Shown in pieces: positions 1 to 64,000 of a stretch of DNA of 64,000 bases. The stretch is from NCBI GenBank assembly GCA_963748825.1, contig CAVVKN010000023.1, positions 64,001 to 128,000 of the forward strand. The letters are read 5' to 3'. Position 1 is the stretch's first letter. Each line of letters begins with the position of its first letter. Made by a program: the position numbers and the translations under genes. The stretch comes from Methanotrichaceae archaeon (GTDB taxonomy: Archaea; Halobacteriota; Methanosarcinia; Methanotrichales; Methanotrichaceae). A model generated the notes under the pieces. That model saw only the letters and a program-made list of their open reading frames with translations. It was not told where the DNA came from and ran no database searches.

Positions 1-25
1 CCTGCATTATGCTCAGCAGATTGAG

Positions 26-2233
26 ATGCAAGGGATGACCACCGAGAGCATGGTGGGCAAAGACTCTCCCCTCTACCAGCTTTTCGACCATCTCTATGTG
101 GAAAAGTTTGCCACCGAGTCCATAGCTGTACTCATTGAAGCGGACGATGTCACAAAACCGAATATCCTGAGATCGATGGATAAGCTCTCGCAAAAGATGC
201 GCATAGCCCCGGATGTGCTGGCAGTGACAAGTATAGCCGATATTGTGGCAGACACTGAGAAGCTTGACAATGGTATCAGAACAATTCCCACCCAGGAGAG
301 GATAGATGAAATTCTCTCCTATCCGGCAAATCTTCCGGCAGTAAATGCTATGATGCCGGATAAAAAGCATACCATACTCTCCATCGAGCTGCCGGTTTCT
401 TTGAAGGAATCACAGCTTAGAGAGATTTACACAGAGACTTCCGGCCAGGTGAAGATGGCCGACTTCCCGCCTGACGTAGGCGTTACAGTTACAGGCAAGC
501 CAGCGCTCATGCAATCAATAACCGAGGAGATGGCCAAGAGCAACGGCCCCATTCTCGCCCTGGCCGGCCTGCTCATGATCGTGGCTTTGCTGATTTCTTT
601 CAATCATGTGAAATGGTCGCTGCTCCCCATTCCCGTCGTCTTCCTGGGAATAATATGGACATTCGGAGCCATGGGATTTTTGCATATACCGTTTACCATG
701 GTTTCCATGTCTGCTTTCCCGGTGCTGATAGGCATCGGCATAGACTATGCCATCCAGTTTCATAACAGGATCGATGAGGAGTTTACTAAATGCGACTCAC
801 CCATGCAAGCAGTGATACAGACGGTAAGCCATGTCTCCATGCCGGTCATGATCGCCCTGATTATAACTGCCATGGGATTCGTCTCCCTACTCACCTCATC
901 CGTGCCCATGACCAGAGACTTCGGGCTTTTATGCCTGGTTGGACTCTTCCTTTGCTATCTGTCCGCTCTTTTCGTTGGGGTTACTCTGCTTTACATTATA
1001 GAGAAGAGGGGATCAGGCAAGAGAGCAATTATGAGGGAGAATGCCGCAGCCAGTGTGCCCAAAGATACGATGATTGGAAACATCATCGAGAAGGTCTCGG
1101 ACATCTGCATTCAAAGATGGCATCTGGTGCTTGCTGCCGCACTCTTCCTCTCCCTGGTAGGAATCTATGCAGACACTCAAGTTCAGGTGGATACCGACTT
1201 CAAGAATTATGTGCCCCAGGACTTGCCTCCGCTCATAGACTTCAAACATATGAGCGACATCTTTGGTGGCACAGATACGGTAGATCTCATCGTTCAGGCA
1301 GATGACATTACCGACCCCGATACCCTGCGCTGGATGGATGAATTTTGCATGTACCTGAAGAGTTCCCGAGATCAGGTATATGGTTACGAAAGCATATCCT
1401 CCCTGGTCAAGAAGGCCAATGGCGGCGAGATACCTCAGGAACAAACTGAGATCAGGAGACTGATCGAGCAACTGCCCGCCGCGATGCGAGTCAAGAATCT
1501 TGATGGTCATGACACGGCCCTAATCAAGCTGGATGTGGGCAAAGAGCTGACCAACCTGGGCGCAGAAGGCACCGACCGGCTCATAAAAGAGATCGATAAA
1601 GACATCGTCTGGCATCAGCCGCCTCCCGGAGTGTCCGTGCGGGAGACTGGCGACGCTGTGGTAATGACCACAGTCATCACCGCTTTGACTCAAGGCAGAA
1701 CGGAAATGACTCTGCTGGGATTGCTGCTGATCTTTATCGTGTTGCTGCTCATCTACCGGGATCTGATAAAAGCACTGCTGCCAGTACTGCCTATGATGGT
1801 AGTAATCGGCTGGATGGGTGGCGTGATGTACCTGGCCGACATGAAATACACGCCCCTAACAGCATGCCTGGGAGCACTCATTTTGGGCGTGGGATCGGAA
1901 TACGCAATATTAATGATGGAGCGCTTCTACGAAGAGCTGGCCAGAATCGGGCAGCCCCTGGAGGCGCTCAAGATTTCAGCAAGGCGCATAGGTTCCGCAC
2001 TCATAGCCTCCGGCCTTACCACGGTATTTGGATTTGCGGCCCTGATATCCTCGCCTTTCTTGATCACCAACAATTTTGGAACAGTTACAGTTTTAGCGAT
2101 AGTATTCGCATTGCTCACGACATTCACAGTCTTCGTGGTGCTCATGTACCGCATGGAGATTCGGCGTGCAATGGTAGAAAATGCGAAATACGAGATGAAG
2201 AAAGCCCTCAAGCTAATAGCAAGAGGAGGATGA
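26..2233 (+). CDS. RND-superfamily (HAE3/MMPL) membrane transporter; true start probably upstream of the window
   Basis: Two repeats of a large extracellular loop plus TM bundle; RND TM4 motif GIGIDYAIQF and second-half GVGSEYAIL; reading frame is open from the window edge. Confidence 0.9.
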   Translation: MQGMTTESMVGKDSPLYQLFDHLYVEKFATESIAVLIEADDVTKPNILRSMDKLSQKMRIAPDVLAVTSIADIVADTEKLDNGIRTIPTQERIDEILSYPANLPAVNAMMPDKKHTILSIELPVSLKESQLREIYTETSGQVKMADFPPDVGVTVTGKPALMQSITEEMAKSNGPILALAGLLMIVALLISFNHVKWSLLPIPVVFLGIIWTFGAMGFLHIPFTMVSMSAFPVLIGIGIDYAIQFHNRIDEEFTKCDSPMQAVIQTVSHVSMPVMIALIITAMGFVSLLTSSVPMTRDFGLLCLVGLFLCYLSALFVGVTLLYIIEKRGSGKRAIMRENAAASVPKDTMIGNIIEKVSDICIQRWHLVLAAALFLSLVGIYADTQVQVDTDFKNYVPQDLPPLIDFKHMSDIFGGTDTVDLIVQADDITDPDTLRWMDEFCMYLKSSRDQVYGYESISSLVKKANGGEIPQEQTEIRRLIEQLPAAMRVKNLDGHDTALIKLDVGKELTNLGAEGTDRLIKEIDKDIVWHQPPPGVSVRETGDAVVMTTVITALTQGRTEMTLLGLLLIFIVLLLIYRDLIKALLPVLPMMVVIGWMGGVMYLADMKYTPLTACLGALILGVGSEYAILMMERFYEELARIGQPLEALKISARRIGSALIASGLTTVFGFAALISSPFLITNNFGTVTVLAIVFALLTTFTVFVVLMYRMEIRRAMVENAKYEMKKALKLIARGG

Positions 2234-3289
2234 TTGATGAGAATTATTATGGCCCTGATTGGCCTTTGCCTGTTGGCTCTAATTGCCAACGTCTCGGCTC
2301 AAAACACCTACATACCCTTTGAGCTGGGCGGAGATAACTATTACACCATGTATGGCAGCCCAGACGTCTCAGCCAGCGTTTCCGGGACGGATGAGTTTGA
2401 GCGTGGGGATACCGTTTCCCTTTACGTGGATCTGACCAACTACGGAAGAATATTGGGATTTAAGGAGGATCTAACACCCCAAGATCCCAAGGAGTTCACT
2501 CTGGCCAGCGCCGAGCTGCAAGAAGAGTACAAGAAGCCGACAGCACTCGGAATCACTGCTAACCTGCACTCCGCCAATCCAGAGATTGAGATAAAGTCCG
2601 CAGACCAGGTTGTGCAATCTTTAAAGTCGGGCGATAAGACCCAGTCGCCTTTGAAATTCGCCATTAAGATTGGAGAGCACGCCCCTGCCGGAATTTACCC
2701 ACTCAGTTTGAACCTGTCTTATGACTATCAGGACAATGTCCGAGTGCAGGCTTCCAAGCTTGTTACCAGCGGAAGCTCACCGACTCTGGCAAATTACCAG
2801 GTATCCTACATCTACCAGAAGGCCAATCAGACCGTGCCCATCATTATCACCGTTAAGAAGCAGGCGGACTTTTTGATCATGAATGCAACGGGCGCGCTCT
2901 CTGCCGGCGTCAAGAAGGCACAAATCGAAGCTACATACAAAAATATTGGCGAGGACCCTGTCAAAGACGCAATCGCAAGGCTATCCATCTTCAAGCCGTT
3001 CTCCTCCACCGATGATCAGGCATTCATCGGAACGCTGGCTCCAGGAGAAGAGAAGACGGTCGTCTTCCGACTTGACGTCGATTCCGACGCTACGCCTAAG
3101 GACTATGGCATAAACAGCGAGATCAAATACACCGATGTCAATGGCGATTCGGTGATATCCGAGAGCATGAAGATACCTGTTGTAGTCAAGGCCGCCTCCG
3201 CGTCTCTGCTCATGCCTGCGATTGTGGTTCTCATCATAATAGTCGCCGCAGGCGGATACATGTATAGGAGAAAGCAGAAGAAGACGTAA
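2234..3289 (+). CDS. COG1361-type S-layer/CARDB-like exported protein with C-terminal membrane anchor
   Basis: Signal peptide, beta-rich Ig-like segments (IGTLAPGEEKTVVFRL), C-terminal TM followed by RRKQKK; abuts the RND gene as in methanogen RND-COG1361 operons. Confidence 0.75.
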   Translation: MMRIIMALIGLCLLALIANVSAQNTYIPFELGGDNYYTMYGSPDVSASVSGTDEFERGDTVSLYVDLTNYGRILGFKEDLTPQDPKEFTLASAELQEEYKKPTALGITANLHSANPEIEIKSADQVVQSLKSGDKTQSPLKFAIKIGEHAPAGIYPLSLNLSYDYQDNVRVQASKLVTSGSSPTLANYQVSYIYQKANQTVPIIITVKKQADFLIMNATGALSAGVKKAQIEATYKNIGEDPVKDAIARLSIFKPFSSTDDQAFIGTLAPGEEKTVVFRLDVDSDATPKDYGINSEIKYTDVNGDSVISESMKIPVVVKAASASLLMPAIVVLIIIVAAGGYMYRRKQKKT

Positions 3290-3743
3290 AGCCTGGGCCC
3301 TTCTCCTGCTTTTTTCTATTTCTACTATTTTTGCTGCCCTTCTAAAATATCGATCACGGTTACTGCCAAGGGATTGGGGCGGCAGGGGGGCAGCACGTCG
3401 CGAGCTCACCACTCATGGAAGAGTGGGGTCGCCCAAGTACCGACGTTTCGACTTTTCGCGAAACTCTCTCTGACCGAGCACCTAAGGATTGTTTATAATT
3501 TGCAATATTTCGGTTAAGCTCCATTTTGTTGTCATTACATTTTCGAAGTTCAAATCGGCTGATCCGTCGCACGGATAAATGAACTATACTTATAAATAAA
3601 ACGGTTATAGATATTATATTAAATTGCCCACACACCGCAGGCTAAAAAAAGGCCACAAAAGGGCCAAAGCAGCCGGAAGAACAACAGGCAGATCGACCTT
3701 TAACATATTGTGAATTTATGGATTGTCCTCAGGCTTACCTTAT

Positions 3744-4301
3744 CTAGGTCATGGCCATCAGCTCTAGCTTCGCCCGGTCTGATTCGCCTGATCCAGGAGA
3801 CGCTTCTGCCGTCGTCTGCACATCGCCTTCAGACACATAAGACAGGTAGAGCTTGCGCCTCTTTCCCTGAGTCATCTTGACATGTTTCGGGTCGAGTTCA
3901 TGAGCACGCTTCATCACGCTTATTACCGTAGTCTTATTTAAGCCCAGCATGTCCACCAGCTCGCTGGTTGTGTACCTGCTCGGCCTCTCTTCCATGATAT
4001 CTATGAGAGATCGCGCATGGTTATCCAGGGCCTTTCCATCTCCAGAGCTCGTTTCCTGAATTGGCGCAGGTCGTCCCTGCCGGGCGCGAAGCTGGCTCTT
4101 CAGATCGGATACCTCTTTGGAGAGGCGATCAACCTGATCGATCAGCCTGCCTAAGAGCTCTACATCGCTCTGCTTGGAGTCGAGCTCCCTGGATATCTTT
4201 TCGATGGCTGAAACCAGCAAAAGCATGGCTTGTGCTTCTTTTCTATTTTTTTCAATCTCTTCGGCCTTTGTTTTGTATAGCTCTAAAAGCTCTTCGAACA
4301 T
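3744..4301 (-). CDS. Coiled-coil + winged-HTH protein (putative DNA-binding regulator)
   Basis: N-terminal heptad-rich helix; C-terminal HTH-like YTTSELVDMLGLNKTTVISVMKR. Confidence 0.6.
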   Translation of the reverse strand: MFEELLELYKTKAEEIEKNRKEAQAMLLLVSAIEKISRELDSKQSDVELLGRLIDQVDRLSKEVSDLKSQLRARQGRPAPIQETSSGDGKALDNHARSLIDIMEERPSRYTTSELVDMLGLNKTTVISVMKRAHELDPKHVKMTQGKRRKLYLSYVSEGDVQTTAEASPGSGESDRAKLELMAMT

Positions 4302-4517
4302 TTGTGGGCTACTCCTAGTATCTTCTAGTATGGTCTAATTTCGAAGCAAATTTAAAATGTTAACGAGTTAGAATTCACGACCCAAGTATATATACTTTTC
4401 CTAGAATTATCCGATTGAGCAAATATCTGCCAATCACCGAGTCAATTCACCCGCCCCCCGAATTAGAAGGATATAGGAAGAGGAGAATTTCAAATACACA
4501 CGAATCAAAAAAATAAT

Positions 4518-5315
4518 CTAACAGTTATCCATCAGTATTTTAGGCAGTTCCTTTATATCCGTTATTATCTTATCGGCAGCTTCAAGGAGCTTTGAAGTGG
4601 GACGAGTGTCCTGCTGCACGGTCAGGATGCCCAGGTCCGCCGCCCTCAAAGCATAAAGGTCGTTTAGACCGTCGCCCACCATTACCACTTGGCGGTATTG
4701 GTTCTTCAGATCGACTATTATCTCTTTTTTCCGCCTTGGGCTGGAAACAGGATAAACTCGCGACAGGTCTATGCCCAATTCATTGAGATAAGCAAGGCTT
4801 CTCATGCTGTCCCCGGAAGCCACATAGACATCTGCCCCACGATTTTTCAGACAAGCCAGGACATCCTCCAATCCGGGAAATGGAGAGCCTCCCGTGCTAA
4901 GTGCATAAACAACCTCCTGCAGATCAACATCAACAATCATGCCGGCAGTATGATAATTACCGGGGCACCTGGCCAATACTTCACGATACACCTCCACAAG
5001 ATCGCGAACCTTGGCTCGAGAACGACCTAGAATGCGTACAGCTTCATCTTTGGTGATGGGACTGCTGGCACAACTTATCTCCAGTAATTGCTCGCGACCT
5101 TTCATCAGCATTCCCAGAGTATCATCAGGCCGACAGGAGAATATAAGAGCGGGGTCCATCTGAGGGACAACCAGGACGCGACCTTTCTTCTCCATAATCA
5201 GCTCCCAGGTAACCACATTAAACCGAATGACGCCTTTTTCGATATCCTTGGCCACGCGATACATCCTCAGTATGGTCCCTGCCACATCCATGACCACGGC
5301 GAGATCTTTGCACAT
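4518..5315 (-). CDS. HAD-superfamily hydrolase (soluble P-type ATPase-like, COG4087)
   Basis: Motif I VMDVAGT, motif II ASGD, motif IV MVGDGLND; ATG start chosen at 5315. Confidence 0.8.
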   Translation of the reverse strand: MCKDLAVVMDVAGTILRMYRVAKDIEKGVIRFNVVTWELIMEKKGRVLVVPQMDPALIFSCRPDDTLGMLMKGREQLLEISCASSPITKDEAVRILGRSRAKVRDLVEVYREVLARCPGNYHTAGMIVDVDLQEVVYALSTGGSPFPGLEDVLACLKNRGADVYVASGDSMRSLAYLNELGIDLSRVYPVSSPRRKKEIIVDLKNQYRQVVMVGDGLNDLYALRAADLGILTVQQDTRPTSKLLEAADKIITDIKELPKILMDNC

Positions 5316-5442
5316 CTTGAAGCTAGATGGACCAAGGGATGAGATGAAACTTTTGCCGTGCAAGCTACAATAACTTTTTTAGCTAGAAGATCCTAATAAG
5401 CGGATAATAAGGGGTAGAACGACGAAGGGTATCGCAGTAGCG

Positions 5443-6138
5443 TTGTTGCTAATGTTGCTCTTATGCCTGGAGCCGGTCTTTGCCACACCGGCCATAACCG
5501 AACAGATCCAGGACGGAGATTTTTGCAACAGGCTGAAGGTAACTGGAACGGGCACCTTTGAGGTGGGCGTTTCGGTTAAAGACAGGCAGCTTGCTCTCGA
5601 GTACTACAATTTCATGTACGGCGACGGCGACCTGGAGATGGACTCCGGAACCGTCGAAGCACAGAGGGCGGCCAAGCTTCCAGGCATGGAGAACGGATCA
5701 GCTGTGCCGCTAAATCTCTGGGAGAGCAACAAACTCACCTACTCAGGCAAGACCCCCATGGTGGGAGCGAAATATATCAACTCTAAGGCCTTCTGGGGCG
5801 GCATCGGCGCAGAGATCACAGAGAGCTTCTCGGTCACAGAGATGGAGAGGGAGGGCAGCAGCTACTTCGCCTCAACCAATCCTGCCTCCTACATAACCGA
5901 TCCTAAGAAGATAGAAGAGATGCTAAAGTCAAGCCCTGTGCACACTGTGGGCATTCAGACCAAAAATTCCTTCAATGGAACCTGGCAGACGGACGCTCGG
6001 ATGCATAAAATGTTCAGCAAGGATCTCAAGGTGCATGAGTCCTTCACGGGCAAGTTCGAGGTGGAGAAGATGATCAAGTTCCGAGAGAGTCCAGTGGAAG
6101 AGAAAAAACAATCGGGCTGCGACGGCATAGACTGCTAA
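5443..6138 (+). CDS. Hypothetical secreted protein
   Basis: Hydrophobic N-terminal signal peptide, 231-aa ORF ending GCDGIDC. Confidence 0.65.
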   Translation: MLLMLLLCLEPVFATPAITEQIQDGDFCNRLKVTGTGTFEVGVSVKDRQLALEYYNFMYGDGDLEMDSGTVEAQRAAKLPGMENGSAVPLNLWESNKLTYSGKTPMVGAKYINSKAFWGGIGAEITESFSVTEMEREGSSYFASTNPASYITDPKKIEEMLKSSPVHTVGIQTKNSFNGTWQTDARMHKMFSKDLKVHESFTGKFEVEKMIKFRESPVEEKKQSGCDGIDC

Positions 6139-6440
6139 GTTCCGCCCTCTGCTTATCATCCAACCATTTCTATTTATGAAAAGGACCTCATTGACAATGC
6201 TGACGAATGTGAGGTGCGAAGCGAGACAATGGCAGAGTAAGCGCCATCTCAAGAGTAACTATGAGCCGTCAACTATCCTACTTTGGGAAATCCTTTACCC
6301 CATCTAGTTGAATTGGCTCTTGGCGCGAAGGCAGTCCAATTTTAGCGATTATCTAGCACGGCCCTGATTCCTAGCCCTCATATGAACCTCATCTCAAAAT
6401 AAGTCTTTTATAAACCAGGAACAAGACCGGTCTCTGGTGA

Positions 6441-6647
6441 ATGGGTTTGATTACCAATATTGATGCCAACGGCAAGATTCAGCTTCCTCTTGCCATCAGA
6501 TATGGACTGCATCTGCTGACAGGAGACAAGATCGCTGTGGACCAGCTGGGGGATGGAACCATCATCCTCAAGAAGATCGAAGTACAGGAGACATTAGCAG
6601 CAGCGGAAATGTCCGAGATGGGCATAATGCAGGCAGCACATAGCTGA
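6441..6647 (+). CDS. AbrB/MazE/SpoVT-family DNA-binding protein
   Basis: IDANGKIQLPLAIRYGLHLLTGDKIAV...GTIILKK matches the swapped-hairpin pattern; TATA-like TTTTATAAA at about 6406-6414. Confidence 0.8.
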   Translation: MGLITNIDANGKIQLPLAIRYGLHLLTGDKIAVDQLGDGTIILKKIEVQETLAAAEMSEMGIMQAAHS

Positions 6648-6842
6648 GATATCCACCTAAATCATGGGCAGAGACTCGCAGGACCACGATAAGACATATA
6701 ATCATACTGATAATAAGACCAATGCGAAGCCCAGGTTTTGCTGCCGAAAGAGATGGAGACATCTATTGTTGCGGAAATTACGAGGCGCAAATTTTGCCAT
6801 CGGCGATTTAAAGGCCAGGGGCAGTGGGCTAGGGCGAGTGAT

Positions 6843-7124
6843 ATGAAGAACTCTATGATATTTGGCTTAATATTCTTGTTATTGGCCTGCAGTTCTCTTG
6901 CCGCACCATTGCGGCTAAGCGGGGACTTTGGCCGGGCCATTCTCTACACAATTGATCTAAACAACAGCACCAACATGGCCAACACCACCAATGAGACACA
7001 GCTATGGAGTTGGGGAAAGCTGCCTGTGGGCCATTTTATTAACGCTTCCGGAAAGCTGGCGACCAATCCGATCAATGACGATGGTTTAGTGGTCGTGCCA
7101 CCACGTTCTGATGCAATGAGTTAA
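6843..7124 (+). CDS. Small hypothetical secreted protein
   Basis: MKNSMIFGLIFLLLACSSLA signal peptide, several N-x-S/T sequons, LWSWGKLP motif. Confidence 0.6.
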   Translation: MKNSMIFGLIFLLLACSSLAAPLRLSGDFGRAILYTIDLNNSTNMANTTNETQLWSWGKLPVGHFINASGKLATNPINDDGLVVVPPRSDAMS

Positions 7125-7133
7125 AAAAGTGTA

Positions 7134-7207
7134 CGGACCCGCCGGGATTCGAACCCGGGTCCGAGGCTCCGGAGGCCTCTATTCTATCCAGACTATACTA
7201 CGAGTCC
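7134..7207 (-). tRNA. tRNA-Arg(CCG)
   Basis: Reverse complement folds as a cloverleaf: acceptor GGACTCG/CGGGTCC, anticodon stem GAGGC/GCCTC with loop CT-CCG-GA, T-loop GGTTCGAATCC; no intron, CCA not encoded. Confidence 0.95.
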
Positions 7208-7324
7208 ACGCTTGCATTTTTACAGCTAAGAACGCCCAAAAACTCACCAACATATATGAGTAAAATTATGGAAGATATAGGTTAGCGGGCCCTCTTCCCA
7301 GGGAAGCAGACCCTACCTAATGAT

Positions 7325-7633
7325 TTAGCTTTCCAGCACAATCTCAATATTTACATTCTTGGGAACCTGGATTCTCATGAGCTGGCGAAGCGCCCGCTCG
7401 TCAGCATCCAGATCGATGAGCCTCTTGTGCACTCTCATTTCCCAGTGATCCCAGGTGGCCGTTCCCTCGCCATCAGGACTCTTCCTGCAGGGTACTACCA
7501 TCCTTTTAGTGGGCAGCGGGATTGGTCCCGCCATGTGAACGCCTGTTCTCTGAGCAATCCCCTTTACCTGGCTGCAAATATCGTCCAGCATCAGGGGATT
7601 AGTGCCGGAAAGTCGAATTCTTGCCTTCTGCAT
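7325..7633 (-). CDS. rpsJ: 30S ribosomal protein uS10
   Basis: [27 protein letters not shown]. Confidence 0.98.
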
Positions 7634-7656
7634 GTTTTACACCAAAAAAATTTGAT

Positions 7657-8931
7657 TTAGCGTGGTACCACGCTAATGCACATGCCGGCCGCGACGGTCG
7701 TGCCCATATCTCGAATGGCGAACCTTCCCAGTTGCGGGATCTCCTTCACTGGTTCAATGACCATGGGCTTGGAGGGCGTAACCATGATGATGGCTGCATC
7801 TCCAGCCTTGATGAAGGCAGGGTTTTCTTCCTTAACCGCTCCGGACCTTGGGTCCAGCTTGGCCAGGATGGCAGTGAGGGTGCACGCGATCTGCGCTGTA
7901 TGGCAGTGGAACACGGGTGTGTATCCTGCCGATATGGCGCTGGGGTGCTGCAACACTACTATCTGGGCCTTGAACTCCCTGGCCACTGTCGGGGGCTTAG
8001 CTACCGATCCGCAGACGTCACCGCGACGAATGTCGTTCTTGGCGACACCGCGCACGTTCCATCCGATGTTGTCTCCGGGGAATGCCTCGGTAACTTCCTC
8101 GTGATGCATCTCAATGGACTTGACCTCGCCAGTAGCCCCGGCGGGCTCGAAGATGATCTTGTCGTTCTTTCTCATGACGCCCGTCTCGACACGGCCCACT
8201 GGCACTGTGCCCACACCAGAGATGGTGTAGACATCCTGCACCGGTACGCGCAGAGGCAGGTTGGTCGGCTTCTGAGGAACCTTGAGGTTGTTCAAAGCTT
8301 CCAGAAGGGTTGGGCCCTTGTACCACTTCAGGTTGTCACTGGGCTTGGAAAGGTTGTCTCCCATCAGGCCGGAAATGGGCACGAAGGGTATATCCTCTAC
8401 CTTGAATCCAACCATCTTGAGCAGCTTGCCTACCTCATCCTTGACCTCGTTGAATCTCTTCTCGTCGAAGGGTGGAGTGGTGGCATCGATCTTGTTCATG
8501 CCTACGATCAGCTGGCTGACTCCCAGTGTCCTGGAAAGGAAGACGTGCTCCTTGGTCTGAGCCATGACGCCGTCCGGGACGGCCACGATCAGCACGGCGG
8601 CATCAGCCTGGCTGGCGCCGGTGATCATGTTCTTTACGAAGTCCCTGTGACCGGGGCAGTCCACCACGGTAAAGTAGAACTTGGCGGTATCGAAGCGGTG
8701 ATGGGCGATATCAATGGTAACGCCTCTCTCGCGCTCTTCCTTCAGGCTATCCATGACCCAGGCGAACTCGAAGGTCGCCTTTCCCTTGGATGCGGCTTCT
8801 TTCTTGTACTCATCAATGACGTGAGCATCTACAGCTCCTGTCTCGAACATCAATCTGCCTACGGTCGTCGACTTGCCGTGGTCGACGTGTCCAATGAATG
8901 CGAGATTGAGATGTGGCTTTGCTTCTGCCAT
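7657..8931 (-). CDS. tuf: Elongation factor 1-alpha
   Basis: [37 protein letters not shown]. Confidence 0.99.
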
Positions 8932-9009
8932 AATTTATCTCCTCCAACTGGCACTATTCATATTTTTCAGTATTTCTGCCTTAGTGTTTAATCTTTTCGA
9001 AGGTCGCGC

Positions 9010-11205
9010 TCAAACGACCTTCAGGTAATCGGAAGGCTTGGGCATTTCCGGTTTCAGACCCTTTCTGGTTCTGATCTGCTTGACTGTATCTTGCAGCAGG
9101 TTGGCAGGCAAGGGCTCAAAGCCAGCGAACTCCGAGGACCAGAGAGCTCTGCCTTCGGTGGCCGACCTTATGGCCCCGGAGAATCCGAACATTTGAGCCA
9201 CAGGCATCTTGGATTTAAGGATAATCATATCGCCCTGGCTGTCCATGTTCAGTATAACGCCTCTCCTTCCCTGGATCTCAGACATGGCTCCACCCATTTG
9301 ATCCTGAGGCACCTGTATATAGACATTCTGGAAGGGCTCCAATAAAACCGGATCCGCCATAAGTATTCCAGCCTGCACGGCTTGCCTGACCGCTGGAATG
9401 ACCTGGGCGGGGCCGCGGTGTACGGCATCCTCGTGCAGCTTTACATCCACGAGTTTGGCCTTTATGCCCTGCGCGGGTTCCCTGCAGATGGGGCCGTTCT
9501 TCAGTGCCTCCTCGAAGCCCTCTAAGATGAGCTCCATGGTCTCTCTCAGGTACTGAATGCCCTTGGTCATGTTGAGCAGGACGTTGGTGCCGAAGTATCC
9601 GACAATGCTCTTTGCCTCATCCTTCTCCATGCCTTTCTCGAGGAGGACCTTCCTGCGCTCTACCTCCTCCATCTTCATGCTGATCTTGCCCTCTTTCAAG
9701 GCCTCGATCACGCCCGGTTCCAGGGGCTCAAACTCGATGTAGAAGCGGTTGTGGTGGTTGGGTGACTTTCCTTCCACAGGCCCGGCTCTGCCGCCGACGG
9801 ACTCACGGTAGACTACTATGGGTGGCGACGTCTTCAGCTCCACGCCGCGATCGCGCTGTAGCCTGGTTACAGTAACATCCAGGTGCAACTCGCCCATGCC
9901 GGCCATAAGGTGCTCGCCGGTCTCCTCGTTGATGGTAACCTGCAGAGTTGGATCCTCTTTGGCGATCTGCCTTAAGACCTCTACCACCTTGGGCAGGTCT
10001 CGGGTGTTCTTGGCCTCGACGGCTACGGTCATGACCGGTTCTGAGACGTGCTTAATCTGCTCAAACGGTGTCATGTTCTGTTCTGAAGATACGGTAGAGC
10101 CCACGATTGCATCCCGAAGACCAGTGACTGCCGCGATGTTTCCTGCAGGAATCTCCTCTACCTCAACCCTCTCCGCACCCATGACGATGCCCGTCTGCTG
10201 AATACGGTTGGTATTGACCACGCCGGAGACATACAGCTCCATGCCGCGATGCAGAGTTCCGGAGAAGAGCCTTCCCGTGGCCACTTCGCCAGCATGCGGG
10301 TCGACCTTCAACTTGTTGATCATGAAAGCGACGGGACCCTTGGGATCACAGGTAGCCATGGCTCTTCCCACGTCACTATCCCAATTGCCGTGCCAGATGA
10401 CCTTGACCCTCTCCTTTTGGGCATCGATGGGGCTAGGCAAGAACTTGACAACCATATCGTTTACGGCTATATAAAGCGGAACCTTCTCGGCCAGCTCCTT
10501 CATCTTTCCTGCCCGGCAGTATTCGACGACCTGCTCAAAGCCGATGCCCGTCTTCTTCATCTGAGGGACGCTGATGGCCCAGTTGTAGAGAGCTGAACCA
10601 AAGGCGATATTTCCCTTAGCAGCATCCAGCTTCCAGCCAGCTTTATATTTCTCTTCATCCATTCCTTGGATGAGCTTGTTGACGTTGTCAATGACCTTGC
10701 CCAGGCGCATTGCCATATCTTTTGGCTCAACTTTCAGCTCATTGATCATGCGGTCCACTTTATTGACGAAAAGGACCGGCCTGACACCTTCCTTCAGAGC
10801 CTGTCGCAGCACGGTCTCCGTCTGAGGCATGGCGCCCTCAACCGCATCCACTACAACCACTGCGCCATCCACTGCCCGCATAGCCCGAGTGACGTCGCCT
10901 CCAAAGTCCACGTGGCCGGGAGTATCAATCATGTTGATGAGATATTCCTTGCCATCTATCTCGTGAACCATGGATACATTGGCCGCATCGATAGTAATTC
11001 CGCGCGCCTGCTCCAGGGGATCGAAATCCATGAAGAGCTGCTTACCTGCCAGGTCCATGGAGATCATGCCTGCGCCTCCCAGAAGGTTATCAGAAAGGGT
11101 TGTCTTGCCGTGATCGATATGTGCTACGATTCCGATGTTCCGGATAAACTCAGGCTTGTCCATCAGAGTCGTTACACGTTCTGCTATTTTCTTCCTCTTG
11201 CCCAT
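9010..11205 (-). CDS. fusA: Elongation factor 2 (aEF-2)
   Basis: [22 protein letters not shown], diphthamide loop LHEDAVHRG; ATG start chosen at 11205 (MGKRKK). Confidence 0.99.
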
Positions 11206-11490
11206 AATACGCCTCGCGAAGTTTAAGATAAAGGTTAAATCCAGACTAGGACTCAGATTCCTCGGACTCAATCTATTTAAGCCTTCGGCCTTCTCAGGGC
11301 GGTTTCAAAATCTATTGCCCAGGCACCATTGGCATTATTACTCAGAAAAACTAACGTTGCCCGCTTCTATTTAAAATTTAATGTGGAACCGACTAGATCG
11401 ACTTGATCTTGCCGGACGAATTTGGAGCGAAATTATAATTATGGATAAAGCTTAAATCGCTGCGAGGATAGCAGAGCAACGGTTTTTACG

Positions 11491-12885
11491 ATGGCGCGCT
11501 TGGTAATGAAGTTTGGTGGTGTTTCCGTTGCTGACGGAAACAGATTGCGGCATGTGGGAGATCTGGTCTTACATTTTAACCGCGACAATGAGATAGTTTT
11601 GGTTACTTCCGCCCTGCAAGGCGTCACTGACGACCTTTTGGCCTGTGCCAGAAAAGCAGCAAAGGAGGGGAATGTCTCAGAAGTGATCGATTTTATGGAG
11701 AAGCTTACGGATAGACACAATCAGGCCATAACTGATGCCATAAAAGATCCTCAAATAGCCAAAGAGATCAGTGAGACGATATCTATTAAGCTGTCTGAGC
11801 TCGAGAAAGCCTACATCGGCATCTGCTACCTGGGTGAACTTACAGCACGCTCTTTGGATTATATATCCAGCTATGGCGAGCAACTGGCGGCACCCATTCT
11901 GGCAGGAGTCTTAAGAGACATGGGCATACCCTCCCAGCACTATACCGGCTCAGAGGCCGGAATCGTCACAGACAGCAACTATGGCGACAGCAGGCCCCTG
12001 GAGAAGACCTACAATTTGATTCCCCAAAGTCTCTTGCCGATTAAGGGTGTTCCCGTGGTCACTGGCTTCATTGCCAAGGACGAAAAGGGTACTATTACCA
12101 CCTTGGGGCGTGGTGGCTCGGATCTGTCCGCCTCGCTCATCGGGGCGGCCATTGATGCCGATGAGATCTGGTTCTGGAAGGAGACATATGGCATAATGAC
12201 CACCGATCCCAAGATCGTACCCGAGGCCAGGTCCATCCCCACCATCTCTTATCGGGAGGCTATGGAGCTGTCCAACTTCGGGGCCAAGGTCCTGCACCCC
12301 CGCTCCATTGAGCCTGCCATCCGAAAGGGCATCCCCGTGCGAGTCAAATGTACCTTCGATCCCGATATTCCCGGCACTCTGATAGTGCATGACGATGTAC
12401 CCAAAGCAGATGTGATAAAGGCAGTGACGCTGCACAAGAATGTGGCTCTGCTCAACATTTCCGGCGCAGGCATGATCGGAACGCTTGGCGTCGCAGCCCG
12501 CGCTTTTTCCGCCCTGGCCAAGGCGGGCATCAATATCGTTATGATCAGCCAGGGGTCCTCGGAGGCCAATATCTCCATGGTCATTGAGGAGCGGCAGGTG
12601 GAGAAGGCCGAGGACGCCCTGCGAGCAGAGTTTCCCAGAGATCTGGTCAAGGAGATCTCGCACGATCATGATGTGAGCGCAGTGGCGGTAGTGGGCGCAG
12701 GAATGGCAGGCACCCCAGGCGTTGCCGCGCACGTCTTCAAGGCCATGGGCGCGGCCAAGATAAATGTGGTCATGATCAGCCAGGCATCGGGTCAGCTTAA
12801 CATATCCTTCGTGGTCGCCTCCAAGGACGCCGAGCAGGCCGTAAAAGAACTGCACCGCGAGTTTTGCCTGGGAGGAGAAGCATGA
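11491..12885 (+). CDS. lysC: Aspartate kinase
   Basis: VMKFGGVSV, TLGRGGSD, GAKVLHP, two ACT domains. Confidence 0.96.
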   Translation: MARLVMKFGGVSVADGNRLRHVGDLVLHFNRDNEIVLVTSALQGVTDDLLACARKAAKEGNVSEVIDFMEKLTDRHNQAITDAIKDPQIAKEISETISIKLSELEKAYIGICYLGELTARSLDYISSYGEQLAAPILAGVLRDMGIPSQHYTGSEAGIVTDSNYGDSRPLEKTYNLIPQSLLPIKGVPVVTGFIAKDEKGTITTLGRGGSDLSASLIGAAIDADEIWFWKETYGIMTTDPKIVPEARSIPTISYREAMELSNFGAKVLHPRSIEPAIRKGIPVRVKCTFDPDIPGTLIVHDDVPKADVIKAVTLHKNVALLNISGAGMIGTLGVAARAFSALAKAGINIVMISQGSSEANISMVIEERQVEKAEDALRAEFPRDLVKEISHDHDVSAVAVVGAGMAGTPGVAAHVFKAMGAAKINVVMISQASGQLNISFVVASKDAEQAVKELHREFCLGGEA

Positions 12886-13877
12886 GGAGACTGACGTACG
12901 CGCAGGCGGGCGTGGATATCCACGCGGAGAACAGATCGATTGATGCCATGAAGGCCGTGCTGACGACAAAACGCAAGGGGTTCGGAGCGCCCATGACCGA
13001 AATCGGCCACTACGCCGGACTTCTAGATATGGGAAGCTTTGCCCTGGCCATGACCACGGATGGTGTGGGGTCCAAGGTCCTCATTGCCAATGCTATTTCC
13101 AAGTGGGATACGATAGGCATCGACTGTATCGCCATGAATGTTAATGACCTTTATGCCATCGGTGCCGAGCCTATCGCCTTTGTGGACTATCTGGCCGTGG
13201 AGAGGGTGGACCCGGAGAGGGCGGCGCAAATTGCCATCGGTCTGGCCCGCGGGGCCGAGATATCCAATATGACCATCGTGGGCGGGGAGACGGCTTCCTT
13301 GCCTGAGATCATTCGGGGCTTCGACCTGGCAGGCACAGCCATCGGAATCGTGGACAAGGACCGGGTTGTCACCGGCGAGAAGATCCAGACGGGTGACACG
13401 CTGGTGGGAGTGCCCGGCAGCGGCCTGCACAGCAATGGCTACACTTTAGCCCGGCGTATCATCGCCGAGTCCAAATACACATATTTCGACCGGATGCCAG
13501 ACGGGAAAAATACCATTGGAGAGGAGCTGCTCACACCCACCCGGATCTACCCCGAGATCGTGAAACTGGCGGCGGAGTGTGATGTGCATGGCCTCGCCCA
13601 CATCACCGGCTCGGGCCTTCTCAAGCTGCGCCGCATCTCGCAATTGGGCTTTGAGATCACCGATCCCCTGGAGCCACAACCCATCTTCCCATTCCTGCAG
13701 GAGCTGGGCAATGTGGATGAAAGCGAGATGTACCGCACATTTAACATGGGCATGGGCTTCGTGGTAGTAGTTGCCGAGGACGAGGCCCAAAAGGCCTGCC
13801 GCATCATGGGGCCAGGCTCAAAGGTAATCGGATCGATTGTAAAAGAGGGAATAAAAGCAGGCCGCATGACCTTCTAG
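12882..13877 (+). CDS. purM: Phosphoribosylformylglycinamidine cyclo-ligase
   Basis: TYAQAGVDI, TDGVGSK, GGETA, SGLHSNGY, AHITG, TFNMGMG; ATGA overlap with lysC. Confidence 0.97.
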   Translation: MRRLTYAQAGVDIHAENRSIDAMKAVLTTKRKGFGAPMTEIGHYAGLLDMGSFALAMTTDGVGSKVLIANAISKWDTIGIDCIAMNVNDLYAIGAEPIAFVDYLAVERVDPERAAQIAIGLARGAEISNMTIVGGETASLPEIIRGFDLAGTAIGIVDKDRVVTGEKIQTGDTLVGVPGSGLHSNGYTLARRIIAESKYTYFDRMPDGKNTIGEELLTPTRIYPEIVKLAAECDVHGLAHITGSGLLKLRRISQLGFEITDPLEPQPIFPFLQELGNVDESEMYRTFNMGMGFVVVVAEDEAQKACRIMGPGSKVIGSIVKEGIKAGRMTF

Positions 13878-13883
13878 GCCTGC

Positions 13884-14648
13884 TTACAACTTTTTTTCGC
13901 CGAACATCTCTTCTAATTTAGTCTTTATCTTTCGGATGGACTCTATCGCCGGGCAGTTTACATCGATGGGCGGCTTTCCAGCCAGGTCGGCCTCCACCAG
14001 GCATTTGTCGAAGGGAATGGTCCCCAGGACCGGTATGCCCATTTGCGCCAGCTTCTCGGCCACGGGCCCTGGATCGTCTGCCTTGTTTATGACGGCAAAG
14101 TACCTGGTGATGCCGATCTCCTTGCCCAGATGCATTATCCTCTCCACGGTCTCAATGGATCTCATACCCGGCTCTACCACGGCGATCATGGCGTCAACGC
14201 CGCGAGCAGTGGCTCTGCCTAAGTGCTCTATGCCCGCTTCCATGTCCATGATCACCAGATCCTTTTCCCGAACGATGACGTGTCTGATGAGGGCTTTGAC
14301 GAAGGCATTGGCGGGACACATGCAGCCCGAGCCGCCGGAATCGATGGTGCCCATGACCACCAGCTTGACATTGTCTGGCCCAGTGCAGCCACACATGGCC
14401 ACCACGTCGTCGACCTTGGGATTCATCTTGAACATGCCGCCGGGCATGCCCGCCCGCTCCTGAACTAAGTCTTTGTGCTCGGTGACGGGCTTTGGCAGAG
14501 TCGATATTCCCAAAGCTGAGCCCAGATTCATGCTGGGATCGGCATCGATGGCCAGAACATTGTAGCCGTCGCGGGCAAAGAGCCTGGCCAGGGTGCCGGC
14601 CAGGGTGGTCTTGCCCACGCCGCCTTTTCCTGAGATTGCAATCTTCAT
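13884..14648 (-). CDS. cooC: CooC/AcsF-type nickel-insertion ATPase for CO dehydrogenase/acetyl-CoA synthase
   Basis: MKIAISGKGGVGKTT, DADP, GSGCMCP (CxC Ni site), DMEAGIEHLGR. Confidence 0.92.
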   Translation of the reverse strand: MKIAISGKGGVGKTTLAGTLARLFARDGYNVLAIDADPSMNLGSALGISTLPKPVTEHKDLVQERAGMPGGMFKMNPKVDDVVAMCGCTGPDNVKLVVMGTIDSGGSGCMCPANAFVKALIRHVIVREKDLVIMDMEAGIEHLGRATARGVDAMIAVVEPGMRSIETVERIMHLGKEIGITRYFAVINKADDPGPVAEKLAQMGIPVLGTIPFDKCLVEADLAGKPPIDVNCPAIESIRKIKTKLEEMFGEKKL

Positions 14649-14783
14649 TTTTATGAACCTCGTGAGAGTGAATAAGTCCATTTCTGAAATGATCTTTTCG
14701 GATTTAACTTTTGATTCCAATTTATCCTATCTGACATGTATGTTTATATCGATTCTGCATTATAACATTACTGGGACGCTGGG

Positions 14784-16814
14784 ATGATCGAGAGCATCAG
14801 AAAACGCGATGGCAGGATAGTCAAATTTGACCAGGAGAAGATTGCCGCAGCCATTGCCAAGGCCTTTGTTGCAGTTGGCCGGGAGAAGGACAGAGAGCCC
14901 GCCTCTCTAGCCAGGAAAGTAGTGGAAGAGACGGAGCTGAGATTCTCAGACATAATTGCCGGTGTGGAAGACATTCAGGATGCTGTGGAGAGGGGGCTCA
15001 TACAGGCCGGCTACAGTGACGTTGCCAAAGCCTACATCCTCTACCGCCAGAAGAGATCAGAGATCCGGGAAGCGAAGCAATATCTTGGAGTGGCCGACGA
15101 CCTCAAGCTATCCATCAATGCCATTGAAGTTCTTAAGATGAGATATCTGCGTCGCGATGAGAGCGGCCTGGTGGCAGAGACGCCGGGGGAGATGTTTGCC
15201 CGCGTGGCCTCTCACGTCTCGCAGGCCGAGATCAAGTATGGCGGCGACGCAAAATGCTGTCGCACCGAATTTCTAAAGATGATGCATAGCCTGGAATTTC
15301 TGCCCAACTCCCCCACGCTCATGAATGCGGGCCTGCCGCTTGGCCAGCTATCTGCCTGCTTCGTCCTGCCCGTGGAGGACTCGCTGCCGGGCATCTTCGA
15401 GGCTCTCAAGAACATGGCCCTCATCCACCAGAGCGGGGGGGGCACAGGCTTCTCCTTCTCCCGGCTGCGCCCCAAGAACGATGTGGTGCGCGCTACGGGC
15501 GGAGTGGCCAGCGGCCCGGTATCTTTCATGCGCATCTTCGATGCAGCCACTGATGTTATCAAACAGGGAGGCCGGCGCAGGGGCGCGAACATGGGCACCC
15601 TTCGGGTCGATCATCCCGATATTCTGGAGTTCATCGAAGCCAAGGAAAAGCCGGGGTTTTTGGAGAACTTTAACATCTCAGTAGCGGCAACTGCTGATTT
15701 CATGCGCGCGGCGCGGCAGGGCGGCGAGATCGAGCTGATCAATCCGCGCAGCTGCCAGGCAACGGGCCGCATCAATGCCCAGGAGACCATGAGCCTCATC
15801 GCCAACTCTGCCTGGCGGGGTGGAGATCCTGGCATGATCTTCATCGACAGGATCAATGCCGCGAACCCCCTGCCCGGCACAATTGAGACCACCAATCCCT
15901 GCGGCGAGCAGCCGCTCCTGCCTTTCGAGTCCTGCAACCTGGGATCCATCAACCTCTCGAAGCTGGTAGAGAAGGGTGAGATGAACTGGGCGCGGCTGGG
16001 GGAGCTGGTCTCTCTCTCCGTGCGCTTTTTGGACGATGTCATCGATGTCAACCGTTTTCCCCTGAAGCAGATTGAAGAGGCGACATTGCAGTCGCGAAAG
16101 ATCGGCCTGGGGGTGATGGGCTTTGCCGAGATGCTGATTCTGATGAATATCTCCTACAACTCCCTGCAAGCCGTGCACGTAGCGGAAGATGTTATGAAAA
16201 ACATCACCCAGGCGGCGCGCGAGGCATCAGCGCAGTTGGGCGAAGAGCGCGGCTCTTTTCCGCTCTTCGAACAGTCCCAACTCAAGAATTGGAACGCTAT
16301 GAGAAACGCAACTGTGACCACGATTGCGCCCACGGGCACCATCAGTATCATCGCGGGAACGAGCAGCGGCATCGAGCCGCTCTTCGCTCTGGCATTTGTG
16401 CGCCGCGTTCTGGAGGGCGCGCGCCTTTTGGAGGTCTCGCCCCTCTTTGAGGGCGCAGCCGCAGCACGCGGCATTTACACCCCGGACCTTAAAGCTGAGC
16501 TGGCCAGGAAGGGCTCGGCAGCGGATATAGCGGGTGTGCCCCTGGATCTGAAGGACTTATTTGTCACGGCTCTGAACATCCCGCCTGAGCAGCACGTTCG
16601 TATTCAGGCCGCCTTTCAGAAGCACACGGACAACGCCGTCTCCAAGACCGTCAATCTACCTGCTGACGCGACCGTAAGCGACGTTTTAAAAGTATACAAT
16701 CTGGCTTACGATCTGGGCTGCAAGGGCGTGACCGTCTTTCGCTACGGCAGCAAAAGCCAGGTGCTGTATCTGGGCAATGGGGAGACGGTACCGGGGTGCA
16801 AGTACTGCGGGTGA
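14784..16814 (+). CDS. nrdJ: Class II adenosylcobalamin-dependent ribonucleotide reductase with N-terminal ATP cone
   Basis: ATP cone IRKRDGRIVKFD; PNSPTLMNAG, QLSACFV, TNPCGEQ, TIAPTGT; C-terminal CKYC pair. Confidence 0.95.
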   Translation: MIESIRKRDGRIVKFDQEKIAAAIAKAFVAVGREKDREPASLARKVVEETELRFSDIIAGVEDIQDAVERGLIQAGYSDVAKAYILYRQKRSEIREAKQYLGVADDLKLSINAIEVLKMRYLRRDESGLVAETPGEMFARVASHVSQAEIKYGGDAKCCRTEFLKMMHSLEFLPNSPTLMNAGLPLGQLSACFVLPVEDSLPGIFEALKNMALIHQSGGGTGFSFSRLRPKNDVVRATGGVASGPVSFMRIFDAATDVIKQGGRRRGANMGTLRVDHPDILEFIEAKEKPGFLENFNISVAATADFMRAARQGGEIELINPRSCQATGRINAQETMSLIANSAWRGGDPGMIFIDRINAANPLPGTIETTNPCGEQPLLPFESCNLGSINLSKLVEKGEMNWARLGELVSLSVRFLDDVIDVNRFPLKQIEEATLQSRKIGLGVMGFAEMLILMNISYNSLQAVHVAEDVMKNITQAAREASAQLGEERGSFPLFEQSQLKNWNAMRNATVTTIAPTGTISIIAGTSSGIEPLFALAFVRRVLEGARLLEVSPLFEGAAAARGIYTPDLKAELARKGSAADIAGVPLDLKDLFVTALNIPPEQHVRIQAAFQKHTDNAVSKTVNLPADATVSDVLKVYNLAYDLGCKGVTVFRYGSKSQVLYLGNGETVPGCKYCG

Positions 16815-17210
16815 TGTTTTTGAGAAGCAAAAAATCCTACAGGAATTGCCGGATCTTGTCTGGCGACAAAGGACTCATCCGACAAATTAATCTGCAAAGA
16901 ATTGCCATATTCTCTGTTGTCCTGTTCATCCACATTGTTGGATGGAAAGGAGGAGATGGCCCGAGGCGGCAAAAGGTAAAGGAAGGGAGATTGTAACGAA
17001 AAGCCGCCCCAGGCCACAAGCCATCAGCAAACCAATTACCCCTTATTAACTGTGTCGGTTGAAGCTACCTTAGCGGTAGCTGGTTTTGCCTTGCGAGGAG
17101 ACCGATAAGCCTAGGAACTTTTCTAATAATTCTAACAATTTGAAAATAAATATATACCAGGTACAGGCATATTCATAAACCATACCGCCCAAGGCCATGA
17201 TACCAGAGGA

Positions 17211-18146
17211 TTGCAGCAGATCAATATGTGCCAGATAATAGAAGACGACGTATGCATAACATCGATGCCCCGCATCGGCCCAAGGTTTCCCGCATCACAG
17301 AAGGTAACCCTAACATCAAACTATTCCAATCAAGAATTTGATTCATTGATCATCCGGGGCGATGCATTAGAAAACCTCAGGAAATTTAAAGAAAATTACT
17401 TTAGATGTTGCGTTACAAGTCCTCCTTATTGGGGTCTCAGAGACTACGGAGAGCCTCATCAAATCGGTGCGGAACCCGAGATGCAGGATTATATAGAAAA
17501 TTTAGTGCTGGTATTCAGAGAGGTAAAGCGGACTCTTACTGAAGACGGTACTCTGTGGCTCAATATTGGTGATTCATACACCAGCGGCAACCGCGCCTGG
17601 CGTGACGCAGACAGGAAGAATCCCGCCCGAGCCATGAGCTATCGGCCTCCGACCCCCCAGGGATTGAAACCCAAAGATCTGATAGGCATCCCTTGGAGAC
17701 TGGCTTTTGCCCTGCAATCAGATGGATGGTATTTGCGCTCGGATATCATCTGGCATAAGCCGAACTGCCAACCGGAATCCGTCAAAGACCGGCCCACGCG
17801 CTGCCATGAGTATATGTTTCTCCTCTCCAAATCGGAGAAATACAATTATGTTTACGATGAGCTTGTTGAACCTTCCAAGTCCAAGAACGGCTTTCGCAAT
17901 CGTCGCACCGTTTGGTCCATAAATACTGAACCCTACCATTATGCGCACTTTGCATCATTTCCCAAGGAACTGGTAAGGCCATGTATCCTGGCAAGTGCAA
18001 ATGAAAATGACATTGTGCTGGATCCATTTTTCGGTTCAGGCACTGTAGGGGTTGTATGTCTTGAGCTAAATCGAAGATTTGTTGGAATTGAATTAAAACA
18101 GGAATATGTTGAAATAGCACGCAAACGAATAGTGGAAGGCAATTAA
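17211..18146 (+). CDS. N4-cytosine DNA methyltransferase (beta class) of a type II R-M system
   Basis: Motif IV TSPPYWGLRDY precedes motif I DPFFGSGT; exact start uncertain. Confidence 0.92.
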   Translation: MQQINMCQIIEDDVCITSMPRIGPRFPASQKVTLTSNYSNQEFDSLIIRGDALENLRKFKENYFRCCVTSPPYWGLRDYGEPHQIGAEPEMQDYIENLVLVFREVKRTLTEDGTLWLNIGDSYTSGNRAWRDADRKNPARAMSYRPPTPQGLKPKDLIGIPWRLAFALQSDGWYLRSDIIWHKPNCQPESVKDRPTRCHEYMFLLSKSEKYNYVYDELVEPSKSKNGFRNRRTVWSINTEPYHYAHFASFPKELVRPCILASANENDIVLDPFFGSGTVGVVCLELNRRFVGIELKQEYVEIARKRIVEGN

Positions 18147-18149
18147 TAC

Positions 18150-19626
<1,477 letters not shown>

Positions 19627-19663
19627 ATATGATAATTATGATAATTGCCAAAGTGAAATAGAA

Positions 19664-20025
19664 ATGAAGCTGAAGGTTACTTTAGTATTGCTGCTAGTGC
19701 TGTTATTGTAAAGGTAGCGGCTATAGATGCCAAGTCGAGCAGTAGAAGCAGAAGCGGAGGAAAATCAAGCGGCTCCTGCAGCGAGAGCGTCTCATCATCA
19801 GGACCACACTCCCTTATAGGCGATGCGGCCAAGGTGACTGGAATCGCAAGCGTGCTCGCAATTGTCAAGATCAACAAGAAGAAGAAGAAGACTCATCTCG
19901 ATGACGATCTTTTCGAAAACGAGACAGAGAACGAGACGGCACAGCAATCACCTGGCATAGGAGCGCTGCCCGCATTTCTTGCTATGGGCATGCTCCTGCT
20001 GGCCTGGCGAAAGAGAATAGTGTGA
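19664..20025 (+). pseudogene. Frameshifted small secreted protein with PGF-CTERM-like sorting signal
   Basis: Signal peptide MKLKVTLVLLLVLLL stops at TAA 19709-19711; a Ser-rich body continues in another frame to SPGIGALPAFLAMGMLLLAWRKR. Confidence 0.55.
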
Positions 20026-20076
20026 TGCCTTCTCCTGATTCGCACTTTCAGATTTAAAATTGAAAAAATATGTGCT

Positions 20077-21078
20077 TCAGGCCGTCACGACGGCCTGAGC
20101 GGTACTATTTTCCTGCATTGTTTCATTGAGATTGAGCATCGTCTCTTTCAGCTGTGTTCCGTTTACCATCGTCTCATTTCCGACCGGGACAACGGGAACT
20201 GCTTGTGGGGAGACCATTAGACCCATGGGGAAAGGCTGAGCCTTCTTGGCCTCGGCAGGGAGCTTGATATTTACGCTCTCATTGAAGCCCTCAAAGATCA
20301 TGGAGACCTCAGCATTTATTGTCATTTCCTGGTCATCGGATTCGTTGGCATTAAGGCCTAAAGACTGGGGGGTCACGGTGAATATCTCCAATACATCCGT
20401 CTTCTTGAGAAGATGAGTATCTTTGGTGATCCAGTAGTAGACGTCCAATCTCATATTGCGGAAGAGTTCGGTATAGTTCATGCTCGGCATAGGCACAATA
20501 GATGTCACCTCTCCGGAGAGCTGATCGGCCATCGTGCTCATATCTATCTCCGCCCGGACCTTGTAGCAGTCCACTCCCTCCACCACTTCCGAGCCAATCA
20601 GGGAGAGGCGAGACTGATTGAACATTTTTAGCTGCTGGTCCATTGTGTTCTGCTGGGACCAGGCATCAGCCATGCCGGGCATCTCCATCGCAGTCCAGTT
20701 TCCATCCACCTTGAGGTAGAGGGTGTCGTTGATAAGATACTCCTCCAAGGCCATGGCACTGGAGTTGTCCTCATCGCCCTTTGTATAGGTGAGGGCGGCC
20801 ATGGAAAGCTTTAGAGCACGATCGGTCATATTGGCCATTCCATAGCCGAAAGAGCGCGTGTTGAGCTTCTGGGTGTCGCCCGAGGATAGGTTGACCAGAT
20901 CCATCTTCTGTTCCATCTCCATGGAAAAGCGATAGGACTCCAGCTTGGCAGAGGAGTCGACCACCAGAGACTGCAAAGCTGATGCCATCAGTTCATCGAA
21001 AGATATATTGTTCGTCTGGCCGAGCGCTCCCGAGCTGCATAGCAAAATAGCCATGAATAATAGTATAAGCGATCTCAT
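20077..21078 (-). CDS. Secreted LolA/LppX-like fold protein
   Basis: Signal peptide; GSEVVEGVDCYKV, YYWITKDTHLLKK and FNESVNIKLPAEA patterns typical of this fold. Confidence 0.6.
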   Translation of the reverse strand: MRSLILLFMAILLCSSGALGQTNNISFDELMASALQSLVVDSSAKLESYRFSMEMEQKMDLVNLSSGDTQKLNTRSFGYGMANMTDRALKLSMAALTYTKGDEDNSSAMALEEYLINDTLYLKVDGNWTAMEMPGMADAWSQQNTMDQQLKMFNQSRLSLIGSEVVEGVDCYKVRAEIDMSTMADQLSGEVTSIVPMPSMNYTELFRNMRLDVYYWITKDTHLLKKTDVLEIFTVTPQSLGLNANESDDQEMTINAEVSMIFEGFNESVNIKLPAEAKKAQPFPMGLMVSPQAVPVVPVGNETMVNGTQLKETMLNLNETMQENSTAQAVVTA

Positions 21079-21218
21079 AGAAGGCAGGTAAGAATGGCAA
21101 AGGGTAAATCTTTTTTGCTCTGTGGGAGAGTGCCGCCAATAAATACCGATGCCATGGCATCCATGACCGGACTGGCTATCCCAGCTCGATCTGATGCAAA
21201 GCAGATGTGGCGATAACG

Positions 21219-21273
21219 TTTAAATACAACAAATGATGTACTTTTTCATACATCATAGTATTAATTAGTACAT
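21219..21273 (+). promoter_or_regulatory. trpBA promoter with four phased TRP-box-like sites
   Basis: TATA TTTAAATA 21219-26; TGTACT 21237, CATACA 21247, AGTATT 21257 and AGTACA 21267, each separated by 4 bp. Confidence 0.6.
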
Positions 21274-22497
21274 TTGAAACATATACAAGCCGGTGATCCT
21301 TTGCATGGTCTGATATCCGAAAAAGCCGCAGTCAAGTTCGGCAAGTACGGCGGCCTCTTTGTGCCCGAAACGCTGGTGCAACCTCTGGTGGAGCTGGCCG
21401 AAGCATACCAACGTCTAATGAAGAGCGATGAATTCAAAGAGGAGCTAAACCTGGCTTTGAAAACCTTTGCAGGAAGGCCGACTCCCCTCTACTATGCCAG
21501 GAACCTCAGCAGGGAGCTGGGCCGCAAGGTCTACCTGAAGAGAGAGGACCTGGTGCACGGCGGAGCGCATAAGCTCAACAATACCCTCGGCCAGGCGCTG
21601 GTGGCCAAGAAGATGGGCAAGACCCGGCTCATCGCCGAGACGGGAGCCGGCCAGCACGGCGTGGCCACGGCCATTGTGGGTGCCAATCTGGGATTTGAGA
21701 CCCAGGTCTATATGGGCGAGGTGGACATCGAGCGGCAGAAGATGAATGTCTACCGCATGCAGCTTATGGGAGCGGAGGTCATACCCGTGCGCTCCGGCTC
21801 TCGAACCTTGAAGGACGCCATCAACGAGGCCATGCGAGACTGGGCTTCCAGTTTCGATCACACCCATTATCTCCTGGGCACGGCGGCGGGCGCCCACCCC
21901 TTTCCCAGCATGGTGCGCGACTTTCAGAGCGTCATAGGCCATGAGGCCCGCCAGCAGATCCAGCAAGCTGAGGGCCGTCTGCCCGACAGCATCACGGCCT
22001 GCGTGGGCGGAGGCAGCAATGCCATGGGCATCTTCGCCCCATTCCTGCATGACGAAGACGTGCGCCTCCTGGCTGTGGAAGCGGGCGGGCGAGGCCTTGG
22101 CAGGACTGATAGAATTGCGGACCATGGTGCCAGTCTCGGTTTCGGCACAGACGGTGTTTTGCACGGCGCTCTTACCAAGATCCTGCAGGATCCCTACGGC
22201 CAGATTCTGGAATCCTATTCCGTAGCAGCAGGCCTGGACTATCCAGGCGTGGGCCCGGAGCTGGCCTTTCTGGCGGAGAAGGGGCGCGTGCTGACCAAGA
22301 TCGCTGATGATAAGACGGCCATGCGAGGATTTCACGCCCTCTCCAAGCTGGAAGGCATCATCCCGGCTCTGGAGTCGGCACACGCAGTGGGCTATGCTCT
22401 GCAGGAGCCGCAGGCCCTGGGAGATCTGGCCATCATCAACATCTCCGGTCGGGGCGACAAGGATCTGGCAACGGTGATGGACTATGAAAATCTCTGA
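21274..22497 (+). CDS. trpB: Tryptophan synthase beta chain
   Basis: [53 protein letters not shown]; start may be TTG 21301. Confidence 0.97.
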
Positions 22498-23269
22498 AGC
22501 ATTTAGGGCAGCGCCCCTGCTCATTGTTTACATCTGCGCCGGAGACCCGACGCCGGCGGCAACGCCTGACCTGGTGCGGCGACTGGCGGCAGCCGGGGCG
22601 GATATCATTGAGCTGGGCCTGCCACACTCCGATCCTATCGCGGACGGCCCGACCATCCAGGCGGCAGCGCAAAGGGCCATCGCCGCCGGGATGAACACGG
22701 ATGTCTATTTCCAGGTGGCAGCGCAGGCGGACGTCGCCATCCCCAAGGTCTTCATGGGCTACTACAACATGATCTATGCCCGCGGCCTGGACCGGTTTGC
22801 CGAGGACTGTGCCCGCTGTGGCATCACGGGCATGATTGTGCCAGATCTACCACCGGAAGAGGCAGGACCTCTCCAGGAGGCCTGCACCCATTACGACGTG
22901 GACCTGATCTTCCTGGCCGCGCCCAATACCCCTCCAGAACGGCTGAAGATGATCGAAAAGGAGACATCAGGCTTCCTTTACCTGGTGGCTCGAACGGGCG
23001 TGACGGGTGCAAAAAGCGATATCTTGCAGGGCACACGCGACCTCATAGCACGCGTGCCGGGGGACAAGCCCAGAGCAGTAGGCTTTGGCATCTCCACCCC
23101 CGCCCAGGCGGCGGAGGTGATCGCCTCCGGAGCAGACGCGGCCATTGTGGGCTCGGTCTGCGTGGACCTGATCGCCCGCGGAGAGATAGAGCGGCTGGAG
23201 AGTCTGATCCGCGATATGAAGTCGGCGGTAAAGGCTGCAAGAAAGAGCAAAGCTCCAATAGTTGGCTGA
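22484..23269 (+). CDS. trpA: Tryptophan synthase alpha chain
   Basis: [35 protein letters not shown]. Confidence 0.97.
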
Positions 23270-23900
23270 TAGATTATCATCCATGGACGAAGGGCAGAAG
23301 AGGTTTGTGGAAAAGACGAGGAGAGACCTGGAAAGCGGCTGCAATGTTACCATTGTGACCTTTGGCGACTCCATCACCGCCGGATTTGCCGTGCGGCGCG
23401 GCTTTCCCTCCTTTTGGAAAGCATTGCTGGCAGAAAAGTATCCCGACGCGAGAGTGGAAATGATCAACTCCGGCATCTCCGGAGACACAAGCATGGACGG
23501 CCTGGCCCGGCTGGACTGGGCGGCCCTCTCCTACGAACCGGACCTGGTCACCATAAACTTCGGCATCAACGACTGCGTGCTTGGCCTTGGTTTGGAGGAG
23601 TTCGAGATGAACTTCGTGGAGATGGTGCGACGCATCCGGGCCGGTCCTAATTCCGAGATACTGCTGCTCTCCTCCCAGCCCCTGGAGACGCCGCCTTATG
23701 ACAGACTGGTTTTAGATTACTATCAGGCCGTGGAAAGGGTGGCTAAAGAGATGGATGTTGGATTTGTGGATGTCTACGGGGCCTGGATGCAACGCGTTCA
23801 CGCTGGCACGCCTCTACGCAGCCTGATCCAGGCAGGGCTTGACCACCCCAATGAGGCAGGATACAGGATCATAGCCGAAGAGCTGATGAGGCTATTCTAA
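23262..23900 (+). CDS. SGNH/GDSL-family hydrolase
   Basis: FGDSIT, NSGISG, FGIND, DHPN. Confidence 0.9.
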   Translation: MADRLSSMDEGQKRFVEKTRRDLESGCNVTIVTFGDSITAGFAVRRGFPSFWKALLAEKYPDARVEMINSGISGDTSMDGLARLDWAALSYEPDLVTINFGINDCVLGLGLEEFEMNFVEMVRRIRAGPNSEILLLSSQPLETPPYDRLVLDYYQAVERVAKEMDVGFVDVYGAWMQRVHAGTPLRSLIQAGLDHPNEAGYRIIAEELMRLF

Positions 23901-24622
23901 TCATAACAGCCTCCGGTGTAATCGCACATTCCGACTCTGGGAGAATTGACCACGGGCAGAAGCATATCCTCTCCGCATTCGTGGCTTTTCCCGCATTCCT
24001 CGCACACCCGGCCAGCGTCCTCGTCGCTGCACACGCAGCACACCCCGGTGGCCGGCTTGCCGCAAACATCGCATTTGATCTCAGGGGGCTCGTTTCTGGC
24101 CATGATGCGAACAGCATCCTTATCTTGAGCGATGCCCTTCCTGGCAGATATCACCGTGATTAGCAGCTCGGTTGAGGTTCCAAAGTCGTAGATGTACTCG
24201 AACTTCATGCCCGCAGCCATAACTTTTTCCAGGGCGACACTCATGCTTCGATCTCCAGGCTCAATCGTTTCAGAGATGAAAGACTCGCCTGCAATCTCAA
24301 AACTGCTCAGGTGGCCGCAGCACTCCAGCCAGACCGCTCTCAAAAAGCGGTCCAAATCCTCTAAGGTGGCCTTGGCAGGAATCTCGATGTGCAGCCAGTA
24401 CATGGGCTGGTAGAGCCCCTCCACCTTTAGATGAAAGATGGTCCGAGCCCGCCCTTTGCCTGAGCCTTTCTCTGTCAGTGCATCGTTCTCCTCTTTTCTG
24501 GCCTGACAGGCCTGCAAATGCCTGGATATGGCCGATTTGGCATAGCTTCCTGCACAAAAGCTGCATGTTCCCTTTGAAGTCGACCGGGTCAAGTCTCTTC
24601 CCTCCATTACGCCATTGGGCAC
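23897..24622 (-). CDS. pRiA4b ORF-3-like (IS1096 passenger TnpR-like) protein with Zn-binding Cys motifs
   Basis: ATLEDLDRFLRAVWLECCGHLSSF, YIYDFGTST, N- and C-terminal CxxC clusters, NSPRVGMC. Confidence 0.7.
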   Translation of the reverse strand: MPNGVMEGRDLTRSTSKGTCSFCAGSYAKSAISRHLQACQARKEENDALTEKGSGKGRARTIFHLKVEGLYQPMYWLHIEIPAKATLEDLDRFLRAVWLECCGHLSSFEIAGESFISETIEPGDRSMSVALEKVMAAGMKFEYIYDFGTSTELLITVISARKGIAQDKDAVRIMARNEPPEIKCDVCGKPATGVCCVCSDEDAGRVCEECGKSHECGEDMLLPVVNSPRVGMCDYTGGCYD

Positions 24623-24738
24623 GGCATCTACTGCAGTGCCTCAATTAAACGCAGGCAATTCTGCATGTCCATAAAGTCATTCGTCTATATCAAATCTAGG
24701 CAAAGGATTCAACTTCTGGAAGCTGCCACTACATCATC

Positions 24739-24933
24739 ATGAAACCAGAGAAGATTCTGGAGATCTGTCCGGTCTGCGGCAGCTCTGAACTCTATTTAGA
24801 AGCAGGCGGCTACACCGGCAAGATCTACCATTGCAAGAACTGCGACTATATAGGAGCCTTGATTATTGAGGCGGACGAGGAGATGGCCAGGGCCATAAAA
24901 GAGGACTACGGGCAAAAGAAGAAAACTGGCTGA
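24739..24933 (+). CDS. Small zinc-ribbon protein
   Basis: CPVCGS...YHCKNCDY. Confidence 0.7.
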   Translation: MKPEKILEICPVCGSSELYLEAGGYTGKIYHCKNCDYIGALIIEADEEMARAIKEDYGQKKKTG

Positions 24934-24956
24934 TCGCTTAGGTAGACAATATTTTT

Positions 24957-25859
24957 TCACGGTTCTACATGCAGCCCATTTTCCTTCTCCTTCGCCTTTT
25001 TTTGCACCTTGATCACCTCAGCCCCGAAGAGGAATATCTGGGCTGAATAGTAGATCCAGAAGAGAAATATTACCAGAGATCCTGCTGCCCCGTAGGCTGA
25101 GCCGATGTTCACCAACCCCACATAGGCCTCGATGCAGAAGTTTCCTGCCGCGAACAGAAGAGCCGCCAGGGCTGAGCCAGGGAGCACCTCTCGCCAGGCC
25201 AGTTTCACTTCGATCAGGGTCTTGTAGGTAGCGGCAAAGAGCAGAGTCACAAACGAGAAGGAGACCAGGAACGTGAGCATCCGAAGCAGCCCCAGGTGAA
25301 TGGGCAAAAACTCCTCGATCTGCCTTCCTGCCGGCAGGAGAAGGGCGGTGAAGATGGATGTCACCAGGAGCATAAAGGCGACCAGGGCGATGAGTAGGTA
25401 AGAGCGCAGGTAAGAGAGGATTGTGTTCATTAACGGGACAACATTGTCCGGGATCTTCCAGATGATGTGAAAGGCCCTCCTGGTATGAACGAAGAGACCG
25501 GCAGCGCCAAAAAGCAGGAGACCAACGCTGAGCAGAGTAAAGCGGAAGGATGCGGCCTGATTGGAAGCCTGGCCGATCAGCTCGCCGGCCACTCTTGGCA
25601 TCTGCCTGCCCACCAAATCCTGAGAGGTGGCCACTACCTGGCCGTCAAGAAATCCATGCTGGAATAAAGAATTTATAAATATTAAGGTTAATATAAGTAA
25701 TGGGACTAAGGAGAAGAGGCCGTAGTAGGCTAGTGCTGCGGCCAGGAGCGAGGCATCGTCTTTGAGCCACTCTTGAAAGGCATATTTGAGGATATGGAAT
25801 ACTTCCGACGACTTCATAATAAGCAACCTCAACGATAATCGGTGATAAGCTAATTCCAA
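24957..25859 (-). CDS. YihY/virulence factor BrkB-family membrane protein
   Basis: AAALAYYGLFSLVPLL, SAYGAAGS, WIYYSAQIFLFGAE. Confidence 0.9.
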   Translation of the reverse strand: MELAYHRLSLRLLIMKSSEVFHILKYAFQEWLKDDASLLAAALAYYGLFSLVPLLILTLIFINSLFQHGFLDGQVVATSQDLVGRQMPRVAGELIGQASNQAASFRFTLLSVGLLLFGAAGLFVHTRRAFHIIWKIPDNVVPLMNTILSYLRSYLLIALVAFMLLVTSIFTALLLPAGRQIEEFLPIHLGLLRMLTFLVSFSFVTLLFAATYKTLIEVKLAWREVLPGSALAALLFAAGNFCIEAYVGLVNIGSAYGAAGSLVIFLFWIYYSAQIFLFGAEVIKVQKKAKEKENGLHVEP

Positions 25860-25924
25860 TTACGTTAATATTTTAACTAGTATTATTATTCTTCATTCCA
25901 TACACAAGTGAGGAACGCCGTGTT

Positions 25925-26650
25925 TCACCTATAAATCGCTAGTCTTCCAAGATTTACCAGCCACTCGTTAAAGTGTGGACATTCGTTTCTTATGACGTCT
26001 ATACCGATTTCTTGAGCTATTTGATACCCATTCGTTACTTTTTGGTACGATTTAAACAAATGAAGTATCCGTTTTGAAGGCGCCGTCTCTTTTCCATCGT
26101 TTATTTCTTCCGGCGTTTTAAATTGCTCACGAATGCGCCTTAATTCCTCGAGACTGGAACCTTCATTATACGGCTTGAGAACTCTATCTATAACGCCCAC
26201 GTCACTAAATAGCAATCCTTCGAACTCATGAAGTTGTATGTATGGAACAAAACGTGAATTGGAAATTTCAGATTTTAATGCATCTTCAAGAATTTTTATT
26301 TTTATATAAGGATCTTGTGTTTTCAATGCGGCTTCATAATTTGGAAAATCATATGATAATTCATACAGGTCAAACATAGTTGTAAGATAAGCCTTACTAT
26401 CTTCATCAAGCCACCGATGTATGTCGCGTTTAATCTTTTCATATGATGGCATTCCGCCACGAAAGATGGTTTCCTGCTTCCCCGGTTTTCTGATATTCAG
26501 TCCCTTTCTTGGCTTTCTTCCGGTCTCGACACATCGTGCTCCCCCGACATACACGCCACATTGAGCCAAGGATTCCGCGAGAATCCTTCGAACAAATGTC
26601 TCCTCAGTTTGTCCTTCCACAATGAAATTCACTCGAATTGCAGAATTCAT
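25925..26650 (-). CDS. DUF4276-family (RloB/TOPRIM-like) protein
   Basis: IVEGQTEE, TTMFDLY, PYIQLHEFEGLLFSD, PEEINDG, APSKRI, CPHFNEW. Confidence 0.85.
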   Translation of the reverse strand: MNSAIRVNFIVEGQTEETFVRRILAESLAQCGVYVGGARCVETGRKPRKGLNIRKPGKQETIFRGGMPSYEKIKRDIHRWLDEDSKAYLTTMFDLYELSYDFPNYEAALKTQDPYIKIKILEDALKSEISNSRFVPYIQLHEFEGLLFSDVGVIDRVLKPYNEGSSLEELRRIREQFKTPEEINDGKETAPSKRILHLFKSYQKVTNGYQIAQEIGIDVIRNECPHFNEWLVNLGRLAIYR

Positions 26651-27757
26651 TTATTGAGGTCTCCCCCCGAGGACATTTTTTTCCCAAAGCTCACCAAGTG
26701 AATATTCTTCTAACCAGGAGGATAATCGTGGTGAATCAACGCGATTAATAACGGTTTCATACTTATTGTCATTTTCTTCTCTCTCCACGACGAGCAAGTT
26801 TTCAGCATCAAACTGGTTAACTAATGAGACGGATTGGGTTGATACGATGAGCTGTGTTCTTTCTGCTGCACTCAGCATCAAAGAAGCCAGGACAACAATG
26901 GCATAAGGGTGAAGGCCTAATTCCGGCTCATCGATCAGAATCGTTGAAGGCAATTGCGGTTGCAACAAAAGAGTAGCAAGGCAGATAAAGCGTAGCATAC
27001 CGTCAGATAAGTGATAAGCTTGAAAGGGAAAATCAGATCCCTTTTCTCGCCACTCCAAACGAATCATATTCTCATTTTCAGGATGTGGGCGCAAGAGGAA
27101 ATCATCAAAGAAGGGGGTAACCAAGCGTACCGTATCTCGGATTGCTGAGTAATGTTCTTTTTTTGTGCGCTGAAGCATGTAAAGAAATGCTGCTAGATTG
27201 CTGGCGTCATGTCTTAAATATATATTATCATTTATATCCCTTGATTTTTTAACCGGTGCAGATTCGCTTGTATCATGAAAATGATAAACTTTCCAGCTTT
27301 TGAGGCTATCGAGCACATATGCTTCTATATTTGTAGGATTATTGATTGTGCCATATTTGGATCTTATTGCGAGTTTACTCTCTTTATGTCCTGACCCCAT
27401 ATAATTTTTTTTGGTATGTCCATAGGCATCTAAGGAACAAACCTCTTCATCAAAGAATAATTCATCATTAACAGTAGGCAACCAAGTACATTCGTATGCA
27501 TTTTGACCAAAATCAAGTTTGACGAAAATATTCTCAGTTATCTTTTGTCCATAATATAGAAAAGATTCTGCACCACCAGCTTTGGCTACGAAAGACTGAA
27601 ATTTTCCCTCAACAACATGATTTAGCAGTTCAAATAGAGCGATAAAGTTGCTTTTGCCCGCACCGTTAGCGCCGATTAGTACATTCAGTGAGCTTAAATC
27701 CAATTCGAGCTTACGAATTGATTTAAAACCCGTTACTTCAATGCGGTCCAGCTTCAT
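26651..27757 (-). CDS. ABC-type AAA ATPase (AAA_21/COG4637-like)
   Basis: Walker A GANGAGKS, signature LSDGML, Walker B ILIDEPELGLHP, STQS; C-terminal LGELWEKNVLGGRP. Confidence 0.9.
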   Translation of the reverse strand: MKLDRIEVTGFKSIRKLELDLSSLNVLIGANGAGKSNFIALFELLNHVVEGKFQSFVAKAGGAESFLYYGQKITENIFVKLDFGQNAYECTWLPTVNDELFFDEEVCSLDAYGHTKKNYMGSGHKESKLAIRSKYGTINNPTNIEAYVLDSLKSWKVYHFHDTSESAPVKKSRDINDNIYLRHDASNLAAFLYMLQRTKKEHYSAIRDTVRLVTPFFDDFLLRPHPENENMIRLEWREKGSDFPFQAYHLSDGMLRFICLATLLLQPQLPSTILIDEPELGLHPYAIVVLASLMLSAAERTQLIVSTQSVSLVNQFDAENLLVVEREENDNKYETVINRVDSPRLSSWLEEYSLGELWEKNVLGGRPQ

Positions 27758-27801
27758 TTGGCGTGCTCCCTGCTAATTAAAAAAAAAGGATCACGGGAAG
27801 C

Positions 27802-29028
27802 TTACGGTGCCCCCTTCAGATCCTCTCTTTGGGTGATGTTCTTGATCTCCTGCTTCAAGTCCTCGGGCAGCCCTTTGATCTCCACATCCAAAAAGCCCCT
27901 GACAATGACGCTGGTGGCCTCTTCTGAGTTCAGACCGCGGGACATGAGGTACTCCAGCTCCTCCTCAGAGATACGGCCCACTGCCGCCTCATGGGACATA
28001 TCCAGGTCCCGGCACTGCCCGTCCAGCTCCGGTATGGAATAGATTCTGCCCTTGTCCGATAGCAGAAGGCCGACGCACTCCAGATGGGCGCGTGCGCCAG
28101 GAACTCTGCCGGTCATTCTTCCCCGAGCAATGACCTCGCCACCCACGGAGACCACACGAGAAATTGATTCGGCACTTGTATCCGGCGCATTGAGGTTGAC
28201 ATTGCTGCCTATGTCGATGTTGCCCATACTGGAATAGACCACGGTGTTAAAGCTGGCCACCGCCCCGCGGCCTGCCAGCGTGGCCGTGGGGAAGGTCTGG
28301 AGAGTCTTTACGGGCTTTAGAAGGATGTAGTTGTTGGAGAGAGAGCCGCCCTCGGCAATGGTGATACCTGTTCTGGGCCGCACCTCGACCTCTTTGCCCC
28401 AGCTGTGCACCATGGTGAAACTTACCTTGGCATTCTTCTGGATGAAGAACTCCGAGACGCCCATGTGCAGGCCCCTCTGCACATGGGCCGGAGTGGTACA
28501 GCCAGTGATGACATGCAGCTCCGAGCCCTCTTCCGCGATGATAACGTTGTGCACGCGCTGGTTGAGGTTGGAAGACCCCAGATACAGGCAGCTCTTGACC
28601 GGAAATACAGTCTTCATGCCCTTTTTGGCGCGGATGAAGTAGCCTGCAGGTGGCGCTTCCGCTATGTCCGCTGTGTACTTGTCGGCATCCGGTGCCACCA
28701 GCTTCCACCAGTAGTCCTGCAAAAAGTCGTACTTCTCCAGAGCGGAGGCCATGTCCATGATCTCCACACCCTCGTAGAGAGACTTGGCGATCACAGGAGT
28801 CTGGTCCATCTGAACAAAAGAGCCTGAAGATTCGCCATCAAGCTTCACGCCCACATCCAGAGCCGCCTTCTTGACAATGCCAGGCAGATCTTCGGCATTG
28901 TCTACGGCCCCCTGGGGTTTGGCCTCGGATTCATAGCTCTCCAGGTCCACATCTGTGCCGTATACAGCCTTCTTGTCCCGTGCCTTTCTGGCCTTATCTT
29001 CTATACCGGACACGTGCATCCTGCACAC
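27802..29028 (-). CDS. sufB: SufB/SufD-family Fe-S cluster assembly protein
   Basis: HNVIIAEEGS, SHEAAVGRI, YLMSRGL; adjacent to sufC. Confidence 0.9.
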   Translation of the reverse strand: MCRMHVSGIEDKARKARDKKAVYGTDVDLESYESEAKPQGAVDNAEDLPGIVKKAALDVGVKLDGESSGSFVQMDQTPVIAKSLYEGVEIMDMASALEKYDFLQDYWWKLVAPDADKYTADIAEAPPAGYFIRAKKGMKTVFPVKSCLYLGSSNLNQRVHNVIIAEEGSELHVITGCTTPAHVQRGLHMGVSEFFIQKNAKVSFTMVHSWGKEVEVRPRTGITIAEGGSLSNNYILLKPVKTLQTFPTATLAGRGAVASFNTVVYSSMGNIDIGSNVNLNAPDTSAESISRVVSVGGEVIARGRMTGRVPGARAHLECVGLLLSDKGRIYSIPELDGQCRDLDMSHEAAVGRISEEELEYLMSRGLNSEEATSVIVRGFLDVEIKGLPEDLKQEIKNITQREDLKGAP

Positions 29029-29744
29029 CCCTCATATCCGCTTTTTTTGATCTGATCTAATATCTCGCCCGGGTTGCCACTACAGACGATCGATCCACCC
29101 AACATGACATGGGCTCGGTCCGCTTTCATGTAATCCAGAATATGGCCGAAGTGGGTGATGATCACACCGGACTTGGTCCTCAGGCTAGGACGCAGGTCTT
29201 TTTGTGTGAGAGAATTTATGGCCTCGCCGATGAGCTTGATGTTCTCCAGGTCCACGCCGGAGTCCGGCTCATCCAGCATGACGAAATCAGGCTGCTGTGC
29301 CAGGAGCTGGACCATCTCGGAGCGCTTTACCTCGCCCCCGGAAAAGCCACGATTGACATCCCTTTCTGCAAAAGCCTCAAAGTCCATCTTCTTGAGTATG
29401 GCCGGTGCATCAGCCTCGGGATTGATGATCTTGATGAGGTCTTTGAGCCTCAGGCCACGGATGGCAGGAGGACGCTGAAAGGCCATGCCTATGCCCAGGC
29501 GTGCCCTTTCGTCCATGGACATGTGCGTGATATCCTCTCCCTTGAATACAATGCGCCCCCCATCGATGGTATACCTGGGAATTCCAGCGATGACATTCAA
29601 GAGAGTTGTTTTGCCCGTTCCATTGGGCCCAAATAGGGCATGAGTCTCGCCACGACTTATTCTAAGGTTGAAGTTCTTTAGAACCTGCTTACTGCCGATG
29701 CTGACCGACAGATCCTCAATCTCCAGCAGCCACATCACCTCCAA
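29001..29744 (-). CDS. sufC: Fe-S assembly ABC ATPase SufC
   Basis: GPNGTGKT, FSGGEVKR, LDEPDSGVD, IITH. Confidence 0.92.
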   Translation of the reverse strand: MEVMWLLEIEDLSVSIGSKQVLKNFNLRISRGETHALFGPNGTGKTTLLNVIAGIPRYTIDGGRIVFKGEDITHMSMDERARLGIGMAFQRPPAIRGLRLKDLIKIINPEADAPAILKKMDFEAFAERDVNRGFSGGEVKRSEMVQLLAQQPDFVMLDEPDSGVDLENIKLIGEAINSLTQKDLRPSLRTKSGVIITHFGHILDYMKADRAHVMLGGSIVCSGNPGEILDQIKKSGYEGCAGCTCPV

Positions 29745-29789
29745 TCAATTAATCAATCGATCGTAGGAATATAATATCTTTTGCAGCAG

Positions 29790-30365
29790 CTATATTCGCG
29801 CCCGGATTTGCAGCTCATCGATCGACCGGTTCAGGCTGGCGTAGCTTCTTACAATTCGTCCGGCCTCTGTATCCTGGCAGCCCAGCATCTTGCACAACTC
29901 TCGATCGTAATCCTCCAGATCGACCTTTCGCTTGCGCAGATACTCATGCCCCCATGGCCCGGCCACCAAATATTTGTTCAGTGGATCGGAGCTACTCTGA
30001 AAGTGCTCCAGCATGGCCTGTGCGGGATTCTCCAGCCGGTCGAAGGTCTTCTGCAGCGCCACAGCCTTCTTCTGCTCGTCGGTCTTGCTGGCCAGGCGGG
30101 GCCGCCAGACCAGTACCTCCAGCGCCACAACCAGGACGGCGTCCAAATTGAGATGGGCGAAACGAATGAAATTGCTTAGTGATTTTGCATCCCGGGCTTT
30201 CGCCGAGGACTGCACGTAGACAGAGATCTTGCCGATCTTCTCCGAAAACTCGCCCTGGCGCAGAGGCACAAGCATTCTCTGCACCGCTTCGATGGCTTCC
30301 GCCAGCGAGCCCTCTTGCGGGCCCACCCGAGCGCCTTCTTGTTCACTCGTCCTCTCGCCGGTCAT
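29790..30365 (-). CDS. Hypothetical protein
   Basis: 191-aa ORF 9 bp downstream of lysA on the same strand, host-like codon usage. Confidence 0.65.
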   Translation of the reverse strand: MTGERTSEQEGARVGPQEGSLAEAIEAVQRMLVPLRQGEFSEKIGKISVYVQSSAKARDAKSLSNFIRFAHLNLDAVLVVALEVLVWRPRLASKTDEQKKAVALQKTFDRLENPAQAMLEHFQSSSDPLNKYLVAGPWGHEYLRKRKVDLEDYDRELCKMLGCQDTEAGRIVRSYASLNRSIDELQIRARI

Positions 30366-30374
30366 TCTTTCAGC

Positions 30375-31676
30375 CTACCACATGAGCCGGGGCAAGATAC
30401 TCTGCCCGGCCAGAAGGGCGCTTGCATCTTCGGCGCGCCGGGTGACATCGGCCCTGTCCCCGGAAACAAGTACTTCAGCCGGCCGGGGCTGGCCGTTGTA
30501 CTGGGAGGCCATGGAAAAGCCGTAGGCTCCTGCATCCAGGAAAGCCAGAACGTCGCCGCGCGCGAGAACCGGCAGCTTTCGGTCTTTAGCCAGCACATCC
30601 CCGGTCTCGCAGATGGGCCCTACCACAGTGTAGGTCTCCTGCGCGGGCGCGCTGGCGCGGCTGGCCACTATAACATGATGATAGGAGTCGTAGAGCATGG
30701 GTCGAGCCAAGACGTTGAAGCCGGCATCCACAGCCACGAAATTGACATGGGCCCTTTTGACCACATTTACGCTGGTAAGCATGACAGTGGTATCGGCCAC
30801 GATGCTGCGGCCCGGCTCCAGGATGAGCTTGGGCGCGATTCCCAGGGCACGGCAGCGGTCCTGGAAAATGGGCAATATCGCCGCAGCGAGGTCGATGGGA
30901 GTGGGTGCAGGCAAGTCGGGATGGTACTGGATGCCCAGGCCACCACCCAGATCGATCCTTTCCACCTTCCCGCCCGCGGCTACGACCGCCGCAGCGATGT
31001 CCATCATCTTTCCCGCCGCCTCGGCGAAGGGCGCCGTGTCCAGGATCTGTGAGCCGATGTGGCAGTGCAGGCCTACGGGCTTTACCCCCTCCAGGCCCAT
31101 CGCCCTCTTGTAAGTCTCAGCCACCTGCTCCGCCGGGATGCCGAACTTGGAGGAGCGCAGGCCCGTTGCGATCTTGGGATGGGTCTTGGGGGAGACATCG
31201 GGATTTACACGGAAGAGGATCTCCGCCTCGCGCCCCAGCCGCTTTGCGGTCTTTGCGAGATGCTCCAGCTCCTCACGCGAGTCCACGGACATGCGCACGC
31301 CCGCCTGGATAGCCATCTCGTGATCCTTCTCGCTCTTGGAGTTGCCGTTGTAGAGGATCATATCCCGGGGGATGCCAGCCATGCGCACCACGGAAAGCTC
31401 CCCTGCCGAGAAGACGTCCGCGCCCATGCCCTCCTGGGCAGCGATGCGAAGCAGGGTGAGGTTGCCATTGGCCTTCACTGCGAAGTACTTGTCCGCATCG
31501 GGAAAGGCACGGTGGTAGGCGCGAATGTTCTCGCGCAGGCGGCTCTCGGAGGTGACATAAAGAGGGGTGCCCTGCTGCTGGGCGAGGACAAAGCAGTCCA
31601 CGTCTTCGATAAAGAGATGATTGTTTCGAGAGGTGAGATGAGATTTAGGTCCTAACATGAATTGTAGATTGCTCAA
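30375..31676 (-). CDS. lysA: Diaminopimelate decarboxylase
   Basis: FAVKAN, SKFG, HCHIGSQ, DLGGG, EPGR, GPICETGD, GAYG. Confidence 0.97.
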   Translation of the reverse strand: MSNLQFMLGPKSHLTSRNNHLFIEDVDCFVLAQQQGTPLYVTSESRLRENIRAYHRAFPDADKYFAVKANGNLTLLRIAAQEGMGADVFSAGELSVVRMAGIPRDMILYNGNSKSEKDHEMAIQAGVRMSVDSREELEHLAKTAKRLGREAEILFRVNPDVSPKTHPKIATGLRSSKFGIPAEQVAETYKRAMGLEGVKPVGLHCHIGSQILDTAPFAEAAGKMMDIAAAVVAAGGKVERIDLGGGLGIQYHPDLPAPTPIDLAAAILPIFQDRCRALGIAPKLILEPGRSIVADTTVMLTSVNVVKRAHVNFVAVDAGFNVLARPMLYDSYHHVIVASRASAPAQETYTVVGPICETGDVLAKDRKLPVLARGDVLAFLDAGAYGFSMASQYNGQPRPAEVLVSGDRADVTRRAEDASALLAGQSILPRLMW

Positions 31677-32246
31677 GAATTACTAAATCGTTTCTATGCA
31701 GAAGAGAAACATGACTAGCTCTCACTAAAATCCGCCCCCCCTCCAGACTCGCGGAAACTTTGAAGGCCTCGGCCTCCGACAGGGCTGTCTTTTCCTCTCC
31801 AGGGAGCCTCTGCGCCCCCCTGGCGAGCTGCAGGCAGGTGTTTGCTGGCCTTCTGTAGGTACCTGGCATCACTGGCCAGAAATTAATGTAATTTTTTAGG
31901 GGTCCGGAACGGGAAATTGAGCATAACAAAATTTAAATATAAACAAAGTTAGCTAGTTAAAAAGAAGATTCGAGGTTGATAAAATGAGAGATCGTTTGAA
32001 GATACTTAAATGGCTTGGATGCCTTTTCTTGCTCTGTTTATTGACGAGCACAATGGCTTTTTCCGAGGACACATCGAAATACATAGATAACCGGGCCACT
32101 ATAGCAAAAATGACACATGAAAATGCCATCGAGCATCAGAATCAAATGAGTATTCTGAGGCAGGAGATGTCCCAAGTTAAACTGACGACACCAGGACCAC
32201 GAGGACCTAAGGGAGATAGAGGTGCAGTCGGACCACGAGGACCTAA

Positions 32247-32367
32247 GTCGTTGACGCGAGATAATTTACTCATTTCCAGAGGCATTTCTGAAATTGCATC
32301 GTTTGATGATAACTATTTTTCTGGCTACGCTGACCCAAATTTGAGTATTTTATTTCCCGTCAACCCC
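32247..32367. mobile_element. 121-bp non-autonomous MITE with imperfect 26-bp TIRs and TAA target duplication
   Basis: Left end GTCGTTGACGCGAGATAATTTACTCA vs reverse complement of right end GGGGTTGACGGGAAATAAAATACTCA (20/26 identical); TAA at 32244-46 and 32368-70; removal restores GPK-GDK collagen frame. Confidence 0.85.
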
Positions 32368-32710
32368 TAAGGGAGATAAAGGTGCAGTCGGACCACGAGG
32401 ACCTAAGGGAGATAGAGGTGCAGTCGGACCACGAGGGGCAACTGGACCTAAGGGAGATAAGGGAGACACAGGTGAAGCAGGACCTAAGGGGGATACTGGA
32501 CCCAAGGGGGATAAGGGAGATGTTGGAACCAAGGCTGACTTGGATAATCTTACGGATTGGCTCGCCACAAATGTAACTTATATTGATCAGAATGCAACCG
32601 ACTTGGATAATGTTACCGCATGGCTTGATGCCAATGCAACCAAGGCGGACAATGCTCTATCCTGGCTCGCCTTGAATGTCACCAAAATAGGAGATCTTAA
32701 GGAAAGAGTT

Positions 32711-33340
32711 GATAATGTGTCTCCGAGAGTCGGTTATCTTGAGAGAGATCTATCCGCAAATGTTTCCGAAATAGGATATCTTAAGGATAGAGTAATTAAT
32801 AATATGTCTCCGAGAGTCGGTTATCTTGAGAGAGATCTATCCGCAAATGTTTCCGAAATAGGAGATCTTAAGGATAGGGTAATTGATAATGTGTCTCCGA
32901 GGGTCGGTTATCTTGAGAGAGATCTATCCGCAAATGTTACCAAAATAGGAGATCTTAAGGATAGGGTAATTGATAATGTGTCTCCGAGGGTCGGTTATCT
33001 TGAGAGAGATCTATCCGCAAATGTTACCAAAATAGGAGATCTTAAGGATAGAGTAATTGATAATGTGTCTCCGAGGGTCGGTTATCTTGAGAGAGATCTA
33101 TCCGCAAATGTTTCCGAAATAGGAGATCTTAAGGATAGAGTAATTGATAATGTGTCTCCGAGGGTCGGCTATCTTGAGAGAGATCTATCCGCAAATGTTA
33201 CCGAAATAGGAGATCTTAAGGATAGAGTAATTGATAATGTGTCTCCGAGGGTCGGTTATCTTGAGAGAGATCTATCCGCAAATGTTACCGAAATAGGAGA
33301 TCTTAAGGATAGAGTAATTGATAATGTGTCTCCGAGGGTC
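32711..33340 (+). repeat. 87-bp coding tandem repeat, 7 full copies plus partials
   Basis: Unit DNVSPRVGYLERDLSANV(S/T)(E/K)IGDLKDRVI starts at 32711, 32798, 32885, 32972, 33059, 33146, 33233 and 33320. Confidence 0.95.
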
Positions 33341-34132
33341 GATTACTCTTGAGACCAATCTGGATGCAAACGAAACACGAATCATCTCCCTAGAAGGCAA
33401 CGATACTGCTCAGGATTACTACGACATTACCATCCCGATGAATGCCAGCGGCGGGGATGCAAATGCCTACATCGCAGATGAGGATTGGCTAGTTACAAAG
33501 ATCCAGGAAGTTCATGTAGTACCTGGATCAGCGACTCTTACTGTCACCGTCAAGAAATGCACAGGTAGCAAGCACCGGATGCCGGCGCACCGATGCATAA
33601 TCCTGCCATCGCCCTCGATGGGCCGCCTGTACAGTTGTAGCTGCTGTACTATCATCTACATCTACAGACCTGACTCTTGCGGCAGGCGAACGGATAGCCT
33701 TGGATTATTCCGGCGATGCAACAGCGTTCTCCGGGGATCAATCACCATCAAGATGAAGACGGTTTAATCCCTCTTAATTTTATTATAATTACAACATAAT
33801 GACTGAGATCTATGCGTATATCCAGCCGCATGATGCCGATGATTGGATATCGGCCCATATAGTCTATCATACCGCGTGGGACACCGACGAAGCATTACAA
33901 TCCGCCTCACCAATCGAGGCAAGCGATCGCATAGATCTTGTCTCTGAAGGACTGCAAGGATGCAGACGATGCCACGCAGCCCCACGCGTTACCCCCGCTC
34001 CATGCTGATGCAGGGGAATGAGGGTCATGTCTCCCGTTCCGTAGGAAGCACCATTCACTGAGGCATATGGCTGGTAAAAACCACGAGCTATAATGTTACT
34101 ATTATTTCGTGAGGATCTTTAAAAAATAAATT

Positions 34133-34978
34133 TTATACCAGCGGCCGAGGCTGCTTCTTCTCCGGCAGAACGGGCAGAGGCATCGTGTTTATCAGAAGCG
34201 GCTGCTCTACCTCCTTGGCCCTCTCTACCAAGAGCTCCTTGCCCCAGCGGGTCAAACCGAAGAGCGGCACGGCGGTGCCCACCTGCACCAGAGGCTTTAC
34301 CTGCTCACGAATGTGCTTTGAGGCGCAGGCGGTAACAATATCGGCTACTGCCAAGAGCCTAGCCGCATCTTCCCGGCATAGGGCGGTGAGATGAACCCCT
34401 ACTATCATCATCCTGACACCTGCTGCTTTCTCCAGCTCTCGCAGCTTTTCCGCTGACGAGGCATCGGCAACTGTTACGGCAAATTTCTTGTATCCGGCCG
34501 CTGCGGCATAGGCCGCCCCTTCTATCTGGTCTATCTTGCCGTCCTGGGGCGAGAGCACATGCCCGTCCATGGCCCGGATGCCCTCGATAACCTCAGGTAT
34601 GGGATCAGTCTCGGTAAGTCCGGATATGTAGCCGCCCATGCCCTGAACCAGATCGGCATTGGCCGTTATCACTGTTCCCGCGCCATCGCAAACGGTAACT
34701 GCGGCATCGATAATTCCCGTCTTAATGCCGGTCATCATGGACTCAGAGGCCCCAAAGCCCACGAAGATGCCCATCTTAAGCTTGCGCCGCGCCGAGAACA
34801 TCCCGTGATTCTTTATCCTAAACTCCATGTTTGCGGCAGCCGATTCGGACGTAATTTTTTTTATGCCCCTAATCTTGTCGAAGAGAGGACACCACTCAAT
34901 CAAGGGCTCGCTCGCATCCAGCACCTTTTCGCCTTCCACTTTGACGCGAGATTTTCCCAATAGCTCCATTATGTGCAT
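34133..34978 (-). CDS. Methanogenesis marker 8 protein (DUF2099)
   Basis: HIMELLGKSRV, CPLF, FGASE, VCDGAGTV, VQGMGG. Confidence 0.85.
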   Translation of the reverse strand: MHIMELLGKSRVKVEGEKVLDASEPLIEWCPLFDKIRGIKKITSESAAANMEFRIKNHGMFSARRKLKMGIFVGFGASESMMTGIKTGIIDAAVTVCDGAGTVITANADLVQGMGGYISGLTETDPIPEVIEGIRAMDGHVLSPQDGKIDQIEGAAYAAAAGYKKFAVTVADASSAEKLRELEKAAGVRMMIVGVHLTALCREDAARLLAVADIVTACASKHIREQVKPLVQVGTAVPLFGLTRWGKELLVERAKEVEQPLLINTMPLPVLPEKKQPRPLV

Positions 34979-35680
34979 TTAACCCTCCAGGAAGAAGTAG
35001 ACTCTTCTATTGGCTTTGCCCTTGTTCTCCGCCTTAATCATCTTGATCTTACCTATCTCGCCTGTGTTCTTAACATGAGTGCCTCCGCAGGCCTGCCGGT
35101 CGATGCCCTCTATCTCTACTATCCGAATCATCTCTCTGTCCGGGACAGCCATGGCCAGGCGGACGAGATCCGGCAAGACAAGCGCCTCGGCTCGGGGAAG
35201 GATTTTCGTGGTGACGGCGTGGCGCTCATCGACTATGCCATTGGCCTTCTCTACATACTCGCTCATCTTGGCCTTGTCAAAGCTCTCCAGGCTGAAATCC
35301 ACGCGCGATCTGGACAGTTCAATCTGGTTTCCCGTGATCTTAGCGCCAGTCTCCAGGAATATGACTGCACTGAGGATGTGGCAGGCAGTGTGACTGCGCA
35401 TGAATTGGTAACGCCTCTTGCTATCAATGGTCCCTGATACCCTGTCACCAGGCAGGAGGCCGGCCCTGTCCAGGATATGTTTTATTGCGCGTTCTCCTGG
35501 CTCTACTCCGACTACCTGGAACAGTTCCTCGCCCCGAATAAGAATGCCCGCATCCGCGGGCTGGCCACCCGACAGCGGATAGAATGCAGTTTTATCAAGT
35601 ATCACCAACTCGCCAAAGACATCTTCTACAGTGGCATCAAAAGTCCAAAGATAGCTATCCTCTAAGTACATCTCCTTCAT
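34979..35680 (-). CDS. alaX: Alanyl-tRNA editing protein AlaX
   Basis: TAFYPLSGGQPAD, HTACH, CGGTHV; ATG start chosen at 35680. Confidence 0.92.
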   Translation of the reverse strand: MKEMYLEDSYLWTFDATVEDVFGELVILDKTAFYPLSGGQPADAGILIRGEELFQVVGVEPGERAIKHILDRAGLLPGDRVSGTIDSKRRYQFMRSHTACHILSAVIFLETGAKITGNQIELSRSRVDFSLESFDKAKMSEYVEKANGIVDERHAVTTKILPRAEALVLPDLVRLAMAVPDREMIRIVEIEGIDRQACGGTHVKNTGEIGKIKMIKAENKGKANRRVYFFLEG

Positions 35681-35824
35681 AAAAAGAAATGTAAAAGCTA
35701 CTCTCTCTTCAGCCTGGCGGGCGAAAAATATCATATAGATTAAAAAATAATTTATAAGACAGACATATTTTCGACCTCAATGGAATTATTTTCAACGAAA
35801 CTTATATATATGTTATCACTCGTT

Positions 35825-36220
35825 ATGCGCCTGGTGACCGCTTTGAATACAACAGCCGCCTCAGACCTGAAAGTCGAACGCGACGAATTTGCATCCATAC
35901 TCATGAAGGTAGGCCTGAAAAGGAACGTGGCCAAAGTTTTGACCTATCTGGCAGGGGTGGCAGAGGCAACATCCCGCGAGATAGAGATTGGATCGGATCT
36001 TCGCCAGCCGGAAGTGAGCATTGCCATGCGGGAGATTCGAAAACTGGACTGGATTGCAGAGAGGGACGAGAAAAATCCAGGAAAGGGACGACCGTATCGC
36101 ATCTACAAGTTAAATAGAAGCCTTCCTGAAATAGTCGATTACCTGGAAGGGGAGAAGTCAAAGGAATCCGAGAGGATGCTGAGACAGATTGAAAAGCTCA
36201 AATCCTTGAAGTCCAATTGA
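35825..36220 (+). CDS. ArsR/TrmB-like transcriptional regulator (COG4738-type)
   Basis: ATSREIEIGSDLRQPEVSIAM, GKGRPYRIYKL. Confidence 0.85.
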   Translation: MRLVTALNTTAASDLKVERDEFASILMKVGLKRNVAKVLTYLAGVAEATSREIEIGSDLRQPEVSIAMREIRKLDWIAERDEKNPGKGRPYRIYKLNRSLPEIVDYLEGEKSKESERMLRQIEKLKSLKSN

Positions 36221-36491
36221 ACATCACAACGTTTTCTTTTCTATTCAAATCAATTTTTTAGCGATCATCGATAAGTATTTGACGTAAAATAAAATATTCA
36301 AATTTTAGCCAGCATAACCATAAATTGTGATCATTATAGAATATAATTCCAGACATGTCTCGAGAATGTGTAAATTATCTCCCGTCAAGTCCTAAACAAT
36401 ATGTAATATATTATTAAGATATATATCTTCTCTATGCAAAAAACTATATACTAATTGATTAGTAGAATAAGGCAGAAAAAAAGTAGAGGGG

Positions 36492-37610
36492 ATGGAGATT
36501 AAGTACATCATCGACGAAGCCCTGGGCAGATCTGAGGCCGAGAGCAGGATCAAACCTTCCAGCATGATCCAGAGCGATGAAGAGCTGGTTTCGGTTTTAG
36601 AAGAGCTGACCACGGTTATCCGAGTCATAGGATGCGGTGGAGGCGGCTCAAATACCATAGACCGTTTGGCAGAGTGCGGCATCCAGGGTGCGGAGCTATT
36701 TGCCATCAATACCGATGCCCAGCATCTTTTGCATATCAACGCCGACCGGCGTTTTCTCATTGGCAGGCGCACCACACGTGGCCTGGGGGCAGGAAGCTTG
36801 CCCGCCATCGGGGAGGAGGCGGCTCAGGAGGATATCGATGAGATCAAAGCGTCCGTGGAAGGAGCTGATATGGTCTTCGTTACCTGTGGACTTGGCGGCG
36901 GCACAGGAACGGGAGCGTCTCCCGTAGTAGCGGAAGCCGCACGCGAGGCGGGGGCTCTCACCATTGCCATCGTCACCATCCCCTTCAGTGCGGAAGGCTC
37001 CATCAGAATGCAGAATGCCGAAGCCGGCCTGAAGAGGCTGCGAGAGGTTTCGGACACGGTAATAGTGGTGCCCAACGATCGGTTATTAGATGTAGTTCCC
37101 AACCTCCCCCTGCAGGCGGCATTCAAGGTAGCCGATGAGGTGCTGATGCGCTCCGTCAAGGGCATCACCGAGTTGATCACCCGACCCGGACTGATCAATC
37201 TGGACTTTGCCGATGTCAGAACGGTCATGACCAACGGCGGCGTGGCCATGATCGGCATGGGTGAGGCAGAAGGCGAGGAGAAGGCACGCGACTCCGTCAT
37301 GAAGGCTCTGCGCAGTCCCCTCCTGGATGTGGATGTATCGGGCGCAAACTCGGCTCTGGTAAATGTGGTGGGAGGGCCGGATATGACTATCACCGATGCC
37401 GAAACGGTGGTAGATGAGGTCTACCAGAAGATCAATCCTGATGCTCGCATAATCTGGGGCGCGCAGATAGACCCGAACCTTGAGCATACTCTGCGGACCA
37501 TGCTTGTGGTCACCGGTGTATCGTCCCCGCAAATACTGGGAAAGGACCTGAACCGACGTGTTACATCCCGTCACGGTATAGACTTCCTCCCTCGCCGGGC
37601 GCGCTACTGA
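36492..37610 (+). CDS. ftsZ: Cell division protein FtsZ (FtsZ1-like)
   Basis: [30 protein letters not shown]; FtsZ1-type N-terminal DEEL segment. Confidence 0.97.
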
Positions 37611-37716
37611 TCTCCATCCTTTCTTGTTTTTGATTATATGTGCTAACACGTACCATGTCAATCGATGGAATTATAAGGCCGCACCCGAATTAATACTATT
37701 GATCCCATGAGCGGAT

Positions 37717-38025
37717 GTGATAGTAATTCTGACCGAGAAGGTGAGCGGCGAGCTTGAGATGCTGCAACGGCACCTGGTCATCCTCAAGCAAGTGGTGGAG
37801 AATGAACCCATAGGCATCCTCAAGCTGGCGGAGGAGACAAAGATACCCAGCCACAAGGTACGATATTCCCTGCGGGTTTTAGAGCAGGAAGGATTAATCA
37901 AGGCTTCAGCCCCGGGAGCTGTGACCACGGAGGAAACCCAATCTTTTCTAAAAGAGCTGGACGGCATGATTGAGAATCTGGCCAAGCGGGCAGAGGATCT
38001 GAAGAAGATCAAGATAGCGAGGTAA
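37717..38025 (+). CDS. Winged-HTH transcriptional regulator (COG3388-like)
   Basis: EPIGILKLAEET, HKVRYSLRVLEQEGLI. Confidence 0.8.
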   Translation: MIVILTEKVSGELEMLQRHLVILKQVVENEPIGILKLAEETKIPSHKVRYSLRVLEQEGLIKASAPGAVTTEETQSFLKELDGMIENLAKRAEDLKKIKIAR

Positions 38026-39636
38026 ATGCGTTATTCTCGAATTGCCCAGGCCCTGCAAGAGATCTCCCAGGCCCCCCGAAGCCAAAAGGTCGATCTAACG
38101 GCGGGCCTTCTGGCAGAGATTGAGCCTACGCCAAAGATGCTCTGTCCAGCCGTGCGGCTGCTTTTAGGCGAGCTTTGGCCGCCCTGGGAAGGGAGGGAGA
38201 TGGGCATAGGTCCGGAAGCTCTCATGGCGGCCTTGGCGGAGGTATCTGATCAAGATCTTCCTTCTCTGCGGGAGAGATGCAGTGACATGGGGATGGTGGC
38301 TGAGGCGGCACTGGGGCAGAAAGGGCAGCATTCCCTTTTTCGCGAGCCTCTCGAAGCCTTATCGGTTTATGAAAGGCTCCGGCGCATCTCTACATTAAAT
38401 GGCAAGGAATCGGAACAACGCAAGAATGCTCTACTAAGGGGCCTATTTTTAGAAGCAACTCCCCTGGAGGGAAAGTACATCGCACGAACTGCGCTGCGAA
38501 ATATGCAGGCCGGCATCGGGCATAAGACCATGATTGCCGCGCTCTCTTCCTCACTGCACTGCGACCAGGAGAAAATTCGCCGTGCTTACAGCCTCATGCC
38601 GGACTTGGGCAGCATTGCCGCTCTGACGTGCAGCAGGGAGCTGGAGAGAGTTGCCATCCGGCCTAAAGTTCCCACCAGGTTCATGCTATTTCGCCGCAGC
38701 GATCCTAAGGCGCCGGGAGCTTTTCTGCCTAAATATCCAGGCTTGCGGGTGCAGGTTCATAAAATAGAAAACGAGGTTATTATCTTCACCTCGCAACTAC
38801 GAAATATCACCTTTGCCCTGAACGGCATATCCCGGATGCTTGGAGAAATAGATGCGGATTTTGTCGTGGATGCCGACCTCATAGGATTTCATGATAGCGG
38901 CAATAGGAGAAAAGAGATTTGCAGCCAGGCGGAAATGCTGAGGTACATCAATCGCCGTCGCCTCTCTCGCAAGAGCAACATTCACCCGGCCCTCCTGGCC
39001 TATGACCTCATCGCCCTGCAAGGAGAAGACATTTGCAGTATGCCCTATCAGGATCGGCGAAAGAGGCTTTTATCAATACTTGGCGAGCCCAAAGCCATGC
39101 CCTTTCAGGGAATATCTCCTGCCCAGGAAGACGTCCTTATGGATAGTGGCGAAGTTGATGAATTTCTCTGCCGGGCAGGGATTGCCGGAGCCAGGGCGTT
39201 GTTAGAGCGAGATCTTCAGGCCGCCTATCGTCCCGGCGAAGTCTCCGATCAGGATTTCATCATCAGAGCCGAGCATAATCTCGCCGCTCTGATTGTGCGG
39301 ATGTCGTGGGGCCGCGGCAAAGAAGAGAAGCATTCGGCAAGATATCAGGTAGCATTAAGGAGAGGCGAAGAGCTTGTGCCAGTAGGCTGGGCATGGCGCG
39401 GTCTTCTCGATAAAGATCAACAGGCTCTATCCCATAGCCTGAGATCCCTGGTAAGAGATGAGGATGAGAGTGGTGCCGATGTAAATGCGCAGGTTGTCCT
39501 GAACCTTAAGATCAGAGGAGCGCATAAAAATGGAGAGAAATACAGCATTCTTGAGCCGGTGATTGAAAGCGTTAGGCTCAATGCCTCCCCAGAGGATGCG
39601 GATGAGCTGGAGAGGCTGGAGAAGATCTGCCCCTGA
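38026..39636 (+). CDS. ATP-dependent DNA ligase homolog with degenerate catalytic motifs (probable pseudoenzyme)
   Basis: DBD (ATPLEGKYIAR), NTase and OB-fold order retained, but KYPGLR, VVDAD, RALLER, DFIIRA and SILEP replace the canonical motifs. Confidence 0.8.
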   Translation: MRYSRIAQALQEISQAPRSQKVDLTAGLLAEIEPTPKMLCPAVRLLLGELWPPWEGREMGIGPEALMAALAEVSDQDLPSLRERCSDMGMVAEAALGQKGQHSLFREPLEALSVYERLRRISTLNGKESEQRKNALLRGLFLEATPLEGKYIARTALRNMQAGIGHKTMIAALSSSLHCDQEKIRRAYSLMPDLGSIAALTCSRELERVAIRPKVPTRFMLFRRSDPKAPGAFLPKYPGLRVQVHKIENEVIIFTSQLRNITFALNGISRMLGEIDADFVVDADLIGFHDSGNRRKEICSQAEMLRYINRRRLSRKSNIHPALLAYDLIALQGEDICSMPYQDRRKRLLSILGEPKAMPFQGISPAQEDVLMDSGEVDEFLCRAGIAGARALLERDLQAAYRPGEVSDQDFIIRAEHNLAALIVRMSWGRGKEEKHSARYQVALRRGEELVPVGWAWRGLLDKDQQALSHSLRSLVRDEDESGADVNAQVVLNLKIRGAHKNGEKYSILEPVIESVRLNASPEDADELERLEKICP

Positions 39637-40523
39637 TGATCCTCAGATCCTTTGACCCCTGGAAGAGCCAGCTGTGCACCTGTCCGGCCAAGATGAGCCT
39701 GAATCCCTACACAGGATGCCCGCATGGCTGCCTTTACTGCTACGCCTCATCCTACATCCCCCGCTTTGCAGAATGCCGCCCCAAGGTTGATCTCCTAAAA
39801 CGCCTGGCCAGAGAGTCGTCCAAGATCAGGCCCGGCACCCTGGTGGCATTGTCCAATAGCTCCGATCCCTATCCCCCCATGGAAAAGGATCTGAGGCTCA
39901 GCCGGGGCTGTTTGCAGATCTTAAAAGCACGGGGTCTTCGTGTCCAGGTGGTGACCAAGTCGCATCTGGTGGCCCAGGATGCAGAGCTATTGGCCGAAAT
40001 GTTGGCCTGCGTGGCCATAACCGTCACTACGCTGCAGGACTCAATTTGCCGCAGGCTGGAGCCGGGAGCGCCATTGCCGGCAAAACGCCTTGATGCCATG
40101 GCGAAGCTGGCGGAAAGGGGTGTTGCCGTCTCGGCCAGAATCGATCCCATAATTCCCGGCATAAACGATGCAGAGATCGAACAATTGGCGGCTGCCGTCT
40201 CACGGGCCGGAGCCGGGCACATAACCTCATCCACTTATAAGGCCCGTCCGGGAAATATGAATAAGATCATCTCTGCCTTTCCGCAAGAGGGCGCAGCTTT
40301 AAAGAGCCTGTTTGCAAGAGGCGACAAGGTTGCAGGAAGCTGCTATCTTCCGGCAGATACTAGATGCGATCTGATGCAAAGGGTAAAAGAGAGTGCACAG
40401 CAAGAGAGAGTGACGTTCTCCTCTTGCCGGGAAGGATGGGCAAGAGTTCCGGGAATAAACTGCGATGGGTCGCATTTATTGTCCCCGATTAGCAGTATTG
40501 AACATAATTCCGGAGATAGATGA
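39636..40523 (+). CDS. Radical SAM protein, spore-photoproduct-lyase-like family (COG1533)
   Basis: LNPYTGCPHGCLYCYA, SDPYPPME, VVTKS, RLEPGAP, RIDPIIPGIND; TGATG overlap with the upstream gene. Confidence 0.88.
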   Translation: MILRSFDPWKSQLCTCPAKMSLNPYTGCPHGCLYCYASSYIPRFAECRPKVDLLKRLARESSKIRPGTLVALSNSSDPYPPMEKDLRLSRGCLQILKARGLRVQVVTKSHLVAQDAELLAEMLACVAITVTTLQDSICRRLEPGAPLPAKRLDAMAKLAERGVAVSARIDPIIPGINDAEIEQLAAAVSRAGAGHITSSTYKARPGNMNKIISAFPQEGAALKSLFARGDKVAGSCYLPADTRCDLMQRVKESAQQERVTFSSCREGWARVPGINCDGSHLLSPISSIEHNSGDR

Positions 40524-40772
40524 ACCTACTGAAACACAAAAATAATACAGTGGGCCAACCGGCCATGTCAGTTTTGCCACCGTATCGCCATATCGTCCCT
40601 GTCGAGGTGGACGGGGGCATAAATGCGATGCGGTCCCTTAATTGTGGTCATCGTCCATGAAAGTCTATTTATATGAAGAATAACTAGACTTGACGACAAT
40701 TCTTCTCAAAGGGGAGGATGTTCAAGCTACAGTCATAAATGCTATGCGCTAGAGGAATAGGAGGTATTCAAT

Positions 40773-41645
40773 ATGAGGAAAATTATGGCTATCACTGTGG
40801 CCCTCATGATAGCAGCCATTATTTTAATGCCTGCTTTGGGGTACACTAATCAAGCTGCCGGAAATCAGTCTTACACTGTAAAATCAGGAGATAGAGTCGG
40901 CTACAGCGTCACAACAAATGTTCCCGCCCATAACCTGACTCCGGATATGATGGCAAACAAGTATTCTCTCAAGTCCGCCGGTATTCAGAGTACCAGGATG
41001 CCCTACTCGTTTAAGCAGGGAACCGCCACACCCTACTCCGTTAAGCTGGAAGGTGTCAAGAATGCTGCTCCACTGGGCATGAAAACCAAGCCGGTCGCAA
41101 AACTGGGAAGCATGATGGATGCAGCTCTGCCCGTGGCTGCTCCTGTGGTTGAGCCTGTAGCCACTCCTGTGGTTGAGACCGTAGCTGCGCCAATGAATGA
41201 GACCGTAGCTACTCCTGTGGTTGAGACCGTGGCCGCTCCTGTGGTTGAGACCGTAGCTGCGCCAATGAATGAGACCGTAGCTACTCCTGTGGTTGAGACC
41301 GAAGCTGAGCCAATGAATGAGACCGTGGCCGCTCCTGTGGTTGAGACCATGGCTGCACCAATGAATGAGACCAAATTCACGATCGAAGGAATTGTCACCG
41401 ATATCAATCAAACCGGCCTTGCTGGCTGGACCATGAATCTGACAATGGATGGAGCAGTTATCAATAGTGTTGCAACAGCCGCTGACGGCAAGTTTGCCTT
41501 CGCAGACCTGGCTGCTGGTGAATACAATGTTTCCGAGGTCCTCATGGAGGGCTGGAGCATAATCTCCCCCGCTGAGGGCAAGTCCGTTGTAACCATCACC
41601 AATGCCAGTGTTACCGACCTGGTATTCGTCAATCAACTCGGGTAG
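40773..41645 (+). CDS. Secreted protein with Pro/Val/Thr repeat linker and C-terminal SdrD-B/CnaB-like domain
   Basis: Signal peptide; GLAGWTMNL...TAADGKFAFADLAAGEYNVSE; GAGGT RBS upstream; downstream T-tract. Confidence 0.75.
   Translation: MRKIMAITVALMIAAIILMPALGYTNQAAGNQSYTVKSGDRVGYSVTTNVPAHNLTPDMMANKYSLKSAGIQSTRMPYSFKQGTATPYSVKLEGVKNAAPLGMKTKPVAKLGSMMDAALPVAAPVVEPVATPVVETVAAPMNETVATPVVETVAAPVVETVAAPMNETVATPVVETEAEPMNETVAAPVVETMAAPMNETKFTIEGIVTDINQTGLAGWTMNLTMDGAVINSVATAADGKFAFADLAAGEYNVSEVLMEGWSIISPAEGKSVVTITNASVTDLVFVNQLG
41142..41372 (+). repeat. 24-bp coding tandem repeat (PVVETVAA/PMNETVAT), about 9.6 units
   Basis: Alternating CCTGTGGTTGAGACCGTA and CCAATGAATGAGACCGTA units. Confidence 0.9.
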
Positions 41646-41780
41646 AACCGGCAAAAAGCAATATAAAAAATCATGACCCTGGTCCTCCAGGGCTCTTTTT
41701 TTCTTTTTTTCTTGTGCTACATCAACCAATAATCTTTCATAGGGTGAAGAGCAAAAGGTAATGATAATTGGGGGATATTT

Positions 41781-42155
41781 GTGAAAACTAGAATAGTATG
41801 GATGCTAACAGGTATTTTTGTGCTGACACTGGCAGCACCGGTCTTTGCCTCAGGATTTTACGGTTCCGGCCCCTGCGAGGCAAGAAATGCAATAGAAGCC
41901 TATTGCGTGAATCATGGCGGATGTCCCAAAGACGGATACTGCTATTTCCCGGACGGCAGCTTCTGTGAGCTTCGATCCTTTTACAACGGAACTTGCCCGG
42001 GACGAGAATACTACGAGCAGGCCATGTGGATGGCAGAGGCCTACAGCTTCCTTAACAGCGACTGGGGATACAGCACTCCCTACACGCCCTATATGTACCA
42101 GTATAATTACCCTTATTATTATTGGCCAACTTATGCACCGGGATATGGCATTTAG
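41781..42155 (+). CDS. Small secreted Cys-rich protein (DUF333-like)
   Basis: Signal peptide; YCVNHGG...GYCYFPDGSFCELRSFYNGTC; Tyr/Pro-rich tail. Confidence 0.6.
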   Translation: MKTRIVWMLTGIFVLTLAAPVFASGFYGSGPCEARNAIEAYCVNHGGCPKDGYCYFPDGSFCELRSFYNGTCPGREYYEQAMWMAEAYSFLNSDWGYSTPYTPYMYQYNYPYYYWPTYAPGYGI

Positions 42156-42212
42156 TAATAGTGGGGACGAATTTCGCCGGAAAAGGCAATATGCCTCTCC
42201 GGCCATTCTTAA

Positions 42213-42872
42213 TTAAACGAGGATATCATGCTTGAATTTCTCGAAGCCGATCTCCTCTATAAACTCGCCCAGACGCTGTTTTTTGGCATGGTCCTTGTAG
42301 TAGTTGATTATCTTATCGATGAGCGAAAATACCTCTTCATCGGAAAGATTCTCAGCCAGCATCACTCCAAGCCGGGGCTTGACTCCGCTGCTTCCTCCTA
42401 CCAGAAGCTTCCATCCCTTGGACATTCCGATCAAGCCGATATCTTTTACGGCCGGCTCGGCGCAGGAGTTTGCACATCCGGATACGCCAATTTTAAACTT
42501 CCAGGGAAGCTGCATGCCATGATACAGCCCATCCAACTTCAAGCCTACGCCCACAGAATCCTGCTGGCCTCGCTTGCAGAAGGTGGTTCCGGGGCAGATC
42601 TTGATGCTTCGAACGCATAGACCAATGGCTGCCCCTGCTTTCATTCCCAGATCCTTCCAGGCATCATCGATGTCCTTGGGATCAATTCCAACGATGGCGA
42701 TTCTCTGCGCCGAGGTGATCTTGAGAACCTTGGCGTTGTATTTCTCAGCCACATCGGCGATCCTGCGCAGGCCAGCCGGATCTATTATGCCGCCTGCGAT
42801 ATGTGGCGCTATGGCATAGGTCTCTTTGTCCCTTTGCACAATTGCGCCCTTTTCCAGAATATCTTTGGACAT
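42213..42872 (-). CDS. Nitrite/sulfite reductase-like siroheme-[4Fe-4S] protein
   Basis: KITSAQRI, CPGTTFC, KFKIGVSGCANSC, DIGLIG. Confidence 0.85.
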   Translation of the reverse strand: MSKDILEKGAIVQRDKETYAIAPHIAGGIIDPAGLRRIADVAEKYNAKVLKITSAQRIAIVGIDPKDIDDAWKDLGMKAGAAIGLCVRSIKICPGTTFCKRGQQDSVGVGLKLDGLYHGMQLPWKFKIGVSGCANSCAEPAVKDIGLIGMSKGWKLLVGGSSGVKPRLGVMLAENLSDEEVFSLIDKIINYYKDHAKKQRLGEFIEEIGFEKFKHDILV

Positions 42873-42891
42873 GTTCTCGTCTCTAATTGTT

Positions 42892-43326
42892 CTAGTTTAC
42901 CAGCCCCATAGCCACGGTTCTTCCCAGCAAGAAGCATTTCTCTATGTCTTCTTTGCTTGGAACCTGAACGGCTATAGTCCCAGGCTCAATCACCGACATG
43001 CCAAAGGACTTCATTCGAGCAATGATTGTAGGAACGCCCTCTCCGCTCCATCCGTGCGAACCGAAGGCTATCCCTACTCTTCCCTTCAGATCAAGCTTGG
43101 CAAGCTCCTTCAGGTAAGGGTCCATGGACTTAATGAGCTTGTAGTTGTAAGTTGAGCCGCCCAAAGCTATGGCTGCGGCATCTAATACATCATTTGGCGA
43201 GGCATCAAAGGCGTCTTTAATTACAACCTCGATGCCTGGAATGGTCATGGCACCGTTAGCAATGGCCTCTGCCATCGTCTTGGTCCTTCCCATACCACTG
43301 GCATAGATTATCGCCATCTTAGGCAT
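42892..43326 (-). CDS. Flavodoxin-domain protein
   Basis: IYASGMGRTKTMA, GGSTY, AFGSHGWSGE. Confidence 0.9.
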   Translation of the reverse strand: MPKMAIIYASGMGRTKTMAEAIANGAMTIPGIEVVIKDAFDASPNDVLDAAAIALGGSTYNYKLIKSMDPYLKELAKLDLKGRVGIAFGSHGWSGEGVPTIIARMKSFGMSVIEPGTIAVQVPSKEDIEKCFLLGRTVAMGLVN

Positions 43327-43564
43327 ACGAAATCCTCAATAGAAATAAGACTCGCATTTTATAACTAATTTATGGTGTAGTTACCCCTCAGGCAAAAGAA
43401 TATGATTTTTTGCAGAACCCAAACAAATCACGAGAAAAATCGCAGCAAGAATTGAATTGAAGCTTCGAATAGGAAGAGAATATGCGTCACGAGACTTGCT
43501 GATGAGGAGCCTATTTTAAGTCCGTTCGCGGGCTCAATTCCCCATCAGCATTGCTCTGAAGACA

Positions 43565-43864
43565 TCATGCGTGTGCCTTTGCCTGCGAGGCAGTTCCACT
43601 CTTGCGGTGCCTTATGACATGACGCGAGCGTCTTCCTGCGACCTCTTCGCTTTTTACCCACTCACCCGTCTCGTCGTCCTTCTCGTACTGCTCTTTCACG
43701 GCCGACCAGGCAGCTTCGTGAGATGCCTTCTCGCGCGCTGCGTCCTCAGTACTCTCCAAATCCTCCCAACAGCCGTTATAAGCCTTCATGTAAAGAGTCT
43801 TGGCACGGCTGGGCAAATTTCGCACGCTTTTAGGCAGCTCGCTTGTGTTCTCGTATGGCATCAA
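43565..43864 (-). CDS. ChaB-family protein
   Basis: PYENTSELPKSVRNLP, YMKAYN, AWSAVKEQYEK...W. Confidence 0.9.
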   Translation of the reverse strand: MMPYENTSELPKSVRNLPSRAKTLYMKAYNGCWEDLESTEDAAREKASHEAAWSAVKEQYEKDDETGEWVKSEEVAGRRSRHVIRHRKSGTASQAKAHA

Positions 43865-43977
43865 ATTACACCTCCTGTCAATGTTTGAGCTATATGATAA
43901 CCCGCCTACTATGAAGATCCTGGTTAAAAGGTTTTGGGGTCAATGGCCACTAACACTAGATGAGCCCCCTTTATTAA

Positions 43978-45402
43978 TTATTGAGGGATGAATATCATCT
44001 CTTCCTTGCTCCATAGCAGCCTTCCATCGTCTCCCTTAATTGCCAGCACCTCGGCGCCCTCAGATTCACCCAGCTTGTAGACGATCAGGTCTCCCTGTCC
44101 TTCTCCGGTCAGGTCCGGGCCAGCCACAGCTAAGGCCAGGCCGGCAAAGGGTCGCTGCCAGAGCAGCTCTCCATCCGAGCCTCGAAGAACGCCGATATCG
44201 CTACATAGTGAACCATTCTCAGCATACTTCAGGAGATAGACTACCAGTTCATCCCGCCCGTCGCCGGTCAGATCTATTACCGGTACAGCCAGGGCCGGGC
44301 CAGCAAAGCTCCGGTTCCAGAGCATTTTATGCTTTTGGCCGTCTCTGGCCTCAAATGTGGTGGCCGTGATGTTCAGAGGGGGCTCTTCGCCAACGCCCTC
44401 GCTCGTCATCGATCCGTTCAGTTGATAAATTGCGGCAATGCTGTCTTGCACAAGGTCGTTTGTGAGGTTGCCTGCCGGATATTCGATTGCCAGGGCACCG
44501 GAAAAGATCCTCTCATCCAGCTTTGTGCCGTTGGCACCGCTTACTCGGGCAATGCTGGTGAACATGCTATTGTTCATGCTGTCCAAGCCGAATACATGCA
44601 CCAGAAACTCAGAGGCATTGTCTCCACTAGCATCTTTAACGGGATAGGCAATGGTCATGGCCAGCATCTGGGGCCGGCTCCAAATTACAGTGCCATTACT
44701 GCCGTCAAGGGCGGAAACGCTACTGTAAGGGATGAAGCTCGCTGCGGCCAGGATTTCATCTATCATGACATCCGTTTGGCCGTCGCCATTGAGGTCTCCC
44801 GCGGTTGTGGCAAAGACCAGGGAGCCGGGATAATCCTTCTGCCATAAAGCGCTGCCGTCGCCGCCGCTGAAAGCCGATATTTCTGAATTAAAGGCTCCTG
44901 TGTCGGCATCACTGCTGATGTTCATGACCAGAAGGTCTGTGGCATTGTCCCCGTTGAGATCTGTTGCGGGAAATGCCAGGCTGATAACTTCCGGCTCGTT
45001 GGGGATCTGTGAATAAAAGTCGGAGTCATAATAGTTGTCTGCAAAATCAAGATCTTTAAATGCGAGTTCTGACGGATTGAAGTCTGAGCCAAATTCCGAT
45101 AAGTTAAACTCGGATAAATTGGATTCTGAAGAATTTAGCTCTGAGGAATTGGGTTCCAAAGAACTTATCTTTAATGGGCTGATTTCTGATGAATTGATAT
45201 CGGATAAATTGGGATTTGATGAATTAAATGCAGTGTAATTAAATACTGTGCGATTCAGTGTTGTTTGGTTGCTTAAATTCATTGCCAGAAGATCATCAAT
45301 TGATTCGGATTTGTTATCCACTGATGCCCCCTGGGCCAGCAATAGAGAGCATGCAATCAGATAAAGAGCTATCAATTTTTTTATGTTAAATCCCCCTGTC
45401 AT
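43978..45402 (-). CDS. Secreted FG-GAP/beta-propeller repeat protein
   Basis: Signal peptide; repeated DLNGDG/DLTGDG Ca-binding-type motifs and G-x-DG-x-x-LW blades; Asn/Ser-rich N-terminus. Confidence 0.75.
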   Translation of the reverse strand: MTGGFNIKKLIALYLIACSLLLAQGASVDNKSESIDDLLAMNLSNQTTLNRTVFNYTAFNSSNPNLSDINSSEISPLKISSLEPNSSELNSSESNLSEFNLSEFGSDFNPSELAFKDLDFADNYYDSDFYSQIPNEPEVISLAFPATDLNGDNATDLLVMNISSDADTGAFNSEISAFSGGDGSALWQKDYPGSLVFATTAGDLNGDGQTDVMIDEILAAASFIPYSSVSALDGSNGTVIWSRPQMLAMTIAYPVKDASGDNASEFLVHVFGLDSMNNSMFTSIARVSGANGTKLDERIFSGALAIEYPAGNLTNDLVQDSIAAIYQLNGSMTSEGVGEEPPLNITATTFEARDGQKHKMLWNRSFAGPALAVPVIDLTGDGRDELVVYLLKYAENGSLCSDIGVLRGSDGELLWQRPFAGLALAVAGPDLTGEGQGDLIVYKLGESEGAEVLAIKGDDGRLLWSKEEMIFIPQ

Positions 45403-45653
45403 ATTTCATGAGCAAATTGGGATGCATACTTATGAAGCTTCGCCTCTTACAGGAAAAGACACGCGATATATTTTAAAAATTAAAAATCTAGTGTTAGAAT
45501 AATTCCTTAACAATTAGCGAGAAATGGCCTTAGCACAATGGATCTTTGCGAGTTGAAAAAAAGCCCCGGCCGGGAAGGCCCGGATAGAATTGGCAGACCC
45601 GGCATGCGGCATGAGAATGCAGTTTTCTCGGGCAGGTTTTTTGCCCTAGAATT

Positions 45654-46418
45654 TCATTTTTTCCTCATATCCTCTTGTAACTTCTTCATTTTTGCCAGGG
45701 CAGCCTCTCGATCTAAGGCCATCTGCGTTCTGCGGTTGGCAAGATTCTCGGCAGGAGTAACCTCATTATCTGTAACCTGGCTGGAAGTTGTATCATTCTG
45801 AGCCGCGATCTCGGCAGGAGCGACAGTAGTAACCGTGGTATCCGGGCAATTGCTGGGGGGAGCAGCGCCCTCATTTACAGCTATGCTCAAATTGCCCAGG
45901 AAGGTCGTCATCATCTTCGCGCTCATGTTTATATCCGTCAATACCAGGGCTACGGTCAGATTGTTCGGCTGGTAAGCGATGATGTTCCGATTTCCTATCT
46001 GCCCCAAGAGAGCGGGTCCTGGCACTGATTCATTATACGTGACCTGGGCCATGATAGGATCAAAAGCTTCCAGATAAGGCTTCAGATCTGCGGGTTCCAG
46101 CTCTTTCTGGGGTGCCTGGCAGGGGTAGAGAAGATGCAGTTCGACCCTGTTTCCGTCCAGCAGCATTGATGCCGCAACCTCGCTTCCGCCGGTATAATTT
46201 GCTTCGGCCATGGTTTCTGGCTCCACAACTACCTCGGGGGGAAGACAGAAGACAAGTTTGGCATAGCTGCCCATCTCCGCACCTGTGCAAACGTCTTTTT
46301 CCTGGGCGAATGCAGCGGAAAACACAGTCATTAGGCCAAGTGCTATGCAGCAAAAAAGCAGCATCTTTCCAAGAGGCACCGATCTATTCTCCAATTTCTT
46401 AAATTTCATCCAATCCAC
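45654..46418 (-). CDS. Hypothetical secreted protein
   Basis: Hydrophobic signal segment ending AFA; 254-aa ORF; start uncertain. Confidence 0.6.
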   Translation of the reverse strand: MDWMKFKKLENRSVPLGKMLLFCCIALGLMTVFSAAFAQEKDVCTGAEMGSYAKLVFCLPPEVVVEPETMAEANYTGGSEVAASMLLDGNRVELHLLYPCQAPQKELEPADLKPYLEAFDPIMAQVTYNESVPGPALLGQIGNRNIIAYQPNNLTVALVLTDINMSAKMMTTFLGNLSIAVNEGAAPPSNCPDTTVTTVAPAEIAAQNDTTSSQVTDNEVTPAENLANRRTQMALDREAALAKMKKLQEDMRKK

Positions 46419-46660
46419 CTCATTGCTAATTTGTTTATCTCCCTTACAAATTCTAAATATATGTTTGCGTTTATACCTCTCAAACTATTTAGCCGTTTTC
46501 CAGTCGGTTTTCCGGAAAGTCCGGTCGTTTCCTGAGCTTTCCCTTTTCTATCCGGCTGAAAGCAGCCCAAATATAGAAGCTCCGATATGGTAATATACTT
46601 GAAATATATGTCACCGATATTGTACAATAACCTGTGTACAAATTTCGGATAAAAGCATGA

Positions 46661-47143
46661 GTGGTGGAGATTGCAGTGAGATCAACTTCAAAAGCATTCT
46701 ATTTTGCAGCAGCTTTGATGGTTTTGTCCATAAGTGCTGCGGCATCGGTTGTCTTAAACGAGATGGAACTAAATCCTCCGGAAGGCGGGGCTGATTGGGT
46801 TGAGATTTACAACCCTGATAATGAGAGCGTGGACATCAGCGGATGGATGGCCGAGATCACCGACGGAAGTTGGGTAGGAAAGCTCCCTGCCGTGCCCGCG
46901 GGAACTATACTGCCAGCCAAGAGCTTTTATGTCTTCAATGGCCAGTCATCCTGGAATCATAATGATGGCGGATATGCCACACTCTTCAGCGCATCCGGAG
47001 AGATAGTGGACAAGACTGCCAACCGACAGGACACTATGAACAACGACTTTACCTACGGCAGGCAACCGGATGGTCACGATACAAATACCGATGGTGACTG
47101 GGGCCTGCATTCTGCCACCAAGGGCGAATCAAATATACGCTAA
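46661..47143 (+). CDS. Secreted lamin-tail-domain protein
   Basis: VVLNEMELNP, DWVEIYN, VDISGW, TYGRQPDG. Confidence 0.85.
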   Translation: MVEIAVRSTSKAFYFAAALMVLSISAAASVVLNEMELNPPEGGADWVEIYNPDNESVDISGWMAEITDGSWVGKLPAVPAGTILPAKSFYVFNGQSSWNHNDGGYATLFSASGEIVDKTANRQDTMNNDFTYGRQPDGHDTNTDGDWGLHSATKGESNIR

Positions 47144-47149
47144 AGAGGA

Positions 47150-47626
47150 ATGAAAATGGATCTTAAATTGGGAATTGGCATCAAGGCGCTCTTAGCCTTC
47201 AGCGGCCTTTTGGCCATCTGTGGCCTGGGCATGTGCAACGTGGTCATCAATGAGTTTGAGCTCAGCCCGCCCGACAACGGCACCGTTTGGGTAGAGCTTT
47301 ACAATACCGGGGACGCAGCCGTGGATCTGACCGGCTGGATGATCAATATCGTAGATAAACCCTGGGTGGGCCCCATCCCCCTTGAGGGCAGCATCGAGCC
47401 TAAAGGATTTCTGGCTTTGGACGGCCAGAAGAACTGGGTCACTACCGGCAACGGAACCGTTTTTCTCTATGACGCCTCTGGTGTTGAGGTAGACAAGACA
47501 TCTCAGCAGAGCGACAACTCGCAAAGCGACTTCACCTACGGCCGCATTCCGGACGGAAAGAAGACAGATACCAGGGCCGACTTTGCCTTCATGATGGCAA
47601 GCAAAGGCAGGTCCAACGTCCGTTGA
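47150..47626 (+). CDS. Secreted lamin-tail-domain protein (tandem paralog)
   Basis: VVINEFEL, WVELYN, VDLTGW, TYGRIPDG. Confidence 0.85.
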   Translation: MKMDLKLGIGIKALLAFSGLLAICGLGMCNVVINEFELSPPDNGTVWVELYNTGDAAVDLTGWMINIVDKPWVGPIPLEGSIEPKGFLALDGQKNWVTTGNGTVFLYDASGVEVDKTSQQSDNSQSDFTYGRIPDGKKTDTRADFAFMMASKGRSNVR

Positions 47627-47775
47627 GTTCTGCCTGAAATCAGCAGGGCAAAAAAAACAATAGCTTGGGCCTTTTCGGCTGCTCTTGCGACAGAAGGGGC
47701 CATGCTTGTTTTTTAAAGGAGACGTCTACAGATCCGTTGCTTTTCGAATTATCTCACCCACGTCGCTTGCTGCTC

Positions 47776-48132
47776 TCATTCCCTAAGCCAGGCCCAAGCC
47801 TGGGCAATTTCTGCAGAATGGAAAAATTTGGCATCGCGAGCGTAAAAAGGCTTGGCCAGATGTGTCATCCATTTCTCCCAGCTTTTATCTCCGACAATTG
47901 CCATTTTTTCAATCTCATTGTGAAATTCCCATGCAAGTTTCATATCAGAAAGCCAGGCCTCCATCTTTTCCCACTTGAAATCACTGAGATCAAGCAACAT
48001 GAAAACATTGCCTTCCTTTTCCACCAATGCCCTGATTTCTGGTACCAATATCTTGTAATCCGATGCAGTAATCGTCCCAATGGCTTTGAATCCAACCACA
48101 TTTCCCGAACTATTCTCCAATTTTTCGAACAC
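47776..48132 (-). CDS. STAS/SEC14 (SpoIIAA-like) domain protein
   Basis: GTITASDY, IEKMAIVGDKSWEKW, AWAWL; GTG start chosen at 48132. Confidence 0.85.
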   Translation of the reverse strand: MFEKLENSSGNVVGFKAIGTITASDYKILVPEIRALVEKEGNVFMLLDLSDFKWEKMEAWLSDMKLAWEFHNEIEKMAIVGDKSWEKWMTHLAKPFYARDAKFFHSAEIAQAWAWLRE

Positions 48133-48294
48133 GTCATCGACTCCTGTCTTGAGTTGAACACTTCGGTTTTGATGAGATTTACATCTTTTCATTAATTATA
48201 ATTAATTCTTAAGTCGTTAATAAACTAAAAAACAGAATATCCATTGGGAAAAATTCTTAAGTAATAAACGTTTAGTTTTAAAGGGGGATTTGCA

Positions 48295-48729
48295 TTGTTC
48301 GAAAAGATTTTGATTGCCACAGACGGATCGGAAAATAGCAAGAGAGCTGTAAAAGCAGGCATCGAGATAGCCAAAAACTTTGGCGGAAAAGTCACTGCCT
48401 TATTCGTTGCTGATCCACGCCGGTATTTTATGGGCGAAGTCAGCTACAATATAGCAGATGAGGTAATGGTAGGCATCCAGAAGGAGGTCATGAGAGAGGG
48501 TGAGGAAGCAATACGCCAGGCTGAGGAAGACGCCAAGTTGGCTTCTGTAGCGTTTGAGAAAAAGATCGTAGAAGGTCATCCCGCAGAGGAGATTCTAAAG
48601 CTTAGCGGCAATATGGATCTAATCGTCCTTGGCAGAATGGGCCTTACAGGAATGCCAAAATTTCTCGTAGGAAGTGTTGCAGAGAAAGTCATTCGTAATT
48701 CGAAGGTTCCTGTGCATATAGTTACTTGA
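48295..48729 (+). CDS. Universal stress protein
   Basis: KILIATDGSENS, GHPAEEI, DLIVLG, GSVAEKVIR. Confidence 0.93.
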   Translation: MFEKILIATDGSENSKRAVKAGIEIAKNFGGKVTALFVADPRRYFMGEVSYNIADEVMVGIQKEVMREGEEAIRQAEEDAKLASVAFEKKIVEGHPAEEILKLSGNMDLIVLGRMGLTGMPKFLVGSVAEKVIRNSKVPVHIVT

Positions 48730-48876
48730 CCCGGGATTGAAAAGCTGCAGAGGCGTGAAGCGAAGGACTTTGAATTAGGACTTTCATTTTTTTAGACTAG
48801 ACGAAACAGGGTTATCTATTTTCAAATGGAGATCGCTGAAAAAAAAGGTAAAAATTTAAAAAAATCTAAAGCTCTG

Positions 48877-49731
48877 TTAGTCGATCAGCAAGGTGTAAGC
48901 AGTCTCTCTTTTGAAGTTTTTCGTGTGCTCATTCTTGTTGATGATGCCACCCTGGCCGTCTCTCTGAGAGATGGTAATGGTGTGGGTCTTTTCACCACCT
49001 ATTGTTAAGCTGGCTATTCCGTCCAGAGATCCATCGCCAATATCACTGCTGTAAAAGACGCCATCCACATAGACATCGTAGCCCTTGATTCTCTGAGATT
49101 TTATGGTAACAAAAGCGTCTCCCATCAAGATAGAATTCACGTCCAATGGCGAGAACGACTGCTCGCTTTGCCGGGGCAGGACATCTAAGATCAGGGCATT
49201 GCCGGGCGCGCTTCCCTGGGCCAGCAGCATGAAGAGCCTGCCGCTCTCCTCCGGCCTCAGCTTGAGTCGATGGTAGCCGGCCAGTAATTTAAAATTCCAG
49301 TGCTTGATGGTGCTATTGGCATAGGATATGAGATAGATATCGCCGCTGCCGTCCTGGGGGGTTTGCACGATCAGGTCGACTGCTTCGCCGGCCGTTACCT
49401 GGCTAAACCGGCTCCAGACCGCACCCTTTCGGATCCACAGCTCGCTGGAAAGCGGTGTGGAAGCGGCACTGGAAACGTAATCTGAGTAGTTCAATTGCCG
49501 CTCCCCCAAGCGAATGGACTGGGGCTCATTGCCGCTCAGGTTGAAGTATATGGGATCGGAGAGAGTTGTAACTCTTTTTTCCTGGGGCTCCTCTGTGGCG
49601 CTTATCCAAGGCTCCTCGCTCCAGATCTGATTTCCGGCAGGCGAGGCACAGGCCGATGCAGTCAGCAGCGCAATAAGTGCCATAAGCGCTGCGAAGTGTG
49701 AAAGAGCCTGGAAATGATGTTTGAGACGCAT
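48877..49731 (-). CDS. Hypothetical secreted protein
   Basis: Signal-like hydrophobic segment; beta-rich; starts 4 bp after the argS stop. Confidence 0.6.
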   Translation of the reverse strand: MRLKHHFQALSHFAALMALIALLTASACASPAGNQIWSEEPWISATEEPQEKRVTTLSDPIYFNLSGNEPQSIRLGERQLNYSDYVSSAASTPLSSELWIRKGAVWSRFSQVTAGEAVDLIVQTPQDGSGDIYLISYANSTIKHWNFKLLAGYHRLKLRPEESGRLFMLLAQGSAPGNALILDVLPRQSEQSFSPLDVNSILMGDAFVTIKSQRIKGYDVYVDGVFYSSDIGDGSLDGIASLTIGGEKTHTITISQRDGQGGIINKNEHTKNFKRETAYTLLID

Positions 49732-49735
49732 GATT

Positions 49736-51441
49736 TTACATCGTCTCCAAGGCCTGTATTCCCAGGGTATCCAAAGTCGTTCGCAGGGCATTTTTGGCCG
49801 CTCTTGCCAGGGCCATTCTTGCCCTGCGCAGATTCGGCTCGGCATCCAGCACCGGGCTGTAGCGGTAGAAGTGGTTGAAGCTCTCCGCCAGCTCGCGGGC
49901 GTACGTGGCCAGTTGATGGGGCTTTAGCTCCCGGGCGGCTCTGTCGATGACCAGATCAAATTCCGCGATCTTCTTGATGAGGGCGATCTCGTTTTCGCCG
50001 GTGAGCAGATCGGCCTGGACCTTAAGCTGGGCTTCCTGGTTCTCCAGCCCTTCTTCTCCCTTGCGCAGGATGCTGCAGGCCCGGGCATGTGAGTACTGGA
50101 TGAAGGGCGCAGAGAGCTTCTCAAAGTCCAGGGCCTGCTTCCAGTCGAAGGTAGTGGCCTTGTCTGGAGAGACCTTGACCACGTCATAGCGCACTGCACC
50201 TGCCGCCACCTGGGCCGCCACCTCCCTTGAGGAAGGCCTCGCTCTCTTCCGGCCTTCTCAGCTTGACCTCCTCATAAGCCTGTTTTTCCACCTCGTCGAG
50301 CAGTTCATCGGCGGAGATGAACTTGCCCTTCCTGGTGCTCATTGAACCGGTAGGAAGCGACACGAATTCAAAAATGACCACCTCCGGCTCACGGATGCCC
50401 AGCAAGCGCAGAGCGGTGCGAAGCTGTCCGGAGACCAGCTTGTGGTCGGCTCCCAGGACATCCACGGAGCGATCTGAATTCAGGGACTTCCAGCGGTGGT
50501 AAGCCAGGTCGCGAGTGATGTAAAGCGAGGTTCCATTCGTCCTCTTGAGGACCATCTTCTTCTCAAAGCCGTATTGGGTTAAGTCGAGCTGAAAAGCGCC
50601 CTCCTCGTATTCGGTGAGCCCTGTTTTCTCCAGTTGGCCCACAATCTCGGCCACATCGCCCTTTCGCACAAACTCCGACTCCCAGTGGTAGCTGTCGTGG
50701 CGGATGTTCATCCGGTGCAGCGTCTCTTCGATGCCGCCAACGGCGTACTTGATGGCGCTCTGGATCTTGGCCACCGTCTCCTCGTCGCCTGCCTCGTAGC
50801 GCTGGATAACCTGATCTGCCTCATCTCGGATCTCGGGACTGGTTTCCATGAGGCGGTTGGCGGCGATGTAGACCTTGGCTATGGCATGGTCGGCTTTGCT
50901 GCCATCAAGCTGGAAGTGATCCAAGCCCACGACCACCATGGCCTCCTGGCGGCCCATGTCGTTGACGTAGTACTGCGCGTCTACAGTGCAGCCTGCCCGG
51001 CGCATGATGCGCACCAGCGTGTCGCCAATCACTGAATTGCGGATGTGACCCACGTGCAGCGGCCCGTCGGGATTGGCGGAGGTGTGCTCCACAATTACCA
51101 ACTCCCTCATTCGGCCTGTCCAGGCATTGTCGGCCAGGGCCTGCAAAAGGACCGTTTCCAGGAACTTTTGGTTCATGAAGAAGTTGAGATAGGGGCCGGA
51201 AAGCTCCACCTTTTGCACATATCTGTAATCCTGGGAGAGAGCCTGGTGGATCTCTTTGGCGATGGCCATCGGGCTCTTCTTCTGCAGCGGGGCCAGCCGG
51301 AAGGCCACGGACGAAGCCAAATCAGCGTGAGGGCTCAGGTCCAGGCCCAGATTGTTTACTCCTTCCTCTACCTTGTAGCCACAGGAACCGAGGGCCGCAA
51401 TGCAGAAGGCCCTCGACCTCGCTCATAAAATCGAGAAACAT
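49736..51441 (-). CDS. argS: Arginyl-tRNA synthetase, split by two single-base insertions
   Basis: EHTSANPDGPLHVGHIRN, MSTRKG, anticodon domain FIQYSHAR...LETM; frameshifts at about 51400 and 50225. Confidence 0.93.
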
Positions 51442-51569
51442 GGGAACACCAATGTGAATAGTATCTTTCTCCATCAACTGGATGGGGCGATATAAGCATT
51501 ACGTCATGTCCTGCCTTTTTGGGAAAGTATATGATGTTTGGTGACTTACATTGATGGTGAGGATTCACT

Positions 51570-52799
51570 ATGAAGCTCTTTGCAGCAATTCTAATGCTGT
51601 TGTTATGCGCCCCGGCCCTTGCCGTCTCCTATGAGGCGAGCCAGGTCGAGGCCACCACAGCCATTACCCTGCCTGTAGACTCCGTCACCATCTATCCGGA
51701 CGGCCTGATGGCAGTGAAACGAACGGGAAACCTTGACGTAACTGAGGGCGTGCACAAGTTCGTGATCAATGTTCCTGAAAAGGCCGAGCAAAGCTCGGTG
51801 CTCCTTCGCGTCAGCAACGCTACCCAGGAAAGAGTAGTCTACGAAGCCAATCCCGTTTACACTCTGAACATCTCCGCGCCGGGATCGCAGAGCTTTGACC
51901 TCTCCTATCTCATGTACAATGCCGCCACCTGGAAGCCGGTGTACGACCTGCACCTTCTTAGCGACTTTGTACTGGTGAAGGCCAATGCCGTGCTCAGCAA
52001 TCGCGGTGGAGAGAATCTCAAGAATGTGCGGCTCAAGCTGGTAGCGGGCCTGCCTCTGGGAATAGAGCCTTATTATGCCAAGGCCGCGCCCCAGATAAAT
52101 CAGAGATATGCCGAAGCGGCTCCCATGGCCGAGTTCATGGACTACGCAGCCGCACCTGCGCCCTCCTCAGGCGAGCTGGAGACGCTCTACATCTTCGAGC
52201 TTGAAGGGCGAAAAGACCTGGTCATGGACAAGGAGATAGGCTTTCCCCTCTTCGAGGAAGAGGCACCTCTGGTGAGAATCTACACATGGGATGCCTCCAG
52301 CCAGACAGAGGGCCCTGCCAAGGAGGAGATCCGGGCCAACAACACCCTGACCAATCCCTGGCCGACGGGAAAAGCTCTGCTTTACAGAAATGACGAGTAC
52401 GTCTCCACCATCGAGATGCCCTACACTCCAGCCGGCACCAACGCCTCCATTGTGGTGGGCCCCTCTGCTGATCTTAAGGTGGAAAGCAAGCTTTCCGACT
52501 ACAATATAACCGAGAATATCAGGGAGATCGGAACAGGCGCAAGGAATCACACCGTAAAAGAGACCACGGAGACCTGGACCTACTATCTGAAGATCAAGAG
52601 CAACCTGGACCGCGTAGCAGCGCTGGAGGTAACCGACACCGTCCCCCAGGAGGCCGTGATCCTCTCCGTCACGCCAAAGCCTGCCGAGAGCACGGCCACC
52701 AGCCTCAAGTGGAAGCTGCAGCTCGCGCCGCGGCAGAAGACGGCCATCAATTACACCTACCAGGTGATCACGACGGAGAGCCTGGATAGTGTGTATTAA
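51570..52799 (+). CDS. DUF4139/DUF4140-domain secreted protein
   Basis: Signal peptide; SVTIYPDG, WKPVYDL, C-terminal LEVTDTVP...WKLQLAP. Confidence 0.75.
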   Translation: MKLFAAILMLLLCAPALAVSYEASQVEATTAITLPVDSVTIYPDGLMAVKRTGNLDVTEGVHKFVINVPEKAEQSSVLLRVSNATQERVVYEANPVYTLNISAPGSQSFDLSYLMYNAATWKPVYDLHLLSDFVLVKANAVLSNRGGENLKNVRLKLVAGLPLGIEPYYAKAAPQINQRYAEAAPMAEFMDYAAAPAPSSGELETLYIFELEGRKDLVMDKEIGFPLFEEEAPLVRIYTWDASSQTEGPAKEEIRANNTLTNPWPTGKALLYRNDEYVSTIEMPYTPAGTNASIVVGPSADLKVESKLSDYNITENIREIGTGARNHTVKETTETWTYYLKIKSNLDRVAALEVTDTVPQEAVILSVTPKPAESTATSLKWKLQLAPRQKTAINYTYQVITTESLDSVY

Positions 52800-52890
52800 T
52801 TTCAAAACTTTTCTTTTTTGTGTCTATTCTTCAAAATGTTGCTTCTTTAGCTCGCGCGAAAAAATGATTTGACTAGAAGGGCTTAAGCGT

Positions 52891-53349
52891 CTAATCCACC
52901 TGCACCCTCTGCGCGTTTACGACCACGAGTTTGGGAAGGTGCACCTCTAATATGCCGTCTTTGAAGCTGGCTTTTACCTGTTCCGGCTTGACCTCCATGG
53001 GCAGCTTGATCTCACGCTTGCGGCCCAGGGTACCAATCTCCTGGCGCAGATATTTCCCCTCCCTGGGATTGGCCTTGGCATCGACGTAGAGGCTGTCCTC
53101 CGTCACCCGCAGATCGATCTTCTCTTTGCTGGCGCCCGGCAGAGCAACCAGGGCGATCAGCTCATCTTCAGTCTCTATGAGATCAATGAGGGCAAGATCG
53201 CTGCTCTTGGCCTCGCCAAGCTCGCTGCTCACATCTCCCAGGATCTTCTTGGCCGCCTGGCTGGCCTGGCTGGACATCCTGGCAGCCTCAACGGCCGCCC
53301 TGCCGATCACACGTTCCAGATCGCTGCTCCCTGAGGAATCGGATTTCAT
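52891..53349 (-). CDS. Hsp20/alpha-crystallin small heat-shock protein
   Basis: DLIETEDE, LPG, ASFKDGILEVHLPK. Confidence 0.92.
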   Translation of the reverse strand: MKSDSSGSSDLERVIGRAAVEAARMSSQASQAAKKILGDVSSELGEAKSSDLALIDLIETEDELIALVALPGASKEKIDLRVTEDSLYVDAKANPREGKYLRQEIGTLGRKREIKLPMEVKPEQVKASFKDGILEVHLPKLVVVNAQRVQVD

Positions 53350-53371
53350 GTTCAAAATAATGTCATTGCCA

Positions 53372-54674
53372 TCATAAAACCTTTTGCTTTATCCTTGGCT
53401 TTCCTAAAAAGCGGCCATAGCCTGCAGAAACCTGGAAATCTCCATCGTAGACCACGTTGCCCCGAACAATTGTCATTTGGGGAAAGATGGCATCTCTTCC
53501 CTGGAAGGGCGTCCAATCTGCCCGACTGTGCAGACCGATCGGCATTTATTTGCGAGATGGACTTGGGGTCGACAATCACCAGATCGGCGTCCTTGCCTAT
53601 CTCGATGGAGCCCTTGCCGGCCAGGCCATAGATGCGAGCAGGCCTCGCAGCCATTGCATCCACCAGCCTCTCCAGGCTGATCAGGTTTCTTTTCACAGCA
53701 ACGAGCATCAAGGGCAGCATGGTCTCCACGCCCGGCACCCCCGCCGGCGCCTCCCAGATGTCCTCTTCTTTCTCCTCGGGCAGGTGCGGCGCATGATCCG
53801 AGGCCAGAATATCGATCGTACCGGAGCGCAGGCCCTGCCAGAGGGCGTCGTTGTCCGCCTGGCTTCTCAGGGGCGGATTCATCTTCAAGTAGGAGCCCTG
53901 TTTTTTGTAGTCCTTGATGTTGAGCAAGAGATGATGGGGTGTCGCCTCGCTTGTCACCTTTCTTCCGCCTCTCTTGGCCTGGGCTACCTTTTCCAGCCCA
54001 TGGGCCGAGCTGAGGTGGCAGATGTGCAGACGATCCGATAAGGCCAGGGATTTCTCTATGGCCACCGCCTCGGCTGCGGCAGGCCGCGCCTGCGAATAAA
54101 CCTCAGGATCATGCCGGCCCAAGAGTGGAGCGGTCTTCTCTTTTATGATCAATCCATCCTCGGCATGAAGGCTGGCCAGCATTCCCGCCCGCCCAGCTTC
54201 TACAAGGATTTTCTGAAGCGTTTCATCGCTGTGCTCATAGGAAAAGATCTCGCCTATGGCCGCCGCCCCGGCTGCCGCCAGCTCATCGATATTTCCAGGC
54301 CCCCCATTGAGGCAGAAGTCTACCATAGAACGATGTCGGGCAATATCCAGCTTCTCTGCAAAGGAGCGGGCATCCAGCGTGCGGGGAATGGTGTTGGGCT
54401 GGTCGATTACCGTGGTCACGCCTCCCGCTGCTGCCGCAGCCGAGCCGCTGGCCCAGTCCTCTTTGTAGTTGGGCCCCGGATCGCGGAAGTGTACATGGGC
54501 ATCGATGGCACCGGGCAGGACCAGCATGCCTCTCGCGTCGATTCTCTCCTCGGCCCGGTGCGCTCCACCCAGCGCTGCGATATGACCATCTTTGATCCAG
54601 ATGTCTATGCTCATTTGCCCAATAGCTGTGAAAACCCGGCCGTTTTTTACAACCAGATCAAAGTTTATATCCAA
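53372..54674 (-). CDS. pyrC: Dihydroorotase with a C-terminal single-base frameshift
   Basis: PGAIDAHVHFRDPG, HAED, HICH, ATPHH, MNPPLR, SDHAPH; conserved tail WTPFQG...TIVRG lies in a shifted frame after about 53534. Confidence 0.9.
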
Positions 54675-55140
54675 ACCTCCTCAGGAGCTTGCGCCTCTCC
54701 CCCACCTGGGCCGGCGTCTCCGCCCCACGGGGAGAAAAGCCATCGATGACGCCCATAATTCCCCTACCAAGCTCTGTCTCGGCCACGACCACCTGCAAGG
54801 GATTGGCTGTGGCGCAGAAGATGCCGCAAACCTCCTGCACGGCCTTGACGGCATTCAAGACGTTGATAGGAAAAGCCCCTTTCATCAGCACCACAAAAGT
54901 ATGGCCACAGGCCAGGGCCAGAGAATTCTGTCTGGCCGCCTCGATGAGGCTTTCGTCATTGCCCTCCGTGCGCACCAGGCAGTCGCCGCTGGCCTCGGAG
55001 AAAGCGACGGCGAACTTCGCGGCCGGGATTGTGCCCGCCATTACCTCATAGATATCCTCAGCCGTTTTGATAAAGTGGCTCTGCCCTAAAATCAGGTTCG
55101 CTCCATCGGGAATTTTTATATCTACGATCTTTAGCTCCAT
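54658..55140 (-). CDS. Adenosine-specific kinase family protein (DUF355)
   Basis: NLILGQSHFIKTAED, FSEASG, ATANP, GVIDG, RRFGYK. Confidence 0.88.
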   Translation of the reverse strand: MELKIVDIKIPDGANLILGQSHFIKTAEDIYEVMAGTIPAAKFAVAFSEASGDCLVRTEGNDESLIEAARQNSLALACGHTFVVLMKGAFPINVLNAVKAVQEVCGIFCATANPLQVVVAETELGRGIMGVIDGFSPRGAETPAQVGERRKLLRRFGYKL

Positions 55141-55301
55141 TCTTCCATTCCTCGAAGATGACTAATGTCCTGCTGCAGACTTATACTTTAGGGAGATGAG
55201 AACTTTGAGATGCAGGTTGAAGATGCAGGATTTAAAAAGCGTTTTAAAAAAGGAGCGAAATGGGGCGCACCTACGGCCGCCTCGCTTGACCTAAATGCTC
55301 A

Positions 55302-55586
55302 TCACTTATTGCGAAGTCCCTTCTTCGGCCCCACTGATTGCTTTGCCAACTGCTTGCTCTTCCTGGTAATAAGTGATGATGTGATATAGTACACCACTAT
55401 GAACAAGATGGCTGAATATATCGCCATGCTGATCGATTCCACGATGTTTAAATTTAGCAAGAAGTAGGAATATGGGATGTATATCAACAGAACCAGGATA
55501 CCGGCAATGAATGCCTGTTGCATCAGTGTATACTGCCGAAAACGCAAAATAAGCTCTGCATAGTTTAAATTTGGAAAATTCACCAC
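55302..55586 (-). CDS. Small membrane protein
   Basis: Two TM segments and basic tail; overlaps the upstream gene. Confidence 0.6.
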   Translation of the reverse strand: MVNFPNLNYAELILRFRQYTLMQQAFIAGILVLLIYIPYSYFLLNLNIVESISMAIYSAILFIVVYYITSSLITRKSKQLAKQSVGPKKGLRNK

Positions 55587-56479
55587 GGATCCTTCACCTC
55601 ATCTACTTTTAGCATCCCTTTTCTGTTCATATAAAGCCTTGTCCACCAGAGATTGGATAGGGGCGCTATAACCAGCAGATTCACTATGCCAGTGATCGCT
55701 GAGAGGGGCTCGCTTTCTGCCCCTCCGCCCGTGGAAAATGCGCCGCCGATCATCTGCAGGCCCAAAGATAAAGCTGCCACTACCAGCCAGAGAATTATTA
55801 CATCAAACTTGTTATACCGGAAAAAATTTGTGGATGCCAAAACGGCCTGCACGGGACCCAGGCCCTGCACAACCAGAACATAAGGCGTCGTTGCCAGGAT
55901 CACAGACAGAGCAAGGGCATAAAGGATGAACAGGAGCAGGCCCACGACCATCAGGCCCATCGCCTGTGGATCCGCTTGCAATGACAGCGTCCCCTGCGCC
56001 AGGGCCGGCAGAAGGAAGACCAGGCCGACCAGTGTCAGGAGTCCCATCAGCAGGGTTGCCAGGAACATATTAAAGAAATACTTCTTTCCAGCAGACCACA
56101 TGGCACTCGTATCCGATTTTCCTTTCTCCAGAGCCTGCCTGGCCATGCCGATGGCCCCGGCTGTGAAGAATGCATTGACCAAAGACAAGAGCACGACCAG
56201 CACCAGGAAGAGTACTGCGATCTGCAGGATCTTGTCCATCTCAAGGCTACCCAAAGATCCTTGCATCTGAGCCAGCAGCTCTTGCATATCCTCAACATTT
56301 TGTAGCAGCAAAGTCGCATTCATGCTCTCCGTGGGCAGAGAGGTTATAAAGAAGGCTGCCAGAAATGGCACCAAGATCAGCATGGAGACAAAGATGCTGA
56401 GCAGGAAGGGAATACATAGGTTTAAGTTGTCCCTCCAGACGGCAAATCCCTTGCCGATCATCGCTCCAATTTCTTCCAT
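55580..56479 (-). CDS. Multi-pass membrane protein
   Basis: About six TM segments; operonic with the PUA gene. Confidence 0.7.
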   Translation of the reverse strand: MEEIGAMIGKGFAVWRDNLNLCIPFLLSIFVSMLILVPFLAAFFITSLPTESMNATLLLQNVEDMQELLAQMQGSLGSLEMDKILQIAVLFLVLVVLLSLVNAFFTAGAIGMARQALEKGKSDTSAMWSAGKKYFFNMFLATLLMGLLTLVGLVFLLPALAQGTLSLQADPQAMGLMVVGLLLFILYALALSVILATTPYVLVVQGLGPVQAVLASTNFFRYNKFDVIILWLVVAALSLGLQMIGGAFSTGGGAESEPLSAITGIVNLLVIAPLSNLWWTRLYMNRKGMLKVDEVKDPW

Positions 56480-56482
56480 TCT

Positions 56483-56971
56483 TCATTCCTCCAGCTCATT
56501 CCAGATCGCATCGCCCACGTGGTGTAGCGACTTGACCGCCTTCCCCTCACCCTTCATATCCGTTCCCGCTACTAGGGCCCGGCCTATGGCCAGAGGCTTT
56601 TGATGCCTCACCTCTACTATTACCACCAGGTCGCCTACGGCTATCTCCGGATCGGCAGAGACTATGCCAGGCTTCATGATGTCCGCCCCATTCACCACAA
56701 AACGCACCGCGCCCGCATCTACAACTACCAGCCTCTTCTTCGGCATAAGTTCGATGGCTCCGAGCACGGTGAAGAAGGGCTGCTCTTCCACAATCATCAT
56801 CAAAGGCCGGCCATCTACGAAGATGAGATCTACGCCCTCGTCGCTTATCGCCATCTCTAGCGATGATCGGCGCAGGCGAGATGGGTCGTCCAGTAAGGGC
56901 TCTATCTTTGCAATTACCTTCCGAGCGTCGCTCCCCCTGAGATGATGCCTGGATTTTATCTTCATGCACAA
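56483..56971 (-). CDS. PUA-domain RNA-binding protein
   Basis: VVVDAGAVRFVVNGADIMKPGI, AIGRA, HHVGD. Confidence 0.92.
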   Translation of the reverse strand: MCMKIKSRHHLRGSDARKVIAKIEPLLDDPSRLRRSSLEMAISDEGVDLIFVDGRPLMMIVEEQPFFTVLGAIELMPKKRLVVVDAGAVRFVVNGADIMKPGIVSADPEIAVGDLVVIVEVRHQKPLAIGRALVAGTDMKGEGKAVKSLHHVGDAIWNELEE

Positions 56972-57056
56972 CAGAATATCCCGATAGGTTTAAATATGCA
57001 ACGAGCACGTTTGGAATTTGAAGCCTTTTGCGGTTATCAATGCTGGAGAGAGGTTA

Positions 57057-57275
57057 ATGGGTCAGAGACCGCTTGATATTCTGAATGAATCACTGAATGG
57101 ACCTGTCATAGTTAAGCTAAAGGACGGAAGGGTCTTTCGGGGAGAGCTGCAGGGTTATGATATACACATGAACCTAGTGCTCGAAAAAACTGAAGAAGTG
57201 GCAGAAGGGGCGGTCGCACGCAAGATTGGAACTGTGATCGTGCGAGGAGATAACGTAGTATATATTTCACCGTGA
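57057..57275 (+). CDS. Sm-like (Lsm/SmAP1) protein
   Basis: [22 protein letters not shown]. Confidence 0.95.
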
Positions 57276-57285
57276 GGTATTCTAG

Positions 57286-57462
57286 ATGACAAAAGGTACT
57301 CCTTCTATGGGCAAGCGCCACAAGAGTTCGCATATCCGATGCAGACGCTGTGGCAGCATATCGTTCAATTTCAAGAGAAAAGTATGTGTTCACTGCGGCT
57401 TTGGTAATTCATCCAAGCTACGAATGGGAAGTCACAAGTGGATGAGAAAGGCAGATTACTAG
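57286..57462 (+). CDS. rpl37e: 50S ribosomal protein eL37 (absent from the ORF track)
   Basis: Translated by hand: [23 protein letters not shown]...CVHCGFG, 58 aa; canonical lsm-rpl37e-purF order. Confidence 0.96.
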
Positions 57463-57473
57463 AGGCATAAAAG

Positions 57474-58892
57474 TTGCACGATGCCTGCGGCGTTGTCGGG
57501 ATTTCCTTCAATGAGACGGGCAATAATGTAGCCAAATCCATTTACTATGCCCTCTATGCCCTGCAACACAGGGGACAGGAGGCAGCCGGCATCTCGGTAC
57601 ATGACGGCAAGGCCATACGCACCCATCGGGGCATGGGCCTTGTCTCAGAAGTATTCGATGATGCCCAAATCGCGCTGCTGCGTGGCCAGGTGGGCATTGG
57701 TCATGTCCGATATCCCACATCCGGCCGATCGTGCATAGAAAACAGCCAGCCTCTGCTGGTAAAATTCAAAGATGGAGCTATTGCCATAGCCCATAATGGT
57801 AATCTGGTGAATTCCTGCCAGCTCCGGGAGCACCTGGAGCAAGCAGGAGACATCTTCTATTCTACCTCGGACACCGAGGTTATAGCTCACCTTTTTGTAA
57901 AAGAGCTTCTGCGTTATGATCTGCAGGAAGCAGTGCGTGCCTTGATGCGAAAGCTTGTGGGCTCCTACTCGCTCGTCTTTCTCTGGGGGGACACCGTCCT
58001 CGCCGTGCGCGATCCTCTGGGCATCAAGCCCCTGTGCATAGGCGAGATCGATTCAGGTATTATGGTGGCCTCGGAGAGTGCCGCCATAGATACTCTGAAT
58101 GGACGGCTCATTCGCGATGTTATGCCCGGCGAACTGGTGGTTATGAGGCACGGCGAGATGAAGTCGTATCAACTAGCCCGCCTTCCCCATCAGGCGCACT
58201 GCATATTCGAGTACATTTACTTCGCAAGGCCAGACAGCATCATGGACGGTCGCCTGATTTACGAGGTACGGGTGAACATCGGAGCCAATCTGGCACACGA
58301 GCATCCGGCTGATGCGGACACCGTCACGCCCATTCCCGACTCTGGGATTACTTTGGCCGTGGGCTACCATCAGCACTCTGGGATCAGCTACCGGGAGTGC
58401 TTGATGAAGAACCGCTACATCGGCCGAACCTTCATCATGCCCGATCAGAACATGCGAGAGACCGCCGTACGCCTGAAGATGAATACCATACGGCCCAATA
58501 TCGAGGGACATAAGCTGGTCTTGGTGGACGATTCAATCGTGCGCGGCACCACCAGCCGCAGGATCGTGGACATGGTCAGAAAGGCCGGGGCAGAAAAGGT
58601 GCATGTGCGCATAGGCAGCCCGCCCATCATGGCACCCTGCTATCTCGGCATCGACATGGCCAGCCGCGAGGAGCTCATTGCCGCCTACAAGACGGTGGCT
58701 GGAGTAGAGGCCGTGATCAACGCCGACTCCCTGGGCTACGTGAGCCACAAGGGCCTGGTGGATGCCGTGGGCATACCCAAGGAGAACCTTTGCATGGGAT
58801 GCCTGACAGGGCTTTATCCTGTGGAGATACCAGGCGAGAAGTGCATGGCGGCGCAGACGAAGCTCTCGGAATATCTCGATACCAACTATTGA
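57474..58892 (+). CDS. purF: Amidophosphoribosyltransferase
   Basis: CGVVG, QHRGQE, GHVRY, HNGNL, CIFEYIYFARPDS, VDDSIVRGTT. Confidence 0.98.
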   Translation: MHDACGVVGISFNETGNNVAKSIYYALYALQHRGQEAAGISVHDGKAIRTHRGMGLVSEVFDDAQIALLRGQVGIGHVRYPTSGRSCIENSQPLLVKFKDGAIAIAHNGNLVNSCQLREHLEQAGDIFYSTSDTEVIAHLFVKELLRYDLQEAVRALMRKLVGSYSLVFLWGDTVLAVRDPLGIKPLCIGEIDSGIMVASESAAIDTLNGRLIRDVMPGELVVMRHGEMKSYQLARLPHQAHCIFEYIYFARPDSIMDGRLIYEVRVNIGANLAHEHPADADTVTPIPDSGITLAVGYHQHSGISYRECLMKNRYIGRTFIMPDQNMRETAVRLKMNTIRPNIEGHKLVLVDDSIVRGTTSRRIVDMVRKAGAEKVHVRIGSPPIMAPCYLGIDMASREELIAAYKTVAGVEAVINADSLGYVSHKGLVDAVGIPKENLCMGCLTGLYPVEIPGEKCMAAQTKLSEYLDTNY

Positions 58893-59077
58893 TAATATCA
58901 TCCCATTTCCCTTTCTCCCATTTGAATCAGTTCAGTCAGCTAATTTTTCGATCATTTTGTCATATGGTTCGAAAGTTCATAATTCGGCTACATTATTGCT
59001 GCTTGATGCTGACTGATGCAGACTACCAAAAGTATTCAATATAACTTGGAAACAAAACTATATGTTGGTGGTGGGAT

Positions 59078-61549
59078 TTGGGTATAGATTCTATCATCGA
59101 TGTCGATGAAGCCAAGAAAGCATCGGTAGCCGATTTGATGAATAGTCTCTCATCAAGCGTGAGCGGCCTCTCTACATCAGAGGCAGAAGCAAGACTCCAG
59201 CAATACGGCCCAAACGAGATTTCGGAGAAAAAAATCAATCCGCTTATAAAATTCCTGGGCTATTTTTGGGGGACCATTCCCTGGATGATTGAGGCGGCAG
59301 CCATTCTTTCCGCAATACTGAGTCGCTGGGACGACTTTGCCATTATCTTCTTGCTTCTTCTCATGAACGGCGTGGTTGGCTTCTGGCAGGAGCATAAAGC
59401 CGACAATGCCATTGAGCTTTTGAAGAAGAGGCTTGCACCTACGGCCAGAGTCCAGAGAGATGGACAATGGAAAGCCCTACCCTCCGGTGAACTTGTGCCA
59501 GGTGATCTTGTTAGAATCCGTTTGGGTGAGATCGTTCCTGCAGACATCAAGCTCATTGAGGGCGATTTCCTCCAGGTAGACGAATCCTCCCTGACGGGTG
59601 AATCGCTGCCAGTGGAGAAAAAGGTCTCTGAGGTTGCTTTCTCCGGATCAATAGTTCGTCAGGGAGAGATGACCGCTCTGGTCTTTGCGACAGGGATGAA
59701 TACCTACTTCGGCCGCACTGCCAAGCTTGTAGAATTGGCCAAGACCCAGAGCCACTTTCAGAAGGCGGTAGTCAAGATTGGAGACTATCTGATCATTCTG
59801 GCCGTCGTCCTGGTGACCCTAATATTCATCGTAGCCACTCTGAGACATGAAAGCTTTCTGCAGACTTTGCAGTTCGCATTGGTGCTGGTGGTGGCCGCCA
59901 TACCCGCCGCCCTTCCTGCCGTTCTGTCCGTGACCATGGCAGTGGGTGCAATGGAACTCGCCAAGAAGGAGGCCATAGTGAGCAGGCTGGCAGCCATCGA
60001 AGAGATGGCCGGGGTGGATGTTCTCTGCTCAGATAAGACCGGCACCATAACTCAGAATGCCATTACGGTGGCTGAGGTAGTGCCCTTCGAGGGCTTCAGC
60101 GAGAAGGATGTGCTGCTGTTTGGCACCTTAGCCTCCCGAGAGGAGAACGGCGACCTCATAGATATCGCCATCATAAAGAAGAGCAAAGAAGAGCAGGTTG
60201 AACCAGGCAGCTACAAATTGGGCAAGTTCAAACCCTTCGATCCCGTTTCCAAGAGGACACAAGCCGAAATCGAGGGGCCACAAGGCAGTTTTAGGGTAGC
60301 CAAAGGTGCACCTCAGGCCATATTCTCATTAGTAGCAAATATTACTGTGGGCTCACCAGTTGACCAAAACGTAGAGACTTTCGCTTCCAAGGGCTACCGG
60401 GCTCTGGGCGTTGCCAGCACAAACTCCAAAGGAGCCTGGCGTTATGTGGGACTCATAGCCCTTCAAGATCCGCCCAGAGAAGACTCTGCAGAGACAATCA
60501 AGACCGCAAAGTCTCTCGGTGTCAGCATAAAGATGGTCACTGGCGATCATGTAGCCATAGCCAAAGAGATCGCTCAGATGGTGGGTCTGGGAACCAATAT
60601 CCGGCCCGCATCGGACTTCATCGACAAACCAGATGAAGAGGCCACCGATATCATCGAAAAGGCAGACGGTTTTGCGCAAGTATTTCCTGAGCACAAATTC
60701 AAGATAGTAGAGCTGCTTCAAGCCAGAGGCCACATTGTTGGCATGACTGGTGACGGGGTAAACGATGCACCTGCCTTGAAGAAAGCCGACGCAGGAATTG
60801 CAGTATCAGGAGCAACAGATGCCGCCAAGTCAGCTGCCGCGATAGTATTAACCAGACCGGGGCTCTCCGTCATCATTGACGCCATCAAAGAGAGCCGCAA
60901 GATATTCCGGCGCATGAACAGCTACGCCATTTACCGCATCGCTGAGACCATCAGAGTACTGTTCTTCATCACACTCTCAATAATCATTTTCAACTTTTAT
61001 CCGGTGACAGCAATCATGATAGTGTTGCTGGCTCTACTTAACGATTTTGCCATCATGTCCATAGCCTATGACCGGGCTGAGTATGCGCCCAAGCCGAGCC
61101 GTTGGGATATGACATCGGTGCTGAGCATGGCCACATTTCTAGGCCTGGTAGGTACAGTGTCCTCATTCTTATTTTTTTCCATTGGCATATCCATTCTGCA
61201 CCTCTCCCAGGATGTGCTCCAATCAATGATGTACCTCAAGCTCTCTGTTGCGGGGCATTTTCTCATATTTATTACCAGGACAAAAGGCCATTTCTGGTCC
61301 TACAGGCCGAGCAATATACTGCTGGCAGCCGTTTTGGGCACTCAGATAGTGGCAACCATTATCGCAGTCTATGGCCTGCTCATACCCTCGATAGGCTGGA
61401 AGCTTGCATTATTAGTATGGGCTTACGCCATGGTAGCCTTCGTTTTGACGGACTTCGCCAAGGTCTTCCTATTCAAACGGTTTGAGCGAGAGGTGAATAT
61501 CCTAGAGAAGGAGGCAGTAGTTATCGAAAAAGAGGTCGGAAAATTTTAG
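59078..61549 (+). CDS. Plasma-membrane proton-efflux P-type ATPase (type IIIA)
   Basis: TGES, IPAALP, CSDKTGT, KGAP, DPPR, TGDGVNDAPALK, IAYD. Confidence 0.93.
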   Translation: MGIDSIIDVDEAKKASVADLMNSLSSSVSGLSTSEAEARLQQYGPNEISEKKINPLIKFLGYFWGTIPWMIEAAAILSAILSRWDDFAIIFLLLLMNGVVGFWQEHKADNAIELLKKRLAPTARVQRDGQWKALPSGELVPGDLVRIRLGEIVPADIKLIEGDFLQVDESSLTGESLPVEKKVSEVAFSGSIVRQGEMTALVFATGMNTYFGRTAKLVELAKTQSHFQKAVVKIGDYLIILAVVLVTLIFIVATLRHESFLQTLQFALVLVVAAIPAALPAVLSVTMAVGAMELAKKEAIVSRLAAIEEMAGVDVLCSDKTGTITQNAITVAEVVPFEGFSEKDVLLFGTLASREENGDLIDIAIIKKSKEEQVEPGSYKLGKFKPFDPVSKRTQAEIEGPQGSFRVAKGAPQAIFSLVANITVGSPVDQNVETFASKGYRALGVASTNSKGAWRYVGLIALQDPPREDSAETIKTAKSLGVSIKMVTGDHVAIAKEIAQMVGLGTNIRPASDFIDKPDEEATDIIEKADGFAQVFPEHKFKIVELLQARGHIVGMTGDGVNDAPALKKADAGIAVSGATDAAKSAAAIVLTRPGLSVIIDAIKESRKIFRRMNSYAIYRIAETIRVLFFITLSIIIFNFYPVTAIMIVLLALLNDFAIMSIAYDRAEYAPKPSRWDMTSVLSMATFLGLVGTVSSFLFFSIGISILHLSQDVLQSMMYLKLSVAGHFLIFITRTKGHFWSYRPSNILLAAVLGTQIVATIIAVYGLLIPSIGWKLALLVWAYAMVAFVLTDFAKVFLFKRFEREVNILEKEAVVIEKEVGKF

Positions 61550-61619
61550 CAACACCGACTGTGTTGAATGAATTAAGAACAACACCGTTGTTCAGGCCGT
61601 CAGCGTCGCTACCAGTACT

Positions 61620-63383
61620 TCAGCTAGCGTTTGCTGTGCATTGGATTCTGGTTACGTCATCTAAAGCCAGCAAGCCAAGGATCTGGTCGGGATTATTTCT
61701 TGCCACAACCGGGAGCTGGCTGATGTGATTTACGATCATCTTATTCATCGCGTCAAATAGAGATTCGTCCGGATGGGTTACTACCAGCTTGGTGCTCATT
61801 ATATCTTTCACCGATGCTTGTGGTCGATCTTGGTGGATGCATCTTACTGCGTCCAGTTTAGCCACAATCCCCACGAGCTTGCCCTCATCTACCACCGGCA
61901 CGGCGTGAACCTCGTACCTTTCTAAGAGGTTGGCCACTTCATCCAGCGTCGACCGGGGGCTGATAATCGGTACGCTGCTGACCATCGCTTCTTTCACTTT
62001 AAGCGCCTTGAGGAGCATAACCGAGTACTCATGTCGATGGGCAGGCGACTCTGCCCTCACGTTCACCTGCTTCTCGTAGATGTAATTGTCTCCAGTGACG
62101 AAATAGGCTATGGAACAGGCCAGCATGCTGGGAATCAAGAGTGTATAATCCATGGTCATCTCGCTTACCATGATGATCACCGCCAGAGGAACTTTGGCGA
62201 TGCCTCCAAAGAGGGCCATCATGCCCACGATGACGAAGCCCGAAGGGGAGCTGGGAGTGATGGCTGGGTAGCTATGAAGGAGATTCCACAAGACGCCACC
62301 GGTCATTCCGCCGATTACCAAACCTGGAGCGAAAACACCGCCGCTGCCGCCCGACCCTATGGTCAGTCCGGTGGTCAGGATCTTGAAGACCGCCACCGCC
62401 AGCATGACCGTCACCGGCAAGGCGATGAAGTTGCCGTTGATGGCAAACTGCAGCCAGCCGTAGCTTGTGCCCAGGACTTGTGGCAGAAAGACGCCAATTA
62501 AGCCAACCATGAGCCCTCCAATGGCGGGCTTTATCCAGTTGGGAATTCCAGCGCTCTTGAATAGGTCTCTCAGGTAGTAGAAGCTGCGCCCGTACCCTAT
62601 GCCGACCAGTCCGCAGACAACGCCTAGGATAGAGTAGGAGATAAGCTCAGGAGCTCTGCTGAATGGCGGGACGATGCCGCTGCCGAATACCGGCGCCCAT
62701 CCGCTCCAGGAAGCGAAGATGCTGTAGCCCACAACGGATGCGATAAAGGACGGCAGAAGAGCTTCATACTCGAAATCGCGGCGGTAGAGGACCTCCATGC
62801 TGAGGATAGCACCACCCAAGGGTGCCTTAAAGATGGAGCCAATCCCGGCGCCGATCCCGGCAGCCACGGCAATGCGCCTGTCGGAATCAGACAGGTGGAA
62901 CAGATCCGCCAGGGCAGAGGCAATCCCGGCGGCTATTTGGGCGGTGGGGCCTTCTCTACCGGCACTGCCGCCGCTGCCTATGGTGATGGCGGATGCTACG
63001 GCTTTAACCACCGGCACACGGCGGCGAATGAAGCCTCCTTTATTGTGGAATGCATCTATGGCCGCGTCGGTCCCGTGCCCTTCCGCCTCCGGAGCAAAAT
63101 GAAAGACGATAAGCCCGCTCAGCAGCCCCCCGGCAGCCGTGAGGATGGGAAGAATCCAGGGCCTGGCCACGCCGGTAAATACGGTCGCACCCTCTCCGGT
63201 GGACGTGGGGGGAACGTATCCTGCAACAAGTCCGAGCAGGAGCTCTGTGGCTGTCGTTAAAGACCAATAGAAGATTATGGAACCCAGGCCTGCGGCAATT
63301 CCTATCAGTATGCTTAATGTGACCCATTTTCTGGTATAACTTGCGCGCGTGAGGTCGCAAAAGTTCTTGACTGCCGATTTCAT
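61620..63383 (-). CDS. ClC-family chloride channel/antiporter with two CBS domains
   Basis: GHG, GSAGREGPT, GGVFAP, IYEKQ; C-terminal CBS pair. Confidence 0.93.
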   Translation of the reverse strand: MKSAVKNFCDLTRASYTRKWVTLSILIGIAAGLGSIIFYWSLTTATELLLGLVAGYVPPTSTGEGATVFTGVARPWILPILTAAGGLLSGLIVFHFAPEAEGHGTDAAIDAFHNKGGFIRRRVPVVKAVASAITIGSGGSAGREGPTAQIAAGIASALADLFHLSDSDRRIAVAAGIGAGIGSIFKAPLGGAILSMEVLYRRDFEYEALLPSFIASVVGYSIFASWSGWAPVFGSGIVPPFSRAPELISYSILGVVCGLVGIGYGRSFYYLRDLFKSAGIPNWIKPAIGGLMVGLIGVFLPQVLGTSYGWLQFAINGNFIALPVTVMLAVAVFKILTTGLTIGSGGSGGVFAPGLVIGGMTGGVLWNLLHSYPAITPSSPSGFVIVGMMALFGGIAKVPLAVIIMVSEMTMDYTLLIPSMLACSIAYFVTGDNYIYEKQVNVRAESPAHRHEYSVMLLKALKVKEAMVSSVPIISPRSTLDEVANLLERYEVHAVPVVDEGKLVGIVAKLDAVRCIHQDRPQASVKDIMSTKLVVTHPDESLFDAMNKMIVNHISQLPVVARNNPDQILGLLALDDVTRIQCTANAS

Positions 63384-63603
63384 AATGGTGTCTTGTCGTC
63401 CTGCTGGTGGCTTCTGTAAACGTACAGCCTGCTAGGTAGCATGCTGCGGGTCATATCTCTCAGGGCACCCCCATGGGGCACTCATTCAACTCTGAACACA
63501 TTTCAAAATAGCCAATCGCTGACTTTGACTTCAAGCTATCGGTCCCCATCAAACGCCGATCGACACAATACTATTTAAGAAATTGGCCAAAATATTCTTG
63601 CTT

Positions 63604-64000
63604 ATGAAAGAGTTAAATCCTGGGATAGGCCGACTTGGAGCGGTTATAATATTTATTTTGGTAATAATCTTGATACAGTCAGCTCAGGCCTTTCCCCTAT
63701 ACGGCGGCAACGGAATAGTTAATGCGACAGTCTACTGTGTTATGAAATACGAATATGGTAATGGATTATATGTTGATATCTCAGCCAGTTATGTAGATGT
63801 ATACGACGTAGAGCTGATCGATAGCGATAATAACACATATAAAGGCAACAGCGCCCCCTACAGATCGACTCTGCATGGGTTCCCGACAGAGACAGAGTAT
63901 AAAGGATCTATCAGAGATATGCTCCTCTTCGACGTCCCTAAAGAGATCATCGTAAAGCGTCTTAGAATCGTGCCCTCTCACTCAGATTCCTTCTACATAA
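63604..64000 (+). CDS. Secreted hypothetical protein, truncated by the window end (absent from the ORF track)
   Basis: Open from ATG 63604 to the edge: MKELNPGIGRLGAVIIFILVIILIQSAQAFPLYGGNG... Confidence 0.65.
   Translation, partial: MKELNPGIGRLGAVIIFILVIILIQSAQAFPLYGGNGIVNATVYCVMKYEYGNGLYVDISASYVDVYDVELIDSDNNTYKGNSAPYRSTLHGFPTETEYKGSIRDMLLFDVPKEIIVKRLRIVPSHSDSFYI

Follow-up and report, generated by a model that had tools for sequence, protein, structure and literature searches.

A Methanotrichaceae-wide, in all likelihood catalytically dead paralog of the replicative ATP-dependent DNA ligase kept by purifying selection

In a 64,000-nt window of the genome of a Methanotrichaceae archaeon (assembly GCA_963748825.1, contig CAVVKN010000023.1, positions 64,001 to 128,000 of the forward strand), a gene for a ligase paralog, here called pLig, lies between a small wHTH gene and a radical SAM gene, and the catalytic motifs of its product are eroded. 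Is this protein still a ligase, is it under selection, and does it act with the products of its neighbors, which the first-pass annotation had grouped with it in a candidate DNA-repair module?

The locus and its neighboring genes

Together with ftsZ, these genes form a row whose sole noncoding gap is the spacer behind ftsZ. The features used in our analyses are as follows.

37611..37716, + strand: AT-rich stretch separating ftsZ from the wHTH gene (sequence read)
37717..38025, + strand: wHTH gene, first of the operon, 102 aa as the longest ORF (ORF list, Pfam)
38026..39636, + strand: pLig, 536 aa, paralog of archaeal ATP-dependent DNA ligases with eroded catalytic motifs of its own (ORF, Pfam/NCBIfam, alignment, AlphaFold2, Foldseek)
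38026..38670, + strand: DBD of pLig, residues 1-215 (Pfam, conservation, dN/dS)
38320..38340, + strand: loop K99-G-Q-H-S-L-F105 of the DBD, matched in the alignment to QKSFF, the PCNA-binding loop of ligases from Thermococcales
38671..39273, + strand: NTase-like domain of pLig, residues 216-416, with motifs I to V eroded (Pfam, motif states)
38731..38748, + strand: motif I relic of pLig, KYPGLR, residues 236-241
39274..39636, + strand: OB-like domain of pLig, residues 417-536, plus the stop codon (model, beta-rich)
39636..40523, + strand: radical SAM protein of the COG1533/PA0069/Rv2578c kind, 295 aa (Pfam, NCBIfam, fold model)
39717..39740, + strand: CPHGCLYC, the CxxxCxxC motif (C28, C32, C35) flanked by Y34 and Y36 (30 orthologs)

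The spacer likely holds a putative archaeal promoter for the wHTH-pLig-radical SAM unit, the motif scan having used the bacterial sigma-70 consensus only. In the sequence itself, the TAA of the wHTH gene (38023-38025) is followed directly by the ATG of pLig at 38026, and the TGA of pLig (39634-39636) has one A in common with the ATG of the radical SAM gene (39636-39638), which bears out the claimed tight coupling at 38025/38026 and 39634-39638. The gap between the wHTH gene and pLig is 0 nt in 40 of 54 loci, and at the junction of pLig with the radical SAM gene, stop and start codons overlap by 1 to 4 nt in 33 of 47 loci, among them loci from lineages with independent OB deletions. The order of the three genes is retained in 12 of 16 genera, so the trio, whose synteny the first-pass annotation had proposed to survey, is syntenic across the Methanotrichaceae. 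In RNA libraries from two studies, single contigs span ftsZ, the wHTH gene, and the 5′ part of pLig, and others cover the radical SAM gene and the remainder of pLig; by the tool's own caveat, such contigs prove neither one transcript nor the absence of DNA. This layout suggests that pLig may be cotranscribed with a class-wide small wHTH protein and that, in most genera, its translation may be coupled to that of an intact, SPL-like radical SAM enzyme.

The wHTH protein matches Pfam CggR_N (33.3 bits) and HTH_24 (25 bits). Its start is probably downstream of 37717, at GTG 37741 or ATG 37759, because codon 3 is a stop in one ortholog and two orthologs begin at codon 9. Orthologs occur in all genomes of f1 (49 of 49), f3 (45 of 45), f4 (1 of 1), and f5 (2 of 2) and in none of three of f2. 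They are thus present in 48 of 51 genomes of four families other than the Methanotrichaceae, among which the 16 searched for pLig contained none, and their neighbors there are genes for an FAA hydrolase and GluRS or for archease and RtcB. The wHTH gene is a class-wide conserved archaeal gene, not a dedicated regulator of the pLig operon; the proposed control by the HTH regulator is not supported, given its presence, beside unrelated neighbors, in three families without pLig.

COG1533 proteins are widespread and, to our knowledge, have not been characterized. Because the host is strictly anaerobic and does not sporulate, spore photoproduct is an unlikely substrate for its radical SAM protein. 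This protein matches Pfam Radical_SAM (PF04055) at 60.8 bits and is related to the PA0069 (NF033668; 137.6 bits, cutoff 360) and Rv2578c (NF038135; 92.8 bits, cutoff 430) families, as shown by E values of 5e-40 and 2e-26. Against the model of spore photoproduct lyase (SPL), TIGR04070, it scores 20.8 bits (cutoff 400), and no SPL chain turned up by sequence in a profile search run to an E value of 10. Residues C28, C32, C35, Y34, and Y36 are invariant in 30 of 30 orthologs, as are C14, C16, C92, C264, and C276, and the tyrosines flanking the third cysteine (CLYCY) presumably match those of SPL. Among 48,161 chains, the top VIA-align match of the fold model (pLDDT 83.5) is SPL 4fhc (Z 16.0, rmsd 3.3 over 235 residues; TM 0.58 to 0.60 against SPL), closely followed by PFL-activating enzyme (Z 14.8) and lipoyl synthase (Z 14.7). 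In solved SPL, catalysis involves a Cys/Tyr relay of C140 and Y98 (entry titles 4fhg and 4k9r).

The supposed obligate pairing of the ligase-like and radical SAM proteins does not hold across the family. In g12, g16, and g20, pLig is present without a radical SAM ortholog, and in g10 the radical SAM gene is present without pLig. Even within the genus, the radical SAM gene contains a stop or frameshifts in three loci, is deleted or absent in two more, and lies 4 kb away in one. A facultative functional link between the two proteins is conceivable, in view of the short overlap of their reading frames in 33 of 47 loci, also where the OB domain was deleted independently.

Catalytic motifs, domains, and fold of pLig

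Relative to the canonical ligase of the same genome, all six ligase motifs are changed in pLig, where the first-pass annotation had claimed a change in nearly every catalytic motif: KYDGAR is replaced by KYPGLR in motif I, FSRR by FTSQ in Ia, LDGE by VDAD in III, EGLILK by RALLER in IV, WLKIK by FIIRA in V, and LRFPR by ILEPV in VI. The residues named as sole survivors, K236, R241, and D327, are indeed kept, but the list was too short: Y237 and Y326 also remain, and the motif IV lysine is conservatively replaced by R395. Among 44 pLig orthologs, R241, D327, and R395 are each conserved in 41 to 44; the position of the motif I lysine is occupied by K in 23, R in 15, V in 3, L in 2, and W in 1, and that of the motif I aspartate (238) is never D. 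Motif V is variable and its lysines are gone. The presence of lysine in 23 and of aspartate in 0 of the 44 indicates a long-retained pseudoenzyme. In 20 of 20 canonical ligases from relatives, motifs I, III, IV, and V are intact, and RFPR is present in 19, the 20th ending at a contig edge, indicating that the erosion is specific to pLig and did not arise by chance.

PMC13136779 gives ten AMP-contacting residues for the Thermococcus gammatolerans ligase, which were mapped onto pLig by alignment with an assumed numbering offset of +10. On this mapping, six contacts are kept or conservative (K to K236, Y to Y237, R to R241, E to D284, F to Y326, and K to R395), three are lost (E to L234, R to S256, and E to R390), and a fourth is changed nonconservatively (I to P235). 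Some nucleotide binding by this pLig is conceivable, since K236, Y237, R241, Y326, and R395 remain.

The loss of family resemblance is uneven across domains. The DBD scores 114.9 bits against Pfam DNA_ligase_A_N (PF04675), compared with 139.1 for the same genome's canonical ligase, and the NTase domain scores 42.8 bits against DNA_ligase_A_M (PF01068), compared with 200.2, leaving 83% and 21% of the canonical scores, respectively; both matches exceed the Pfam cutoffs. The Pfam search did not detect the OB-domain family (DNA_ligase_A_C, PF04679) in pLig and found it in only 1 of 44 orthologs. pLig falls below the cutoff of all 12 NCBIfam ligase models, scoring 155.5 against NF041331 (LigA_Halo; cutoff 830) and 115.5 against TIGR00574 (cutoff 217.8). 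Its AlphaFold2 model (mean pLDDT 90.6) nevertheless has a complete three-domain ligase fold, in line with the DBD, NTase, and OB architecture originally described, and the top Foldseek matches, which are full length, are the ligases of Thermococcus, Pyrococcus, and Archaeoglobus and human Lig1.

Of the 26 invariant and 44 nearly invariant residues in the 44 orthologs, 20 and 29, respectively (49 of 70 together), fall within the DBD, making it the most conserved part of the protein. The DBD loop, aligned to "rrqksff" of 9dfa, retains Q101 and L/I104 in all 44 orthologs and K/R99 in 41, but its aromatic F105 in only 18, and the conserved Q101 and L104 could instead be structural. In the Pyrococcus ligase, according to PMC13136779, contacts to PCNA come from the DBD motif QKSFF and from the adenylation domain, with none from the OB domain.

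The OB domain is missing from 19 of the 44 aligned orthologs, and the tree requires at least eight independent losses. Since this domain is needed to encircle DNA, and since its dN/dS is 0.40 in pLig against 0.10 in the canonical ligase, the notion of an encircling clamp is not supported. The selected core of pLig is the DBD plus the remodeled NTase domain, with the OB domain repeatedly discarded.

Distribution and selection

The genome contains three matches to PF01068: an intact 559-aa ligase with all motifs, which is the separate canonical enzyme that had been proposed as a check; a 312-aa LigD-like ligase adjoining Ku, with which it forms a Ku/LigD pair; and pLig. The latter occurs in 92 of 104 other Methanotrichaceae genomes (55 of 58 of the same genus and 37 of 46 from 15 other genera), and it is old and family-wide rather than genus specific. 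It was not found in any of seven g10 genomes (91 to 99% complete), indicating that it is dispensable there. Outside the family, 16 genomes of two other families yielded only canonical-level matches (24 to 30% identity). In a search of 1.84 billion representatives, Methanotrichaceae matches (33 to 72% identity, 168 to 616 bits) had eroded motifs wherever checked; full-length matches from elsewhere reached at most 187 bits, and all 26 that were fetched carry KxDGxR. On a long stem, the pLig sequences group in one clade, whose sister is not the canonical ligase of the same family (SH-aLRT 100).

Calculated by the NG86 method for pairs with dS of 0.05 to 1.5, which were drawn from related genomes (many of them draft assemblies) and are thus nonindependent, dN/dS is 0.23 for whole pLig, well away from 1, with 0.21 in the DBD and 0.24 in the NTase domain. 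The corresponding values are 0.13 for the canonical ligase, 0.20 for the radical SAM gene, 0.10 for the wHTH gene, and 0.03 for FtsZ. With a dN/dS about twice that of the canonical ligase, pLig is under modest constraint. In g12, which lacks the radical SAM gene, dN/dS for pLig is 0.29 over 105 pairs, and the DBD and NTase parts are open in 15 of 15 copies. Overall, the DBD and NTase domains are undisrupted in 55 of 55 loci, two of which end at contig edges. With a canonical ligase present, low dN/dS, open reading frames, and a syntenic trio, the original claim of a retained pseudoenzyme stands: pLig is a Methanotrichaceae-wide, almost certainly catalytically dead paralog of the replicative ATP-dependent DNA ligase, kept by purifying selection.

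Possible roles and relation to known systems

As judged from sequence conservation, pLig is somewhat more probably than otherwise a noncatalytic DNA-binding, and possibly PCNA-binding, ligase paralog that is coexpressed with the wHTH protein and usually coupled to the radical SAM enzyme. It would recognize duplex or nicked DNA through its ligase DBD and may use the K-x-Q-x-x-L loop, together with the NTase domain, to dock on PCNA, neither sealing nor encircling the DNA; it may also deliver the radical SAM enzyme to DNA, with neither protein depending on the other. A dedicated repair module, in which a dead-ligase clamp closes around a nick or lesion to recruit the radical SAM enzyme under wHTH regulation, could explain the gene order conserved in 12 of 16 genera, the 1- to 4-nt overlap in 33 of 47 loci that stays tight even after independent OB deletions, and the resemblance of the radical SAM fold to SPL (Z 16.0); moreover, bacterial COG1533 genes are reported to be SOS regulated (PMC8565304). 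Such a module is improbable, however, given that the OB domain required for encirclement is gone from 19 of 44 orthologs through at least eight losses, that pLig remains under selection where the radical SAM gene is lacking (g12, g16, and g20), that g10 shows the converse, that the radical SAM gene is disrupted, missing, or displaced in six loci within the genus, and that the wHTH gene is class-wide with unrelated neighbors elsewhere. A broader version, in which the dead ligase is the DNA- and PCNA-targeting subunit of a new radical-based lesion-repair pathway in strictly anaerobic methanogens, is speculative and still rather unlikely. On that account, pLig would park at the sliding clamp on DNA that is nicked or damaged, leave it unsealed, and then pass the site to the SPL-like enzyme, whose substrate would be something other than spore photoproduct, and lineages that have lost one partner would represent a rewired pathway.

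The remodeled NTase pocket could alternatively bind a nucleotide or have gained new chemistry, making pLig a ligand sensor or an enzyme of another kind. The six AMP contacts kept or conservative among the ten, the near-universal R241, D327, and R395, and the NTase dN/dS of 0.24 are consistent with this, but it is doubtful in view of a nucleophilic lysine present in just 23 of 44 orthologs, the universal loss of the motif I aspartate, the loss of the motif V lysines, the four contacts lost or nonconservative on the same mapping, and the fact that the DBD, not the pocket, is best conserved. There is likewise little chance that pLig is primarily a partner of the wHTH protein, adding a second DNA-binding surface or a damage input to a transcription or chromatin factor, with the radical SAM gene as a passenger. 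Although pLig always lies directly behind the highly conserved wHTH gene (dN/dS 0.10), abutting it exactly (0 nt) in 40 of 54 loci, and stays there where the radical SAM gene has been lost (g12, g16, and g20), the wHTH protein does without pLig in g10 and in three other families, and the adjacency may reflect hitchhiking on a well-expressed promoter. Slow decay of a functionless duplicate, already disfavored, is very improbable. At the protein level, pLig changes at about 1.9 times the rate of the canonical ligase (190 genome pairs), its OB domain has been lost repeatedly, and g10 lacks pLig altogether, but an open frame of more than 400 codons persists in 55 of 55 loci, with identities as low as 31%, dN/dS ranges from 0.21 to 0.29, and the invariant and nearly invariant residues described above remain.

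The retention of a nonsealing, ligase-shaped protein suggests a DNA-binding role so far undescribed, and no description of a dead three-domain DNA ligase was found in the literature searched. Databases name these genes "ATP-dependent DNA ligase" or "DNA ligase 1," and a whole archaeal family, whose members are major acetate-consuming methanogens, is therefore credited with an extra ligase that is almost certainly unable to ligate. If our reading is correct, a replicative-type ligase has turned into a pseudoenzyme and has been kept throughout the history of the family, which would make it a rare noncatalytic member of the nucleotidyltransferase superfamily. As a natural separation-of-function variant, with the DBD and NTase domains but not the chemistry, and with the OB domain present or absent, pLig would be useful for probing ligase scaffolds at nicks and on PCNA, and the fact that it is often coupled to an SPL-like radical SAM enzyme offers a handle on COG1533 proteins.

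Archaeal Lig1-type ligases (PDB 9dfa, 2cfm, 3rr5, and 3gde) have the same DBD-NTase-OB fold and domain order as pLig, with full-length sequence similarity (E 5e-52) and a DBD that is well retained, including the loop that binds PCNA in Pyrococcus according to PMC13136779. Unlike these enzymes, pLig has six changed catalytic motifs, a lysine nucleophile that is not conserved across its family, and an optional OB domain; it evolves faster, is accompanied by a true ligase, and scores below the NCBIfam ligase cutoffs. Like SPL and the SplB-like COG1533 proteins (PA0069/Rv2578c), the radical SAM protein has CxxxCxxC, and its model comes closest to SPL 4fhc, but it scores below all curated cutoffs and has five extra invariant cysteines. 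In Ku-LigD of this genome and ligase-PolX of a sister family, a ligase homolog is likewise coupled to another DNA-repair gene; in those pairs, however, the ligase retains KxDGxR and the other motifs, whereas pLig is in all likelihood dead and its neighbor is a radical SAM enzyme. Pseudoenzymes offer a further parallel: like pseudokinases, which retain the fold but have lost catalytic residues alongside an active paralog, pLig persists under purifying selection beside a working ligase.

Motif erosion in a ligase-shaped protein

The ligase-like protein pLig is encoded within a row of head-to-tail ORFs, all on the + strand, in which a winged-helix gene (wHTH) comes first and a radical SAM gene last. 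The row and its neighbors are arranged as follows (the three row entries being taken from the ORF listing).

34133-34978, - strand: methanogenesis marker 8, adjoining the next gene
35780-36220, + strand: MreA-family transcription regulator
36492-37610, upstream of wHTH: ftsZ (TIGR00065, 447.7 bits)
37717-38025, + strand: wHTH, 102 aa
38026-39636, + strand: ligase-like protein pLig, 536 aa
39636-40523, + strand: radical SAM protein, 295 aa
40773-41645, + strand: secreted repeat protein, downstream of the radical SAM gene

pLig is ligase-shaped, but it is not a ligase. In Pfam searches, its ligase DNA-binding domain (DBD) scored 114.9 bits, its adenylation domain (NTase) matched weakly at 42.8 bits, and the OB-domain family was not found; all 12 NCBIfam ligase models fell far under their cut-offs (e.g., 155.5 versus 830). 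From end to end, pLig can be aligned with Thermococcus and Pyrococcus ligases of known structure (E = 5e-52), and its confident AlphaFold2 model (pLDDT 90.6) matches the three-domain ligases of archaea and man. The motif erosion reported in the first-pass annotation is confirmed, with motifs I, Ia, III, IV, V and VI all differing from those of the genome's own canonical ligase.

PMC13136779 lists AMP-contacting residues for the Thermococcus gammatolerans ligase, and these were mapped through the pLig/ligase alignment, assuming a numbering offset of +10. By this mapping, K236, Y237, R241, D284, Y326 and R395 are retained or conservatively substituted, three contacts are gone (E to L234, R to S256 and E to R390), and the change of I to P235 is nonconservative. 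Among 44 aligned pLig orthologs, the position of the motif I lysine is occupied by K in 23, R in 15, V in 3, L in 2 and W in 1, and the motif I aspartate occurs in none. Motif III reads DAD, EGE or other variants and motif V is variable, and little or no variation is seen at R241, D327 and R395. The DBD, which constitutes 52% of the retained length, contains 49 of the 70 positions that are invariant (26) or nearly so (44), and the Pfam scores of the pLig DBD and NTase amount to 83% and 21%, respectively, of those of their canonical counterparts.

A separate canonical ligase is present in the genome, which does not need pLig as a ligase. Searching the 2.88-Mb, 94.9% complete assembly for PF01068 returned three places: pLig, a 312-aa LigD-like ligase, and a 559-aa canonical ligase carrying KYDGAR, DGE, EGLILK, WLKIK and RFPR. 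Motifs I, III, IV and V are retained in all 20 canonical ligases fetched from relatives, and RFPR is seen in 19, the 20th being cut by a contig end. The LigD-like ligase, which has intact motifs, lies outside the window on contig C1 of the source genome (locus L002:1138-3277) and has a Ku gene (PF02735, 129 bits) as its neighbor, so that this methanogen carries a pair of the NHEJ type. Second ligase matches in genomes of a sister family (G026, G028, G037 and G038) were considered as further dead ligases, but the two that were fetched (G026 and G038) are intact and coupled to PolX. In these loci (L133:2980-6404 in G038 and L134:2902-6329 in G026), the gene for a ligase of about 570 aa (EEKYDGER) shares 4 nt with the gene for a PolX that has a PHP domain, the pair forming a ligase-PolX repair operon.

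Distribution, origin and selection

In an initial search, pLig was detected in 22 of 24 genomes of the genus, and 16 genomes of two other families yielded canonical-level matches only. The suggestion that pLig is genus specific was discarded, since the rest of the family had been missing from the draw and a family-wide search recovered it in other genera. With pLig-level matches defined by an E value no higher than 1e-49 and an identity of 33% or more, they occur in 55 of the genus's 58 other genomes (the remaining three being 56, 80 and 88% complete) and in 37 of 46 genomes from 15 other genera of the family. The sole genus without pLig is g10 (0 of 7 genomes, 91 to 99% complete).

Among 1.84 billion representative proteins, matches from the family showed 33 to 72% identity and 168 to 616 bits, with eroded motifs where checked, and full-length matches from outside the family did not exceed 187 bits. 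Every one of the 26 fetched from the latter group is a canonical ligase with KxDGxR. Three other fetched proteins are eroded, and two of these look like distant pLig members. The third, P0203, a 426-aa metagenome protein, has ligase DBD and NTase Pfam matches, no OB domain, only 30% identity to pLig and an eroded motif I that reads R-F-G-G-V-Y instead of K-x-D-G-x-R; it may be either a highly diverged pLig or a dead ligase of separate origin. Close homologs carry the source names Methanothrix or Methanotrichaceae and are termed "DNA ligase" or "hypothetical". In a quick tree, pLig groups as a single, long-stemmed clade (SH-aLRT 100) that is not sister to the canonical ligase of the family; because of long-branch effects and unnamed sequences, this tree does not allow a donor or a duplication date to be named. 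A literature search outside subscription journals found no description of a dead archaeal ligase or of a pLig/radical SAM gene pair.

Pairwise dN/dS values (NG86, pairs with dS of 0.05 to 1.5) are listed below.

Pairwise dN/dS of pLig, its neighbors and the canonical ligase
FtsZ: 0.03
wHTH: 0.10
Canonical ligase, whole: 0.13
Canonical ligase, DBD / NTase / OB: 0.15 / 0.13 / 0.10
pLig, whole: 0.23
pLig, DBD / NTase / OB: 0.21 / 0.24 / 0.40
Radical SAM: 0.20

The values are far from 1 even with nonindependent pairs and many draft genomes, and protein-level change in pLig is about 1.9 times that in the canonical ligase (190 genome pairs). The reading frame runs uninterrupted through the DBD and NTase parts at each of the 55 loci (40 in the genus, 15 elsewhere in the family), two of which are cut by contig ends. 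In the genus g12, which lacks the radical SAM gene, dN/dS of pLig is 0.29 over 105 pairs and all 15 copies are open. Apparent internal stops in the pLig matches of G014, G018 and G019 were dismissed as the natural stops of OB-less genes, read through by the search; those in three g12 matches probably represent a natural stop near codon 420 within an HSP running to 430. The internal stop in the radical SAM match of G008 is likewise a natural stop, and similar search-table flags occur on the radical SAM matches of G005, G023, G052 and G130. The earlier view of pLig as a retained pseudoenzyme is well supported.

Coupling to the wHTH and radical SAM genes

The tight coupling noted for the three genes is evident in the junction sequences, which read TAA/ATG at 38023-38028 and TGATG at 39634-39638; an AT-rich spacer of 106 nt separates ftsZ from wHTH. 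RNA libraries from two studies contain individual contigs, with about 97% identity to the window, that span the 3' part of ftsZ, wHTH and the start of pLig (37028-38673 in library X1 and 36660-38566 in X2, covering the first 540 to 650 nt of pLig), and further contigs lie on 38738-39546, 39671-40025 and 40245-40483; none of these contigs proves that there was one transcript or that the libraries were free of DNA. In libraries X3 and X4, no contigs cover the greater part of pLig and the radical SAM gene, which can be read neither as absence nor as expression level, and the same holds for word depth, which varies between genes.

The wHTH protein matches CggR_N and HTH_24 in Pfam, and a protein atlas groups it with small winged-helix proteins "uncharacterized, conserved in archaea". 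Its gap to pLig is 0 nt in 40 of 54 loci. Orthologs occur in 49 of 49 genomes of the family and in all genomes of three other families (45 of 45, 1 of 1 and 2 of 2), with none in three genomes of a fourth; outside the family, the neighbors are FAA hydrolase and GluRS or archease and RtcB. Because its orthologs in other families have unrelated neighbors, wHTH is a housekeeping-type gene, and the same distribution speaks against the dedicated regulator role assigned to it. The GTG start annotated for it (37717-37760) is questionable: codon 3 is a stop in one ortholog, and in two the start is a GTG corresponding to 37741.

In orthologs of the radical SAM protein, the CxxxCxxC motif and five further cysteines are invariant. 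Its relatives are the PA0069 family (E = 5e-40) and the Rv2578c family (E = 2e-26), both under cut-off; the sequence link to spore photoproduct lyase (SPL) is faint (20.8 bits), and the only profile match to a solved structure is a 60-residue stretch of NifB (E = 0.009). The structural model (pLDDT 83.5) is closest to SPL among 48,161 chains (Z 16.0, rmsd 3.3, 235 residues), with PFL-activating enzyme (14.8) and lipoyl synthase (14.7) as close seconds, and in Foldseek SPL gave the best coverage (TM 0.58 to 0.60). COG1533 SplB genes are described as SOS regulated in several bacteria in PMC8565304.

Orthologs of the radical SAM protein (52 to 89% identity) occur in 12 sampled genera, including g10, and at one fetched locus of genus g28. 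Searches of genera g12, g16 and g20 gave distant matches or none, and at their loci the secreted-protein gene comes after wHTH and pLig, with no radical SAM gene. The g10 copy of the radical SAM gene lies elsewhere, with a secreted-protein gene, and in g10 a ThiI gene follows ftsZ-wHTH. The proposal of an obligate module is not supported, since pLig is kept without the radical SAM gene in three genera and the reverse applies in g10.

State of the radical SAM gene in 40 loci of the genus
Intact, adjacent: 28 (including G008)
In-frame stop: 1 (G021)
Frameshifted: 2 (G009, G163)
Cut to a 24-residue remnant: 1 (G001)
Absent from locus: 1 (G016)
Intact, 4 kb away, two TPR genes inserted before it: 1 (G020)
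Undecidable, contig ends: 6

Some of these breaks could be assembly errors. In G020 (L101:5752-9379), the TPR-repeat genes, of 405 and 777 aa, lie between an OB-less pLig and the radical SAM gene and break the usual overlap. Across 47 loci, the two genes overlap by 1 to 4 nt in 33 and by 10 to 20 nt in 6, and are separated by 0 to 8 nt in 3 and by 70 to 141 nt in 5. The tight junction persists in lineages with independent OB deletions, which suggests selection for co-expression and hence a probable, facultative functional link between pLig and the radical SAM protein. Prediction of their complex, with a score of 0.00 in both runs and controls not folded, speaks neither for nor against such a link. 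PADLOC indicated no known defense system in the gene row, returning only weak partial matches (wHTH to Csa3/CARF tails and the radical SAM N terminus to a DUF1848 model).

Several features of the flanking genes are also recorded. The product of 40773-41645 has a signal-peptide-like sequence, ETVAAP/ETVATP tandem repeats and an SdrD-B/prealbumin-like domain; in most family loci its gene comes next after the radical SAM gene or, if that one is lost, after pLig, and in four RNA libraries the contigs over it far exceed all others in word depth. The MreA-family regulator (141 bits, cut-off 100) is directly upstream of ftsZ. Farther upstream, a 270-aa ORF (32540-33352, +) consists of about seven near-identical 27-residue repeats (…DNVSPRVGYLERDLSANV[ST]EIGDLKDRVI…), with weak, coiled-coil-like Pfam matches and nothing else.

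OB-domain loss and a possible PCNA contact

All or most of the OB domain is missing in 19 of 44 pLig orthologs, most of which terminate directly after the motif V relic ("DFIIR*"), and the Pfam OB family is detected in 1 of the 44. On a tree built from pLig residues 1 to 416, parsimony places 12 changes in OB presence, at least 8 of which are forced by well-supported branches; because regain of a ligase OB domain is not plausible, these are independent losses. Such repeated loss speaks against the DNA-encircling clamp that had been envisaged. The observation behind the earlier interpretation stands, as does the retained pseudoenzyme; the clamp, the regulator and the obligate module are left unsupported by the OB losses, the spread of wHTH and the genera with one partner.

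The reading with the best support is that pLig acts as a noncatalytic DNA-binding, possibly PCNA-binding, ligase paralog, which would be co-expressed with the conserved wHTH and would usually, not necessarily, be coupled to the SPL-like radical SAM enzyme. The QKSFF loop of Thermococcales ligases has its aligned counterpart in the pLig loop K99-x-Q101-x-x-L104, in which Q and L/I are each present in 44 of 44 orthologs, with the next aromatic residue in 18. According to PMC13136779, PCNA is contacted in Pyrococcus by the QKSFF motif of the DBD and by the adenylation domain, with no contact from the OB domain. The pair of domains retained by every pLig would thus be the PCNA-touching pair, and docking of pLig on PCNA through them is, by analogy with the Pyrococcus ligase, a lead.
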